In this document: one piece after another, positions 1 to 59,312 of the stretch
Layout of the letters: each line of letters opens with the position of its first letter
How positions within the stretch are numbered: the stretch's first letter is position 1
From: an uncultured bacterium
Lineage (GTDB): Bacteria > UBP7 > UBA6624
Direction of reading: 5' to 3'
Assembly (NCBI GenBank): GCA_964507645.1
Contig: CAZDPU010000001.1
Location: forward strand, 1-59,312
Length of the DNA: 59,312 bases
Notes under the pieces: model-generated
The model's database searches: none
What the model saw: only the letters and a program-made list of their open reading frames with translations
Told to the model about the DNA's origin: nothing
Translations under genes and position numbers: made by a program

Positions 1-165
1 CACAACACCAACACCAAAGAAATTACTTTGATCAGCTACCCCATCTTCCTCAGTTTTTGAATGATAGGCTGCAACTGTAAATGTGGAAATGATTTTTTCA
101 TTGCATGTTTCTGCATAAAGGCTAAAGCAGTTAAAAATAATCAATAAAAATAGTATTTTTTTCAT
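1..165 (-). CDS. DUF1028-like (Ntn-hydrolase-type) secreted protein, partial (runs off window start)
   Basis: Not in ORF track. ATG at 165 with AGGAG RBS (171-175); translates MKKILFLLIIFNCFSLYAETCNEKIISTFTVAAYHSKTEEDGVADQSNFFGVGVV: signal peptide then a TFxIxA...GVA..S..F.VG..V pattern typical of DUF1028. Confidence 0.65.
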   Translation of the reverse strand, partial: MKKILFLLIIFNCFSLYAETCNEKIISTFTVAAYHSKTEEDGVADQSNFFGVGVV

Positions 166-174
166 AGGTTCTCC

Positions 175-1278
175 TTATGGCGCTAATTTCACTATTGTTC
201 CCCAATGTGTGATTAGGTAGAGTTCTCCTTCTTTATCTTCTGCGAAAGATGTAATAGACCCCTCAAATTCATCTCCGTTCCACATCATTGTCAATTTTTC
301 CATCTTTTGATTTTCATTTTTTATGTTTATTGTGTATGCTGACCCTGAAGCATAGTCTGCAAATATGTATTTTTCTTTAAGATTTTCAATCTTCTTTCCC
401 CTATAAACATAACCCCCTGTTATTGAGACTCCCTCTTTGTGGCTATAGACATAAAAAGGTATGTCTAACCCTTTCTTTAGACAGTTTTTTGGAGGGTCGT
501 AACATTCTTTTCCTTCCATGATGTTCCACCCGAAATTAATGCTGGTTTTTTCGAAGGAAGATTTATGAATTTCTTCCCATTTATTTTGTCCAACATCTGC
601 AATCCATAATTCGTTTGTAATTTTGTCGAAAGAGAATCTCCAAGGGTTCCTGAGGCCCCAATGAAGTATTTCTTTGTTTGGTTTATCCGTGTTGTAAAAA
701 GGGTTTTTTTCAGGAATTTTATATTTCTGTTCCTGCCTTGGGGTGGGTTCAATTCTCAACATTGACCCAAGATAAGTTGATTTGTTTTGTCCATGTTTTC
801 TTGGATCTCCTCCAGCACCTCCGTCCCCCATTCCTATATAAAGGTAGTTATCCGGCCCAAAAACTATATATCCTCCGTTGTGGTTTGCCCAAGGTTGAGG
901 GATTTCCATAAGTACAATTTCTTTCGAAACTATTGGTTTGTTTGTTTTTGGATCTATTGGAAATCCAGAAACAACAGTTCTTCCATCTTCTTTTGCTGTG
1001 TAGTTTACAAAAACCCAATTTTCCGAAGGTGTATTTTTTGGACCGATGGCAATTGAAAGCAAGCCTTTTTCTCCGCCACTTGTAATTTTTTCCCTGATGT
1101 CAAGCCATATTTCTCCAGGTTTTTCATTATCTATCTTTTTCACAGTTCCTCTTTGTTCAACAATGAGAATTTCATCATCAAACCAACTCATATGTATTGG
1201 GTATTCAAAATTTCCTGCAATAAATTCAACATTAACTTCAGAAAAAAACAAAAACAAAACAAATGCGAAAATATTCAT
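175..1278 (-). CDS. PQQ-dependent sugar dehydrogenase (glucose/sorbosone dehydrogenase family)
   Basis: GEKGLLSIA, NHNGG..FGPD..LYIGMGDGG, GLRNPWRFSFD, DVGQ, SITGGYVYRG motifs; N-terminal signal. Confidence 0.9.
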   Translation of the reverse strand: MNIFAFVLFLFFSEVNVEFIAGNFEYPIHMSWFDDEILIVEQRGTVKKIDNEKPGEIWLDIREKITSGGEKGLLSIAIGPKNTPSENWVFVNYTAKEDGRTVVSGFPIDPKTNKPIVSKEIVLMEIPQPWANHNGGYIVFGPDNYLYIGMGDGGAGGDPRKHGQNKSTYLGSMLRIEPTPRQEQKYKIPEKNPFYNTDKPNKEILHWGLRNPWRFSFDKITNELWIADVGQNKWEEIHKSSFEKTSINFGWNIMEGKECYDPPKNCLKKGLDIPFYVYSHKEGVSITGGYVYRGKKIENLKEKYIFADYASGSAYTINIKNENQKMEKLTMMWNGDEFEGSITSFAEDKEGELYLITHWGTIVKLAP

Positions 1279-1285
1279 AATTATT

Positions 1286-1295
1286 AGTGTAAACT
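1286..1295. promoter_or_regulatory. Putative overlapping bidirectional -10 elements
   Basis: TACACT (- strand, 1286-1291) and TAAACT (+ strand, 1290-1295), each 7 nt upstream of the divergent ATGs at 1278 and 1303; 24-bp intergenic gap with no SD. Confidence 0.45.
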
Positions 1296-1302
1296 TTTTT
1301 CA

Positions 1303-1659
1303 ATGAACAATAATTTTTTTCTATTCCTTTTGGTTATTTGCTGGGTGAATGTTTTGACTTTTGAAAAAAGAGCAAAAGAATGTGTCTTGAATAGCAGGTG
1401 GGCAAAGTGGAAAGGAATTCCTGTTTACAAAATTGGGTGGTTTGTTTATCCTCTTATTTTTTTCTTTTGGTTTTTTTCAAATTCTTTTTTTGAAGACTAC
1501 AAGGAAATTTTAAGATGGGGAATTTCTGCTGGTTTATTTGTTTCAAGCACAAGGCAAGCATGGGGTTTGAGGTGGCTTGATGATCCTTGTGCCGCTTGTC
1601 TTTCCGGTCATTTTTGTAATTTGCTTATAATTCTAATTCTTGCCTTTAGGCTAGTTTGA
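1303..1659 (+). CDS. Vitamin K epoxide reductase (VKOR)-like membrane protein
   Basis: Hydrophobic 118 aa; C-V-L-N-S-R-W-A-K-W-K-G-I-P-V..G segment and C-terminal CAAC (CxxC)...H typical of VKOR. Confidence 0.6.
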   Translation: MNNNFFLFLLVICWVNVLTFEKRAKECVLNSRWAKWKGIPVYKIGWFVYPLIFFFWFFSNSFFEDYKEILRWGISAGLFVSSTRQAWGLRWLDDPCAACLSGHFCNLLIILILAFRLV

Positions 1660-1661
1660 AA

Positions 1662-2600
1662 ATGGATAAATTTGAAATAAAAATAGCCCAACCGAGAGGT
1701 TTTTGTGCAGGTGTTGATAGGGCCATTGAGATTGTTGAACAAGCCATTGATATTTTTGGAAGCCCTATCTATGTAAGACACGAAATTGTTCACAATCAAA
1801 GAGTGGTTGATGACCTAAGGGAAAAAGGTACTGTTTTTATTGAGGATATTAATGATGTTCCTGATGATTCAATTTTGATATTTAGTGCTCATGGAACAGG
1901 AAAGGAATTGTTAAAAAGAGCAAGATCTAGAAAACTTAAAGTCATTGATGCAGCCTGTCCTTTAGTTACAAAGGTACACATGGAAGCAATTAAATATTTT
2001 CAACAAGGTTTTTCGATAGTTTTGATTGGACATGAGGGACATATAGAGGTTGAGGGCACTATGGGCCAATTACCAGAAGGAGAGATTAAGCTTGTTGAAA
2101 CAGTTGAAGACATAGAGGCTCTTGATTTTTCAGAAGATGAGAATGTGGCAGTTATCACACAAACAACTTTAAGTGTTGATGACACTTTTGAAATTATGCA
2201 ATCGTTGAAAGAGAAATATGTGAATTTGATAACTCCAAAAGCGGATGATATTTGTTATGCAACTCAAAATAGGCAGGATGCTGTAAAAAGCCTTGCTAAA
2301 GAATGTGATTTGATTCTTGTTCTTGGCGCTAAAAATTCAAGCAATAGCAATAGATTACGAGAGGTTGGAGAAAAATGTGGAATCAATTCTTATCTTATTG
2401 ACGATGCTTCACAGTTAAAGGCTTCATGGCTTGAAGGTGTTTCTTCGGTCGGTGTCACTGCAGGAGCTTCTGCTCCTGAGGTTTTAATAGATGATCTGAT
2501 TTCAAAATTAGTGAATTCTGGAGGAAGTTTTCCTAAGTTTAAAAAAGGGAAGGTTGAGAAGGTCTCTTTTCCGTTACCTCTTGAAATCCAAGGTCAGTAG
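1662..2600 (+). CDS. ispH: 4-hydroxy-3-methylbut-2-enyl diphosphate reductase
   Basis: PRGFCAGVDRA, IVHN, DAACPLV, ICYATQNRQ, SSNSNRL, TAGASAPE; ATG 1662 preferred over TTG 1656. Confidence 0.97.
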   Translation: MDKFEIKIAQPRGFCAGVDRAIEIVEQAIDIFGSPIYVRHEIVHNQRVVDDLREKGTVFIEDINDVPDDSILIFSAHGTGKELLKRARSRKLKVIDAACPLVTKVHMEAIKYFQQGFSIVLIGHEGHIEVEGTMGQLPEGEIKLVETVEDIEALDFSEDENVAVITQTTLSVDDTFEIMQSLKEKYVNLITPKADDICYATQNRQDAVKSLAKECDLILVLGAKNSSNSNRLREVGEKCGINSYLIDDASQLKASWLEGVSSVGVTAGASAPEVLIDDLISKLVNSGGSFPKFKKGKVEKVSFPLPLEIQGQ

Positions 2601-2610
2601 TTCAGGATTT

Positions 2611-3000
2611 TTAAAGACACGATATTATTTCAGTTTTTTTTGGAGTTGAATACAGCACTGCCTTTTGGTTAAATAGTTTGCCTAATGCAACAATCACATC
2701 TTTTTTGATATCTTCGACTGTAAAGCTTTCTTCTTTGTGGTTTTTTAATCCACAATTTGTTTTATAGCAATTCAAATGCAATTCCTTTAATTTTGATTCA
2801 AGAATCCTGTTGGTTTTTTTATTTTTTTCTATTGTTTCTTTTTTCCCAAAAGGGTTCCATGCGGTAATGATCCCAAATGTTTTTTTGCTTAGGGTTTTAC
2901 ACGCCCCTCTTTCATTGACTTTAAAAGAAACTAAAACTTCTTTATCATTTTTCACCCAGTATTCACTTTGGTAATATTCTGGAGGAATTTTTTTATTCAT
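2611..3000 (-). CDS. DUF3293-like protein
   Basis: ITAWNP motif, EESF, LGKLFNQKAV pattern. Confidence 0.7.
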   Translation of the reverse strand: MNKKIPPEYYQSEYWVKNDKEVLVSFKVNERGACKTLSKKTFGIITAWNPFGKKETIEKNKKTNRILESKLKELHLNCYKTNCGLKNHKEESFTVEDIKKDVIVALGKLFNQKAVLYSTPKKTEIISCL

Positions 3001-4184
3001 TCAGTTGCGGAATCAACAACTGCGGCTCCAATCGAATCTCCCCAAACATTAACCGCTGTTCTGAACCTATCTAAAAACCAATCAACTCCAATTATTAAGC
3101 CAACACCCTCCAAAGGCAATCCAACTGCTGTTAAAACTAAAGACATTGTGACAAGTCCTGCTTGGGGTATTCCCGCAGCTCCAATACTTGCAAGCGTAGC
3201 CGTAAGTGCGATGATTATTACTTGACTTAAATCAAGATTCATGTTGTATGCTTGTGCTATAAAAACAACTGCAACTGCTTCATACAATGCTGTACCATCC
3301 ATGTTTATTGTTGCGCCCAAAGGAAGTACAAATTTACGTGTGTTTTTTGAAACTTTTGCCTTTTTGACACAGTTCATGGTTAAGGGCAATGTTGCACTGC
3401 TGCTTCCTGTTGATAGGGCATTTAGCAAAGCAGGACCCATTGTTTTAAAGTAATCCTTTATTTTTCTTTTTGTTTTTAAGAAGATAACCGGAAGGGTGAT
3501 TGTTGAGTGTATTAAAAGACCTAAGAAAACGACAATCATGTAGCTCATTACAAAATTCAAAGACTCAAGTCCCCTTGTTGCAATCGTGTTGCCAATAAGT
3601 GCAAAAATCCCATACGGGGTTAAATAAATAACCCACATTGTCATCTTTAAAACAGCTTCAAACATTGATTCGAAAAAACTAGCTGCAGGTTCTCCTTTTT
3701 TCCCTGTTAGCCCAATAGAGAAGCCCAAAAGTAAAGAAAAGATGATTATTGGAAGTATTTTCCCTTGTGCTAGTGATTCCATAGGGTTTGTTGGAATAAA
3801 CGAATAAAGAAGTTCTTTAACTGTAGTTCCATTTTTGACTACATCTGGAGCGACAAGACTTACTCCCTCTAGGTTTAACCCTTGTCCAGGTTGCATGCTT
3901 ATTACTAAAAATAAACCCAAAATGACAGCAAAAAATGTAGTTAAAAGGTAGTATCCAAAAGTCTTTAAAGCTAATTTTTTTGCTTGAGATTTTCCACTTT
4001 TCAATGCAGAGATTGCTCCTGTTGTCATTGAAAAAAGAACAAGAGGAACGATGAGCATTTTCAAAAGCCTCATAAACATCTCTCCTATCGGAGATATCAA
4101 GATTGAGAATTCTGGAAATTGCCAACCAGCAATTATCCCCAAAACCATTCCGATAGCTATTTTTGTTGTTAGAGATTGTTTCAT
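2997..4184 (-). CDS. Dicarboxylate/amino acid:cation symporter (DAACS, GltP-like)
   Basis: STGSSSATLP, PLGATINMDGTALY, ASIGAAGIP, DRFRTAVNVWGD. Confidence 0.93.
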   Translation of the reverse strand: MKQSLTTKIAIGMVLGIIAGWQFPEFSILISPIGEMFMRLLKMLIVPLVLFSMTTGAISALKSGKSQAKKLALKTFGYYLLTTFFAVILGLFLVISMQPGQGLNLEGVSLVAPDVVKNGTTVKELLYSFIPTNPMESLAQGKILPIIIFSLLLGFSIGLTGKKGEPAASFFESMFEAVLKMTMWVIYLTPYGIFALIGNTIATRGLESLNFVMSYMIVVFLGLLIHSTITLPVIFLKTKRKIKDYFKTMGPALLNALSTGSSSATLPLTMNCVKKAKVSKNTRKFVLPLGATINMDGTALYEAVAVVFIAQAYNMNLDLSQVIIIALTATLASIGAAGIPQAGLVTMSLVLTAVGLPLEGVGLIIGVDWFLDRFRTAVNVWGDSIGAAVVDSATE

Positions 4185-4223
4185 GATTTCGAAATATGAT
4201 TGTACTAATTATTACGATGCCTT

Positions 4224-5024
4224 ATGTTTAAGTTAGTCAATTGTTCTTTAGTCATCTTCACGATTTCTTGCATACTTATTGTTTTGGATGATTTAAATAG
4301 TTTCCAGCTTGGAAATTCTTTGATGTTTTTGTCTTTAGTTTTAATTTATTTTTCTAAAAAAAATGAATTTAAAAATTATTTCTTTTTGGCGATTTCATTT
4401 TATATGGCGCATTATGCTGATATAAATACGAATCTTGACATTGGCAATATTGTTTTATTAACATCAGTGTTTTTTTTAATGGTTTGGGTGCCGGCAAGGT
4501 TTTCTTCAGGGTTGATTACTTTTGATTTTAAATTTCAAAAATGGAACAAACAGCAATTTTCATGGTTTTTGAAAACTGGTTTTCTTGCATTGGTAATCCT
4601 CTATTTTTATTTTAATGATGCATTAACAGCTGGGGGTTTGCCGGTTCACAGAAGCTGGTCAATTGACGGGGGAACAGGGCTTCCTTTGGATATTGTTAGC
4701 CTTGAGAAGAATTTAATTCTTTTTGGCGCTTGTATGCTTTTAGGCTGCTGGGATGAGATATTTTTTATCAATACTGTTTTGGCAATATTCAAAAAATCAA
4801 ATCCATTTTGGCTTGCAAATTTTTGCCAATCTCTTCTATTTGCTTCCTTTCTTTATGAGTTGGCATTTCAGGACTGGGGTCCTTTAATGATTATTCTTTT
4901 TGCTATCGTTCAAGGGAATATATTGAAAAAAACACATGATCTGGTTTATGTTATATGTCTGCATTTATTTGCAGATACTATTTTATTTTTTTATATCTTG
5001 AATGGCCACTATTCTTTTTTCTAG
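4224..5024 (+). CDS. CPBP (Abi/CAAX protease-like) intramembrane protein
   Basis: Multi-TM; WDEIFF, FASFLYELAF, HLFAD motifs (variant EE/H motifs). Confidence 0.65.
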   Translation: MFKLVNCSLVIFTISCILIVLDDLNSFQLGNSLMFLSLVLIYFSKKNEFKNYFFLAISFYMAHYADINTNLDIGNIVLLTSVFFLMVWVPARFSSGLITFDFKFQKWNKQQFSWFLKTGFLALVILYFYFNDALTAGGLPVHRSWSIDGGTGLPLDIVSLEKNLILFGACMLLGCWDEIFFINTVLAIFKKSNPFWLANFCQSLLFASFLYELAFQDWGPLMIILFAIVQGNILKKTHDLVYVICLHLFADTILFFYILNGHYSFF

Positions 5025-5491
5025 CTATTTTTTTCAAGATTTTTAATAAGATTTTCAGTACATTTGTAAACTATTTGGAAAACATTTTCAAATCCATCTT
5101 CTCCACCATAGTAGGGATCTGGAACATCCGGATTTTGTTTATTTTTTTCAAAATCTCTCATTAGTTTGATTTTGTTTTTTTCCCCAGGTTCTTTTGCAAG
5201 AATCTCAAGGTCATTTTTATTTTTTCTATCCATTGCGATAATTAAATCAAAATCTTGAAAGTCGTTTGTTTTGAATTGTCTAGACCTGCTAGTTAGATTG
5301 ATATTGTGTTTTTTTGCCACCTCTCTCATCCTGGGGTCTGCCATTTGCCCAACATGCCAACTTCCCGTTCCACAGGATTTTGAAACAAGAAAACCCTCAA
5401 AGCCCTTTTTTTTGACAATTGAATTAAAAATAGCCTCACCAAGAGGTGATCTGCATATGTTTCCAAGGCAAACAAATAATACTTTCCTCAT
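5021..5491 (-). CDS. Low-molecular-weight protein-tyrosine phosphatase
   Basis: VCLGNICRS P-loop and DPYY motif. Confidence 0.95.
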   Translation of the reverse strand: MRKVLFVCLGNICRSPLGEAIFNSIVKKKGFEGFLVSKSCGTGSWHVGQMADPRMREVAKKHNINLTSRSRQFKTNDFQDFDLIIAMDRKNKNDLEILAKEPGEKNKIKLMRDFEKNKQNPDVPDPYYGGEDGFENVFQIVYKCTENLIKNLEKNS

Positions 5492-5519
5492 TTTTTTATA
5501 GAATTATATTTGTTGTTTT

Positions 5520-6302
5520 ATGGAGAATGTAGATATGTTGAATATAGAGAATCTTAAAGTGTCTGTTGGAGACAAGCAGGTTTTAAAGGGTGTTGACATC
5601 GAGGTTAAAAAAGGAGAAGTTCATGCAATCATGGGTCCAAATGGCTCAGGAAAGAGTACTTTGGCATATTCTTTAATGGGGCATCCTCTTTATGAAATAA
5701 ATTCTGGAAGTGTTCTTTTTGATGGAGAGGATATTATTGATTTTGAGCCTCATGAAAAAGCTCAAAAAGGATTGTTTTTAGCATTTCAATATCCAATGGA
5801 GATTCCCGGTCTTCAGATGGAGAGTTTTCTAAGAAGTGCTGTTTCTGCCGTAAAGGGCAAAGAGGAAACAAAAGATGTTTTTGAATTTCATAGAAAGGTT
5901 TTGAAAGAGATGAGGTATTTGGGAATTGATGAATCTTTTGCTAACAGATATCTGAACGATGGTTTTTCCGGCGGAGAAAAAAAGAGAGCAGAGGTTTTGC
6001 AAATGCTTTTATTGGAGCCAACAATGGCTATTCTTGATGAGACTGATTCAGGCTTAGATATTGATGCAATCAAAATCGTTGCAAAGGGAGTTAACCGCTT
6101 GAAAGACAAAGGAATGTCTATTTTAATAATCACACATTATCAAAGAATTCTTGATTACATTTGTCCAGATAGAGTTAGTGTTTTGAGTGGTGGAAAAATA
6201 CTAAAAACCTCTGGTCCAGAATTAGCAAAGGAGTTAGAAAAAACAGGATATAAGAATTTTTCATCAAAAAAAGATTCATCTGATTTGTCTGTTGATTTTT
6301 AA
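5520..6302 (+). CDS. sufC: Fe-S cluster assembly ATPase SufC
   Basis: GPNGSGKST, FLAFQYP, FSGGEKKR, LDETDSGLD. Confidence 0.96.
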   Translation: MENVDMLNIENLKVSVGDKQVLKGVDIEVKKGEVHAIMGPNGSGKSTLAYSLMGHPLYEINSGSVLFDGEDIIDFEPHEKAQKGLFLAFQYPMEIPGLQMESFLRSAVSAVKGKEETKDVFEFHRKVLKEMRYLGIDESFANRYLNDGFSGGEKKRAEVLQMLLLEPTMAILDETDSGLDIDAIKIVAKGVNRLKDKGMSILIITHYQRILDYICPDRVSVLSGGKILKTSGPELAKELEKTGYKNFSSKKDSSDLSVDF

Positions 6303-7717
6303 TGAGTAAAGAAGAAAGTTTCAGTCAGGATTTTTCCGAATTTGATAATTATCAATTCGGACATCATGACAAAGTAAAACATATCGCTTCAACGGGGAAG
6401 GGGATATCAAGGGATGTTGTTTCAAAGATATCTGAATTAAAGAATGAACCCTCCTGGATGACTGATATTCGACTCAAGGCTTATGAGGTTTTTGAAAAAA
6501 AACCAATGCCCTCATGGGGCCCAGATTTAAGCGAAATAAATTTTGAAGAATTCACTTATTTCATAAGATCTACCGAAAAAGAAAGCGATCAGTGGGAAGA
6601 CATGCCGCAAGAAATTCTTGATACTTTTGACAAGTTGGGAATTCCTGAGGCTGAAAAAAAGTTTTTAGCGGGAGCAAGTGCACAATACGAAAGTGAAGCT
6701 GTCTACCACAAGCTTAATGAAGAGCTTGGAAAACAAGGGGTTATTTTTTTAACAATGGACCAGGCTGTAAAAGATGAACCTGAATTAGTAAAAAAATATT
6801 TTGGCTCTGTAATACCTGCTTCAGACAATAAGTTTTCCGCTCTTAACACTGCTGTTTGGTCTGGAGGTTCTTTCATCTATGTGCCTCCTGGCGTTGAGGT
6901 TAACACGCCATTACAGACTTATTTCAGGATAAATGAAGAAGAATTTGGCCAATTTGAAAGAACTTTAATTATTGCAGATGAAGGAGCTAAGGTTGTTTAT
7001 AACGAAGGTTGCTCTGCCCCCAAATGGGCAAAATCTTCATTGCATGCTGCTGTTGTTGAGCTGGTTGCACTTGATAATTCACGTATCGACTACCAAACAA
7101 TTCAGAATTGGTATAAAAACATTTACAACCTTGTTACAAAAAGAGCTGTTGCAAAAAAGAATGCAACTGTTACTTGGCTGGACATAAATGTTGGTTCTCG
7201 AATAACAATTAAATATCCAAGTGTGATGATGATGGGAGAGGGTGCCAGGGGCGAAGTTCAGTCTATAGCTTTTGCAAATGAAGAACAGCTTCAGGATTCT
7301 GGTGCAAAAATGATTCATGGAGCTCCAAATACAACAAGTGTTGTTACTAGCAAAAGCATTTCAAAAGGCACCGGCAGGTCTTCTTATAGGGGTTTGGTTA
7401 AGGTTTTAAAAGGTGCAAAAAATTCTTCTTGCAGGGTTGAATGTGATGCTCTTTTGATTAATGAGGAAAGTAGAACTGATACATATCCAGTTATGGATAT
7501 ATCTGAAGATGATACACAGATCGCACATGAAGCAAGTGTTTCAAAAGTAAATGAGGATCAGATTTTTTATTTGCAGAGCAGGGGTATTCCAGAAATTGAT
7601 GCAATGAAAATGGTTGTTAACGGTTTCTTAGAGCCCATGGTTAAAAAGCTGCCTCTTGAATATTCTGTTGAGTTTCAACGTCTTGTTGAACTGGAATTAG
7701 AAGGCTCTGTTGGATGA
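6302..7717 (+). CDS. sufB: Fe-S cluster assembly protein SufB
   Basis: AQYESE, GQFERTLII, EGCSAP, LHAAVVE, HEASVSK, LEYSVE..RL..LELEGSVG. Confidence 0.96.
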   Translation: MSKEESFSQDFSEFDNYQFGHHDKVKHIASTGKGISRDVVSKISELKNEPSWMTDIRLKAYEVFEKKPMPSWGPDLSEINFEEFTYFIRSTEKESDQWEDMPQEILDTFDKLGIPEAEKKFLAGASAQYESEAVYHKLNEELGKQGVIFLTMDQAVKDEPELVKKYFGSVIPASDNKFSALNTAVWSGGSFIYVPPGVEVNTPLQTYFRINEEEFGQFERTLIIADEGAKVVYNEGCSAPKWAKSSLHAAVVELVALDNSRIDYQTIQNWYKNIYNLVTKRAVAKKNATVTWLDINVGSRITIKYPSVMMMGEGARGEVQSIAFANEEQLQDSGAKMIHGAPNTTSVVTSKSISKGTGRSSYRGLVKVLKGAKNSSCRVECDALLINEESRTDTYPVMDISEDDTQIAHEASVSKVNEDQIFYLQSRGIPEIDAMKMVVNGFLEPMVKKLPLEYSVEFQRLVELELEGSVG

Positions 7718-8835
7718 AGCAATTTTCTTGGCCTGATAGAACAAATGAATATTGGAGAAGAGCTTCTTTCCTCAAACCTCCTCAAGATTTTAAAATAAGT
7801 GATATTTCTCCTGTAGAAAAATGGGAAATTTTACCAGATTTAAATGCTCATATTTCTTTTAGCAACGGCAATCTTATAGATCAAGATTTAAAGGAAGGGG
7901 TTTTCATAAAATCGATAAATCCAAATGACTCTTTAGATAGGCCTGGTTCTATACCTGGTGGAGAATCTTGGAACCAATGGACTATTTCAAATGGAAATGT
8001 TTACCAGATTGATATTGATGATAGTTTCCCTGAAAACGAACCTTTGGTTATAAGAGAGAAGGTTTCTCCTGAAGGCAAGGTTAGTTCAAATTATTTTTTC
8101 TGCAATATTAAAAAAAATATTAATCTTTCAATTTATTACCTTGTAGAAGGGAGCGGAGAAGGTTTTCATTCTGGGGGTTTTACCATTGTTTTAGATTCTT
8201 CTTCAGATTTAAAATTAATGCATATCCAAGATATTTCAAAAAAAACTGATGCTAGATTTAATTGGGAGATTAAAAATAACAAAAAAACTAATTCAGAATG
8301 GAATTTGGCTGCTCTGGGTGGAAGAAACGTAAGGCATGAGTGCAGGCTTGAATTACAAAAAGAATCTAGTTCATCTCTAAAGGGTGTTTATGTTCCTTAT
8401 GCTGGACAAAGGCATGAGTTTCAAACCCAGCAAAATCACAAGGAAGGTGATTCAACCAGCGATCTTTTGTTAAAAGGTGCTGTTGGTTCCGGCTCAAGAG
8501 GTATTTTTCAAGGAATGATAAATATTAGACCTGAAGCTCAGAAAAGTAATGCATATCAAACAAATCGAAACCTTTCATTGTCTAGAAATGCAAGAATTGA
8601 AACCATTCCCGGACTTGAAATCGAAGCAAATGATGTTAAATGTTCTCATGGAGCAACGGTTAGCAAGATTGATCCTTACTCCCTTTTTTATCTGTCTTCT
8701 AGAGGGATAGAGAAAAACGAAGCGGCTAAGCTTTTAGCAGAGGGGTTTTTTTACGAAGTATCTGATAATTTTCCAAAAGAAATCAGATCTGTTGTTAATG
8801 AAAATATCAACAAAAGACTTTTAGAGGCTTTCTGA
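7714..8835 (+). CDS. sufD: Fe-S cluster assembly protein SufD
   Basis: AQKSNAYQTNRNL, PGLEIEANDVKCSHGATV; operon position. Confidence 0.9.
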   Translation: MKQFSWPDRTNEYWRRASFLKPPQDFKISDISPVEKWEILPDLNAHISFSNGNLIDQDLKEGVFIKSINPNDSLDRPGSIPGGESWNQWTISNGNVYQIDIDDSFPENEPLVIREKVSPEGKVSSNYFFCNIKKNINLSIYYLVEGSGEGFHSGGFTIVLDSSSDLKLMHIQDISKKTDARFNWEIKNNKKTNSEWNLAALGGRNVRHECRLELQKESSSSLKGVYVPYAGQRHEFQTQQNHKEGDSTSDLLLKGAVGSGSRGIFQGMINIRPEAQKSNAYQTNRNLSLSRNARIETIPGLEIEANDVKCSHGATVSKIDPYSLFYLSSRGIEKNEAAKLLAEGFFYEVSDNFPKEIRSVVNENINKRLLEAF

Positions 8836-8838
8836 CCC

Positions 8839-10053
8839 ATGTCTCTTTTGGGCAAAAAGATAAGAAAAAGATTCCCAATTCTTAAGAGAAAAATAAGGGG
8901 TAAAAGATTTGTTTATTTGGACAGTTCTGCAACAACGCAAAAGCCAATTGAGGTTATCGAGAAGATTCAAAACTATTATTTAAATACAAATGCAAATGTT
9001 CATAGGGGTTTGTATAAGGTAGCCGAAGAAGCAACTTTAGAGTATGAAGATGCTAGGAGGAAAATTTCAAATTGGTTTGGATTTCATTCTAAAAATTTAA
9101 TCTTTACAAGAGGTACAACTGAAGCAATTAATCTTGTTTCAAAAAGCTGGGGTGAAGAAAATATTTCCAAAGGAGATAGGGTTTTGGTTCCACTATCTGA
9201 ACATCACAGTAATTATGTTCCATGGCAAATGGTTTGTGAAAAGATGAAGGCTTCTTTTGTTCCAATACCACTTTCCGAGGACCAAAAAATAGATAAATGT
9301 ATCTTGGAAAAAGAATTAAAAAAAGGAGCCAAAATTTTAGCCTTTTCTGCACAGGGTAATGTTTTAGGGAAGAAGGAAGATGTTAAGTCTATTTGTGCTT
9401 TAGCAAAAAAACACAAAACTACAACCCTTGTAGATGGTGCCCAAGCTTCTGGTCATTCGAAAATGGATGTTAAAGATTTAGGTTGTGATTTTTTTGCTTT
9501 TTCAGGACATAAAATGCTTGGACCCATGGGAATAGGAGGTTTGCTCGTTGCTGATGAATTCTTGATGAGCCTTCCTGCATGGCAGGGTGGGGGAGAGATG
9601 ATTTCTGATGTTCAATTAGACAGTTGGACCCCTGCTTTACCCCCTTATAGATTTGAAGCTGGAACTCCAAATGTTGTTGGAGCTATTGGACTAGCCCAAG
9701 CTGTAGATGTTTTGGATGAATTTGTACAACTTGGACTTGAAGAGCATGTTGCAAGCCTGTCTGAATGCACTCATGAAAAACTCAAAAAGATTGAAGGCCT
9801 TAACCTCTTATGTGAAAAAAATCCTTATGGAGCTATTTCGTTTTGGGTCAACTCTTTACACCCCCATGATTTAGCAACTGTTATGGATCAAGATGGCATT
9901 GCTGTTCGTGCAGGTCATCATTGCGCCAAACCTCTTCACCACTCCTTGGGAGTCCAATCAAGCCTTAGGGCAAGTTTTCATGCCTACAATGATTTTGATG
10001 ACATAGATGACTTGGCAAATTCTTTAAAAAGAGCATTCTCTTTCCTCTTATGA
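8839..10053 (+). CDS. sufS: Cysteine desulfurase SufS
   Basis: YLDSSATTQKP, ANVHRG, FSGHKMLGP (PLP Lys), RAGHHCA. Confidence 0.95.
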   Translation: MSLLGKKIRKRFPILKRKIRGKRFVYLDSSATTQKPIEVIEKIQNYYLNTNANVHRGLYKVAEEATLEYEDARRKISNWFGFHSKNLIFTRGTTEAINLVSKSWGEENISKGDRVLVPLSEHHSNYVPWQMVCEKMKASFVPIPLSEDQKIDKCILEKELKKGAKILAFSAQGNVLGKKEDVKSICALAKKHKTTTLVDGAQASGHSKMDVKDLGCDFFAFSGHKMLGPMGIGGLLVADEFLMSLPAWQGGGEMISDVQLDSWTPALPPYRFEAGTPNVVGAIGLAQAVDVLDEFVQLGLEEHVASLSECTHEKLKKIEGLNLLCEKNPYGAISFWVNSLHPHDLATVMDQDGIAVRAGHHCAKPLHHSLGVQSSLRASFHAYNDFDDIDDLANSLKRAFSFLL

Positions 10054-10499
10054 GTCTTGAAGATCTTTATAGGAATGTAATTCTCGATCATTATAGATCT
10101 GCTAGAAACAAGGGGAGCATTGAAAATCCGGATCTTCATGCTGTTGGAAAAAACCCATCATGTGGAGACGAGTTAGAGATTTTTATTAAATTAAACTCTG
10201 ATAAAAAAGTTGAAGATGTCAAATGGAATGGTGAAGGTTGTGCTATATGTTGCGCAAGCTCTTCGATCATGACAGAGTCTCTAAAGAAAAAAACAAAAGA
10301 AGAAATATTTGACTTATCAAAAAGAATAAAAAAATTAATAAAAGGTGAAAGGTTGGATGATGAAGAAAAGGAAAATCTTGGAGAACTTATCGTTCTTCAG
10401 GGAGTTTCGAAGTTTCCAGTTAGGGTAAAATGCGCAACTCTTGGTTGGGTTTCAGTTGAGATAGCTTTTGAAGGAAAAAAAGAAATTTCTACTGAATAA
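10050..10499 (+). CDS. sufU: SUF system sulfur-transfer/scaffold protein SufU
   Basis: ILDHY, NPSCGD, GCAIC, PVRVKCATL. Confidence 0.93.
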   Translation: MSLEDLYRNVILDHYRSARNKGSIENPDLHAVGKNPSCGDELEIFIKLNSDKKVEDVKWNGEGCAICCASSSIMTESLKKKTKEEIFDLSKRIKKLIKGERLDDEEKENLGELIVLQGVSKFPVRVKCATLGWVSVEIAFEGKKEISTE

Positions 10500-11709
10500 T
10501 TTTTTCTTCTTTGAATTTTAAATTCCTAAAAAAAATGTAATACATTGTTGTTGTTAAGATGTATAAAAATGATGTAACAAGAAAAGGTTCTTTGTAGCTT
10601 TGATGTGTATCTATCCATATGCCACTCAAGGGAGGTCCTATTGTCCATCCAAGACCCCAGATAATTCCAATAACTGCTAAAGATTTTCCTCTATGCTCCT
10701 CGGGTGTTATTTCCATTAAAAGCCTTGACCCAAGTGGATGTGTTGCATTAATGAGCATTGCTCTTATCACAAATGCAAAAACAGCAATTGTAGGACTCGT
10801 CGTAAAGGCTAATGCAACTAGGAAGGGAATCGACAAAAAGTTTAAAAGGGTTATTGCAATTGTAGTTTGTATTTTTTTTGCTATGGTTGGTGCAATTAGG
10901 TAACCTACAACTAGCATTAATTCTTGAATAGAAAAGGCGTTTCCTATTTCTGAATTAGTCAAACCCATGCTTGCGAGATAGACATTCATGAAGGGGATTG
11001 ACATTCCAGCCCCTAAGGCTAAAGGGATATGAGCTACCCAATATTTCCCAATAAGCCCATTGTTGATTTTTGCAAGTTCTTTAAATTTTATAGTGCTCTT
11101 TTTTTTCTTTCTTGAATGATGTACAGACTTTAATTTTTTATAGATCACGAAGGAAAAAATGTTAAAAATACCCAAAAATAAATACATCATTTGAAAACCT
11201 TTAGGGCCTCCAAGATTGTCTAGAATTGAAGGCAATTTACCTCCTAGCAAAGATCCGACAGAGTGAGCGATTCCGGTTATTACAAAACCAAGCGTAAACC
11301 TATGGTTGGCAAGCTTTTCTTGCCCAATGGCTAAAAGGGGTTCAAAAGCATGCATCAAGGGGTGAAATATCATCCCTGCTAGAAAAGAAGACAGTATTAT
11401 TGTTGTTGCTGTTGTTGAAAAACCTCTCAGGATTATGAGTATTCCTAATATTGGAATTCCAATGCTTATCATTTTCCCTACACCATTTTTATCCATCCAT
11501 TTTCCAAGTTTATAAGCTACAAGTATTGATCCAATTGATACAGTTGCTGCTGCGTAACCTATTATTTCCTCATTGAAACCTAGACTTTTTAGATAAAGAT
11601 TATAGGAAACTCGAATAATGCCGAAATTAAGACCAAATATTGCCCAAGAGATTAAAAAAATAGGGAACCAGCTGGGGGCATCCTTGTAGGCTTTTTGGTA
11701 ATTATTCAA
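10489..11709 (-). CDS. MFS transporter
   Basis: About 12 hydrophobic segments, GKWMDKNG motif-A-like, EEHRGK; TTG start. Confidence 0.85.
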   Translation of the reverse strand: MNNYQKAYKDAPSWFPIFLISWAIFGLNFGIIRVSYNLYLKSLGFNEEIIGYAAATVSIGSILVAYKLGKWMDKNGVGKMISIGIPILGILIILRGFSTTATTIILSSFLAGMIFHPLMHAFEPLLAIGQEKLANHRFTLGFVITGIAHSVGSLLGGKLPSILDNLGGPKGFQMMYLFLGIFNIFSFVIYKKLKSVHHSRKKKKSTIKFKELAKINNGLIGKYWVAHIPLALGAGMSIPFMNVYLASMGLTNSEIGNAFSIQELMLVVGYLIAPTIAKKIQTTIAITLLNFLSIPFLVALAFTTSPTIAVFAFVIRAMLINATHPLGSRLLMEITPEEHRGKSLAVIGIIWGLGWTIGPPLSGIWIDTHQSYKEPFLVTSFLYILTTTMYYIFFRNLKFKEEKIIQ

Positions 11710-11732
11710 ATCTTTTCTTTTTTTTATAAAAA

Positions 11733-11805
11733 CACCCTCGGAGAGACTTGAACTCCCAACCTACGGCTTAGAAGGCCGTCGCTCTGCCAGTTGAGCTACG
11801 AGGGC
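11733..11805 (-). tRNA. tRNA-Arg(TCT), CCA not encoded
   Basis: GCCCTCG/CGAGGGT acceptor stem, TAGCTCAACTGGCAGAGC D arm, ACGGC-CTTCTAA-GCCGT anticodon arm, TTCAAGT T loop. Confidence 0.95.
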
Positions 11806-12020
11806 TATTTTATTCCTGGTAAATTCTGCTTTCTTTTTTCTAGAATTTCTTTTAGGTTTGGGTGAACTCTTTGCATGCATTTTCCATGCTTGTAAACTGC
11901 AATGTATTTTTCATCACATTCAGGACAAATCCTTGATTTATATTGAACACCGCCATTGTATTTATCCCAAATAAAATTTGAGGTTTTTTCGTAAGTTCCA
12001 GAGTTAACTGGACTATCCAT
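11805..12020 (-). CDS. Hypothetical 71-aa protein with CPEC...HGKC possible metal-binding motif
   Basis: ATG at 12020 in a TAATG overlap with the upstream stop; stop TAG overlaps G1 of tRNA-Arg. Confidence 0.55.
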   Translation of the reverse strand: MDSPVNSGTYEKTSNFIWDKYNGGVQYKSRICPECDEKYIAVYKHGKCMQRVHPNLKEILEKRKQNLPGIK

Positions 12021-13258
12021 TAAAAACCACCCTCTTGATGTCCAACAGGACATACTGAGAAAGTTAGACCTGCTGCTGCAATGGATCCTGCTGAAGAGCC
12101 GTATCCTAATTGAGCAGTTTCTTCACATACGACGATTTGTAAACCTTGCTGAACAATCTGCCTTGTTTCTTCACTTTGTCTGTATGCTTTTGTCTCTCCA
12201 GTAGGTATTTTGTTTTCGTAAACTTTCATATTGTTTTCTAGGCTGACAATCATATCTATGAGCTTGTCTGTTTCTGGGTTGATGTAAGCTCTTCCAGTTA
12301 GCTCTAAAGTTCCAATAAAATCTCTATCAATTCTCCATTCATTTTGTTCACTAACTTCTTTACCATCAAATCTTGCAAATCCAAACATATCAATCACGAT
12401 TGAAGGTTCGAGTCTGTAAGCTTTGAGATTTGGTAAGCTGAGCATGGTTCCTCCAGAAACGATTCCCTGGACATATCTTGTATCTCTTATTGGCAACCTA
12501 TATTCAATATCTATTTTTTGAAGAGTTCTCAAGCCTGGTATTGTTAAATAAACTGAACGCACCCATGTTTCCCCAAGTTTTACAGTCCTGTCAGGAAATC
12601 TTAATATATGGAAGTATTCCATTATTTGACCTAGAGAAACATTAGCTCTTTCTCTTTCGTTTTTAACCAATTCCAAAGGAACTCCTTGACTGGTTAAAAC
12701 CTCACCATTTTTGTTTCTTATAAGAACGTGATCATCATCAAGTAAATCTATTACAGAGTCCTCAATTTTTGTATCTTCTGAACTTCCAGAACTTCCACCA
12801 CCACCCGGAGCCATTCCTGCTCTTGGGTCTATTCCTCTACCTTCTCCACCATCGCCTTCTCCACCACCTGGAGGTCCACCACCTGGAGGTCCACCACCTT
12901 CTCCACCATCACCGTCAGCAGGACCACCACCACCATCAACTCCACCAGATATTCCAAAGTCCTGTCTTTCGTAAGAGTAATCATCAAATCTAACTCTCGA
13001 CCATGTTAAATTAAATTCCTCACTTTCATGTGTTTCAGAAAGAACTGCTTGTGTAAAGCCCTGTAAGCTTTCAAATTCCCCTGGAGCCCAAATTTGACCA
13101 CTCGATCCAGCTTGAATGATATATCTATGGGGAGTTGGATGCAGAGGAATTGGAGGGTTGTAAGAAAGCTGTATGAAATCATTTTTTACAACTAGGGATG
13201 CTGCAACAAGAAGGATTGCAGGAACCAAAAATAAAAGCCTAATTCCTTTAATGTTCAT
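12020..13258 (-). CDS. Hypothetical exported protein with Gly/Pro-rich linker (DUF6263-like beta-rich region)
   Basis: N-terminal hydrophobic anchor; GGGPPGGGPPGGG tract; FPDRTVKLGETW resembles the P..PV..G..W motif. Confidence 0.6.
   Translation of the reverse strand: MNIKGIRLLFLVPAILLVAASLVVKNDFIQLSYNPPIPLHPTPHRYIIQAGSSGQIWAPGEFESLQGFTQAVLSETHESEEFNLTWSRVRFDDYSYERQDFGISGGVDGGGGPADGDGGEGGGPPGGGPPGGGEGDGGEGRGIDPRAGMAPGGGGSSGSSEDTKIEDSVIDLLDDDHVLIRNKNGEVLTSQGVPLELVKNERERANVSLGQIMEYFHILRFPDRTVKLGETWVRSVYLTIPGLRTLQKIDIEYRLPIRDTRYVQGIVSGGTMLSLPNLKAYRLEPSIVIDMFGFARFDGKEVSEQNEWRIDRDFIGTLELTGRAYINPETDKLIDMIVSLENNMKVYENKIPTGETKAYRQSEETRQIVQQGLQIVVCEETAQLGYGSSAGSIAAAGLTFSVCPVGHQEGGF
12861..12899. repeat. 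15-bp coding tandem repeat CCACCACCTGGAGGT x2.6
   Basis: Seen directly; encodes GGGPP units; flanked by a duplicated CCTTCTCCACCATC. Confidence 0.85.
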
Positions 13259-13309
13259 AACCAGTCTCTTATCCTACTATATCTCTTCATTATTTAGTTT
13301 TATTTTTTA

Positions 13310-13384
13310 TGGTGGAGCTGGAGGGATTCGAACCCTCGACCCCTTGTATGCCATACAAGTGCGCTACCACTGCGCTACAGCCCC
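13310..13384 (-). tRNA. tRNA-Ala(GGC), CCA encoded
   Basis: GGGGCTG/CAGCTCC stem with G3:U70, CTTGT-ATGGCAT-ACAAG anticodon arm, TTCGAAT, terminal ACCA. Confidence 0.96.
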
Positions 13385-13729
13385 TTAAGATTCATAGATT
13401 ATTGAACAATCTTGCACTAGGCCATCTATATCCCAGTAATCTCTAGCCGTTGGTGTCATCAGGTGAACGATTGTATCTCCAAGATCCAATAGGGACCATT
13501 CTGATTCAGATTCCGACCCTTCAGGGGTGACATTGAAGCCATTTTTCTTAAGCCATTGTTTTACATTTTCCCTAAGTGTTTTTAAGTGAGTTTTATTTTG
13601 TGCAGTTGCAATGATGAAATTTTTTGTCCAGGTCATTTTCTTTTCAACATTTATCAATTTCACTTCTTCAGCAAATTCATCTAAAAGCATTAAGCTTATT
13701 TTTTTTGGATCTAGGTTTTTTTCAGCCAT
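13385..13729 (-). CDS. rsfS: Ribosome silencing factor
   Basis: FIIATA...HL, EG....W.LLDLGDTIVHLM...R.YWDID.L; nadD neighbourhood. Confidence 0.9.
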   Translation of the reverse strand: MAEKNLDPKKISLMLLDEFAEEVKLINVEKKMTWTKNFIIATAQNKTHLKTLRENVKQWLKKNGFNVTPEGSESESEWSLLDLGDTIVHLMTPTARDYWDIDGLVQDCSIIYES

Positions 13730-13732
13730 TTT

Positions 13733-14551
13733 TTAGTTGATGTTTTTTGATATCCATTGATTTAAATCATTCATTTCTGGAGACCAGTAAGGACCCATGA
13801 ATTTCCCTGGGAGTATTTCAGTCAAAGGGGATTCCCCTAGCGTCCTTATGCCTAGAACTAACACTTCTTCCATCTTTAAATTGGTTTCAATGTTTTCAAG
13901 AAATTTACTAATTACAGATATTTTTTTCAGAGTTCCTGATTTGTGAAATTTTTTAAGAATTGCGTGAGCTAGCTTTTGTTGTCTTTGTATTCTTCCTATA
14001 TCACCTAAAGAATCGTTTCTGAATCTTGCATACAAAACTGAATCTTTTCCATTTAAGTTATGAATGCCTGATTCAAAGTTTATCTTTAAGTTTTGAGAAT
14101 TGTCTTCGTATTTAAGTTCTTTTTCTATATGAACTTTTACTCCACCTAGATCATCGATTAATTTTTCCAGATCTTTGAAGTTGATTACAAGGTATCTATC
14201 AACTTTAATATTTGCTAAAGAGTTTAAAGCGCCTCTTAAGCCTGTTATGTTTCCATTATTGTGCCAACTATGGTTTATTCTGTTTGTTCCATCTTGAGTT
14301 TCAACAAGCGTATCTCTTGGTATTGAGAGTATGTTTGGAGCACCTCCGGATTTAGGTAAAGCTGCAAGAAGTATCGTATCGGGGTTTATATCTTCTTTTG
14401 ATTGGTCAAGACCAACTATAAGAATCGTTTCTGCTCTTTTTTGTTTGTATTTTTTGAAACTTTCTGGAAATTCATAACTTGACAAAAGGATGAAAAACAT
14501 TAAACTGAAAAACATCCCTAAGAAAGTTAAATTTAGGTACTTTTGTATCAT
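13733..14551 (-). CDS. LCP (LytR-CpsA-Psr) family protein
   Basis: N-terminal TM; DTILL, SIPRDT, IDDLGGV, YARFR..DIGRIQRQQ. Confidence 0.92.
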   Translation of the reverse strand: MIQKYLNLTFLGMFFSLMFFILLSSYEFPESFKKYKQKRAETILIVGLDQSKEDINPDTILLAALPKSGGAPNILSIPRDTLVETQDGTNRINHSWHNNGNITGLRGALNSLANIKVDRYLVINFKDLEKLIDDLGGVKVHIEKELKYEDNSQNLKINFESGIHNLNGKDSVLYARFRNDSLGDIGRIQRQQKLAHAILKKFHKSGTLKKISVISKFLENIETNLKMEEVLVLGIRTLGESPLTEILPGKFMGPYWSPEMNDLNQWISKNIN

Positions 14552-15108
14552 TTGTAAAGACCTCTCTTGAGAATCTTTTCTTCAACCAATTTCGGTAATA
14601 GATTTTTCACAGATTTTTTTTCCTTAATCTTCCTTCTTATTTCGGAAGATGAAATTTCCATTATTTTAGATTTGAGAAATGTTGTTTTATTGTTTTTTTC
14701 AGATTCCATTCTTCTTGCTACAACTATATTACAGTTGTCAATTAATTCATTATAGTTTTTCCAATTTTTTATATCTTTTAAATTGTCTTCCCCAATCAAA
14801 AGAGATATTTTTTTATTTTCATGATTTTTTTTAGCCCATCTGACTTGGTCTATCGAGTAACAGGTTTTATTTTTCTTTTTCTCGAAATCAGATATTATGA
14901 CGTTTTTTAATTTAGCTGTTCCTGCCTTGCAGAGCCGAACTCTTTCTTCAAATGATGCATGAAAATTTTTCCCTACAGGAGAGATGTATGTAGGGATAAC
15001 ATATATGGGTTTATATTTTTCCTTAATGCAAGAATTTATTAGCTCTAAATGTGCATTGTGAAAAGGATCAAAGGAGCCTCCAAAAATTAAAGGGTTTATT
15101 CTGGCCAT
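14548..15108 (-). CDS. nadD: Nicotinate-nucleotide adenylyltransferase
   Basis: FGGSFDPFHNAH, LIGEDN...W, ISSSEIR. Confidence 0.92.
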   Translation of the reverse strand: MARINPLIFGGSFDPFHNAHLELINSCIKEKYKPIYVIPTYISPVGKNFHASFEERVRLCKAGTAKLKNVIISDFEKKKNKTCYSIDQVRWAKKNHENKKISLLIGEDNLKDIKNWKNYNELIDNCNIVVARRMESEKNNKTTFLKSKIMEISSSEIRRKIKEKKSVKNLLPKLVEEKILKRGLYK

Positions 15109-15935
15109 TCTTTTATGCTTTTGATATTTTCAGAATCTATAGGTATTAAGGAATTTTTATATGTATAAATTTTGCATTCTCTTGGCAAGATTTCTTTTAT
15201 TTTTAAAAAATCTTTTATTTTTGTAAATCTTCCAACAAAAACAATTTTTTTTGCATTTTTTGTTTGGTGAAGCCAGTTTTTTACTTCATTTAGAGATGGT
15301 ATTAGAAGTATTTTTTCATTAATTTTCAACTTGTTAACTTTAACTCCTATTATTGGATAGCTGGGCATTACTTTGTCATACTTTCTTCCTGTTAGTTTTT
15401 CATGGATAGAAAGAGAGGAGTTTGTGTTGGATATTATTGCAGTATCACAAGGAACAAAATAATCCATCCTAAGACTCTTCTCCTCTCCAGGTTTTCCTTT
15501 TGTTATTTTTTTTGGAGACCTGTTTACAGAACTTGCAAAAGATCTATTACCCCTTCCTCCACGGCCACCTTTTAGGGTGAATGTGTCTCCAGGTTTTTCA
15601 AGTTTTTTAATTAATTCTTTTTTCAAATCCCTCAACTCTGTTCCAGTTGGAACTTTCAGGATTAGCTCTTTTCCATTTTTTCCACTTTTGTTATTTTTTC
15701 CACCACTAAAACCATTTTCAGCTTTTATAGGTTTGTTTTTTTTGAATTTGTATAAATCAAATACAGAATCATCGGCAACGATGGAAAGGTTTCCACCTTG
15801 GCCTCCGTTTCCTCCGTCAGGCCCCATGCTCGCTCTGAATTTTTGCCTCAGGAAAGAAGACCTTCCATCGCCGCCATTCCCAGCGACTAAGTGAATTTCA
15901 GTCGAATCTATGAATTTGTTGAGGAATTTACTCAG
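15096..15935 (-). CDS. obg: Obg/CgtA homologue with intact Obg fold but degenerate, truncated G domain; probable CTG start
   Basis: Frame is open 5' of the track ATG (15827): (L)[47 protein letters not shown], a classic Obg N-terminus. In-frame stop at 15939-41 and no ATG/GTG/TTG; CTG at 15933-35. Located directly after rplU-rpmA. Confidence 0.85.
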
Positions 15936-16182
15936 AATCTATTTGTGCTACTTTTTTATTACCTCTTTTGTTTACATATTTGACTATGCCATTATTCAAT
16001 GCAAACAAAGTGTAATCTTTTCCAATTCCAACATCTTTACCAGGGTGTATATTTTTACCCCTCTGCCTAACTAAAACATTTCCAGTTGAAACTTTTTGAC
16101 CATCTGAACATTTGACGCCAAGACGTTTTCCTGCAGTTGATCTTAAATTTTTAGTACTTCCCTGACCTGTTTTATGTGCCAT
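15928..16182 (-). CDS. rpmA: 50S ribosomal protein L27
   Basis: MAHK..GST.N, KRLGVK, VRQRG..IHPG..VG.GKD.TLFAL. Confidence 0.97.
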
Positions 16183-16183
16183 A

Positions 16184-16498
16184 TTAACCCTCTATTTTTA
16201 AAACTTTTAATTGGGTGTATTCTTGCCTGTGGCCAATAATTCTTTTGTAGTTCTTTTTTGCTTTGTATTTTTGGACTCTGACTTTTTTATCCTTGACGTG
16301 AGCAATGACTTCGCAAGTAACCTTTGCTTTTTCTAATAGAGGTTTTCCAATTTTGACTTTATCTTTATTTATCGTCATTAGGACCTCTTTGTAAACAATT
16401 TTTTTGCCTTTTTCTTCAGTAACCTTATCAACAAATACGGTTTCCCCTGAACAAACTAACATTTGTGTTCCTGATGCTTTAATAATTGCCTTCTTCAT
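16184..16498 (-). CDS. rplU: 50S ribosomal protein L21
   Basis: [20 protein letters not shown]; adjacent to rpmA. Confidence 0.96.
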
Positions 16499-16545
16499 GT
16501 CTTTAATAAAATAAACCCGTAATAGACTATTATATAACTTTTTTT

Positions 16546-16641
16546 ATGGAAAGATTTTTTGGACAGATAACGAACTTAGCTTTAGTACTTGCTGTTGTTG
16601 GTTTTCTTCTTTGGTTTTTTTCAGCAAAATTAAGAAAATAA
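16546..16641 (+). CDS. Putative 31-aa single-TM small protein
   Basis: Not in track; MERFFGQITNLALVLAVVGFLLWFFSAKLRK*, fills the gap up to 1 nt before the next gene. Confidence 0.5.
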   Translation: MERFFGQITNLALVLAVVGFLLWFFSAKLRK

Positions 16642-16642
16642 A

Positions 16643-18079
16643 CTAATCCCCTCTCCAGAGAACTGCAAGTAATGCAAGGCACATTTCATCTAGAGAGGTA
16701 TTTCCCAACCTTACGTCAATGGGTTCATTGATATCGTCATATTCACTCAGGGCATAGGCAAGAAAAGGGTTGTTCATGGTGTTGTCAAAAGTGCATTTGA
16801 ATTCAAGGGTGTCTCCTCCCTTTATCCTTGGGACAATCCACCTTCCTCCTGGGAATTTTGCATTGTAGTAGTACATTCTTTGATAATAGAAGTTGTAGTT
16901 TGGTGTTGCAATCAGGCATTCCTTTTTACTTTGCCCCTCTTCAGGATTTTTTCGATGGAGGATAACTTCCATGTTGGTTCCTGTATAGTGCATATGTGTT
17001 CCTATCCCAAAGATTGCTGTTTCTGGAAAGTTTTCTGGAAGTGTGAAAAGAATTGTTTCCTCATGATCTTTTACGTTTGCGGGAATTACAAAATCTGGAT
17101 ATCCTTTTTCATCATATGAGCCCGGAACAAGGCCATTTGGAATTTGATTTCCATCCTCATCAAATCTACTATCGTGGACAGAGCCCCATTGCCAAACAAG
17201 AGTTTTAAATATAGGTTCATTTTTTATTATCTCGAGGTCTAGCATTGTTGAGTCTTTTGGAGGTTCGTTGTACTCTTCATGAATGTGGTAATGTATTTGC
17301 ATGATAATCCTAGATCCCTCAGGGATATGTATTCCGGATTCCTTTGGGGGTTCGTAAGGTGGGTATCCAGGATTCCATCCCCCTATCAAACTTACTTCAA
17401 AACCTACATCGCCAAAGCAGTTGTAGTAACCTTTCTCACCAGCTGTTTCTGCAGATGCTCCTTTCTCGTCAAGCCATAATCCGACATGATGGACAACCTC
17501 TCTGTTTCCGGGAGTTATCCTGAAGTTTGTCATCCATGTGTCTCCCTCAATTTTTGGGTCAAGGACAAAGCATCTCAGCATGTCGTCTGTTCCTCCCCAC
17601 TTCTCCCCAACAATCGTGTATTCGGGAATCGTCATCTTTATGTCTGACCTGAAAGGAACCTCTTTTTTCTTCTCTTCGTTTTTTTCAATCTTTTCACCCA
17701 TGGGAAAATCAGAATCTATCCATTTTTCCAGAAGGAGTATTTCTTTTTGGGTTAGGCTGGGGTCATCTTTCCATCCGAGTTGGTTTGGTTCACATGTTTC
17801 CGTTTCTCCGGGACCCCACGGAGGCATCCTTTTTGCCTTGATTGCCCTCAAGGCACTTTTCGCCTTTTCTTTGACCTGGTCGTATGTTTCCAGAGAGAAT
17901 TCAGCAACATTCCCATCTGAATGGCATGAGATGCAGTGATCTGAGAATATTTCTGAGATATGTCCCTCCCATGTGACTTCTGATTCAACAAGAGTAAACT
18001 CTTCTTGATTTGATGTGTTCTTTTCTTGACATGAGGTGAAAATAAGTAAAAAAGCAAAAAGGAAGATTCTTTTCATCAT
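16643..18079 (-). CDS. Copper type II (PHM/DBH-like) monooxygenase lipoprotein with c-type heme motif, copy A
   Basis: Lipobox FTSC; CISCH; VVHH, QIHYH, THMH and DEMC copper-ligand motifs; ATG 18079/18076 preferred over track start 18103. Confidence 0.85.
   Translation of the reverse strand: MMKRIFLFAFLLIFTSCQEKNTSNQEEFTLVESEVTWEGHISEIFSDHCISCHSDGNVAEFSLETYDQVKEKAKSALRAIKAKRMPPWGPGETETCEPNQLGWKDDPSLTQKEILLLEKWIDSDFPMGEKIEKNEEKKKEVPFRSDIKMTIPEYTIVGEKWGGTDDMLRCFVLDPKIEGDTWMTNFRITPGNREVVHHVGLWLDEKGASAETAGEKGYYNCFGDVGFEVSLIGGWNPGYPPYEPPKESGIHIPEGSRIIMQIHYHIHEEYNEPPKDSTMLDLEIIKNEPIFKTLVWQWGSVHDSRFDEDGNQIPNGLVPGSYDEKGYPDFVIPANVKDHEETILFTLPENFPETAIFGIGTHMHYTGTNMEVILHRKNPEEGQSKKECLIATPNYNFYYQRMYYYNAKFPGGRWIVPRIKGGDTLEFKCTFDNTMNNPFLAYALSEYDDINEPIDVRLGNTSLDEMCLALLAVLWRGD
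16767..18046. repeat. Direct repeat, copy 1 (1280 bp, apparently identical to 18202-19481)
   Basis: Offset 1435; encoded protein and alternative-frame ORFs are identical between copies; boundaries read by eye. Confidence 0.9.
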
Positions 18080-18080
18080 T

Positions 18081-19517
18081 TTAACTTTTATTGAGAACAG
18101 CAATCAATGCTAGGCACATTTCATCTAAAGAACTTGGTCCCAACCTTACGTCAATGGGCTCATTGATATCGTCATATTCACTCAGGGCATAGGCAACGAA
18201 TGGGTTGTTCATGGTGTTGTCAAAAGTGCATTTGAATTCAAGGGTGTCTCCTCCCTTTATCCTTGGGACAATCCACCTTCCTCCTGGGAATTTTGCATTG
18301 TAGTAGTACATTCTTTGATAATAGAAGTTGTAGTTTGGTGTTGCAATCAGGCATTCCTTTTTACTTTGCCCCTCTTCAGGATTTTTTCGATGGAGGATAA
18401 CTTCCATGTTGGTTCCTGTATAGTGCATATGTGTTCCTATCCCAAAGATTGCTGTTTCTGGAAAGTTTTCTGGAAGTGTGAAAAGAATTGTTTCCTCATG
18501 ATCTTTTACGTTTGCGGGAATTACAAAATCTGGATATCCTTTTTCATCATATGAGCCCGGAACAAGGCCATTTGGAATTTGATTTCCATCCTCATCAAAT
18601 CTACTATCGTGGACAGAGCCCCATTGCCAAACAAGAGTTTTAAATATAGGTTCATTTTTTATTATCTCGAGGTCTAGCATTGTTGAGTCTTTTGGAGGTT
18701 CGTTGTACTCTTCATGAATGTGGTAATGTATTTGCATGATAATCCTAGATCCCTCAGGGATATGTATTCCGGATTCCTTTGGGGGTTCGTAAGGTGGGTA
18801 TCCAGGATTCCATCCCCCTATCAAACTTACTTCAAAACCTACATCGCCAAAGCAGTTGTAGTAACCTTTCTCACCAGCTGTTTCTGCAGATGCTCCTTTC
18901 TCGTCAAGCCATAATCCGACATGATGGACAACCTCTCTGTTTCCGGGAGTTATCCTGAAGTTTGTCATCCATGTGTCTCCCTCAATTTTTGGGTCAAGGA
19001 CAAAGCATCTCAGCATGTCGTCTGTTCCTCCCCACTTCTCCCCAACAATCGTGTATTCGGGAATCGTCATCTTTATGTCTGACCTGAAAGGAACCTCTTT
19101 TTTCTTCTCTTCGTTTTTTTCAATCTTTTCACCCATGGGAAAATCAGAATCTATCCATTTTTCCAGAAGGAGTATTTCTTTTTGGGTTAGGCTGGGGTCA
19201 TCTTTCCATCCGAGTTGGTTTGGTTCACATGTTTCCGTTTCTCCGGGACCCCACGGAGGCATCCTTTTTGCCTTGATTGCCCTCAAGGCACTTTTCGCCT
19301 TTTCTTTGACCTGGTCGTATGTTTCCAGAGAGAATTCAGCAACATTCCCATCTGAATGGCATGAGATGCAGTGATCTGAGAATATTTCTGAGATATGTCC
19401 CTCCCATGTGACTTCTGATTCAACAAGAGTAAACTCTTCTTGATTTGATGTGTTCTTTTCTTGACATGAGGTGAAAATAAGAAATAGGAAAATCAGAGTT
19501 GTTTTTTTTACTTCCAT
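18081..19517 (-). CDS. Copper type II (PHM/DBH-like) monooxygenase lipoprotein with c-type heme motif, copy B
   Basis: Same motifs as copy A; differs in signal peptide and last ~40 codons. Confidence 0.85.
   Translation of the reverse strand: MEVKKTTLIFLFLIFTSCQEKNTSNQEEFTLVESEVTWEGHISEIFSDHCISCHSDGNVAEFSLETYDQVKEKAKSALRAIKAKRMPPWGPGETETCEPNQLGWKDDPSLTQKEILLLEKWIDSDFPMGEKIEKNEEKKKEVPFRSDIKMTIPEYTIVGEKWGGTDDMLRCFVLDPKIEGDTWMTNFRITPGNREVVHHVGLWLDEKGASAETAGEKGYYNCFGDVGFEVSLIGGWNPGYPPYEPPKESGIHIPEGSRIIMQIHYHIHEEYNEPPKDSTMLDLEIIKNEPIFKTLVWQWGSVHDSRFDEDGNQIPNGLVPGSYDEKGYPDFVIPANVKDHEETILFTLPENFPETAIFGIGTHMHYTGTNMEVILHRKNPEEGQSKKECLIATPNYNFYYQRMYYYNAKFPGGRWIVPRIKGGDTLEFKCTFDNTMNNPFVAYALSEYDDINEPIDVRLGPSSLDEMCLALIAVLNKS
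18202..19481. repeat. Direct repeat, copy 2
   Basis: Matches 16767-18046. Confidence 0.9.
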
Positions 19518-21466
19518 GTTTCTATTTCCTCTGCCACAGCTTCAATCCTGTCTCTTAATGCTGCAGCTAACTCGAATTCAAGATTATCTGCGTGTAAAAG
19601 CATTTCTTTTTCCAATTTTTGAATAAGTTTCATACCTTTGTTGTAATCTTTTGAACCTATTGATTCTTCTTCTCCGATCAAAAACAATTTACTCATTTTT
19701 ATAGATTTTTTTATACTCTTAGGCTTCTTGTTATTCTTTTTATTATATTCTTTCTGAATTTCTCTTCTTCTTGAGGTTTCTCCTATGGCTTCATTCATTG
19801 AAGGGCTTATTGAATCAGCATAAAGAACAACTTTTCCATTTAAATGTCTCGATGCTCTTCCGATAATCTGTATTAGAGATTTTGTACTTCTTAAAAAACC
19901 TTGCTTATCTGCATCTAATATTGCAATAGTTGAAACTTCTGGCAGGTCTAAGCCTTCTCTTAAGAGATTAACTCCAACCAGGCAATCAATTTTTCCAGAT
20001 CTCAGTTGGTGTATTATTTTTATTCTTTCAAGTGTTTTTACTTTTGCATGAAGCCATCCGGAATTTATATTTTTTTCTTGTAGAAATTCTGAAATTTCTT
20101 CTGACATTTTTTGAGTAAGGGCTATTATCAAGACCCTATCTCCCTTTGATTTTGCTTTTTTTATTTCTTTTAAGATGTGGTTGATTTGATTGCTTCTTGA
20201 GTGAATTTCTATTTTTGGATCAATTAAGTATGTAGGTCGAATGATTTGTTCAGTTATTTTTTCTGAATTTTCAATTTCCCAAGATCCTGGTGTTGCAGAG
20301 ACAAAAAGAGTTTTATTTGTTTTTTCCATCAATTCATCGAAATTTAATGGTCTATTGTCATAAGCAGAAGGCAATCTAAAGCCATGCTCTATAAGGGATT
20401 TTTTTCTAGACCTGTCTCCTTTTGGCATTCCTTTAAATTGAGGTATTGACACATGGCTTTCATCGATTATTGTGAGAAAGTTTTTTGGAAAGAAATCTAT
20501 TAAACACGTAGGAGGTTCACCTTTTTTCCTTTGTTGAAAATGTTTTGAGTAATTTTCAATACCTTTAACGGTTCCAAAAGTTTGTATTTGTTCAAGGTCA
20601 TAAAGGGTTTTTTCTCTAATCCTTTCTGCCTCTATGATTTTTTCTTCTTTTTTGAAAAAGTTCTCATGGGTCTTCATTTCTTCTTTTATTTCACAAAATA
20701 TTTTTTCTCTATTTTTGTCATTTACTACATGCAATGTTGACGGAAATATGGTTATCTTCTCTTCAGAAGATAACTTTTCTCTTGAAACTGTATGAATTTT
20801 TTTTATCGATTCGATTTCATTCCCGAACCATTCAATGAGTATTGAATTCTCTTCTTCAGGGGTTTGTATTTTCATTGTGTCATTCTGTCTTTCAAATGTG
20901 CCATTGCTGATTGAACCTGTTTCATAAACATAACCCATTGAAACCAATCTTTTTCCAATGTCTTTTGGCTCTATTAGGTCACCCTTTTTTATTGGGAGGA
21001 TTTTATTTAAGTAATCTTTAGGTGCACCTATTCCGTAAACACTTGAAACTGTTCCTATTATTACTGAATGTTTTGATGTAATTAAGCTTTTTACTGCTTG
21101 ATGTCTCAATCTTTCAATTTCTGTATTTATTTTTGCATCTTTTTCAATATATTTATTTTCATGGACTATATAAGCTTCGGGTTGGTAGTAGTCATAATAG
21201 GAAACAAAATACCCAACAGAATTATTTGGAAAAAAAGTTTTAAATTCTTCATAAAGTTGTGCGGCGAGTGTTTTGTTGTGTGTTAAGACCAATGTAGGTA
21301 AACCCAGTGACTGAATAACATTTGAAACCGTATAGGTTTTTCCACTTCCAGTAACACCTAGTAGTGTTTGTTTTTTTGAGCCTTCTTCAAAGCCTTTCAA
21401 TATGCTTTTGATTGCCTTAGGTTGATCTCCAGCTGGAGAAAATTGAGTTTTTAGATTAAAGTTCAC
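19508..21466 (-). CDS. uvrB: Excinuclease ABC subunit B
   Basis: PAGDQP, GVTGSGKT, SYYDYYQPEAY, DESH, GFRLPSAYDNRPL, LREGLDLPEV, FELAAALRD; GTG 21466 is a likelier start than 21523. Confidence 0.96.
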   Translation of the reverse strand: MNFNLKTQFSPAGDQPKAIKSILKGFEEGSKKQTLLGVTGSGKTYTVSNVIQSLGLPTLVLTHNKTLAAQLYEEFKTFFPNNSVGYFVSYYDYYQPEAYIVHENKYIEKDAKINTEIERLRHQAVKSLITSKHSVIIGTVSSVYGIGAPKDYLNKILPIKKGDLIEPKDIGKRLVSMGYVYETGSISNGTFERQNDTMKIQTPEEENSILIEWFGNEIESIKKIHTVSREKLSSEEKITIFPSTLHVVNDKNREKIFCEIKEEMKTHENFFKKEEKIIEAERIREKTLYDLEQIQTFGTVKGIENYSKHFQQRKKGEPPTCLIDFFPKNFLTIIDESHVSIPQFKGMPKGDRSRKKSLIEHGFRLPSAYDNRPLNFDELMEKTNKTLFVSATPGSWEIENSEKITEQIIRPTYLIDPKIEIHSRSNQINHILKEIKKAKSKGDRVLIIALTQKMSEEISEFLQEKNINSGWLHAKVKTLERIKIIHQLRSGKIDCLVGVNLLREGLDLPEVSTIAILDADKQGFLRSTKSLIQIIGRASRHLNGKVVLYADSISPSMNEAIGETSRRREIQKEYNKKNNKKPKSIKKSIKMSKLFLIGEEESIGSKDYNKGMKLIQKLEKEMLLHADNLEFELAAALRDRIEAVAEEIETWK

Positions 21467-22097
21467 CTTTTGTGCCAGGTTGGAAGTTGTTTTCTTTTGA
21501 ACAAAAAACAGATATAACTTCAAGGATTTTTTTCTCTAAGTCTTCCAAGCTGCCATTATTTTCTATTACAGCATCAGACATTAAGCTTCTTTCTTTTTCA
21601 GTTGATTGAGATTTTTCTATTGCAAAGAATTCTTCTTTTGTTAGTTCATTTTTGTATCTTTTTAAGGTCCTGTGAAGTCTTTTTTCTTGTTTTGCTTCAA
21701 CAGTAATAATTTTTTTGAAATGTTTTTCAAGCCCTGATTTGACCAAGATTGGTATTTCGCAAATCAAGTTTTTTTCACTTGAGTTGATTAAAGATACACA
21801 TTGCTTTTTTATTACTGGATGAATGATGCTTTCTAAAAAAGACAATTTCTTTTTGTTGGAAAAAACTATTTTTCTTAATTTTTGTTTGTCAAGATTTTTT
21901 TTATTTTTTGTTTTTGCTACAAATGCTTCAGGGATTTTCGTTTTTAGCTTTTCTTGAATTTCTTTTCTTGAGTAAAGGTTGTGAACTTCTTTATCGGCAC
22001 TATAGGTATCAAATCCAATTCTTTCAAAAATGTCTAAAACGGTTGATTTTCCGGATCCAAATGAGCCCGTTAGGCCAATTGTTAAATTTTTACTCAA
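21456..22097 (-). CDS. coaE: Dephospho-CoA kinase
   Basis: IGLTGSFGSGKST, LESIIHP, EIPIL, IENNG; TTG at 22097 overlaps the rpsA stop (TTGAGTAA). Confidence 0.92.
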   Translation of the reverse strand: MSKNLTIGLTGSFGSGKSTVLDIFERIGFDTYSADKEVHNLYSRKEIQEKLKTKIPEAFVAKTKNKKNLDKQKLRKIVFSNKKKLSFLESIIHPVIKKQCVSLINSSEKNLICEIPILVKSGLEKHFKKIITVEAKQEKRLHRTLKRYKNELTKEEFFAIEKSQSTEKERSLMSDAVIENNGSLEDLEKKILEVISVFCSKENNFQPGTKGEL

Positions 22098-23229
22098 AAT
22101 CTTTGAGAAGTTCTGATAATGTTTGTCCACCCTCAGCTTTATCTCCAAACGTTTCACCTCTAGGTTTTTTTGATTCTTCTTTCGAAATCAAAGATAAAGA
22201 AAGTTTTTTATTTTCTTTGTCTACATTTTTGATTCTCGCTTTAACATTTTCTCCAGATTTTTCTTTAAAGTTTTCTGGGATTTCTGACTCATGAACAAAT
22301 CCCTCTATCCCATTTTCTAAAGATACAAATAGACCAAATTTTGTTTTATTTGAAATTGTCCCATTTACCCAGGTTTCTTTTTCTAAGATTTCATTATTCC
22401 AAGGGTTTTCCCTTGTCATGTTGTAACTGGTGTCTATTTGCATTTTTTCTTTATTTATTTTTGTTATTTTGACTTCAATTTCCTGACCTTCTTTGAAAAT
22501 ATTTTTAAGATCTCCACCTCCCCATGTAGCTTCATTTCTATGAAGAAATAAATTTGCTCCATTTGAATTAAGGATGATTCCAAAAGTTTTGTTTTTTTGA
22601 GATAAAAATCTTTTAATTTTTGCTTTCACTATTGAATTTTCTGGATTCGACAAGATGAATTGAGAAAACTGCCTATTCTTCTTTTCTTCAAGATAGGCAA
22701 TTCTTGAAACTATTGCATCATTTTTTTTCATCTCCTTCACTAAAAACTTAACATTCCTTCCAATAAGCACTTCTAGGTTTCTGGGGGGGTTTTTTTCATA
22801 AAGAGACCGTGGCATAAATAGCAACCTTCCATTGAGGTTAACCATCATTCCTACCTGTTGTTTGTTTTTGTTTAAAACAATTTTTTCAATCTTTCCAGAA
22901 AGGGCTTCTTTGTTTTCAAAGGAGTTTTCAAGCATTTTTGCAGATTCTTTTTCTACTATTCTTTTTCTACTTACAATAATTTTTTCTCGATTTGTTCTTA
23001 TTATCTCTACTTTTAAAGATTCGCCTGTTTTGATGTTTTTTAAATCATCTCCAATTTGATCTTTGGGAAGCCAGGCATCATTTTTCAATCCGAGAGAAAG
23101 TATTATTCCATTTTCGTCTTTTTGTACAACTTTTCCACTTCTCTCGTCTCCTTTTTGGGGATTCTCAAAATCCAAAAAGTTTTCCTCTATGCTGTTTGTT
23201 TCTTTTTCAGAATTCATATTTTTTTCCAA
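22090..23229 (-). CDS. rpsA: 30S ribosomal protein S1 (short, about 4 S1 domains)
   Basis: Repeated S1 motifs (FGLFVSL..GIEGFVHESE, LSLS); start TTG 23229 or ATG 23217. Confidence 0.85.
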   Translation of the reverse strand: MEKNMNSEKETNSIEENFLDFENPQKGDERSGKVVQKDENGIILSLGLKNDAWLPKDQIGDDLKNIKTGESLKVEIIRTNREKIIVSRKRIVEKESAKMLENSFENKEALSGKIEKIVLNKNKQQVGMMVNLNGRLLFMPRSLYEKNPPRNLEVLIGRNVKFLVKEMKKNDAIVSRIAYLEEKKNRQFSQFILSNPENSIVKAKIKRFLSQKNKTFGIILNSNGANLFLHRNEATWGGGDLKNIFKEGQEIEVKITKINKEKMQIDTSYNMTRENPWNNEILEKETWVNGTISNKTKFGLFVSLENGIEGFVHESEIPENFKEKSGENVKARIKNVDKENKKLSLSLISKEESKKPRGETFGDKAEGGQTLSELLKDFE

Positions 23230-25672
23230 TCTTTACACCAACCCTCAAAGGGACTTTCAATTCTAAAGCTTTTTCCATTGCTTTTTTTGCTTTTTCAATA
23301 CTCTCTTCTAAAATGCTATCAGACACATGAAATACGAGTTCATCATGGACTTGCAGAATTAGTTCAAATTCTTGATTTAGATTATGAAGAATTTTAACCA
23401 TGGCTCTTTTTATAAGATCGGAACTTCCACCTTGAACACAGTTGTTGACAGCTTGTCTTTCGGCTTGTTGTCTCATAAAACTATTTGGGCTTCCTAATCC
23501 TTCTACGTATCTTCTTCTGCCGTCTAGCGTTTCTGTGTATAGGTTTTGGTTTGCGTTTTCTTTTGTTTCCTTTATCCACCTATAAACACCATTAAATTTT
23601 TCAAAATATTTTTTTATCTCATTTTTCGAGCGTTCAATAGATATTCCTAGCTGTTTTGACAATGCACTTGCACCCATGCCGTAAATAATTCCAAAATTAA
23701 TAATTTTTGCAATTCTTCTGTCATCTTGTGTTATTTCTTTCTTGTTTTTCTTAAACATTAGAGAAGCTGTTTGAGAATGAACATCTTCATCTTTATTGAA
23801 AATTTCTATTAGTTTTTTGTCTTCTGAAAGGTGTGCTAAAACCCTAAGGTCAATTTGTGAATAATCGATAGAAACTATTGAGAAATTTTCTTTTGCTTCT
23901 ACACACCTGCGAATCATTCTTCCTTCATCCGTCTTTATTGGAAGAACCTGGAAATTAGGATTTTTTGATGCAAGCCTACCGCTTCTTGTTCCATATGGGT
24001 CAAAGCTTGGGTGTATTCTTCCATTATCTTTTCGGTGCTGCATAAAAGGTTTTATGTAAGATGAAAGGAGTTTATGTTTCTCCCTATATTTGATAATTTC
24101 TTCTATTATTGGATGTTTTCCAAGAAGGCTATTCAATGCTTCTCTATTTGTACTTTTTCCATGTTTTGATTTGAGATTTAATTTTTCAAAAAGGATTTCC
24201 CCAACCTGCTTTGGACTTCTTGGGTTGAAGTCTGTTTCAGATATTTTTTTCATTTTCGCTTCTATGTCCAAGCACTCAAGATTGAATTTTTCCTCAAGTT
24301 TTTTTACTTCTTTTACATTAATTGGAACACCTGTGTTTTTCATTTTTTCAACTGCTAGAAGAAAAGGTTTTTCTATTTTTTCGTAGTAGTTTTTTATAGT
24401 CTTTTCTCCAATTTTTTTTTCTAAGATTTGTTTTAATTGTCTGAATTTGCTTATACACACTGAGGGATCTTCCGGGATTTGCTCATCAAAGACCTTGTTC
24501 CATGTTTTTTGAATTGAGGGATTTTCTGAGTTTAAGAAAAAAGCATATGACTTTAAATCCAATGCATTCTCAAAATCAGAATGAAATATGTTTATTTTTT
24601 TGTTGTAGAAATCAAACCCAATGATTTGATGTTTGTCGTTGAGGTAATCTTTGATGTTTGTTCTTGTTGCAAAAAGACCTTCATCTTCCTTTGGCCCAAA
24701 AGTAATATTTTCAGTCTGACATATCCATGAATCCCCATATGGCATCAAGTGTACAAAAGAAGTTTTATCTAATTCTATTTTTATGTCTTCTGGGTCAAGT
24801 TTTTTAACTTCTACCTGCTTTTCTTCTTTCAACACGAATGATGTCATGCCTAACTTTTTTAATATTTTTTGAGCAGGTTTGTTAGAGAGGTTGAAGGGTT
24901 TCAAATTCCCAATTTGAATATCTAAATCACCATCTAGGGTTGCTAATTTTTTACAAAAATAAGCTGATTCTTTGTCGTTTTCAAGTTTCTTTCTTTGTGA
25001 GTCAGGAAGGTCCTGTAGGTTCTTGTAAATGTCATCCAGGTCTTTATATTTTTTCAACAGTATTTTTGCTGTTTTCTCACCTATTCCCTTGACCCCTTTT
25101 AGATTGTCTGAAGAGTCTCCGACAAGGCCTTTGAAATCAGGTATTAAATCTGGATCAAATCCATATTCCTCAAAAAGAGTATTTTTTGTTATTAGCTTAA
25201 TTTGGGAAATAGACCTTCCAGATCTGAGGATGGAGACGCCTGGTTCCAAGGTTTGAAGTAAGTCTTTGTCGTTACTGACGATTATAGGGTTTATTTTTTC
25301 TTTGAGTAGGCTCTTTGAAACTGATGCCAATACGTCATCTGCTTCGTGTCCTGGAAATTCTATAGACTTTACATCAAGCTCTTTCAAAAAAAATTTGAAA
25401 AATTTTATTTGATTCAGAAGGTTTTCTGGAGTGTCAGGTCTCCCAGCTTTGTATTCTGGATACTCTTCTTTCCTCCACGTAGGAACAGATGAATCTAATG
25501 CAACGATTATTGTTTTTGGCTTGTATTTTTTATTGAGCGAATCTAAAGTTCTAACAAATCCAAAAAGTGCATTTGTAGGATCTCCTGCAGGAGATTGCAT
25601 GTTTGGAGGGAGACTGTAAAAAGCCCTAAAGAGAAGATTTAAACCATCTATCAGTAAGGCTTTTTCACTCAA
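23207..25672 (-). CDS. polA: DNA polymerase I
   Basis: 5'-3' exo LIDG, YKAGR, EADD, GDSSDN..GV.GIG.KTA; polymerase GRLAS..PN, DYSQIDLR, K.INFGIIYG, LQVHDEL. Confidence 0.96.
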   Translation of the reverse strand: MSEKALLIDGLNLLFRAFYSLPPNMQSPAGDPTNALFGFVRTLDSLNKKYKPKTIIVALDSSVPTWRKEEYPEYKAGRPDTPENLLNQIKFFKFFLKELDVKSIEFPGHEADDVLASVSKSLLKEKINPIIVSNDKDLLQTLEPGVSILRSGRSISQIKLITKNTLFEEYGFDPDLIPDFKGLVGDSSDNLKGVKGIGEKTAKILLKKYKDLDDIYKNLQDLPDSQRKKLENDKESAYFCKKLATLDGDLDIQIGNLKPFNLSNKPAQKILKKLGMTSFVLKEEKQVEVKKLDPEDIKIELDKTSFVHLMPYGDSWICQTENITFGPKEDEGLFATRTNIKDYLNDKHQIIGFDFYNKKINIFHSDFENALDLKSYAFFLNSENPSIQKTWNKVFDEQIPEDPSVCISKFRQLKQILEKKIGEKTIKNYYEKIEKPFLLAVEKMKNTGVPINVKEVKKLEEKFNLECLDIEAKMKKISETDFNPRSPKQVGEILFEKLNLKSKHGKSTNREALNSLLGKHPIIEEIIKYREKHKLLSSYIKPFMQHRKDNGRIHPSFDPYGTRSGRLASKNPNFQVLPIKTDEGRMIRRCVEAKENFSIVSIDYSQIDLRVLAHLSEDKKLIEIFNKDEDVHSQTASLMFKKNKKEITQDDRRIAKIINFGIIYGMGASALSKQLGISIERSKNEIKKYFEKFNGVYRWIKETKENANQNLYTETLDGRRRYVEGLGSPNSFMRQQAERQAVNNCVQGGSSDLIKRAMVKILHNLNQEFELILQVHDELVFHVSDSILEESIEKAKKAMEKALELKVPLRVGVKIGKKYEF

Positions 25673-27151
25673 TTATTTATATACCTTGAATTTTCCAGCT
25701 TTCAATTTTGTCCAGTATTCAGATAAGGCTTCCTTGACCTTTGGCGCTAGTATTATTCCACCAATTATGTTTGGAAAGGCCATTGAGAGTATCATGAGAT
25801 CTGAAAAATCAAGAACATTTCCTAGTTTCATAACTGTTCCCAATACAACAAAAGCAAGGAACATTACCCTATAGGCCAATATTATTTGTTTACCTCTTCC
25901 AAACAGGTATGCCCAAGCTTTTTCTCCGTAATAGCTCCAGCTTATCATGGTTGAGTATGCGAAGAAGAAAATGCATATTGAAAGAATGGCTGGGAACCAT
26001 GAGAATGTTGATTCAAATGCTTTTTGCGTCATGGCGACACCTTCTAAGCCTGGTGCGTTATAAACACCGCTGACTATAAGTATCAATGCTGTCATGGTGC
26101 ATATAACAACAGTGTCAATGAATGGACCAATCATCCCAACTATACCTTCTCTAACAGGCTGGTCAGTTTTTGCTGCCGAGTGTGCAATTGCGGCAGAACC
26201 TATTCCAGCTTCATTTGAAAAAACGGCTCTCCTTATTCCTTGAACCATTACACCAATTATGCCACCGTATGCTGCATCAGGGCTGAATGCTTGTGTAAAT
26301 ATAAGATTTAAAGCGGGAATAACTTGATCGCCATTTTTAAGCAAGACGATAATTCCGGCAAAAAGGTACAAGCCACACATGAAGGGGATAATCTTTTCAG
26401 TTACTCGTCCAATTCTTTTTATCCCCCCTATGATTACCAAGCCAACAAGAAATGCCATAAAGAAACCAAATCCCCATGATGCTGCTTCAGAATCAGCAAG
26501 GGATGGAACTATTCCGCTTATTGCTTCAAATGTTTGGTTTGCCTGAAACATGTTTCCTCCACCCAAAGATCCCCCTATGCAGAAAACCGCGAATACAACA
26601 GCAAGAATCTTTCCAAGAGTTTCAAGGCCCCTTTCCTTTAGGCCTAAAGAAAGATAATACATAGGCCCTCCATGAACTGTGCCATCTTTGTCTACCTTTC
26701 TGTAGAACTGTGCCAATGTGCACTCATGAAATTTGCTTGTCATTCCAAACAAGCCTAAGATTATCATCCAAAAAACTGCCCCAGGACCTCCAACACCTAC
26801 AGCAACTGCAACACCTGCTATATTTCCAAGTCCAACTGTTGCAGATAGCGCACTAGTTAGTGCTTGAAAATGGGAAATTTCTCCTGGATGTTTAGGGTCG
26901 TCATATTTTCCCGCAATGACGGCTAAGGAATGTTTAAAACCTTTTAAGTTAATCCACTTGTGATAAAAGGTAAAAAATATTGCGCCTAGCATTAATACCC
27001 AAATAATTACAGGTATGTTTGCAACTGGATAAAATAGAAATTCTGCCATTTTTCCAACAATACCACCAAAAGATTCATCTATTCTTTCAGATAAACTTTG
27101 TTCTTCAAATAGTAGATTTAAATTTGCATAACTCCAAGCTAAATTATTCAT
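25673..27151 (-). CDS. Alanine/glycine:cation symporter (AGCS family)
   Basis: ALSATVGLGNIAGVA, GGPGAVFWM, GGPMYY, FSNEAGIGSA, FIDTVVICTMT. Confidence 0.94.
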   Translation of the reverse strand: MNNLAWSYANLNLLFEEQSLSERIDESFGGIVGKMAEFLFYPVANIPVIIWVLMLGAIFFTFYHKWINLKGFKHSLAVIAGKYDDPKHPGEISHFQALTSALSATVGLGNIAGVAVAVGVGGPGAVFWMIILGLFGMTSKFHECTLAQFYRKVDKDGTVHGGPMYYLSLGLKERGLETLGKILAVVFAVFCIGGSLGGGNMFQANQTFEAISGIVPSLADSEAASWGFGFFMAFLVGLVIIGGIKRIGRVTEKIIPFMCGLYLFAGIIVLLKNGDQVIPALNLIFTQAFSPDAAYGGIIGVMVQGIRRAVFSNEAGIGSAAIAHSAAKTDQPVREGIVGMIGPFIDTVVICTMTALILIVSGVYNAPGLEGVAMTQKAFESTFSWFPAILSICIFFFAYSTMISWSYYGEKAWAYLFGRGKQIILAYRVMFLAFVVLGTVMKLGNVLDFSDLMILSMAFPNIIGGIILAPKVKEALSEYWTKLKAGKFKVYK

Positions 27152-27202
27152 AATACCCCCATTAATTCAAAATAAAAAATATGATAGGCTAAGTATACAA
27201 CG

Positions 27203-27285
27203 GCCGGAGTGGCGGAATGGTAGACGCGCTTGCCTCAAAAGCAAGTGTCCAATAGGGCGTGAGGGTTCGAGTCCCTCCTCCGGCA
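27203..27285 (+). tRNA. tRNA-Leu(CAA), CCA not encoded
   Basis: GCCGGAG/CTCCGGC stem, GGCGGAATGGTAGACGC, CTTGC-CTCAAAA-GCAAG, long variable arm, TTCGAGT. Confidence 0.95.
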
Positions 27286-27783
27286 TTAGTTTTCAAGGAT
27301 CATTAAAACCTGATCGCCTGAAACTCTTTCCCCTTCAACGACAAGGATTTCTTTGATTTTCCCTTTTGTGGTTGATGCAATTTCATTCTCCATTTTCATT
27401 GCTTGAAGGGTGCACAAAACATCTCCTTCTTTGACTTTTTTATTTTCATTTGTATTTATCGAAGATATTATTCCAGGAATAGGGCTTCTTACCTCGATGA
27501 GCCCTGCAGAACCGTCATCTTTTGCTCTTGTCAAAAATGAGTAACTCGTTTCTCTTTCAAGCTTAAATTTTGTTCCATCTAGAAGTAAATTAATTCTGAT
27601 TCCGTCTCTAGAATAATTCACTGGAAATCTTCTTTCTCCAATGATTATCCCAACAACACCCTGCTCCCTTCTTATTATCTCAAAGGGTATTTTTTCCTCT
27701 CCATTCAAAATTGCGGTATTTGTTCCAAAGTCCACAGAAACATCATGAACTTTTCCTTTAGAGTCTCTGATTTTTAGTTCCAA
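27286..27783 (-). CDS. Biotin carboxyl carrier protein of acyl-CoA carboxylase
   Basis: SPIPG, QAMKMENEI biotinylation motif. Confidence 0.92.
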   Translation of the reverse strand: MELKIRDSKGKVHDVSVDFGTNTAILNGEEKIPFEIIRREQGVVGIIIGERRFPVNYSRDGIRINLLLDGTKFKLERETSYSFLTRAKDDGSAGLIEVRSPIPGIISSINTNENKKVKEGDVLCTLQAMKMENEIASTTKGKIKEILVVEGERVSGDQVLMILEN

Positions 27784-29318
27784 CTTTCTTCTACGTCCTC
27801 GTTTCGATTTGAATTCCAGTCATTTTGATCTTCTGAATCCTGTTCTACATTTGGGTGGTTTTCCTCATCAGCTAACAATATAGCTCCAGCTAAGATAGAT
27901 TCTTTATCTTCCTGTTCACTCGGTTCAGTTAACCTGCTTCCTTGATGTTCAACAAATCTTGTCCATATTTTTCCATTTCTAAAACTTTTATGAGCCAAAA
28001 GTCTTCTATGAAATGGTGCTGTCGTGGTAAAGCCTCTTACTACCATTTCCCTGAGTGCCCGTTCCATTCTCGTTATTGCTTCTCTCCTTGTTCTTCCATA
28101 AGAGATAACTTTTGCTATAAGAGAGTCATATATTGAAGGAACTGTATACCCTGGACACAAGTGTGTATCTACCCTTATGCCCGGACCTGCAGGAAGTATT
28201 AATTCTTCAACTGTTCCTGGAGTGGGTGCAAATCCAAATCTTGGATCTTCTGCATTTATCCTGCATTCAATAGCATGGCCACTTCTTCTTACCTGCCTTT
28301 GAGAAAAAGGTATTCTCTCTTTTCCAGCTATTCTTATGCCAGCTCTTATTATGTCAATTCCGGTTATTTTTTCAGTTACAGGGTGTTCAACTTGAACACG
28401 TGTATTTACTTCTATAAAGTAAAAGTTTTTACCGTCAACAAGAAACTCAACGGTGCATACTCCATGGTATTTTGCTGCTTTTGTTAAGGCTTTTGAGGAA
28501 TCAATCATTCTCTTTCTCATAAGAGTCGAAACCGTAAGAGAGGGAGCTTCTTCAAGCAATTTTTGATGTCTCCTTTGTATTGAGCATTCTCTTTCGTATA
28601 GATGGATGAATCTTCCATGAGAATCTCTCATCGCCTGTATTTCTATGTGTCTTGGTTTTGACAAATATCTTTCTATAAAGCAGGAACCATCTCCAAAGGC
28701 AAGTTCAGCTTCAGATTGTGCAGATTCAAAAGCATCCTTTAGATCTTTTAAGTTTTCTACAACCCTCATGCCTCTGCCTCCACCACCAGCAGCAGCTTTT
28801 ATAAGTACGGGAAATCCAATTTTCCTAGATACCTTTATGGCTGTTTTCACATCATTAACAACACCTTCTGATCCTGGAATTGTTGGTATTTTTAACTCTT
28901 TAGCTTTCTTTCTACCCCAAACTTTATCACCTAATTTTTCCATTGCTTCAGAGTTTGGACCTATGAAAATGATATCTTCCTCTTCACATCTTTTTGCAAA
29001 TTTAGCATTTTCTGACAAGAATCCGTATCCTGGATGTATGGCTTCAACATTTGATTTTTTGGCAGCATCAATTATTTTTTCAATATCTAGATACGTTTCA
29101 GCTGCTGAGCCAGGGCCAAGATTAAAAACGCTATCTGCAACTCTTGAGGGAAGGGAATCTATATCTATTTCACTTGAGGCAATTACGCATCTTATCCCTA
29201 GCTCCCATCCTGCTCTTATTATGCGAAGTGCAATTTCTCCCCTGTTCGCAATCAACATGCTTTTAATCTTGCTTTTTTTAGCAGTTCTTTTTCTTGGGGT
29301 GATTCTTCTAAAAGCCAT
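27774..29318 (-). CDS. accC: Biotin carboxylase subunit of acetyl/propionyl-CoA carboxylase
   Basis: IANRGEIA, HPGYGFLSEN, KAAAGGGGRGM, ECSIQRRHQK, RINAED; start 29318 or 29327. Confidence 0.93.
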   Translation of the reverse strand: MAFRRITPRKRTAKKSKIKSMLIANRGEIALRIIRAGWELGIRCVIASSEIDIDSLPSRVADSVFNLGPGSAAETYLDIEKIIDAAKKSNVEAIHPGYGFLSENAKFAKRCEEEDIIFIGPNSEAMEKLGDKVWGRKKAKELKIPTIPGSEGVVNDVKTAIKVSRKIGFPVLIKAAAGGGGRGMRVVENLKDLKDAFESAQSEAELAFGDGSCFIERYLSKPRHIEIQAMRDSHGRFIHLYERECSIQRRHQKLLEEAPSLTVSTLMRKRMIDSSKALTKAAKYHGVCTVEFLVDGKNFYFIEVNTRVQVEHPVTEKITGIDIIRAGIRIAGKERIPFSQRQVRRSGHAIECRINAEDPRFGFAPTPGTVEELILPAGPGIRVDTHLCPGYTVPSIYDSLIAKVISYGRTRREAITRMERALREMVVRGFTTTAPFHRRLLAHKSFRNGKIWTRFVEHQGSRLTEPSEQEDKESILAGAILLADEENHPNVEQDSEDQNDWNSNRNEDVEESWN

Positions 29319-29371
29319 TGAAAACATTCTAACTCTAAGAAAATGTTTATAAAGTTATAGAATTTTGAATT

Positions 29372-29758
29372 ATGAAAATTGCCCATTTAGGCATCGTTGT
29401 AAAGAGTCTTGACAAATCCTTGCCTTTGTGGCTAGGAGTTCTCAAAGGGGACCTTTCTTACAGAAAGAAATACAAGAGGGAGAATGTCGAGATAGCTATG
29501 TTGAAAATTGGGAAATTGAATATTGAATTACTTGAACCTGTTGGGGAAGGAACATTAAAAAAGTTTTTACTTAAGAGGGGGGAAGGTTTTCATCATATTG
29601 CTTTTAAAGTTGAAAATTTAGATGAAATGGAAAAAAAATTCAACTCAATAGGAATTGAAACAATAGAATCTTCAAGACAGGATGGTGTTGGCGGAGGAGG
29701 GGCATTATTTTTTAACCCCAAATTCACAATGGGGATATTGATGGAAATAATAAAATGA
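29372..29758 (+). CDS. mce: Methylmalonyl-CoA epimerase (VOC family)
   Basis: HLGIVV, IELLEP, KFL.KRGEG.HHIAF; upstream of the carboxyltransferase. Confidence 0.85.
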   Translation: MKIAHLGIVVKSLDKSLPLWLGVLKGDLSYRKKYKRENVEIAMLKIGKLNIELLEPVGEGTLKKFLLKRGEGFHHIAFKVENLDEMEKKFNSIGIETIESSRQDGVGGGGALFFNPKFTMGILMEIIK

Positions 29759-31299
29759 AAAAAAGAATTGAAAAACTAAGAGGTCTAATTGCAAAAGCGA
29801 AGCTTGGTGGCGGAAAAGAAGCAATTGAAAAACAGCATAAAAAAGGGAAGTTGACCGCCAGAGAAAGGCTTGAGGTTTTGCTTGATGACGGATCTTTTAG
29901 AGAATTGGGAATTTTCATAAAATCTTCTCCTTTACCTATAGGGGAAAAGAAAGAATTCCTAGGGGATGGTTTGGTGGCTGGATTCGGAAAGATAAATGGC
30001 AGGAGGGTTCTTGTCTATAGTCAAGATTTCACAGTCATGGGAGGGTCCTTGGGTGAAAGACATGCTGAAAAGATAGTCAAAATCATTCAAACTGGAAGAA
30101 AAGTTGGCGTTCCTGTTATTGCAATACAGGATTCTGGTGGGGCGAGAATACAGGAAGGGGTTGTCTCCCTGGCTGGTTATGCAAGCATTTTTAGAGAAAA
30201 CACTCTTTCAAGTGGTGTTGTTCCTCAAATTGCTTGCATTTTGGGGCCGTGTGCTGGAGGTGCAGTTTATTCTCCTGGCCTTATGGATTTTGTTTTTATG
30301 ACAAAAGGTACCAGTCATATGTTTTTAACTGGACCAGATGTAATAAAGACTGTTTTGCATGAAGACGTTACTTTTGAGGATCTTGGAGGAGCTTCTGTGC
30401 ATACTCAAAAGAGTGGTGTTTCTCATTTTGTTTCAGAAAATGAAGTTGAATGTTTGAAATCCGTAAGAGATTTATTAGATTACATTCCTGCCAACAATAA
30501 AGTTTCTCAATTGAAAAAAGAGTCAGATTCTCACAATGTTCAAAGAAGAGAAGGGAAGTTAAGAGAGATAATTCCTGACAGTTCAGACAAGCCTTACGAC
30601 ATGAAGGAGATTCTTGATTTGGTTCTGGATGGTGATTCATTTTTTGAAATCCAGTCTTCCTGGGCTAAGAATATAGTTATCGGTTTTGGAAGGCTTGATG
30701 GAAATGTTGTTGGAATAATTGCAAATCAGCCTAATGTTTTAGCGGGATGCCTTGACTCGGATTCTTGCAACAAGGCAGCTAGATTTATTAGATTTTGTGA
30801 TGCTTTTAACATTCCGATTGTTTCCTTTGTCGATGTTCCTGGATTTCTCCCAGGAAAAGACCAGGAGCATAGAGGTATCATTAGGCATGGAGCAAAACTA
30901 CTACATGCTTACTCTGAATCAACCGTACCTCTTTTGACAGTTGTCACAAGGAAAGCCTATGGAGGTGCTTATTGCGTTATGGCACCAAAACAACTAGGTG
31001 CCGATTTGAATCTTGCTTGGCCTTCGGCTGAATTTGCTGTTATGGGTGCTGAGGGTGCGATAAATATCATTTTTAGAAAAGACATAAGCGAAGCAAAGGA
31101 TAAAGGCAAAAAGAGAGAAGATCTGATTTTAAATTACGAGACAAATATAGCAACTCCCTATATTGCTGCTGAAAGAGGGTATGTTGACGAGGTTATTGAT
31201 CCAATAGACACGAGACCTAAGTTAATTGAAGGCTTGAGATTTTATAAATCTAAAAGAGAGAATCTTCCTTCTAGAAAGCATGGGAATATACCACTCTGA
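29755..31299 (+). CDS. pccB: Acyl(propionyl)-CoA carboxylase carboxyltransferase subunit
   Basis: GKLTARER, DSGGARIQEG, GPCAGGAVY, VDVPGFLPG, RKAYGGAY, KHGNIPL. Confidence 0.93.
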   Translation: MKKRIEKLRGLIAKAKLGGGKEAIEKQHKKGKLTARERLEVLLDDGSFRELGIFIKSSPLPIGEKKEFLGDGLVAGFGKINGRRVLVYSQDFTVMGGSLGERHAEKIVKIIQTGRKVGVPVIAIQDSGGARIQEGVVSLAGYASIFRENTLSSGVVPQIACILGPCAGGAVYSPGLMDFVFMTKGTSHMFLTGPDVIKTVLHEDVTFEDLGGASVHTQKSGVSHFVSENEVECLKSVRDLLDYIPANNKVSQLKKESDSHNVQRREGKLREIIPDSSDKPYDMKEILDLVLDGDSFFEIQSSWAKNIVIGFGRLDGNVVGIIANQPNVLAGCLDSDSCNKAARFIRFCDAFNIPIVSFVDVPGFLPGKDQEHRGIIRHGAKLLHAYSESTVPLLTVVTRKAYGGAYCVMAPKQLGADLNLAWPSAEFAVMGAEGAINIIFRKDISEAKDKGKKREDLILNYETNIATPYIAAERGYVDEVIDPIDTRPKLIEGLRFYKSKRENLPSRKHGNIPL

Positions 31300-33251
31300 A
31301 AAATAAATTAACTTTATTAATATTCTTAGTTTCTTTTTCTTTTTTCACTATTTTTTCTCAAGAGGATTTTCAAAATTCTTGGATCGAAAAGAATCTTGTA
31401 AATTTTTCTGAATTAAAACCAGGCAAGAAAAGCATTTTTCCAAATGTTTTACATGACGATCTTTCTTCTTTCTATATCGATCAAATGATCAAGAAAGGAG
31501 AGATAGATGAGGCAAAAAGACATTTTCTTTTGTGGTATGACTCATGCGAATCTTCTTGTTCTGATTTTGCAAACTTTGTTGTTGGTTTTTTAAAACTCGA
31601 TATTTTTAACTTTGAGAAAGCTAAGATTTATCTTGACGACATTTCTTCAGGTTTGAATTATGAAAATAAATCCCAAGTTATGCTTAGGTTTTTTTTAGAA
31701 AAGAAGGCTTCAGGTGAAGATTTTTTAATGAGGGAAATCGAACTTTATTATCAAGGACTAAACTCCATGGCATCTATCGAAGTAAGAAAAGGATGGTCTG
31801 ATTTAATGATATTTTTACTTAGCAAGAATATCGAAAATGAAAGAAGGGATATTGAAAAGGTTTTTAATTTTATTAAATCTTGGAATATTGATTTTGATCA
31901 TGAAAGACTTGGGAACCTTTCTCCTCATTCTGATTTAAAAAAATTCATTTTATCTTGGGGAAATTACAAATCATCAAAACCCAAAGATGCAAAAAGAATT
32001 TTGAAAGAATGGGAGGAAGAAGGCGTGGCCAATTACCACTTTCTTGATTATCACAGTCTTAATTCAAGAGTTTCCTCTTCCCTAGGGCAGATCCAAGAGG
32101 CTCTTGATTCTCTTGAAAAAATGGCTATTAATGGTGGTGGGGAGGATGGAATATATAGAAAGGCCGGTTATCTTTTTTATTTAAACATGTTTGATGATTC
32201 TGAAAGGGAATATAAAAGATATTTGAGAAGATACCCTGAGGGCGGAAGGGCGGATTTATGTAAATATCATTTGTTCAGACTTAATGCTGTCGAAAATCCC
32301 GATATAGCACTTTCTTATATTTCAGATATTAATGATCCTGATCTTGAGCCAAATAAACTTTATTGGCAATATAGGCTTGGGGGACACAGTGAAAAAAGAG
32401 AAATTCTTTTAAAGAAATACCCTTTTTCTTTTTTCAGTTTATATGTTTTTGAAACAGAAGGTTACCCTGATAAAGATTGGTGGAAGTTGATTTTTGATGA
32501 TTCAGGAAATTTTCAATTCAAGGAGGATGCATTGACTTTTTACGAGAATTTAATTCCGGAAACAATTCTGAAGGAAGCCAGATTCAAGTACTTAAATGGA
32601 GAAAAAAACTATAGTAATATTTTGAGAATATCATCTCTTCTCATGAAATTGGAAAGAGGAATTGAATCAAGGCTTTATGCTGGTTTTTTATTGGATGCTA
32701 TAGTGGAAGGAGGATTGTCAGAACAGGCTATCATGAAAATACTTTCAAATTTTTGGCCAACTCCATATGATGAAATATTTAGTGGTTTTAATTCAGGAAC
32801 AAATGAAGATAGGTTGTTGATGTATTCTTTGGCTCATAGAGAAAGTGCCTTTCAGCCAAATGCTGTATCCTCAGCAGGAGCTGTTGGATTGACACAGGTT
32901 ATGCCTTCTACTGCTTCAAGTGTGCTTGATGATTTTCATATGGATGTTCCATATGATGAAATTCATGATCTTTTAAAGAATCCTGAACTCAATTTTTTAG
33001 TTGGTTCGACTTATTTAAATAGAATGCTGGAAAAATATGATGATGATATTGTTGCTGCATTGTTTGCTTATAACGCAGGATCTTCAAGGGTTGATCCATG
33101 GCTTGAGCGCATTCAGGAAAATGATTATGAAAACCTTATGGACCCTTTGAGGATATTAGAGATACCATTATCAGAGTCAAGGATATACGCAAGGTCAATC
33201 TTGACAAATCTATTCATGTATCAAAGATTGGATGATTATGCCTTAGAGTAG
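31296..33251 (+). CDS. Soluble lytic murein transglycosylase (Slt-like, TPR plus SLT domain); probable CTG start
   Basis: RESAF.P.A.S.AGA.GL.Q.MP, AYNAG. Frame is open upstream of ATG 31485 to CTG 31296 (CTGA overlap with the pccB stop), giving signal peptide KNKLTLLIFLVSFSFFTIFSQ. Confidence 0.85.
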   Translation: MKNKLTLLIFLVSFSFFTIFSQEDFQNSWIEKNLVNFSELKPGKKSIFPNVLHDDLSSFYIDQMIKKGEIDEAKRHFLLWYDSCESSCSDFANFVVGFLKLDIFNFEKAKIYLDDISSGLNYENKSQVMLRFFLEKKASGEDFLMREIELYYQGLNSMASIEVRKGWSDLMIFLLSKNIENERRDIEKVFNFIKSWNIDFDHERLGNLSPHSDLKKFILSWGNYKSSKPKDAKRILKEWEEEGVANYHFLDYHSLNSRVSSSLGQIQEALDSLEKMAINGGGEDGIYRKAGYLFYLNMFDDSEREYKRYLRRYPEGGRADLCKYHLFRLNAVENPDIALSYISDINDPDLEPNKLYWQYRLGGHSEKREILLKKYPFSFFSLYVFETEGYPDKDWWKLIFDDSGNFQFKEDALTFYENLIPETILKEARFKYLNGEKNYSNILRISSLLMKLERGIESRLYAGFLLDAIVEGGLSEQAIMKILSNFWPTPYDEIFSGFNSGTNEDRLLMYSLAHRESAFQPNAVSSAGAVGLTQVMPSTASSVLDDFHMDVPYDEIHDLLKNPELNFLVGSTYLNRMLEKYDDDIVAALFAYNAGSSRVDPWLERIQENDYENLMDPLRILEIPLSESRIYARSILTNLFMYQRLDDYALE

Positions 33252-33266
33252 CAGTTTATTAACAAG

Positions 33267-34082
33267 ATGTCAAAAAGAAAAACAGAGAAGTTTATCAAAT
33301 TTTGGAAACAGCCAATTGAGGATGAAATGATGTATCGTGTTGATTCGCTTGATGGTCCTGAAATTTTAAAAAAAGCGGTTTCCTACGCACTTTTCAGTGG
33401 TGGAAAAAGAGTTCGACCTTTGTTTTATTTGGCAGTTCTTCAAAGCATTGAAGGTTCGAATTTGACATGGGACGAAAGATTGAATCATGGGTCTTTACCA
33501 AGAGCATGCTCTTTTGAATTTTTTCATGCTTTTACGCTGGTCCAAGATGATTTGCCATGTATGGATAATGATGCATTGCGAAGGGGAAAGCCGTCACTGT
33601 GGAAGAAATTCGGAGAATCTACTGCTTTGCTCGCAAGTAATGTTTTATTGGGCATGTCTTATGGCTCAGCAACTAAAAATTTTGCTATTACAGAAATGTT
33701 AATGCCAGACAGTATCATTGGAGGTCAGGCATTTGATTTAGGTCTTGAAGAAGGTGTTGTCCAAGAAGAGATTAACTACATGAAAACAGCACATTTTTTT
33801 GAAAAAATAGTACGTACGGCAATATTTGATTTTCAGAATGCAGATTGGAGTGAATCGGAGCTTAAACAGGATCCCAAAGACTTAGTGAAATTTGCTGGAA
33901 GATTTGGTGCTTATTTTCAGCATAGGGATGATTTTTTTGATTCTAAAAACGAGACTAAAAAAAACGAATCGAGAAAAAAGATGAAAGAAGCAATGGAAAA
34001 TCAAGATAGATTGTTGAAAAAGATGGGCTTAGATGGTTCTGTTTTAGGGGGGTTTGCCTCTTGGCTAATAGACAAGGAATAG
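33267..34082 (+). CDS. ispA: Polyprenyl (farnesyl/geranylgeranyl) diphosphate synthase
   Basis: GGKRVRP, DDLPCMDNDALRRGKPS, GGQAFD, FQHRDD. Confidence 0.85.
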   Translation: MSKRKTEKFIKFWKQPIEDEMMYRVDSLDGPEILKKAVSYALFSGGKRVRPLFYLAVLQSIEGSNLTWDERLNHGSLPRACSFEFFHAFTLVQDDLPCMDNDALRRGKPSLWKKFGESTALLASNVLLGMSYGSATKNFAITEMLMPDSIIGGQAFDLGLEEGVVQEEINYMKTAHFFEKIVRTAIFDFQNADWSESELKQDPKDLVKFAGRFGAYFQHRDDFFDSKNETKKNESRKKMKEAMENQDRLLKKMGLDGSVLGGFASWLIDKE

Positions 34083-34906
34083 GTTTTGAAAAATGGATTG
34101 CTGCTGGCAATTCCTTTATTGTTGTTGATGGGGACTCTGTAGGTAGTGATGAGAGATCCAGATTTGCAACAAAAATTACCGATTCAGAAAACTACCTTCG
34201 GGCAGACGGCGTTCTTTTTGTAAGTATCATTGACGATGACTTGGTCAGATGTGATGTTTACAACAGGGATGGAAGTATTGGAGAGGTTTCCTTGAACGGG
34301 TTCAGAATTGCCTCTGCCTACTGTTATGCAAATCGCAAAAGACTTGCGTGGAAATGGACCTCTCTAAGCTTGGATAAATGGATATCGTCACAAGTAAGCG
34401 AGAAGTGGCAAATAGAGAACATTTACTTTGAAGATGGATTATTTTATGCAAGTTTAAAACAAGAAGGTCTTGATGATTTTCATTGTGAAAGAATTAATGT
34501 TGACGGTTTGCAAGGATGGTCTGTTCTTGGTGTTGGTAACCCTCATTTTGTTATCTCCCTGGATCAAGAATATCAATTGGAAGAATCTCATTACAAGGAT
34601 ATTTTCAACAAGGTTTCTTCAGATGAGAATTTTCCATTTGGTGTAAATGTTCATTTTTTAAAGAGGATTAATCAGCTAGGTGATTATTCCATTCAGACAT
34701 ACGAAAGAGGAGTAGGAAGAACTTTATCCTGCGGATCTGGAACTCTAGCATGTTCTATATGCGTGAATAAGGAAATAGACAAAGGTATAGAGCATATAAA
34801 AACAGAATCTAAGGGAGGTCTTCTAGAGATTGCGTTTGGTGAGGATTTTGTTATTTGTAAGGGTCCAGCGAAGAGAACTTTGACTGGTTTTTTTGAAAGC
34901 TCTTAA
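34061..34906 (+). CDS. dapF: Diaminopimelate epimerase (first catalytic Cys replaced by Ser)
   Basis: K...AGNSF, ADGV, NRDGS.GEVSLNG, VGNPHFV, FP.GVNV, YERGVG.TLSCGSG. Confidence 0.85.
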   Translation: MANRQGIGFEKWIAAGNSFIVVDGDSVGSDERSRFATKITDSENYLRADGVLFVSIIDDDLVRCDVYNRDGSIGEVSLNGFRIASAYCYANRKRLAWKWTSLSLDKWISSQVSEKWQIENIYFEDGLFYASLKQEGLDDFHCERINVDGLQGWSVLGVGNPHFVISLDQEYQLEESHYKDIFNKVSSDENFPFGVNVHFLKRINQLGDYSIQTYERGVGRTLSCGSGTLACSICVNKEIDKGIEHIKTESKGGLLEIAFGEDFVICKGPAKRTLTGFFESS

Positions 34907-35517
34907 GCGTAGTACTCCATAATATAACCAAGATTTAGTTCTTCAGTTATTGGAATTTCTGAAAATTCTGGATACCTTTCATATTTTGAAGTCCATTTAT
35001 CTTGATTGACAACAAGCCACCTTGGGGCTCCCCTACCAATGACCTCTGAAACTTTTTCTTTAAAGAAGGTTTTTTTCATTGATCCAGGTTTTAAAGACAG
35101 AACATCTCCAGGTTTACATGCATAGGAAGGCTTGTCCGCCTTTCTTCCATTGACATAGAAATGACCATGGACTACAAGTTGCCTTGCCTCTCTTTGGGTT
35201 CTTGCAAAACCACTTTTTAATGCAATAGTATCAAGCCTTGATTCAAGTAGCTTCATGAGCATTTCTTCAGAAGATCCTTTTTTGTTTTTTGATTCCCTGA
35301 CATAACTAGCAAACTTTCTTTCTTTGAGGTTGTAGATAGCTCTGAGTCTTTGTTTTTCAAGAAGCCTTATTTTGTAGTCACTAGATTTTCTTCTCCTCAT
35401 GTTTGTTCCATGCTGTCCGGGAGGATGTTTTCTTCTAGCAAGTGGGTCACGATGTGTCCCAACAACATTCATTCCTAGTTTCCTAGAAAGAGCAACCTTT
35501 TTCTGTTTAATTGACAT
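34903..35517 (-). CDS. rpsD: 30S ribosomal protein S4
   Basis: PPGQHG, Y..RL.EKQ, LESRLD, ARQLV.HGH..VNG...KPSY. Confidence 0.97.
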   Translation of the reverse strand: MSIKQKKVALSRKLGMNVVGTHRDPLARRKHPPGQHGTNMRRRKSSDYKIRLLEKQRLRAIYNLKERKFASYVRESKNKKGSSEEMLMKLLESRLDTIALKSGFARTQREARQLVVHGHFYVNGRKADKPSYACKPGDVLSLKPGSMKKTFFKEKVSEVIGRGAPRWLVVNQDKWTSKYERYPEFSEIPITEELNLGYIMEYYA

Positions 35518-35541
35518 ATTACAAGCGTCTATTATAGCTTA

Positions 35542-35658
35542 TTAGCTTTTAAAAATCGAAGAGAGCCTGATGATTCCCCAGATTACTAGAGAAAAACATA
35601 ATCCTGAAACTAGGCCAACTAAAGCAGCATGAACCCAATTTTTATCAATTTTTTTCAT
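35542..35658 (-). CDS. Putative 38-aa single-TM small protein
   Basis: Not in track; MKKIDKNWVHAALVGLVSGLCFSLVIWGIIRLSSIFKS*, fills the gap co-directionally. Confidence 0.55.
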   Translation of the reverse strand: MKKIDKNWVHAALVGLVSGLCFSLVIWGIIRLSSIFKS

Positions 35659-35667
35659 ATTTTATTT

Positions 35668-35967
35668 TTAAAATTTTATGTATATGAAGGGTTTTCCTTT
35701 TATTGAAAATCTTTGCAAACACCCGTCTCTTGAAAGTATTTCTATAATTTCTTTGCTTTTTGCAAGATTTGTATTTTTTTGTATCTTTTTTTGTATTAGT
35801 GTGATTATTTGCTGTTCAGCACACACTATATTTCCTGAATTTCTAAAATCAAGAAGCACGTTTTTATATTCATTTTTTTTCTTTTTTGATATAACGGAAA
35901 CTTTTGTTTGAGACTGTTTCTCAGGCCCCTTGATAATGTTTAAAAAATTTTCAAATAAATTTTTCAT
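35668..35967 (-). CDS. Hypothetical basic protein
   Basis: 99-aa ORF 5 nt after rpiB; no motif recognised. Confidence 0.6.
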   Translation of the reverse strand: MKNLFENFLNIIKGPEKQSQTKVSVISKKKKNEYKNVLLDFRNSGNIVCAEQQIITLIQKKIQKNTNLAKSKEIIEILSRDGCLQRFSIKGKPFIYIKF

Positions 35968-35972
35968 GACCT

Positions 35973-36413
35973 TTAGTCTATTTCAATTTTGTTAATTCTT
36001 TTTTGATGTCTCTCTCCTTCAAATTCAGTTGAAAGAAATAATTTAACTAAATTTAGTGCATCATCCCTATTTATCATTCTTTCTCCCAAGCATAAAACAT
36101 TTGCGTCATTGTGCTTTCTTGTCATTATTACAGATTCTTTGTCGTGAACTCGTGCGGCTCTTATTTTTTGATGCCTATTTGCAGCCATTGACATTCCTAT
36201 TCCGCTTCCACAGACCAGTATTCCATACTTTGCTTTTCCTTCCCTGATGTTTTCGCAAAGCTTATGTGCAAAATCTGGATAATCAACAGATCCTTCGTCC
36301 GTTGGAGTTAGGTCTAGAAATGAAAAAGATTCATTTAGTTTTTCAATAATATATAAAGAAAGTTTTTTCCCAGCATGGTCACATGAGATAGCTATTTTTA
36401 AGTTCTCATCCAT
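35973..36413 (-). CDS. rpiB: Ribose-5-phosphate isomerase B
   Basis: DHAG, VDYPD, CGSGIGMS..AN, HNDANVL, FEG.RH..R. Confidence 0.96.
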   Translation of the reverse strand: MDENLKIAISCDHAGKKLSLYIIEKLNESFSFLDLTPTDEGSVDYPDFAHKLCENIREGKAKYGILVCGSGIGMSMAANRHQKIRAARVHDKESVIMTRKHNDANVLCLGERMINRDDALNLVKLFLSTEFEGERHQKRINKIEID

Positions 36414-37165
36414 AATATTTCTTCTCCCTCAAACACAATATTTTCTTTTCTCAACCCTGAGGCCGATTTAAAGTTTTTTTCTATAATCATTTCTTTATCT
36501 TTGGAACAAAGAATATAAAGATTTGGCAATATGGATCCTTCGTTTTCCCAGAATCTTGACATTTCAGACAAAAATTCTTCATCATGGTTGTTCCTTTTGT
36601 AACCAAGTTTTTTTGCCACTAAAGATAATTTTGTTTCTTTTGGGGTTTTGTATAGGTTTATGAAAATACCATCAAAAGTAAACGATTCGGCTATTTTTGA
36701 AATATTTTCATTCAGGATAAAGCTTTTGTAATCTTCTGAAAACATTTGGTACCTTTGTAGGTTCCAATTTCCAATTTTTTCATAAATGTCTTTCCAGTCT
36801 TCATCAGTCCTTTCCCAATGGCTTATAGCAAGGAGTAGGGAATTTAGCAATAGTCCTTTTGAGATGCTCCCATCTTTGAACTTTGCTAAGATTTTTTCAA
36901 TGTTTTTGTAGCTCCCATCTTCTAGAACTGGTTTGTTTAGAGATATTTCAGAAATTGTTTTTCCATTAAAATTTATTGGTTTTTTAGCTGTTAGAAAGAA
37001 GGTATGAAGGTTGTAGGTCATATTGTCTTTATTGGCAGAAAAAAGATTGATATTTGATTCTCTAAATTCAGAAAAAATTCTACAGAAAGGATCTCCGCAT
37101 ACTGCAAGCCTTTTTATTCTTTTCCTATGAAAGGTATCGATTATGTCAGATCCAAAAAGATTCAT
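36398..37165 (-). CDS. Hypothetical protein, possibly a degenerate adenine DNA methyltransferase fold
   Basis: Intact 255-aa ORF; weak by-eye resemblance only (see findings). Confidence 0.6.
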   Translation of the reverse strand: MNLFGSDIIDTFHRKRIKRLAVCGDPFCRIFSEFRESNINLFSANKDNMTYNLHTFFLTAKKPINFNGKTISEISLNKPVLEDGSYKNIEKILAKFKDGSISKGLLLNSLLLAISHWERTDEDWKDIYEKIGNWNLQRYQMFSEDYKSFILNENISKIAESFTFDGIFINLYKTPKETKLSLVAKKLGYKRNNHDEEFLSEMSRFWENEGSILPNLYILCSKDKEMIIEKNFKSASGLRKENIVFEGEEILWMRT

Positions 37166-37166
37166 T

Positions 37167-38366
37167 CTAGTTTTTCATAATCTCCATTAGTATATTTATC
37201 AAAGAAGGGTCAGCTATGTTTTTTAAGTATGTATTAATTGATTCATTTATCTCTATTTTCTCCTTTCTTCTTCTATGGGGTCTATCATGCTGTAAAGCTA
37301 CATAGGTGTCAGCAATTCTGAGTATCCTGCTTGCGAGAGGAATCTCGGATCCTTTTAGGCCGTCTGGATAGCCTGAACCATCCCAAGCCTCATGTGAGCT
37401 TCTGATTATTTTAGAAACTTTTGGCAAGCTTGTAATCTCTTTTGTTGCTCTTTCTCCTATCAATGTATGGTTTTTAATTATTTCCGTATCTTCCTTTGAG
37501 AGCTTTTCTTTTTTCATATAAATTTTTTCATCTTGAGCAAGGATTCCAATGTCAGAAAGGAATGCTGATATTTTCATTTCAAATAATTCTTCTTGGCTCA
37601 TTCCGATTGTTTCTCCTAGCTTGACAGCGAGAAGTGCAACCTTACTAGGGTGTGCTGCCAAGAATGGTATTTTTTCTCCTATCAAGTTAGAAAAAACAAC
37701 TGATATTGCTAGAAGATATGCTTGGGATTCGAATTCTGATAGCTCTTGTCCTGAATCTCTAATTTCCTTTATTTTTTCACTGGCAAAATTTTGTATATTT
37801 TTCTTTTCTTTAAACTTTATAAACTTGTCAACCAGCTGGGGTTGAAATCTTGTTTCTCTTGATTGGTTGAGTATTTTATTTATTTCTTTTTCTGTTCTTT
37901 TTGGCCTATAGGGCCTTTCTCTACTTAAGGTATCATTTAAATCACAAATAGATAGGATTTGCTTGGCTGTTGTGAATTCGCCAAGCATTAGCTGATCAGG
38001 GTAACCTGTTCCATTCCAACTTTCATGATGATGTCTAATTAAATTTGCAACTTCTTTCATTGAGGGTATGTCTTTTACTATCTTGTATCCAATTATTGAA
38101 TGGCCTTCAATTTTTTTTCTTTCCAGCGGAAGAAGGGGGCCTTTTTTATAAAGTATCGAATGTGGCAATGTAGTCTCTCCGATATCATGTAAAAGAGCAG
38201 CGTAATACAGGTTTCTTTGAGTCTTTAACGTTAGCCCAAACTCATCTGAGAAGCTGATTGAAAAATTTGCAACCCCTTGAGCATGAGAGCTTGTGTGTCC
38301 TTCGATTTCATCCAATATCTTTGAAAGGCACTTTATTAATTGTGAAAGTATATTGAATCTTTTCAT
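37167..38366 (-). CDS. Tandem HD-GYP domain phosphodiesterase
   Basis: Domain 1 LHDIG...HHHE.WNGTGYP; domain 2 LSDIG...SSHE.WDGSGYP. Confidence 0.9.
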   Translation of the reverse strand: MKRFNILSQLIKCLSKILDEIEGHTSSHAQGVANFSISFSDEFGLTLKTQRNLYYAALLHDIGETTLPHSILYKKGPLLPLERKKIEGHSIIGYKIVKDIPSMKEVANLIRHHHESWNGTGYPDQLMLGEFTTAKQILSICDLNDTLSRERPYRPKRTEKEINKILNQSRETRFQPQLVDKFIKFKEKKNIQNFASEKIKEIRDSGQELSEFESQAYLLAISVVFSNLIGEKIPFLAAHPSKVALLAVKLGETIGMSQEELFEMKISAFLSDIGILAQDEKIYMKKEKLSKEDTEIIKNHTLIGERATKEITSLPKVSKIIRSSHEAWDGSGYPDGLKGSEIPLASRILRIADTYVALQHDRPHRRRKEKIEINESINTYLKNIADPSLINILMEIMKN

Positions 38367-39865
38367 TTCTTAGCCCTTACACAATTCTTTCCTTCAGATT
38401 TTGCAACATATAGGCATTCATCAGCAACAGATATTATTTCATTTAAAGTATTTCCATTTTCAGGATATGTTGCAACCCCTATTGAAACTGTGAAGTTGAT
38501 TTTCTCATCATCATTTACTGGGATTGATATACCTTGAATTTCTTTCAATAGTTTTTCAGCTGCTTTTTGTGTGTTTTTGGAATCAGATTCAAGCAAAAGA
38601 AGCATGAATTCTTCCCCACCATACCTTCCCGACAAATCTCCTGCTCTTGATCTTTTTTGAATGTATTTGGCAAGGTTTTTCAAAACCTCATCACCAATTT
38701 GGTGTCCATAGGTATCATTAATTTCTTTAAAATTATCAACATCAAGCATCATTATGCTAAAGGTCCCTTCATATCTTTTTGATCTTTCGAGTTCAATGTT
38801 TCCTAATTCAAAAAATCTCCTTCTGTTCAGGAGGTTTGTTAAACTGTCTGTTTGTGCTAAAAGTCTTAATTCTTCTTGTAGGTTTTTATTTTCCAATATC
38901 CTTGAAAAATCTTTTGCTGCAACTTCAAAGAAGGTGTTATCACGATTGTTAAATGATGATGAACTTGATTTCATTAAAGCCAAAAATCCAACCCTTGAGC
39001 TTCTTTCAAAAAGATGTGTAATGATCATACTTTTGGGTCGAATGTCCTCAACAATTGCCCTTGGCTCCTTTGGAAATTGAAACAAGCCTTCTGGAAAGTT
39101 TGTTTTTGAAATCTTTGCTACATCCTCCCAATTAAATGGACTCAAAGAATTTCGATTCTTTTTTTTCTTAAATATATTCAAAAGAGCATCTAGTAGTTCT
39201 GGATCGTGTGTATTTGATTGAGATATTAATGTTTCAGCTGTTTTTTTTGAAAATCTCAGAAAGTGATCTGGATTTTTTTCTAATTTAATTTCTTTGTTCT
39301 TGTTGGAATAAAACATTATTGCATAGTCTGCATTTAGTGCTTCATATAATTTTTCTAAAAATATTTCAGCTAAATCTTCTGGTGAATTTGTCATTTCTGA
39401 AATGTTTTTAAGCAAAGAGAGCTCAGCAACCTGTCTTTCAAAATGCTCTCTGAAAACAGAATGATATCTTTTTAAGGTTTCATTAAATATTATCTCAAGT
39501 TTTTCGTTTTTGAGATGAATGTCAAAAGTCTTTTTTTCCTCTTCAGAAAGCAAGTTTTTGAAAGTTTTTACACATTTCCAAAATGCTTTATCAATATTTG
39601 AAGGATCTATGTCTTTTTCAATCCAGTAGTCAAAGTTTTTTTTAATCAGTATTGTTACCTGGTTGTCCTTCATTGAAAGGAGTGTTCTATCAAAAGATGA
39701 AAAAACACCAAAAATAAAATCTCCCAATAGCTGCCTGATGGATTCAGTTGAATTTTCAGGAAATAAATCTGAGAATTCTTTTGGAGGCTTGTTTGTAAAT
39801 TCAATTAGATATTTTCTTAAAATCGTTCTAAGAAAATCATATTTATATTCAATATTTTTTTTCAC
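38363..39865 (-). CDS. Diguanylate cyclase (helical sensor, GAF-like, GGDEF)
   Basis: TDSLT.L.NRR, DVDNFK.INDTYGH..GD, RAGD I-site, GRYGGEEF; track start 39958 lies inside tRNA-fMet, so GTG 39865 preferred. Confidence 0.92.
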   Translation of the reverse strand: MKKNIEYKYDFLRTILRKYLIEFTNKPPKEFSDLFPENSTESIRQLLGDFIFGVFSSFDRTLLSMKDNQVTILIKKNFDYWIEKDIDPSNIDKAFWKCVKTFKNLLSEEEKKTFDIHLKNEKLEIIFNETLKRYHSVFREHFERQVAELSLLKNISEMTNSPEDLAEIFLEKLYEALNADYAIMFYSNKNKEIKLEKNPDHFLRFSKKTAETLISQSNTHDPELLDALLNIFKKKKNRNSLSPFNWEDVAKISKTNFPEGLFQFPKEPRAIVEDIRPKSMIITHLFERSSRVGFLALMKSSSSSFNNRDNTFFEVAAKDFSRILENKNLQEELRLLAQTDSLTNLLNRRRFFELGNIELERSKRYEGTFSIMMLDVDNFKEINDTYGHQIGDEVLKNLAKYIQKRSRAGDLSGRYGGEEFMLLLLESDSKNTQKAAEKLLKEIQGISIPVNDDEKINFTVSIGVATYPENGNTLNEIISVADECLYVAKSEGKNCVRAKK

Positions 39866-39923
39866 TTGTAATAATTTTATAGGTTGTAATGCTCTTATTA
39901 GGATAGAATTGCTTTTATTCTGA

Positions 39924-39998
39924 CGCGGGGTGGAGCAGTGGTAGCTTGTCGGGCTCATAACCCGAAGGTCGCAGGTTCGAATCCTGCCCCCGCACCCA
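39924..39998 (+). tRNA. Initiator tRNA-fMet(CAT), CCA encoded
   Basis: CGCGGGG start with C1:A72 mismatch, three consecutive G:C pairs (GGG/CCC) in anticodon stem, CTCATAA loop. Confidence 0.96.
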
Positions 39999-40004
39999 GG
40001 TTTT

Positions 40005-40078
40005 GGCAGCGTAGCTCAGCTGGTTAGAGCGTCCGGCTCATACCCGGGAGGTCCTCGGTTCAAGTCCGAGCGCTGCTA
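40005..40078 (+). tRNA. tRNA(CAT), most likely elongator Met; CCA not encoded
   Basis: GGCAGCG/CGCTGCT stem, CTCATAC loop; resembles elongator Met rather than Ile2. Confidence 0.85.
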
Positions 40079-40092
40079 TTTGCCTAAAAAGT

Positions 40093-41034
40093 ATGGATAA
40101 GTTGTTAAAAAAAATCAAAGATAACATTCTTGAAAAAAAACTAATAAACAGCGGTGATAAGGTTTTAATTGCATGGTCTGGAGGGCCTGATTCAACAGCC
40201 TTGCTTTCTATCTTGAAAAACCTGAGAGATGATTTGGATTTTCATATTGAAGCTTTTTATTTCAATCATGATTCAAGAGAGGATTCTTCTCAAGAAGAGG
40301 CATTTGTTGAACTTTTTTCTCAAAAGCATTTAATTAAACTTCATACCTCAAAGTCAAGAAAAAAAACTATTGGCCAAGGCCCTGAGGACACATGGAGGAA
40401 AGAAAGATATTCTGTAATTGAAAAAATTATTCAAAAAGATAAGTTCGACAAGGTTGCAACAGGCCATACTCTTGATGACAATCTGGAAACCTTGTTGATT
40501 AGGCTAGGTAGAGGTTCTGGACTGGAAGGGATCAAAGGAATTCCAATTAGGAGGGATTACTTTATAAGGCCTCTTTTAAATGTGACTAAAAAAGACCTGA
40601 TGACCTATTTGGAAAAGAATGAGCTTCAGTGGTACAAAGATCCTTCAAATGAGAATAACTTGATCAGAGCTTCTTTAAGAAAGGAGGTTATTCCAGCACT
40701 GAAAAAAACTTGGGATAGGTATTGGCCAGCAGGTCCTGAAAAAAGTTTATCAATCTTGGCTGAGGAAAACCAGTCTTTAAATGTCCTTTCAAATGATTTG
40801 TTGAGAATTTATTTAAATGAGAAAGGGTTGAATAGGGAGGTGTTTAACCTTCCGCCAGCAATTTCTCTGAGAGTTATAAAAAACTGGTTGTATTCAATTG
40901 GTGTAAATCCTCCCGGCGGAGCGTTGGAAAGGGTTTTGAATGAAGGGAGAAGTAAAAAGAAGACATTTATTGAAGGTCCTTCATGGTTCAGAATCGAAAT
41001 TACGAATGATAATATTGTTTATGTTGGAGACTGA
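40093..41034 (+). CDS. tilS: tRNA(Ile)-lysidine synthetase
   Basis: SGGPDS PP-loop, ATGHTLDD..ET, RGSGL.G, IRPLL, DPSN; upstream of ftsH. Confidence 0.93.
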   Translation: MDKLLKKIKDNILEKKLINSGDKVLIAWSGGPDSTALLSILKNLRDDLDFHIEAFYFNHDSREDSSQEEAFVELFSQKHLIKLHTSKSRKKTIGQGPEDTWRKERYSVIEKIIQKDKFDKVATGHTLDDNLETLLIRLGRGSGLEGIKGIPIRRDYFIRPLLNVTKKDLMTYLEKNELQWYKDPSNENNLIRASLRKEVIPALKKTWDRYWPAGPEKSLSILAEENQSLNVLSNDLLRIYLNEKGLNREVFNLPPAISLRVIKNWLYSIGVNPPGGALERVLNEGRSKKKTFIEGPSWFRIEITNDNIVYVGD

Positions 41035-41064
41035 TTTTTTGTTTAGAATATATTTTCTTCTTTT

Positions 41065-42906
41065 ATGAAAAAGAAAAAAAAGAACAATCATCAACCTTCC
41101 CCAAGGTCACTTTTGATATTGGCGTTCCTCTTTTTTGGGACAATGGTTTTTTTTAGCCTTTTTGAGACTTCAGAAGAGACAACCCAAAGTCAATTTTTTT
41201 CCTATCTTGAAGAGGGCTCTATAGAAGATGTTTCGATAGATACAAGTTCAAATTCCGTGAACTATAAAATCTTCAACGATGATAAGGATTATTTTTCAAG
41301 AGTTATATTAAGTGATTCCTTGCTCGAAAAAATTAATTCAAATGTGTCTGAGGTGAAAGTTAAACCAAAGAGCTGGGGGGAAAGCGTTAATCCTTTTGTA
41401 TGGTTTGCACTTTCAATAGGTATAACCGTATTGATTTTTATCCTTTTGATTCGAAAAATGGGAGGGGGAGGAGATCCAACCTCTTTTGGTCAGTCAAAAG
41501 CAAAATCGATCACCAGCGAAAAAACTAAAACAAAATTCAGTGATGTTGCTGGTCTAGAAGAGCCAAAAAACGAATTACAAGAGATTGTTTCTTTCCTGAA
41601 AAATCCAGCACCATTTAAAAAATTAGGTGCAAAACCAACTAAAGGAGTTTTGCTTACAGGTCCTCCGGGATGTGGTAAGACATTATTGGCAAAAGCTGTT
41701 GCTGGGGAGGCTAAGGTTCCTTTCTTTCTTTCAAGTGGTAGTGAATTTGTGGAACTTTTTGTTGGGGTGGGGGCATCAAGAGTTAGAAGCTTGTTTGAAA
41801 AAGCAAAAGCTGCTGGAAGCGCTCTTATTTTTCTTGATGAAATAGATGCTGTTGGAAGGCAAAGGGGTGCTGGAATGGGTGGTGGTCATGATGAGAGAGA
41901 GCAGACTTTGAACCAAATCTTGATAGAGATGGATGGATTTGAATCACATAACAATATAGTTGTTATAGCAGCAACAAATAGGCCAGATATTCTAGACCCT
42001 GCCTTAATAAGGTCTGGACGTTTTGACAGAAAAATAAAAGTAAATTTGCCAACTGTAAAATCAAGAGAAGAGATATTAAAAGTTCATTCTGCTGGAAAGC
42101 CTTTTGAAAAAAGTATAAGCCTTAAGCACATAGCACAAAGGACTCCTGGTTTTTCTGGAGCTGATCTCGAGAATCTTCTAAATGAGTCTGCTTTGTTGGC
42201 TGCGAGGGGCAAAGCTAAAAAAATAAAGCAAGAACATTTAGCTGAAGCTGTTGAGAGGGTTGCGATGGGTCCTCAGCGTAAATCTTTGATTATCTCAGAA
42301 AAAGAAAAGAAAACTGTTGCTTGGCATGAGTCTGGTCATGCTATTGTTTCTTATCTTTTTGGATCAACCGTTCATAAAATTACGATTATCCCAAGATCTG
42401 AAGCTCTTGGTTATGTTTGGAATACTGACTCTGAAGAAGATACAGATAAGGCTTTACAAACAAAAAAAGACCTATTAGATGAGATGGCTATTTGTCTGGC
42501 AGGTAGAGCTGCTGAAAAAATTGCTTTTAAAGAAATTACAAATGGTGCTAGTTCTGACATAAAGAGAGTAACCAGTATTGCTAGGTCCATGGTTCGAAAC
42601 TGGGGCATGAGCGAAAAGATAGGCCCGGTTGATTATGAGTATGACCAAGCTCCATTTTTGGGAAGAGGTTTTTCAATGCAGAAAAACCATTCAGACGCAA
42701 CTGAAGAGGAGATAGACCGACAAGTCCTTTCTTTAATTAACTGCTCACAAGACAAAGCTGAAAGTTTGCTTTTGAAGCACAAAGATGCCTTAGACGGTCT
42801 TGCAAATATATTATTAGAAAAAGAATCAATAGACAGAGAAGATTTTGAGAAGTTGATGAAGGGTTTAAAGGTTCAAAGTAAGCAAAAAAATAAAAAAAGT
42901 GATTAG
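41065..42906 (+). CDS. ftsH: ATP-dependent zinc metalloprotease FtsH
   Basis: Two TMs, GPPGCGKT, DEIDAVGR, TNRPD.LDPAL.R.GRFDR, HESGH. Confidence 0.97.
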   Translation: MKKKKKNNHQPSPRSLLILAFLFFGTMVFFSLFETSEETTQSQFFSYLEEGSIEDVSIDTSSNSVNYKIFNDDKDYFSRVILSDSLLEKINSNVSEVKVKPKSWGESVNPFVWFALSIGITVLIFILLIRKMGGGGDPTSFGQSKAKSITSEKTKTKFSDVAGLEEPKNELQEIVSFLKNPAPFKKLGAKPTKGVLLTGPPGCGKTLLAKAVAGEAKVPFFLSSGSEFVELFVGVGASRVRSLFEKAKAAGSALIFLDEIDAVGRQRGAGMGGGHDEREQTLNQILIEMDGFESHNNIVVIAATNRPDILDPALIRSGRFDRKIKVNLPTVKSREEILKVHSAGKPFEKSISLKHIAQRTPGFSGADLENLLNESALLAARGKAKKIKQEHLAEAVERVAMGPQRKSLIISEKEKKTVAWHESGHAIVSYLFGSTVHKITIIPRSEALGYVWNTDSEEDTDKALQTKKDLLDEMAICLAGRAAEKIAFKEITNGASSDIKRVTSIARSMVRNWGMSEKIGPVDYEYDQAPFLGRGFSMQKNHSDATEEEIDRQVLSLINCSQDKAESLLLKHKDALDGLANILLEKESIDREDFEKLMKGLKVQSKQKNKKSD

Positions 42907-42950
42907 AATTCTTTGATGCTATTTAAAGAAAAATTGGAAGTTAAAAATTG

Positions 42951-43343
42951 ATGGCTGATAATTTTCAGGCAACCGTCCAGTTTTCAGGAGTTCTTTTGTT
43001 TTTCTTTGGAGCTGTAGGCTTTGGTGTTATTTCCCTTTTCATGAACCAGATTACTGGAGGAAGGTTTCCTTCTCCATCTAAGCTAAGTACTTATGAATGT
43101 GGTAATGATCCTCATCTAGATGCTGATATTCCTTTTAATTTTAGGTTTGCTGTAATTGCTGTAATTTTCCTTTTGTTTGAAATTGAATTAGTTTTCTTTT
43201 TGCCTTGGGCTGTAAGTTTTAGAAATTTACTTTTTACAACAGGTTGGCCAGCTTTTTTTGAAATGATAACATTTTTTTCCATACTGGTAATAGCATTTGT
43301 TTATGTTTGGAGGAAAGGTGGTTTGGAGTGGGACAGAACCTAG
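42951..43343 (+). CDS. nuoA: NADH-quinone oxidoreductase subunit A
   Basis: K.STYECG, FLLFEIE..F..PWA, W.KGGLEW. Confidence 0.93.
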   Translation: MADNFQATVQFSGVLLFFFGAVGFGVISLFMNQITGGRFPSPSKLSTYECGNDPHLDADIPFNFRFAVIAVIFLLFEIELVFFLPWAVSFRNLLFTTGWPAFFEMITFFSILVIAFVYVWRKGGLEWDRT

Positions 43344-43354
43344 GAGGATAGATT

Positions 43355-43825
43355 ATGAGTCAAGAACCTTATATGTTGGCTAAGTTGGATGACTTGCTTG
43401 GATGGTGTAGGAAAAATAGTTTATGGCCTATGACCTTTGGTCTTGCTTGTTGCGCTATTGAGATGATGTCAATTGGTGATACTAAATATGATGTTGACAG
43501 AATGGGTGTTGTTTTTAGGGCCAGTCCTAGGCAGTCTGACGTGATGATTGTTTCTGGAACCGTTACTTACAAAATGGCTCCTTTGCTCAAGCGACTTTAT
43601 GACCAGATGCCTGAGCCTAAATATGTTATTTCAATGGGTTCTTGTGCAAATTCTGGAGGAATTTACAAAGATGCTTATTCTGTTGTCAATGGTGTCGACC
43701 AGGTTGTTCCAGTAGATGTTTATGTTCCTGGTTGCCCACCTCGTCCAGAAGCTTTGATATATGCAATAACAAAATTACAAGAAAAAATAGAAAAGGAGAA
43801 ACTAATTTCAGATCGTGTTGCATGA
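43355..43825 (+). CDS. nuoB: NADH-quinone oxidoreductase subunit B
   Basis: [28 protein letters not shown]; GGAGG RBS. Confidence 0.96.
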
Positions 43826-44393
43826 TAAAAAATTATTTCTAAAAAAACTAGAAAGTTTTTTTGACGAATATGGAGAACTAAGAGGTCAACTAATTTTTAT
43901 TGTTGACAGGTCTAAGATTCTTGAATGTTTGTCATTACTAAAGAATGATAAAGATTTAGATTTTGACATGCTGCATGATTTAACTTGCAATCAAAAAAAG
44001 AAAGGTTTGGAATTGATCTACCAAATGCACAGTACTAAAAATTCATATTGGATTACTATAAAATCTTTAATTCCTTCTGAATCTCTGATTGCACCTTCTG
44101 TAACACCTCTTTTCCCTGCTGCAGATTGGCATGAAAGAGAGGCTTTCGACATGTTCGGTTTGAAATTCAATGATCATCCTGACCTTAGGAGGATATTACT
44201 TCCTGATGACTGGGAGGGTTTTCCTTTAAACAAAGAATATCCACTTGGTGGGTTCAAGGACATTAAGCCTATTTGGGCTTATGAAGAGGCAGAAGATTTA
44301 CAAAATTTACCAGAGAGAGATCTTTTAGATTCCCCAATAATGAAACCAGAGAAAAAGAAAAAGAAACTAAAAATTATTAAAGAAAATGAGTGA
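43815..44393 (+). CDS. nuoC: NADH-quinone oxidoreductase subunit C
   Basis: [29 protein letters not shown]. Confidence 0.93.
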
Positions 44394-45534
44394 AGCTAAA
44401 GATTTTTTGACAACAAAGACGGGTACTCTTTTGGAGCAGGAGTCAGAAGATAGATTTTGGCTTAACATGGGTCCACAACACCCTTCAACACATGGCGTTT
44501 TCAGAATTTTGTTGGAAACAGAAGGAGAGGTGGTAAAGAATGTGAAGCCGATCATTGGATATTTGCATCGAGGGGTTGAGAAGATATCAGAAAACAGAGA
44601 GTGGATGGGAGCTCTTCCTCTAACTGACAGAATGGATTATCTTGGTGCTATGTCAAACAATATGGCATTAACTCTGCCTGTTGAAAGATTGATGGAGATA
44701 GACGTTCCAAGAAGAGCACAATGGCTGAGGGTTTTAGCCTTAGAGACAAACAGGCTTGCTAGTCATTTGTTGTTTTATGGAACACTTGGTTTGGATCTTG
44801 GGGCACTTACTCCTTTCTTTTTCGCTTTTAGACAAAGGGAAATTGCTCAGTATTTGTTAGAGCTTCTTTCTGGACAGAGGATTACTTTTAATTACATAAG
44901 GTATGGTGGCGTTAGAGGAGATATTACACCACAAATAGAACGAGAATTTAGAAATTTTATTTCAGGATTCAAGCCAGCTTTTAAAGAGATGTGGGATCTT
45001 GTAGAGGGAAATGAAATATTTCGTTCAAGGGTTATTGGTGTAGGTAAATCTGATAGTGATTTGCTTATAAGGTATGGTGTTACCGGACCAATACTTAGAG
45101 CAACGGGTATCAAGAGAGATTTGAGAAAAGATATTCCCTATGCTGCTTATGATGAATTTGATTTCAATGTTGTTACACATGATAAAGGAGACACTTATTC
45201 AAGATGGATTTGTAGATACCAGGAAATGGGAGAGTCTCTGAAGATAATTGAGCAATGTTTGGACGGTATGCCTGATGGGCCTTATATCAAAAAAATGCCA
45301 TTCTTTTTTAAACCTCCACAAGGTGAAATTTATTCTGCAATAGATACCCCTCGTGGAGACTTGGGTGTTTATATTGTTTCTGATGGAAGCAGGTTTCCTT
45401 ACAGGATAAGATACAGAGCTCCATCTTTTTGTAATCTTTCAGTTTTGCCAGAACTTTTGTACGGACAACTTATTGGAGATGTTATAGCTATACTTGGGTC
45501 ATTTGATCCTGTGTTTGGCGAGGTTGACAGATGA
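44386..45534 (+). CDS. nuoD: NADH-quinone oxidoreductase subunit D
   Basis: NMGPQHPSTHGV, GYLHRGVEK, DRMDY, D.VFGEVDR; no NiFe CxxC motifs. Confidence 0.96.
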   Translation: MSEAKDFLTTKTGTLLEQESEDRFWLNMGPQHPSTHGVFRILLETEGEVVKNVKPIIGYLHRGVEKISENREWMGALPLTDRMDYLGAMSNNMALTLPVERLMEIDVPRRAQWLRVLALETNRLASHLLFYGTLGLDLGALTPFFFAFRQREIAQYLLELLSGQRITFNYIRYGGVRGDITPQIEREFRNFISGFKPAFKEMWDLVEGNEIFRSRVIGVGKSDSDLLIRYGVTGPILRATGIKRDLRKDIPYAAYDEFDFNVVTHDKGDTYSRWICRYQEMGESLKIIEQCLDGMPDGPYIKKMPFFFKPPQGEIYSAIDTPRGDLGVYIVSDGSRFPYRIRYRAPSFCNLSVLPELLYGQLIGDVIAILGSFDPVFGEVDR

Positions 45535-46895
45535 AGATTTTGAATTGGAGAGTTAGAAATGTTCCTGTTGGAAAGATTGCTATTCTTCTTTTTGGGATTG
45601 CTTTTTTCCTCTTCCTCGCCTGGCAAGCTTGGGCTTTTACGAATTACTGGTCATTTGAACCTATTTTTGATTCAATCAGAAATGCATTTTTAGACTTAAG
45701 GAAGAATTTTGGTGGGCCTGGTCAGATGCCAATGGGTTTATACAACACGATAATCCTCACTTTAAAGCTGCTAGGTGTATTGGTCGTTTTGCTTTTGGTT
45801 GGAGCATATTCGACTTATGTGGAAAGAAAAATATTGGCCTTTATGCAAGATAGACTTGGTCCAACTCGAGTTGGGCCAAGAGGAATCCTTCAGCCAATTG
45901 CAGATGGTCTAAAATTACTTCAAAAAGAATGTATTGTTCCTTTAGGTGCTGATGCAAATTTTCACTATTTAGCCCCGGTTATATGTTTCATACCTGCACT
46001 CATGGGTGCAGTTCTTATCCCTTTTGGGAAAGGCATGATCCCTGTTGATTTAAATGTTGGTATTCTTTATTTTTTTGCTTTAGGTGCATTTGGTGAATTG
46101 GGTATATTTTTAGCTGCATGGGGTTCTAATAACAAGTATTCGGCAATTGCTGGATTCAGAGCTGTTGCGCAATTGGTTAGTTATGAAATTCCAATGGCTT
46201 TTGCAATAATGTCTGTGGTTCTTCTTTCTGGCAGTTTGAAGATTAGCGATATTATCAATGCTCAAGTTGATGGAATTACTGCACATGGAGGTTTGGGTTT
46301 TCCCATCTGGTTTATAGTTCCTCAGTTTTTGGGTTTTCTCATTTTCTTTTTAAGTTCTGTTGCTGAAACAAACCGTACTCCTTTTGACCTTGCTGAGGCA
46401 GAGTCTGAATTGGTTAGTGGTTTTCATACAGAATATACAGGTTTAAGATGGGCTTTCTTTTTCCTTGCTGAATATGTAAATATATTTATTGGAGCTGCAA
46501 TAATTGCCACAATGTATCTGGGTGGATATGCTGGACCAGAGCTTCCATTTTTGGGAATTACTCTTTCATCTGTTTTTTGGTTCTGTTTCAAGGTCTTTTT
46601 GATCTTCTTCATTATTGTTTGGTTGCGTGGAACCCTTCCACGATTAAGGGTTGACCAGTTGATGATGACTTGCTGGAAAAGATTAATTCCCATCTCTATG
46701 GCAAACTTCTTACTTACGGGTATTTTTGTTTTTGCAAATACAGTAAGGCTGACTCCTCAATTATGGACAGTTCATTTGGAGAATAGTGCTTACACATCAA
46801 TTGCGGCCCTGGTTGGAATATTGGTTCTTATGTTTGGCTTGGCGTGGTATTTTGCAAGAGATTTGATGAAGCCTCTAAAGGAGAGAGAAACATGA
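45531..46895 (+). CDS. nuoH: NADH-quinone oxidoreductase subunit H (extended)
   Basis: ERK..A.MQ.R.GP, QP.ADGLK, AETNRTPFDL.EAESELV.G, PRLR.DQ. Confidence 0.95.
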   Translation: MKILNWRVRNVPVGKIAILLFGIAFFLFLAWQAWAFTNYWSFEPIFDSIRNAFLDLRKNFGGPGQMPMGLYNTIILTLKLLGVLVVLLLVGAYSTYVERKILAFMQDRLGPTRVGPRGILQPIADGLKLLQKECIVPLGADANFHYLAPVICFIPALMGAVLIPFGKGMIPVDLNVGILYFFALGAFGELGIFLAAWGSNNKYSAIAGFRAVAQLVSYEIPMAFAIMSVVLLSGSLKISDIINAQVDGITAHGGLGFPIWFIVPQFLGFLIFFLSSVAETNRTPFDLAEAESELVSGFHTEYTGLRWAFFFLAEYVNIFIGAAIIATMYLGGYAGPELPFLGITLSSVFWFCFKVFLIFFIIVWLRGTLPRLRVDQLMMTCWKRLIPISMANFLLTGIFVFANTVRLTPQLWTVHLENSAYTSIAALVGILVLMFGLAWYFARDLMKPLKERET

Positions 46896-47626
46896 ATGTT
46901 CAGCTAGAGACAATCACAAACATTTCAATGGTCTTTGCTATTGTGATGTTTATCATTTTGATGATGTTTGCTTTTGTTGTTATAAGGTCTAGTGCAACTG
47001 GAATCAAAGGTGGTTTAAGGTTGGTTTTGGAGAAATTTTTAAGGAACTTTGAGCAAAATGACACTCTTGAATACCCAGGGAATGATCGAGTGATGAGCCA
47101 TAGGTGGAGAGGTAGATTTGTCCAAATGATTGATGAGAAGGGAAGGATGCGTTGTGATGCTTGTCAGCTTTGTGCTCAAGCCTGTCCAGACAACCTGATT
47201 GAGGTACTTCCTGAAGGTAAAGGAAGAGACAAAAGGCCAAGAGTCTACACTTTGAATTACGCTGCTTGTCACAATTGTGGTTTTTGTGTTGATATTTGTC
47301 CAAGTGATGCAATAAGGTTTTCTAGGGATTTTGAGACTGCAACCTACGATAGAACAGATGCTTTTAGCCATAATGATAATGAATCTCTTGTTTTTAATCT
47401 AGAAGATCTTGTTGCTTTTGAATCATCAGTTTATCCTGAGCTTTTTGATGCAAGTTCCCCTGGGGATGTTGCTGATAGTTTGGGTTATTTTAAACAAAAA
47501 AATATTTTCAAAGCTGATACTTATGAAGGTTATGAGCCAATGGACGAAGATGCATTAAAGATTGTTGAAGAAACCGTTCACGAAAATGAAGAAAAGGATT
47601 ATGAGATACCAGAAATAGATGAATAA
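46892..47626 (+). CDS. nuoI: NADH-quinone oxidoreductase subunit I (2x[4Fe-4S]) with N-terminal TM and acidic tail
   Basis: CDACQLCAQACP and CHNCGFCVDICP; ATG 46892 in ATGA overlap with AAGGAG RBS. Confidence 0.9.
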   Translation: MNVQLETITNISMVFAIVMFIILMMFAFVVIRSSATGIKGGLRLVLEKFLRNFEQNDTLEYPGNDRVMSHRWRGRFVQMIDEKGRMRCDACQLCAQACPDNLIEVLPEGKGRDKRPRVYTLNYAACHNCGFCVDICPSDAIRFSRDFETATYDRTDAFSHNDNESLVFNLEDLVAFESSVYPELFDASSPGDVADSLGYFKQKNIFKADTYEGYEPMDEDALKIVEETVHENEEKDYEIPEIDE

Positions 47627-48218
47627 TTTTGATTTGACCCCTTATGTGCCATGGATATGGTTTAGCTTTTTTGGACTTTTTACTTTGATTATGGCTATTG
47701 GCGTTGTTTTTCACAGAAAAATTGTTTATAACGCTGTTTTTTTGGCAATGAGTTTGCTTGGAACTGCTGCTCTTTACATAACTCTAAATGCTGATTTCTT
47801 AGGGATAGTTCAGATATTGCTTTACCTGGGAGGAATAATTGTTTTAGTTCTTTTCTCAATTTTGTTAACCAGGGGAGAGGAGAGGGGTTCTGAGTATGTA
47901 AACAGAAACAAACAGAACATTTGGGCTTTTACTTCTATTTTAGGTTTGTCAATATGGATAGGTACTCAATTCTGGAAGGTTCAATGGCCTGATGCTAATA
48001 GGAATTTAGCTGCAAATCATTGGGAAAGATATTCTGAGATTGCATCAATAAAAACATTACCACAAATTTTAAATAGGACTGTTCCGGTAGAAGCTATTGG
48101 GGATGGCTTAATGAAGCCTTATTTGCTGATATTTGAATTAGCAAGTATTGTTCTCCTTATTGCTATGGTTGGTGTTGTTATATACATGAAGCCAGAGAAG
48201 GTTGATGGAGATGTTTAA
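47619..48218 (+). CDS. nuoJ: NADH-quinone oxidoreductase subunit J
   Basis: L.ADFL..VQ..LY.GGI.VL, FEL.S..LL.AMVG. Confidence 0.92.
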   Translation: MNNFDLTPYVPWIWFSFFGLFTLIMAIGVVFHRKIVYNAVFLAMSLLGTAALYITLNADFLGIVQILLYLGGIIVLVLFSILLTRGEERGSEYVNRNKQNIWAFTSILGLSIWIGTQFWKVQWPDANRNLAANHWERYSEIASIKTLPQILNRTVPVEAIGDGLMKPYLLIFELASIVLLIAMVGVVIYMKPEKVDGDV

Positions 48219-48657
48219 TTTCTTTTTCTTTTTAAACGAAGTTTTTTCTGGGGAAAAATGTACTCTTGAAAATTTAGGAAATTGTCATTTTTATGGTCCT
48301 GCAGTGCCAGTCAATGCTTATCTATTTTTGGCAATGATACTTTTTGGACTCGGTGCTTATGGCGTTGTTACAAGAAGACATCTGATAAGCATTTTAATGT
48401 GTATGGAAATCATGTTGAATGCTGTTAATTTAATGCTCGTTGCTTTTAGTAGGCAATGGGGCCTTTCTTCAATGAGGCCTCCATTTGTTTCTACAGGTGA
48501 TGAATTGTGGGTCTATGTTCCTGTAGGGCAAATATTTGTAATATTTTCTCTAACCATTGCAGTTGCAGAAGCCGCGATTGGCCTGGCTCTTGTTTACCAT
48601 ATTTACAAATCTTTAGGAACGACACAGGCGGATGATTTTGATTTATTGAAAGGATGA
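48211..48657 (+). CDS. nuoK: NADH-quinone oxidoreductase subunit K (extended)
   Basis: LMCMEIMLNAVN, GQIF, AVAEAAIGLA; start 48211 or 48205. Confidence 0.92.
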   Translation: MFNFFFFLNEVFSGEKCTLENLGNCHFYGPAVPVNAYLFLAMILFGLGAYGVVTRRHLISILMCMEIMLNAVNLMLVAFSRQWGLSSMRPPFVSTGDELWVYVPVGQIFVIFSLTIAVAEAAIGLALVYHIYKSLGTTQADDFDLLKG

Positions 48658-50666
48658 ACTATTTAATTTTAATTCCACTGTTGCCCTTGTTGGCATTTGC
48701 TTTAATAGCACCTTTGACCAAGATATGGAAAAGAAAGGCTGCATTTATTGCAACAGGGGCAATTATCGGATCGTCAATTTTGTCTTTGTTGCTTTTCTTT
48801 CAATCTCTTGCTTCTGGAGGGCCTTTGAAAGATGGTAATTTTTGGACAGCTAATCACCATCCTGTAAACCTTACTTGGACATTACCGAACTGGCTTCCTT
48901 TGGGGGGAGGGAACTTTGTTGACTTGAGCCTTTCTGCCGATGGTTTTACGTTAATGATGCTTCTTGTTGTTACCCTGGTCAGTACAGCAGTTCACATATA
49001 TTCCTTCGGATATATGGATTATGCTGGCAAATATTATCAGCATGAGGAAAAAAATCTTCCTAGATATTATGGCTATTTATCAATTTTTACGGCAGCAATG
49101 TTGGTAATGGTTTTGGCAAATAATTTACTTTTGGCGTTTGTTGGTTGGGAGCTAATGGGTTTAGCAAGTTATCTATTGATAGGTTTTTGGTTTGATAAAG
49201 AAAGTGCTGCAGTTGCTGCCAAGAAGGCTTTTCTTACAACAAAAGTTGGAGATCTTTCTTTGTTTCTTGGAGTTTTAACTTTGTATGGCCTGACCGGAAC
49301 TTTCAATATTCCAAAAATTTTAGAATTTGCTTCAACTCATGACACCAATGGCATATTGTCTGTTGCAGCATTGCTTATTTTTGGTGGGGCAATGGGTAAA
49401 AGTGCGCAGTTTTTTCTGCATGTTTGGTTGCCTGATGCAATGGAGGGTCCAACTCCAGCATCTTCTCTTATCCATGCGGCAACAATGGTTGCAGCTGGTG
49501 TTTATCTAATTGCAAGACTACAACCAATTTATACAGGAGAAGTAACGTCTTCAATTGTTTCACACATAGGTGCTTTTACAGCTCTTTTTGCAGCATCTAT
49601 TGCTATTGCTCGCTGGGATATAAAAAGAGTTTTAGCTTATTCGACTATAAGTCAATTAGGGTTTATGGTTGCTGGAATTGGAACAGGAAGTGTTGCTGCT
49701 GGTATATTCCATCTTTTCACTCACGCCTTTTTTAAGGCTTTGTTGTTCCAGGCTGCTGGCTCTGTAATTCATGGCGTTCATACAAATGATATGAGAGAGA
49801 TGGGTAACTTGAAAAAATATATGCCAAAAACTTTTATGGTTTTCTTAATCGGAACTTTAGCTCTTGCTGGAATTCCTCCATTTTCAGGATTTTTCAGCAA
49901 GGATGAAATTCTTTTGTCTGCATATAACTATGGTCAACATGGAGATGGATGGCTTCCTTATGCAATGCTTTCAATTGCCGCTTTCTTTACAGCTTTCTAT
50001 ATGTTTAGGGTTATTTATTTAACATTCTTTGGCAAATATAGAGGACATGGACATCCCCATGAATCTCCTTCAGTTATGACGACACCTATGATTTTTTTAG
50101 CAGCAATGTGTCTTATTCCATCTTTTGTAGGGGTTCCTGGAAAACATGGTTCTTGGGCAGCATTGTTCATTGACCCCCATCCACATCATGGACTTAATTG
50201 GCAGGTAGCGATAGTTTCAACGGTATTGGCTATTGTTGCTATACTGTTGGCAAAAAAGATATTTTTGAAAAAATCAGAGATGAAAAAGATTGAGTTTGGA
50301 TTCTTTGAAAAAGAAAATCCCGTTTTATGGAGAGCCTTATCGAAAAGGCTGTACGTAGACGAAGTTCTTCAATGGTCTTTTGTGAAGCCCGGATCATATT
50401 TGGCAGATCGAGTTGCTTGGTTTGACAAGAGCGTTATTGATGGAATAGTTAATAGGGTAGCTGGATTTGGAGAAAGCCTTTCTTCAATTTCAGGATTTAT
50501 TGACAAGTATATTGTTGACGGAATTGTTAATCTTTTTGGAAGTTTAACAAAAGCTGGACATAGATTAGTAAAAATGTATCAAACCGGTTTTGTTTCTGGT
50601 TATCTTTTCATGATATTAATTATGTTGGCTTTAATTTTATTGACCCAAGGTTATTGGGTGTCTTAG
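48654..50666 (+). CDS. nuoL: NADH-quinone oxidoreductase subunit L
   Basis: GWE.MGL.SYLLIGFW, KSAQ..LHVWLPDAMEGPTP.S.LIHAATMV, HAFFKALLF. Confidence 0.96.
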   Translation: MNYLILIPLLPLLAFALIAPLTKIWKRKAAFIATGAIIGSSILSLLLFFQSLASGGPLKDGNFWTANHHPVNLTWTLPNWLPLGGGNFVDLSLSADGFTLMMLLVVTLVSTAVHIYSFGYMDYAGKYYQHEEKNLPRYYGYLSIFTAAMLVMVLANNLLLAFVGWELMGLASYLLIGFWFDKESAAVAAKKAFLTTKVGDLSLFLGVLTLYGLTGTFNIPKILEFASTHDTNGILSVAALLIFGGAMGKSAQFFLHVWLPDAMEGPTPASSLIHAATMVAAGVYLIARLQPIYTGEVTSSIVSHIGAFTALFAASIAIARWDIKRVLAYSTISQLGFMVAGIGTGSVAAGIFHLFTHAFFKALLFQAAGSVIHGVHTNDMREMGNLKKYMPKTFMVFLIGTLALAGIPPFSGFFSKDEILLSAYNYGQHGDGWLPYAMLSIAAFFTAFYMFRVIYLTFFGKYRGHGHPHESPSVMTTPMIFLAAMCLIPSFVGVPGKHGSWAALFIDPHPHHGLNWQVAIVSTVLAIVAILLAKKIFLKKSEMKKIEFGFFEKENPVLWRALSKRLYVDEVLQWSFVKPGSYLADRVAWFDKSVIDGIVNRVAGFGESLSSISGFIDKYIVDGIVNLFGSLTKAGHRLVKMYQTGFVSGYLFMILIMLALILLTQGYWVS

Positions 50667-50678
50667 AGGAGAAAGATT

Positions 50679-52328
50679 ATGTCTTTATTAAATTTAACAT
50701 TATTTTCATTTTGGAGTCAACCTTTAAACATTTTGATTTTCCTTCCTTTGCTGGGTGCTCTGATTGCATCATTCACCAAAGGTGAGAAAAAATTAAGAAT
50801 GGTGATGATAGGAACGAGTGCTGTTACGTTTCTTTACTCCCTGCAGGTTTGGCGCTTGTTTTCTTTGAACCCCGCACAGAAATTCATTGCTGAGCTTGGG
50901 GAGTCTTTTGCTGATCCTTTCGGTTTCAAATTGGGATATTTGGCACCCTGGTTCCCTGAAATTGGCATGGGTAATGGCCCAGGTGTTTCTTGGTATCTTG
51001 GGATTGATGGAATATCTTTGTCCTTGATAGTTTTAACTACTTTTGTTTCTATATCTGCTGCTATATCAAGCAATTCAATCAATAAAAGATTACAACTTTA
51101 TGTAATACTTTTCCTTCTTTTAGAAACTTCTCTTCTTGGTGTTTTGGTTGCCAGGGATTTCTTCATGTTTTTTGTATTTTGGGAATTGATGTTATTGCCA
51201 ATGTATTTCTTGATTGGTATCTGGGGTGGTAAAAATAGAATTTATGCAGCTATAAAGCTTTTCTTATATACCTTAGCGGGTTCTGTGGCTGTTTTGATAG
51301 GGATACTTGTGATGTTTTGGGCATCTCCAGTAAGGTCTTTTGGAATATCTGAATTAACTACCTTTTTTGCTAATAATGTTCCTGTTACTGGCCCTGGCCT
51401 GGTCACCCAAACTTCTTTATTCTTGTTGTTTTTTATTGGCTTTGGAATAAAAGTTCCAATAGTTCCATTTCATACCTGGCTTCCTGATGCACACGTTCAG
51501 GCACCAACTCCAATCTCAATGATGCTAGCCGCTGTTTTGTTGAAGATGGGAACCTATGGTTTTATAAGGATTTTGTTACCTGCGACAAATGGAGCTATAC
51601 ATGATACAAACGGAATAGCTGTTCCAATTATGGCAATTGTCGGTGTTGTTAGCATGATTTATGCAGCTCTGGCTGCGATGGCTCAAAAAGATTGGAAGAG
51701 CATGGTTGCATATTCTTCTATTTCACATATGGGATATCTTATTTTTGCTTTTTCTACAGCAAGTGAAATCGGCTTGTCTGCAGGAATGTTCATCATGATA
51801 AGCCATGGTTTAATTAGTGCTTGCATGTTCCATTTGGTCGGTGTTGTTTATGAGCGTACTCATAATAGAGATTTACTGGCTTATGGTGGCCTTGGAAGCA
51901 TCGTTCCTACCTATTTCACAATATGGATTTTTGTTGGTATGGCAAATCTTGGCCTTCCTGGTCTTTCGGGATTTTGGGGAGAATTTATGGCATTCGTTGC
52001 TGCTTTCAGCAAATTTGACTGGATTGTTTCTTCAGGCATTTTTGAAGGGATGAATTTCTTTAGAGTTTTAGCAGGTTTTGGAGTTGTGACTATTGTTATA
52101 ACAGCTGCGTACATGTTGTTGATGATTCAAAGAATATTCATGGGTCCTTTGAACGAGAAGTGGAAAGATCTAAAAGATATGAAGAAATGGGAAGTATGGG
52201 CGATAGCGCCAGTTATGTTTTTTATACTTTATTATGGATTAAACCCAAAAGCTCTTGTTGATATTTACGGGGAATCAACAGCTAGATTAGCTGAAAGTTT
52301 AGGATATTTAACTTCTATTATTCCGTAG
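50679..52328 (+). CDS. nuoM: NADH-quinone oxidoreductase subunit M
   Basis: [49 protein letters not shown]. Confidence 0.95.
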
Positions 52329-52763
52329 ATTTTTTGGAATTATCATAAGTATTATTCCGGTAACAACCGCAGCATCTGCTATATTGAAAACAGGCCAATC
52401 TCCTATAGAGATAAAATCGATAACAAAGCCCCTAGTCATTCTGTCAACAAGATTTCCAAACGCCCCTCCAAGGATAAGCCCAGCGGGAACAATCAAGTGA
52501 GTTTTTTTTGTTAGAAATTTTTCTTCTTTTAGAAAGTTGTAAAGACTATGTACAGCAAAAGCCATAACAAAAACAACAAATGCTTGATTTTCTGACAAGA
52601 ATCCAAGCATCAAGCCTTCATTTTTTACAATTACGAACTTGTAAAAAGATTCTTCTCCCAAAGGGTAAGGCATTCCATGCGGTGTAAATTGCCTCCATGC
52701 AAACTGTTTTGTCAAAGTGTCGATGACAAGAGTCACCAAGCATGAAAGCCAAAGTTTATTCAT
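52308..52763 (-). CDS. lspA: Lipoprotein signal peptidase II
   Basis: [15 protein letters not shown]...G.VIDFI, PVFNIAD. Confidence 0.93.
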
Positions 52764-53542
52764 AAGTTGAATAGTCTATTGGCATTTGCTGTTGTTACTG
52801 ATGCTATTTCTTTTAAATCTAGATTTTTTAATGTTGCAATATATTCAGCAATTTCTAAAAGATTTTTTGGTTCATTTATCGTTCCTCTTCTGGTCTGAGG
52901 AGGAAGATAGGGAGAGTCTGTCTCTAAAAGAAAATGATCTATTGGGCCATTCTGAATTGCCTCTCTTAGTTTTTCGTTTTTTTTGTAAGTGACCATTCCT
53001 CCCAATCCAACAAAAAATCCCAGGTTCGTTATCTCATTTAGTTCTTTTTCAGAATGGTGAAAAGCATGAAAAACTCCTTTGATCCCAGGATAATCTTTTA
53101 TTACACGGATGAGTTCTTCAAAGCTGTTTCGTTCATGGAGTATTATTGGAAGATTCCTTTCAATAGCCAATTCACATTGAAACCTTAAGGATTCAACTTG
53201 GACATCTTTGGTTATAGGGCATTTAAAAAAATCCAATCCAGTTTCTCCAATTGCGACAGCTTTATCTAAAGCATTAATTATTTTTGTTTTTTTTTCAATT
53301 GTTTCATCTGCATGATAAGGGTGGGAGCCCGCAGCAAGAAAAATATTTTTAATATTTATTTTTGATATTCCTGGCTTTATTGCTGGAATGAGGATTTTTT
53401 TAACTGATTTTTTATATGCATTTCGGATGATTTGATTGGTATTTTCTTCAAATTGTTTGTTGTCCAATCGATTTCGAACACTTAATAAACGATTATGTGC
53501 ATCGAAGATCATGTCCAAATGGCAATGTGTATCAAAAAGCAT
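52760..53542 (-). CDS. tatD: TatD family hydrolase
   Basis: [34 protein letters not shown]. Confidence 0.93.
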
Positions 53543-53585
53543 AATAAAATTTTATTCTCTTGAATGTGTATTTGATTCAAAAAAA

Positions 53586-54335
53586 ATGAAAAACAAAAAT
53601 AATTATTGGAAAAAAGTCATAAATGGAGATGTTCCTTCAAGGCTTCAGATTGCTTTATCCGAACCAATAGCTTCAGATCTTGTTGTTTCAGAAACACACA
53701 AACTAGCTGTTGTTCATAAGGAAATGCATGAAATATTAATTGAGCAAAATGATTTTATATGGGATGAGGGATGGGATTACGACTTAAGACCTGAGTCAAA
53801 TATCATTTCTTTAAAATTAGAGATTCTTGAAAGGTGGTTTTTTTACAAAGGCTTGAATGTTGACCATGGTTGGAAAATAGAAAATGTTGAAAGCCCAATC
53901 AAGCACATACATCTTTATGAATCTGAAGAAGAGTGTCTTCAGCCTCTCGAAAGCCTTATAACAGAATCTTATGATCAGGGTTGTGTTTGGATGGATGTTG
54001 AAATAAGCAAAGTGGAAAAGCTTCCAGGTCTTTTGGCAGCTTTAAAAAGCCTCGAAATAAACATTCCCATAAGGGCAATTTGCAATTTTGAATGGGACCC
54101 TGTACCTGTTTCACTTTTGACTTGGGTTTTTGATGAATTTTTAATTAATGGGAAATTCATGGGTAATGTTGAAAAAGGTCCAAATTGGCCTGGTATGAGA
54201 GAGGCAAAAATGCTATCTCTTGCAGGTGAGAATGTTACATTTTTTATATCGATTGACAATAAGGAAAAAAAGGCTTGGGAGGAAAAATTAGATATTTGGA
54301 GCAAGAAGAATAATATCAATTTAATATTCAAATGA
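53586..54335 (+). CDS. Hypothetical protein, possibly a degenerate PflX-type radical-SAM homologue lacking Fe-S motifs
   Basis: ATG 53586 preferred (track start overlaps tatD); see findings. Confidence 0.6.
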   Translation: MKNKNNYWKKVINGDVPSRLQIALSEPIASDLVVSETHKLAVVHKEMHEILIEQNDFIWDEGWDYDLRPESNIISLKLEILERWFFYKGLNVDHGWKIENVESPIKHIHLYESEEECLQPLESLITESYDQGCVWMDVEISKVEKLPGLLAALKSLEINIPIRAICNFEWDPVPVSLLTWVFDEFLINGKFMGNVEKGPNWPGMREAKMLSLAGENVTFFISIDNKEKKAWEEKLDIWSKKNNINLIFK

Positions 54336-55156
54336 GTTTCTTTTTATTGGCTTTTATACCATTTTCTCATCCTTTTTGGAGCTCTCTTCCTACTCCTTTA
54401 GTTCCTGAAGATGGACAGAGGTTTTCTTCAGCTTCTTACGCTAGTATTGAAAATGGTATTTACATGGATGGGGAAGTTCTTTCTTTTTCTGATTCACTAT
54501 CTTTTGAATCAGGGGGATTTTATGTTTCAGCAGATTTATATTACCTCGGTGGAGGTTTTATGGATTCTTCAATTGATTCTTGGCATTCTTTTTGGGGTTT
54601 GCCCTTGGGAGATAGGCCCAATATGCCAAAAAATGAAGTTTTGATGAGGTTTGAAAATAATGGAAATGTTTTTTGGGAAGTCAGTGATTCAGGTTTTGGA
54701 ATAAGTCCGTTCAGGGTTGCTAAAGATGTATCAAAAGACATAGTTTTCAAGGCCACTCTTTTTCCTGGTTCTGGTCCTTTAGATCTTTTCTCTGAACCTA
54801 GTTTTTCGATTTATAAAAAATATAAATATGGACATTGGTTTGGTGAATATGGGGTGGGTTGGTTTGGAGGAGTTGATATTGAGGGTGTTGGAGGGACAGA
54901 GTTTTTTTCTTTTTCAGCTTTTAGAGAAAAGGAGATTAGCGGAAATATTTTTAATTTTGGCATTGTGTCATCTACCAGCTTGTGGAATGGTCCAAAAAAT
55001 AACACCCTGGAGGGACAAGTTACCGAAGCTTACTTTTCAGTCTTGTTTGATCTTGGGGACCAGTTTTTAAAAGTGGGATTTTCTGAAGACCTTTCAGTAA
55101 ATAAGATAGCTGATTTTGTTTTATTTTTTGAAATTATTTCGGCAAAAATTGATTAA
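54332..55156 (+). CDS. DUF3187-like exported protein
   Basis: GGGFMDSSIDSWHSFWGLP.G.R motif, FSED near C-terminus, beta-strand-like aromatic pattern. Confidence 0.65.
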   Translation: MSFFLLAFIPFSHPFWSSLPTPLVPEDGQRFSSASYASIENGIYMDGEVLSFSDSLSFESGGFYVSADLYYLGGGFMDSSIDSWHSFWGLPLGDRPNMPKNEVLMRFENNGNVFWEVSDSGFGISPFRVAKDVSKDIVFKATLFPGSGPLDLFSEPSFSIYKKYKYGHWFGEYGVGWFGGVDIEGVGGTEFFSFSAFREKEISGNIFNFGIVSSTSLWNGPKNNTLEGQVTEAYFSVLFDLGDQFLKVGFSEDLSVNKIADFVLFFEIISAKID

Positions 55157-55305
55157 CCTTTTCCTTTGTTTGTTTTTGTTATGTTTGTAGAAAATTGAGA
55201 TAAGAGAATTGCAACAACTACATCCCACAATGGATCAACTTCTGGCCAACCATAATTCCAAATTATTACAAGACATAACCAATAAAGCCATGCCTTATTT
55301 TTCAT
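55153..55305 (-). CDS. Putative 50-aa membrane protein
   Basis: Not in track; ATGA overlap with upstream gene; MKNKAWLYWLCLVIIWNYGWPEVDPLWDVVVAILLSQFSTNITKTNKGKG*. Confidence 0.65.
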   Translation of the reverse strand: MKNKAWLYWLCLVIIWNYGWPEVDPLWDVVVAILLSQFSTNITKTNKGKG

Positions 55306-55715
55306 TTTTTTATCTTATTTAAGACTTTTGCCCTTTCAAGCCTTATTTCACAATTGTTTCCATACCCATTTTTTTCTGAAAGATATCCCGAAAAATATCC
55401 TTTAACATAAAAAGTGCATTTTGCTTGATAGCTGCTGATGCAATCTTGTCCTATCTTTTCTCCCTCTTTGTTTTTCATTGTTACTCTTGCATAGGTTTTT
55501 CCTGTGGGGTCTTTTCCTATCCATTCTTGCTTGTCGTCAGGAAGAAATGTGAGATCGAAAAAAAATAATGGGATTTTAAATACTTTCCCTTTTGCATAAT
55601 CTTGAATCAGTTTTGGGTTTGTGTTGATTTTTGTGCATATTTGCCCAACTGTTGTTTTTTCAGCCATGCATGACGATAAAAACAAAAACAATAAAATCAA
55701 TGTTGTTTTTTTCAT
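55302..55715 (-). CDS. Lipoprotein, possibly OB-fold (tRNA_anti-like)
   Basis: Lipobox LSSC; N...Y.KGK...I, V.G, L..A.V pattern. Confidence 0.6.
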   Translation of the reverse strand: MKKTTLILLFLFLSSCMAEKTTVGQICTKINTNPKLIQDYAKGKVFKIPLFFFDLTFLPDDKQEWIGKDPTGKTYARVTMKNKEGEKIGQDCISSYQAKCTFYVKGYFSGYLSEKNGYGNNCEIRLERAKVLNKIKK

Positions 55716-55804
55716 TGCTTCATTAAAAGAAATATCATACTTTTCACCGATATTAACAATACCACAAATCCAACAAGTATCAATATTAAATATTTTTTGC
55801 TCAA
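55712..55804 (-). CDS. Putative 30-aa hydrophobic small protein
   Basis: TTG start; MSKKYLILILVGFVVLLISVKSMIFLLMKQ*, stop in ATGA overlap with the next start. Confidence 0.4.
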   Translation of the reverse strand: MSKKYLILILVGFVVLLISVKSMIFLLMKQ

Positions 55805-55818
55805 TTAAAAAATATCAT

Positions 55819-56988
55819 TTATTCAAGCTCGTCATCTTTTAAAGCCTGATAAGCATGTTGTTGTGCCAGGTCTTTACCAGTTGGCCCATCTTTGCTTTCA
55901 ACCCATCTTTTTTTGACTTCTTTCTGAATTTTTGGCAAAGTTGTATATTCCATTTGGTCTGGTGGAAGCCTGTGAGGCTCAAATGGTCCGTGCATTCTCA
56001 TGTAGTCAGCGACATCATTCGCTTTTTGTCTTGCGTTGTCAAATCCAGGATCATTAAACATGTCCCTAGGTCCAACCAGCATTCCATCTGCAATTTGAAA
56101 ACCAGCACCAATAACCCTTGGGGGGCCATCAAATCTGCTGGGATTGCAGTCTTCAAATGAACAGGGCATCATTGGCCCTGTATGAGATCCTCTCATCCAT
56201 CCAGGGACAAGATGAGGAAATGCAAATGGGTTTGTCACCTCTCCAACTGCAGGCAAACCTGATTGGCATCTGATAATCATTGCAGGGTCATCTTTTCCTA
56301 TATATTTTCCAGCCAAAAGTGAAAGTTTGTCAGTCGACATTGTTGCTGCTGGAATTTTATCTCCCCTTCTTCTGATGTTTTTTATAACATATGTTTCAAC
56401 AGCTCCAATGAAAGCAAGAATCTTGTAAGACTCTTCAGGGGCTTTTAATGTGATAATTTTGTTGTTTTTGACATCCATAATATCGAATTCAAAACCAGCA
56501 TGCATATTTTCATCAATTACCAATCCTGGAGTATTGAATGGATCAGCAAACATTTTATAAGCTGGGAAATTCCATGCTCCTGGACTTGTTTTGTCTGCAA
56601 GAAAAACAATAAAAGGCTCGCTTGTTCTTTCTTCAAATTCCATTTCTGCGCATCCAGGACCCATTCCTTTGATGTTTCCAGAAAAACCTTCAGACAGGAG
56701 ATCTTGCCCAGCTCCATAGAGTTTTAATTTTTTTGCAACTTTTGTACCTTCAACAAATGTATCCCATCCCAACTTGTGAATCTCTTCACAGTTTTCACCT
56801 TTGTCATGGGTCATTACCAATGCCATGTCATCTCCAACCCACAAAACTCTAAAGTCTTTAATTTGACCTTTGTCTTTTGAGGATTGCAGTTCTTCTTCTG
56901 CTTTGATTATTAAGTCTGGATGAATTGCAGAATGTCCTACAAATCCACCAATATCTGCTTTTATTACGCTTAAAGTTGTTTTAGTCAT
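55819..56988 (-). CDS. fbp: Fructose-1,6-bisphosphate aldolase/phosphatase (class V, archaeal type)
   Basis: IKADIGG..GH, GDD, YGAGQDLL, DKT.PGAWN, Y.GKDDP, GWMRGSH, GPFEPHRL, MEYTT; GGAGG RBS before ATG 56988. Confidence 0.95.
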   Translation of the reverse strand: MTKTTLSVIKADIGGFVGHSAIHPDLIIKAEEELQSSKDKGQIKDFRVLWVGDDMALVMTHDKGENCEEIHKLGWDTFVEGTKVAKKLKLYGAGQDLLSEGFSGNIKGMGPGCAEMEFEERTSEPFIVFLADKTSPGAWNFPAYKMFADPFNTPGLVIDENMHAGFEFDIMDVKNNKIITLKAPEESYKILAFIGAVETYVIKNIRRRGDKIPAATMSTDKLSLLAGKYIGKDDPAMIIRCQSGLPAVGEVTNPFAFPHLVPGWMRGSHTGPMMPCSFEDCNPSRFDGPPRVIGAGFQIADGMLVGPRDMFNDPGFDNARQKANDVADYMRMHGPFEPHRLPPDQMEYTTLPKIQKEVKKRWVESKDGPTGKDLAQQHAYQALKDDELE

Positions 56989-57123
56989 TGAGACCTCCAA
57001 ATTTTTATTGTGTTGTTTCTTATTCTATAATTTTTTTATAAAAAATTAAAAACAGAGTTTATTTCTTTGTTTTTCCTCATTTTGCTATACGATTGTAAGG
57101 TTTACTAAACGGAGGTAACACTT

Positions 57124-59312
57124 ATGAAAAAATTCATAAAATTAGTATTTTCTTTAATTATCTTTTCCATTGTTTTTTCTGCCTGTAGTGGTGGAGGGAA
57201 CGAGGATGTTGGTTCTCCTCAATTTATTACAGGTGCTTTAGAGCCTGGACAGGTTGACGAATCTTACAACATGCTTTTGGAAGCTACCGGAGGTAGTGGG
57301 GATCTAGATATTTCTCTTTACAACATCAATGATCTTCCTTCTGGCTTGGAATTTGATCCAAGCAGTTCTACCTTGTTTGGTATTCCTGTTATCGGTACCA
57401 CTGTTGAGCTACTTTTTAAAGTTACTGATGAAAGGGGTGAAACAGGTGAGACTCGTCTTGTTTTAAGGATTAACCAAGGACCAGAGGTTACCCTTGCTCC
57501 ATTTGCTTATCTTCTTGACGAAGAAGGCAATAAGGTTCCTGTTGGGAGCGTTGATTCAAGATGTACGGAAGAAAATTCTGATACTTGTACTTTTGTTACA
57601 GACTCAACCACAAACATTGATCACTCCGTTTTAGATCTTTACGTGGAATTCCAAGAGAGTGATGCCGAAGATAATGTAATTGTTGAATGGGAGCAAATTA
57701 GTCCAAGTCAATGCAGAGGCACAGTAACAACAAATGAAGGACAGGAGCTTCTCCAACCTTTTTATCCTTTGACACCTGCAACTAACCTTCAGGATGAAGA
57801 GGGTCAGACTATTTCTAATCAATATTTCAGTCACGCAGTTTGGCATGCTCCGAATCTAGATGAAGATGCGGGATGTGCTCAAACAGATATCCCTGTTACC
57901 CTTAGGGTTCGAATGTCTGATGATAAAGGTGGATTTACTGAGGCAGACATAAATCTAACTGTCAATTATGTTGCAGAATTTAATAGCCCAGCTACTGTTA
58001 CTTCTTTTGAATGGGAAGACGAGAAAGGAACTCCTAGAAATAGTGAAATAATTGAGCCTGGGCAATCTTCAGGAGGATCTTTCAATTCTGAAGACGTGAG
58101 TGATGATGGTTCTGGAACATCTAATGATAATAATTATGTTTGGTTGGCTGCTGAGTTCCAGAATGGTAATATCTCAGAATCAGAAAACATTAGCCTTATA
58201 GGCTGGAGTGTGAATCTAATAGGCGAAAATTTACCTTTTGAAGGAGACGTTGAAATTGATGAACCTGCAAATGGCAAAGTTGGAGACACTAACGATCCTT
58301 CTAGTGGTTTGCTTTGTACGAACGAACCTGGACAACAGCCTGTTTTCTGTGGTCGTTTCAGGCCTCTTGTAAGCAGGGATGTTGAAGGTGCGAGTGACCA
58401 ATATGAAATCAGTGTTACAGCTCAAGACATTTATGGTGGAGTTGGAAGCACGACTTGGCTTATTACTGTTTCCGATAGTGGAATTTCAAGTGGTGGCGGA
58501 GGTGGTGGACCTGCTTTTAAAAACTCAATTCCTGTAATAACTGGAAGTAATCCTCAAGCACAAATATCAATGGAGGTTAGTGAAACTACAGGAGCTAACA
58601 GACAGATTAGTGTAACTGCTGATGATAATGATTCTGATATTATTAGATATTGGTGGTCTCTCGATATAAACAATTCAAATGCAACGCCTAATGGGTGTGT
58701 CACTGATAATAGTCTTGTAAATTTATGGGGTCATGACAATTGGTCCTGGGACCCAAATGCTGGATTTAACTCTTTGGTTCAAGATGTAAATTCAAATGAC
58801 GCTATTCTTTCAAATAGTGTTGTAAGGAATCCAGATTTGAATGTACAAAATTCAATTCTTCGAACATTGGATACGGTGAACTCATCTCCAGCGATTTCTT
58901 CTGTTGGATTTACATTTACTCCTGGACAGTGTGCTGGTGCTGTTGCTGGAACAACATGTGTGAGAGTTGACAATATTCAGGCTTTTGGTGGGGTTCAGAA
59001 TGGTATCTCTATTCCAGTAAGGATTAGTGATGATGCTGGTACCGAGTACATGGACACTTTTATTACTTCTATTTCAGCTGATCCAGATCCTTTGAATGCT
59101 CCTGCAGGAAATCTAGAAATAGCAGAAACTCTTGAAGATGACTATTCGATACTAAACAATGCAAGAGTCAGCATAAGGTGTGCGTTACCTATAAGTGTCT
59201 CTGTTGCGGATCAAATAGCAACCCAAGGCTTTCTTGACAATGGTAATGGGTTGAGTCATAACAGCATTATTGATACTGATGTTTCTCAAGATTTTTCAAG
59301 AATTTGTGGAAG
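57124..59312 (+). CDS. Large surface lipoprotein with Ig-like/cadherin-like domains, partial (runs off window end)
   Basis: Not in track (no stop in window). GGAGG RBS; MKKFIKLVFSLIIFSIVFSAC lipobox; LEATGG, LPSGLEFD...LFGIP putative Ig motif; SDDKGG, A.D.D.D turns. Confidence 0.8.
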   Translation, partial: MKKFIKLVFSLIIFSIVFSACSGGGNEDVGSPQFITGALEPGQVDESYNMLLEATGGSGDLDISLYNINDLPSGLEFDPSSSTLFGIPVIGTTVELLFKVTDERGETGETRLVLRINQGPEVTLAPFAYLLDEEGNKVPVGSVDSRCTEENSDTCTFVTDSTTNIDHSVLDLYVEFQESDAEDNVIVEWEQISPSQCRGTVTTNEGQELLQPFYPLTPATNLQDEEGQTISNQYFSHAVWHAPNLDEDAGCAQTDIPVTLRVRMSDDKGGFTEADINLTVNYVAEFNSPATVTSFEWEDEKGTPRNSEIIEPGQSSGGSFNSEDVSDDGSGTSNDNNYVWLAAEFQNGNISESENISLIGWSVNLIGENLPFEGDVEIDEPANGKVGDTNDPSSGLLCTNEPGQQPVFCGRFRPLVSRDVEGASDQYEISVTAQDIYGGVGSTTWLITVSDSGISSGGGGGGPAFKNSIPVITGSNPQAQISMEVSETTGANRQISVTADDNDSDIIRYWWSLDINNSNATPNGCVTDNSLVNLWGHDNWSWDPNAGFNSLVQDVNSNDAILSNSVVRNPDLNVQNSILRTLDTVNSSPAISSVGFTFTPGQCAGAVAGTTCVRVDNIQAFGGVQNGISIPVRISDDAGTEYMDTFITSISADPDPLNAPAGNLEIAETLEDDYSILNNARVSIRCALPISVSVADQIATQGFLDNGNGLSHNSIIDTDVSQDFSRICG

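Follow-up and report, generated by a model that had tools for sequence, protein, structure and literature searches.

RESULTS

An obg-like gene in its usual operon

The window, by which we mean the whole stretch of 59,312 nucleotides that was analyzed (contig CAZDPU010000001.1, from an uncultured bacterium of the lineage UBP7; UBA6624), carries on its minus strand a tightly packed operon of the order rplU-rpmA-obg-nadD-lcp-rsfS-tRNA(Ala), in which the obg-like frame is obg by position, lying downstream of rplU-rpmA and occurring once in the genome. The features of the locus are as follows.

16184..16498, minus strand: rplU (ribosomal protein bL21), which opens the operon (Pfam Ribosomal_L21p, 3.6e-28)
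15928..16182, minus strand: rpmA (ribosomal protein bL27; Pfam Ribosomal_L27, 4e-31)
15096..15938, minus strand: complete obg-like frame, open between stops over 280 codons
15933..15938, minus strand: putative noncanonical start region, ATT then CTG (DNA reading)
15462..15911, minus strand: Obg fold, beta-barrel plus Gly-rich polyproline-type protrusion (Pfam GTP1_OBG, profile positions 1-152 of 155)
15099..15458, minus strand: relic G domain (putative pseudoGTPase domain), residues 160-279 (alignment A1, column conservation, models, fold matches, hhalign)
15405..15431, minus strand: former P-loop (G1) site, SNTNSSLSI (A1, alignment to E. coli ObgE, column conservation)
14548..15108, minus strand: nadD (nicotinate-nucleotide adenylyltransferase-like; Pfam CTP_transf_like, 1.4e-17)
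13733..14551, minus strand: LytR-CpsA-Psr (LCP) family gene, between nadD and rsfS (Pfam LytR_cpsA_psr, 1.3e-33)
13385..13729, minus strand: rsfS (ribosomal silencing factor; Pfam RsfS, 3.4e-21)
13310..13384, minus strand: tRNA-Ala(GGC), abutting the end of rsfS (ARAGORN)

An earlier note on this DNA had given the context as rplU-rpmA-obg-nadD-rsfS; the neighbors are those named, and RsfS is indeed encoded in the same operon as obg, but the LCP family gene recognized by Pfam intervenes between nadD and rsfS. Frames overlap at both ends of obg: its 5' end is overlapped by the last codons of rpmA, and its stop codon (15096-15098) lies 13 nt inside nadD, whose ATG is at 15108. The overlap with the nadD start had been noticed before, and it is kept in the six genomes of the genus. 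The idea of a bL27-Obg frameshift fusion, which the overlapping frames had raised, was rejected because a TAG lies just upstream of the obg frame and no slippery sequence occurs between that TAG and the rpmA stop codon. A promoter and terminator scan of positions 13200-16800 returned counts that did not exceed the shuffled expectation.

Start codon and expression

No ATG, GTG, or TTG start codon occurs in the obg frame upstream of Met37. The product would comprise 279 amino acids (aa) from a CTG at 15935 or 280 aa from an ATT at 15938; the 279-aa length given earlier agrees with a frame that is open over 280 codons but presupposes the CTG start. CTG is the only in-frame near-cognate codon common to all six genomes of the genus, and the NCBI records of two sister species begin at ATT. 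Residues 8-37 show dN/dS values of 0-0.60, which argues that the stretch upstream of Met37 is translated. A start at Met37, which yields the 243-aa product of the gene callers, was rejected, since purifying selection acts on residues 8-37, which include the first Gly-rich motif. Use of a noncanonical start at 15933..15938 is probable, and the sequence suggests that translation probably begins at CTG or ATT, coupled to rpmA termination. Contigs from two RNA libraries were identical to the window at 15103-15280, 15640-15818, and 15824-16503, a hint of expression; these libraries, however, were made in the study that probably also yielded the source sample, and DNA can occur in libraries of this kind.

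An intact Obg fold

In E. coli ObgE, the Obg fold reaches into the peptidyl-transferase center (PTC) and holds helix 89. The N-terminal half of the window's protein belongs to this fold: residues 10-159 matched Pfam GTP1_OBG at 1.8e-44 (151.5 bits against a cut-off of 27), and all five Gly-rich motifs are present in the translation, in agreement with the full Gly-rich domain described in the earlier note. Outside the phylum, 29 genomes had a match: G033 scored 148.8 bits, and the other 28 scored 178-231. Matches to the NCBIfam Obg equivalogs were limited to profile positions 1-169 of about 327-329 and fell below the curated cut-offs (TIGR02729, 161 versus 280.25 bits; NF008956, 162.5 versus 300). 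In the accessible text of PMC4028186, Feng et al. place nine basic loop residues of ObgE at the rRNA interface; by alignment to the E. coli protein, five of these nine are kept, including K27, R136, and R139, and four are changed (R24L, K31S, R76N, and R82N), with basic residues nearby.

A G domain reduced to a scaffold

Canonical Obg proteins display the motifs G1 (GxxxxGK[ST]), G2 (YPFTT), G3 (DxxG), and G4 (NKxD), all visible in the canonical rows of A1, a 21-sequence alignment that was read together with a HMMER alignment to E. coli ObgE. The roughly 120 residues that follow the Obg fold have no match to any GTPase family and yet can be aligned to the Obg G domain; MMR_HSR1 found nothing in the protein even at E<=0.1, so that the suggested comparison of the two Pfam profiles leaves the Obg fold matched and the G domain unmatched. 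Both alignments place SNTNSSLS against the canonical GxPNxGKS, with no GK[ST], and LIPSLNEVK against DIPGLIEGA, followed by a deletion of eight residues in switch II; the replacements of G1 and G3 reported in the earlier note (SNTNSSLS and LIPS) were thus read identically in each. At G2, described there as gone, YPI stands for YPFTTLxP, so that YP is kept and the rest of the motif is lost with a six-residue deletion in switch I. YKNS occupies the position of NKxD, whose absence had been noted (YGSS or YGLS in two species), and the protein ends before G5, the C-terminal third of the G domain being missing. The G domain had been called stripped; its motifs are lost, but a scaffold of about 120 residues is left, hollowed out rather than deleted.

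Species differ at the former P-loop (NTNSSLS, NTDFSLR, NDILCLK, and RGSEARS), and such variability among the seven orthologues is unlike that of a phosphate-binding loop under constraint. Together with switch II, its columns are among the most variable of the short forms, the majority residue having a share of 0.29-0.86, compared with 0.62-1.0 among 13 canonical Obgs. The strands of the core (TAIIS, ILLIP, and IVFVG) are fixed, and F160, P162, C163, H178, T182-G183-R184, and E207 are invariant in all seven orthologues and not in canonical Obgs. The elements predicted for the relic are beta1-alpha1-beta2-beta3-alpha2-beta4-alpha3-beta5 and a short tail, and hhalign matched it to canonical Obg G domains with a probability of 48% (E 1.8e-4).

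The model of the full protein reached a pLDDT of 83.2, with Obg-fold blocks mostly at 86-95. Foldseek returned 12 matches at E<=0.001, every one an Obg-family chain, with ObgE bound to a pre-50S particle (7bl2, TM 0.78) at the top; the Obg-like two-domain shape is therefore kept in the models, with the qualification that the alignment behind the full model included canonical Obgs and biases it toward the canonical shape. The relic was also modeled from the seven orthologue sequences alone: two of five models had pLDDT values of 74-76 and three had values of 41-42. One of the former (pLDDT 75.8) matched GTPase folds with Z scores of 8.4-11.2 over 103-127 of 130 residues, among them Arf, Rab, Rho, MnmE, EngA, FeoB, SelB, IF2, and HflX chains. 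These predictions suggest that the relic retains a G-domain fold (P-loop NTPase, TRAFAC type).

Distribution and selection

The phylum comprises eight species. Seven genomes in two genera form the family of the window (six of them in its genus), and the eighth genome, G007, represents a sister family; the family genomes are 71-86% complete, so that their unassembled DNA could hold another obg copy or a partner protein. Short obg frames of 277-303 aa occur in all seven family genomes, whereas those of G007 and 29 more distant genomes measure 331-447 aa. The presence of the G domain in one relative outside the family polarizes the change as a loss within it. A search for related loci returned three loci of the same genus and one ordinary Obg, and the same architecture was also found in the metagenome proteins P0140 and P0141.

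The gene is kept by purifying selection. The Obg fold gave dN/dS values of 0.06-0.27 and relic residues 161-235, the front half of the relic, values of 0.09-0.23, both similar to those of the adjoining nadD (0.06-0.24); the tail lay at 0.18-0.61, and rplU and rsfS gave 0.04-0.10 and 0.02-0.08, respectively. The orthologues share the loss in all seven family genomes, as the earlier note had proposed to check, and dN/dS lies far under 1 for either half of the protein. No stop codon interrupts the frame in any genome, and the exact 243-aa protein (the Met37 form) was found on 21 contigs. Contigs of two independent DNA studies were identical to the window at 15068-15419, 15321-15513, and 15872-16040, and no run contained an indel, so that over the matched parts they speak against the deletion or misassembly that would have undermined the finding.

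Copy number and other GTPases

Each of the eight genomes contains one GTP1_OBG match, and the search for a second obg found none in the window's own genome or in six sister genomes; sole-copy status thus holds among the assembled DNA. With the G domain of G007 as the query, no match was found in the own genome and only weak ones in three of the other six family genomes (E 0.004-0.1; frames of 449, 420, and 697 aa), and no free-standing Obg-type G domain was found in the seven. MMR_HSR1 gave 12 matches in 11 proteins of the own genome other than the short Obg; HflX, YlqF, YchF, and a MeaB-like protein were scored, and the remainder are read as Der-like, IF2, LepA, two EF-G types, EF-Tu, and Gmk. 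The intact P-loops of the other GTPases argue against genome-wide decay. Era, YsxC, and RsgA were not found in the seven family genomes at their 71-86% completeness; a KH_2 search for an Era lacking its G domain was discarded, as its only three matches (227, 125, and 710 aa) were taken by frame length to be S3, a small KH protein, and a PNPase-like protein. RelA/SpoT occurs in all eight genomes, from which it may be gathered that (p)ppGpp is probably made in these bacteria. The 23S (LSU) rRNA is not assembled in any of the seven family genomes and is present, among the eight, in G007 only.

DISCUSSION

Obg is a ribosome-building GTPase in almost all bacteria and, to our knowledge, has been treated as a universally conserved and essential one. 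As far as can be read from its motifs, the only Obg copy of this small group of uncultured marine bacteria has the ribosome-binding half and no nucleotide-binding motif. With the losses of the P-loop lysine and serine, the switch I threonines, DxxG, NKxD, and G5, the G domain, shrunk to its scaffold beside the retained N-terminal Obg fold, should neither bind nor hydrolyze GTP, and neither these activities nor the sensing of ppGpp would be expected from it. We consider it fairly probable that this sole obg orthologue of the lineage is a class i pseudoGTPase whose part in late 50S assembly is that of a passive placeholder, independent of nucleotide. The protein would most likely do the ancestral job minus the switch: on late pre-50S particles it would passively occupy or chaperone the H89/PTC region, and, alongside the RsfS of its own operon, it would keep the subunits from joining by steric hindrance; its release would be brought about by maturing rRNA or competing ligands instead of GTP hydrolysis. 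The earlier reading of a nucleotide-independent 50S-binding pseudo-GTPase is supported, each computational check proposed with it having come out in its favor, and we infer its two functional parts from the missing motifs and from an Obg fold that keeps five of nine contact residues, respectively. In the available text of PMC4028186, E. coli apo ObgE binds 50S weakly and guanine nucleotides raise this binding; by analogy, a nucleotide-free Obg might bind 50S poorly unless the relic compensates.

Of the other explanations, the one that survives best, although we regard it as unlikely, is that the Obg fold and the remodeled relic serve a job other than ribosome assembly, such as the binding of some other partner by the newly fixed surface, the 50S role being lost or taken over by Der, YlqF/RbgA, or HflX. 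The newly invariant relic residues, the four altered rRNA contacts, and a GTP1_OBG score below those of nearly all genomes outside the phylum would all suit such a repurposing, and the portion of PMC11549432 at hand reports nonribosomal partners of E. coli ObgE, such as LpxA. In every genome examined, however, the gene still sits in the rplU-rpmA-obg-nadD-lcp-rsfS operon and the reading frames overlap; its Gly-rich motifs are all kept, as largely are the two most binding-critical loop pairs, and its predicted two-domain arrangement fits ribosome-bound ObgE best.

It is improbable that the nucleotide switch is provided in trans by another G protein docked on the relic, be it one missing from the assemblies or one of the remaining GTPases such as Der, YlqF, HflX, and YchF. 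The incompleteness of the family genomes leaves room for such a protein, the relic retains a conserved surface, and E. coli EngA/Der and ObgE occur together on late pre-50S states, according to the accessible part of bioRxiv 10.64898/2026.02.15.706057; against this, an Obg-type G domain was found neither in the seven family genomes with the G007 query nor among the 12 MMR_HSR1 matches of the own genome, and the chance absence of the same gene from seven independent assemblies is unlikely.

Nucleotide binding through an unconventional site is conceivable from the sequence, but that the relic is a divergent rather than a dead switch, holding a nucleotide or another small ligand in a noncanonical pocket, seems to us very improbable. 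The Rossmann-like core kept in the models, the invariant TGR motif and His near the former nucleotide site, and the probable supply of (p)ppGpp could accommodate such a pocket; all five G motifs, however, are gone, the former P-loop varies between species, and the part holding the base (G4/G5) is deleted. We give next to no credence to an artifact of assembly, to a deletion confined to one strain, or to a gene in the process of being lost: a canonical start codon is absent, gene callers begin at Met37, and the tail evolves faster (dN/dS up to 0.61), but computation refutes this account through an architecture common to seven species-level genomes, P0140, and P0141, a frame free of stops in every genome, the 21 contigs, the matching DNA studies, and dN/dS far below 1 in every segment, including that upstream of Met37.

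There is in our judgment an even chance that the whole family runs on an Obg unable to bind GTP or ppGpp, the placeholder function of the Obg fold being indispensable and the GTP switch a dispensable add-on for timing or regulation. Current models, in the portion of bioRxiv 10.64898/2026.02.15.706057 available, tie the release of Obg from the nearly mature 50S to GTPase activation. A sole Obg that lacks nucleotide-binding elements and yet is under purifying selection would be a natural separation-of-function variant, one that makes it testable whether the essential assembly role needs no more than the Obg fold and what has replaced the GTP/ppGpp checkpoint. This non-CPR lineage, in which Era, YsxC, and RsgA were not found, may then have one of the smallest ribosome-assembly GTPase sets known, and the family may be a natural minimal system in which to study how 50S and 30S subunits mature. 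Obg and Era models belong to the usual bacterial marker sets, and presence/absence surveys and completeness estimates that use them will miscount such genomes.

Canonical Obg/CgtA/ObgE (TIGR02729; 1LNZ, 1UDX, and 5M04; 50S-bound 4CSU and 7BL2) shares with the short form the rplU-rpmA-obg order, a complete Obg fold, all Gly-rich motifs, and, in its ribosome-bound state, the closest match to the predicted two-domain shape; the short form differs in lacking G1-G5, in switches I and II that are shorter by six and eight residues, and in having neither the last third of the G domain nor any C-terminal domain. Its closest full-length relative, the 338-aa Obg of G007 (28% identity in A1), lies in the shared order hflX-rplU-rpmA-obg-nadD-lcp-rsfS but keeps G1 (LPGAGKS), YPFTT, and NKID and passes TIGR02729 at 303.5 bits; at G3 it has ELPA where DxPG is usual, perhaps the beginning of a loss. 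Tsr1 resembles the proposed protein in its passive, switch-less role but is eukaryotic, belongs to another GTPase family (EF-Tu/SelB-like), and acts on the other subunit; it has active paralogues alongside, whereas here the apparently dead Obg is the sole copy of a near-universal bacterial GTPase. Class i pseudoGTPases, which neither bind nucleotide nor catalyze, likewise keep the fold, lose the G motifs, and are reused as protein or assembly scaffolds, as in the AAGAB domain (available text of PMC12490416); the examples described so far are eukaryotic proteins with no relationship to Obg, and none in the literature that we found, some of it accessible in part, is a bacterial ribosome-assembly GTPase. 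The mitochondrial proteins GTPBP5/MTG2 and GTPBP10 (7ODT, 7O9K, and 8PK0) matched the full model with TM values of 0.55-0.70; in the accessible sources, they are Obg-fold factors that stand beside the RsfS-homologue module in late large-subunit maturation, and the portion of bioRxiv 10.64898/2026.02.15.706057 to hand describes them as homologues of the GTPase-driven placeholder ObgE.

Our literature search found no prior description of Obg as a pseudoGTPase and no work on bacterial ribosome pseudoGTPases that concerned Obg; the main text of one survey (PMC12641178), whose supplements might list the lineage, does not mention "domain loss" in the part available. Among ESM Atlas clusters without PF01926, two of 163-171 aa are labeled "GTP1/OBG domain-containing" and, at a score of 0.76, fall below the meaningful level; they may be gene fragments.

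Domain content of the obg locus

The minus strand at 13310-16498 is a packed gene row in which neighbors overlap or sit no more than 3 bases apart.

Genes of the row, in order of transcription
16184-16498, minus strand, rplU
15928-16182, minus strand, rpmA
15096-15938, minus strand, obg-like frame, open over 280 codons
14548-15108, minus strand, nadD
13733-14551, minus strand, LCP-family gene
13385-13729, minus strand, rsfS
13310-13384, minus strand, tRNA-Ala

Just upstream of the rplU operon lie two tandem, near-identical genes (16643-18103 and 18081-19517, both minus) for proteins of 478 to 486 aa with a signal-like N terminus and a CxxCH motif, which look like a recent tandem duplication. 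At 12020-13258 (minus), a 412-aa protein with a long, low-complexity insert rich in Gly, Pro, Asp, and Glu adjoins the operon, as it does in two other family f1 genomes (G003 and G006).

The obg-like frame contains all of the Gly-rich motifs cited in an earlier note, which described an intact Obg fold with a stripped G domain and proposed a pseudo-GTPase. Profile searches detected the fold and not the G domain: the sole Pfam match is GTP1_OBG (151.5 bits, residues 10-159), MMR_HSR1 gave no match in a Pfam search down to an E value of ≤0.1, and the NCBIfam Obg equivalogs match over their first 169 profile positions only, at 161 to 162.5 bits against cut-offs of 280 to 300. The protein was aligned with six orthologues, the sister-family Obg, and 13 canonical Obgs (21 sequences) and, separately, by HMMER with E. 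coli ObgE. In both alignments, the G1 motif GxPNxGKS is replaced by SNTNSSLS; G2 (YPFTTLxP) is reduced to YPI followed by a 6-residue gap, G3/switch II (DIPGLIEGAxxGxGLG) to LIPSLNEVK followed by an 8-residue gap, and G4 (NKxD) to YKNS, or YGSS or YGLS in two species, while G5 is absent, the chain stopping before its position. The description of a stripped domain stands for the nucleotide-binding elements but not for the domain as a whole, of which some 120 residues are left (160-279; 15099..15458, minus; here termed the relic), and these are, as judged from the alignments, without any nucleotide-binding element. By its fold and genomic position the protein is an orthologue of Obg, but it falls short of the family's definition as a GTPase.

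Distribution and independent sequence support

In the collection, the phylum comprises no more than 8 species genomes. All seven genomes of the window's family, f1 (six of one genus plus G006), show the same loss of G motifs, in frames of 277 to 303 aa with the relic in common, whereas G007, the sole member of the second family, encodes an Obg of 338 aa that scores above the TIGR02729 cut-off (303.5 bits) and has MMR_HSR1. In a wider sample, the Obg fold was matched in 37 of 41 genomes, and the 30 matches outside family f1 lie in frames of 331 to 447 aa. Because the gene order in G007 is identical (hflX-rplU-rpmA-obg-nadD-lcp-rsfS), the short form is a positional orthologue and the change a loss. 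The G007 protein (L049:2760-3776, minus) has G1, G2, and G4, but its G3 reads ELPA against the canonical DxPG, and it may be an intermediate in which switch II is altered.

Contigs from two other DNA studies are identical to the window over 15068-15419, 15321-15513, and 15872-16040, with no indel in any of the four runs compared, and the window's own 243-aa call was found on 21 contigs. The shortened obg is neither an artefact nor a private mutation. In a collection of 5.8 billion proteins, 8,000 scored candidates yielded 6,608 matches; among the best 120 of these, six clusters, all from the window's genus, have PF01018 alone, and the other 114 have PF01926.

Selection on the Obg fold and the relic

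Values of dN/dS (Nei-Gojobori) were estimated for pairs among the six genomes of the genus; comparisons with G006 are saturated at synonymous sites.

dN/dS ranges for the obg frame, from pairs whose dS does not exceed about 1.5
Obg fold, 0.06-0.27
Relic residues 161-235, 0.09-0.23
Final 45 residues, 0.18-0.61
Residues 8-37, preceding the first ATG, 0-0.60

dN/dS ranges for neighboring genes, same genomes
rplU, 0.04-0.10
rpmA, 0-0.26
nadD, 0.06-0.24
lcp, 0.04-0.10
rsfS, 0.02-0.08

Values for the fold and for relic residues 161-235 are well below 1, and comparison with the neighboring genes places the constraint on the relic about equal to that on nadD. In the short forms, the positions of the former P-loop and switch II rank with the most variable (majority-residue share, 0.29 to 0.86, versus 0.62 to 1.0 in the 13 canonical sequences), whereas the core strands of the relic are fixed, and F160, P162, C163, H178, T182-G183-R184, and E207, absent from canonical Obgs, are newly invariant. 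This pattern is the signature of a retained scaffold and an abandoned active site.

Translation start and transcript hints

There is no ATG, GTG, or TTG between the upstream stop and Met37 in the window's obg frame, which opens TAG-ATT-CTG over the last rpmA codons. At 15933-15938 and the equivalent site in the related loci L044 to L047 and L050, all six genomes of the genus offer ATT/CTG only; the CTG is common to all, and ATT is ACT in one. NCBI records for two sister species start at ATT and give a 279-aa "hypothetical protein," while other gene callers begin at Met37, shortening the product to 240 to 243 aa. Given the conservation of residues 8-37 and the constraint on them, translation is likely to begin at a near-cognate codon, coupled to termination of rpmA. 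RNA-library contigs match 15103-15280, 15640-15818, and 15824-16503, the last linking the 5' end of obg to rpmA and rplU. The genome was probably obtained in the study that made these libraries, and DNA may be present in them.

Predicted fold

A full-length model built from the 21-row alignment (pLDDT, 83.2; pTM, 0.76) gave 12 Foldseek matches at an E value of ≤0.001, all Obg-family chains, the best superposition being on ObgE of a native pre-50S particle (7bl2; TM score, 0.78 over 319 columns). Because that alignment included canonical Obgs, the relic was also modeled alone from its seven sequences; two of five models reached a pLDDT of 74 to 76 and three only 41 to 42, with 75.8 (pTM, 0.72) for the best. 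Its predicted topology is beta1-alpha1-beta2-beta3-alpha2-beta4-alpha3-beta5 plus a short strand. In a search of 48,161 chains with this model, by a method other than Foldseek, the 50 matches listed had Z scores of 8.4 to 11.2 with 103 to 127 of 130 residues aligned, and all those whose title names a molecule are G proteins (Arf6, Rab, Rho, Sar1, SR-beta, MnmE, EngA, FeoB, SelB, IF2, and HflX). Comparison of the relic alignment with canonical G-domain columns by hhalign (probability, 48%; E value, 1.8e-4; 101 columns) gave the same register as MAFFT.

Predicted ribosome contact and a probable mode of action

According to Feng et al. (2014, PMC4028186), the Obg N-terminal domain touches rRNA alone (H89-H93 and the A-loop) via basic residues of three loops, 50S binding is nearly abolished in K27E/K31E and R136G/R139G double mutants, the subunits are still kept from associating by a construct lacking the C-terminal domain, and apo ObgE binds weakly, binding being raised by nucleotides and most by ppGpp. 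A 2026 preprint (10.64898/2026.02.15.706057) places ObgE in the last pre-50S states together with RsfS, YjgA, and RluD and proposes H89 maturation as the trigger of GTPase activity and ObgE release. When rRNA-contact residues were mapped through a HMMER alignment to chain 4csu_9, R25, K27, K81, R136, and R139 were kept as R30, K32, K86, R139, and K142, whereas R24, K31, R76, and R82 were changed to L, S, N, and N; further basic residues lie nearby.

From this literature and the mapping, we infer that the protein would dock at the nascent peptidyl-transferase center and hold H89 as a passive placeholder, helping RsfS to keep immature 50S away from 30S subunits until it is displaced, either by rRNA that has taken on its mature conformation or by a ligand coming in. 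Such a protein would provide no nucleotide-timed checkpoint and no ppGpp sensing; RelA/SpoT is present in all 8 genomes of the phylum. The weak binding of apo E. coli ObgE is a real argument against the placeholder idea, unless the remodeled relic compensates.

Our literature search found no earlier description of Obg as a pseudoGTPase; the matches listed on bacterial ribosome pseudoGTPases included none on Obg, and the main text of one survey (PMC12641178) does not discuss domain loss. Among the sources consulted, the closest concepts are Tsr1, a eukaryotic pre-40S factor reported to be an inactive mimic of translational GTPases (PMC4895721), and the class i pseudoGTPases (PMC12490416).

GTPase repertoire of the lineage

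A single GTP1_OBG match was found in the window's genome, an assembly of 64 contigs and 1.135 Mb that is 82% complete, and the G007 G domain as a query found no candidate there; among the other six family f1 genomes, three gave weak matches only (E values, 0.004 to 0.1) in frames of 449, 420, and 697 aa. The genome has 12 MMR_HSR1 matches in 11 proteins. NCBIfam scoring of four identified HflX (374.5 bits), YlqF/RbgA (174.5 versus a cut-off of 208), YchF (167 versus 279), and a MeaB-like protein (160 versus 241); the remainder are read, from sequence, as a Der-like protein with two G domains, IF2, LepA, two EF-G-type proteins, EF-Tu, and guanylate kinase. Every MMR_HSR1-matched protein keeps a P-loop, which makes the loss Obg-specific. 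YchF (G000:C20:8216-9253, minus), YlqF/RbgA (G000:C7:13164-13970, minus), and the MeaB-like GTPase (G000:C40:3435-4235, minus) fall below their equivalog cut-offs with nearly full-length alignments; proteins of this lineage generally evolve fast.

Run over 1.84 billion representative proteins, a profile built from the seven relic sequences matched 5 at an E value of ≤0.001, with no ordinary GTPase among them. Relic-type Obgs account for four (that of the window, a fragment, and the GC-richer metagenome relatives P0140 and P0141), and the fifth is a marginal match over 35 residues of a 1,422-aa protein; the relic has thus diverged too far for HMMER to connect it with ordinary GTPases and is confined, among sequenced proteins, to this clade.

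Era passes its model cut-off in one of the 8 genomes, that of G007; in the seven of family f1 (71 to 86% complete), the best match is the Der-like protein, and a KH_2 search of the window's genome found no Era-like remnant. RsgA passes in none of the 8, nor does YsxC/YihA, a weaker result since only 6 of 14 control genomes had a passing match to the YsxC model. The set of ribosome-assembly GTPases in the lineage seems to be very small, and family f1 would be an exception outside CPR. In G007, the 23S rRNA match (L064, G007:C23:189-4944) spans 4,756 nt against a model of 2,925 positions, so that some 1.8 kb of additional sequence, either insertions or introns, must be accommodated within the match.
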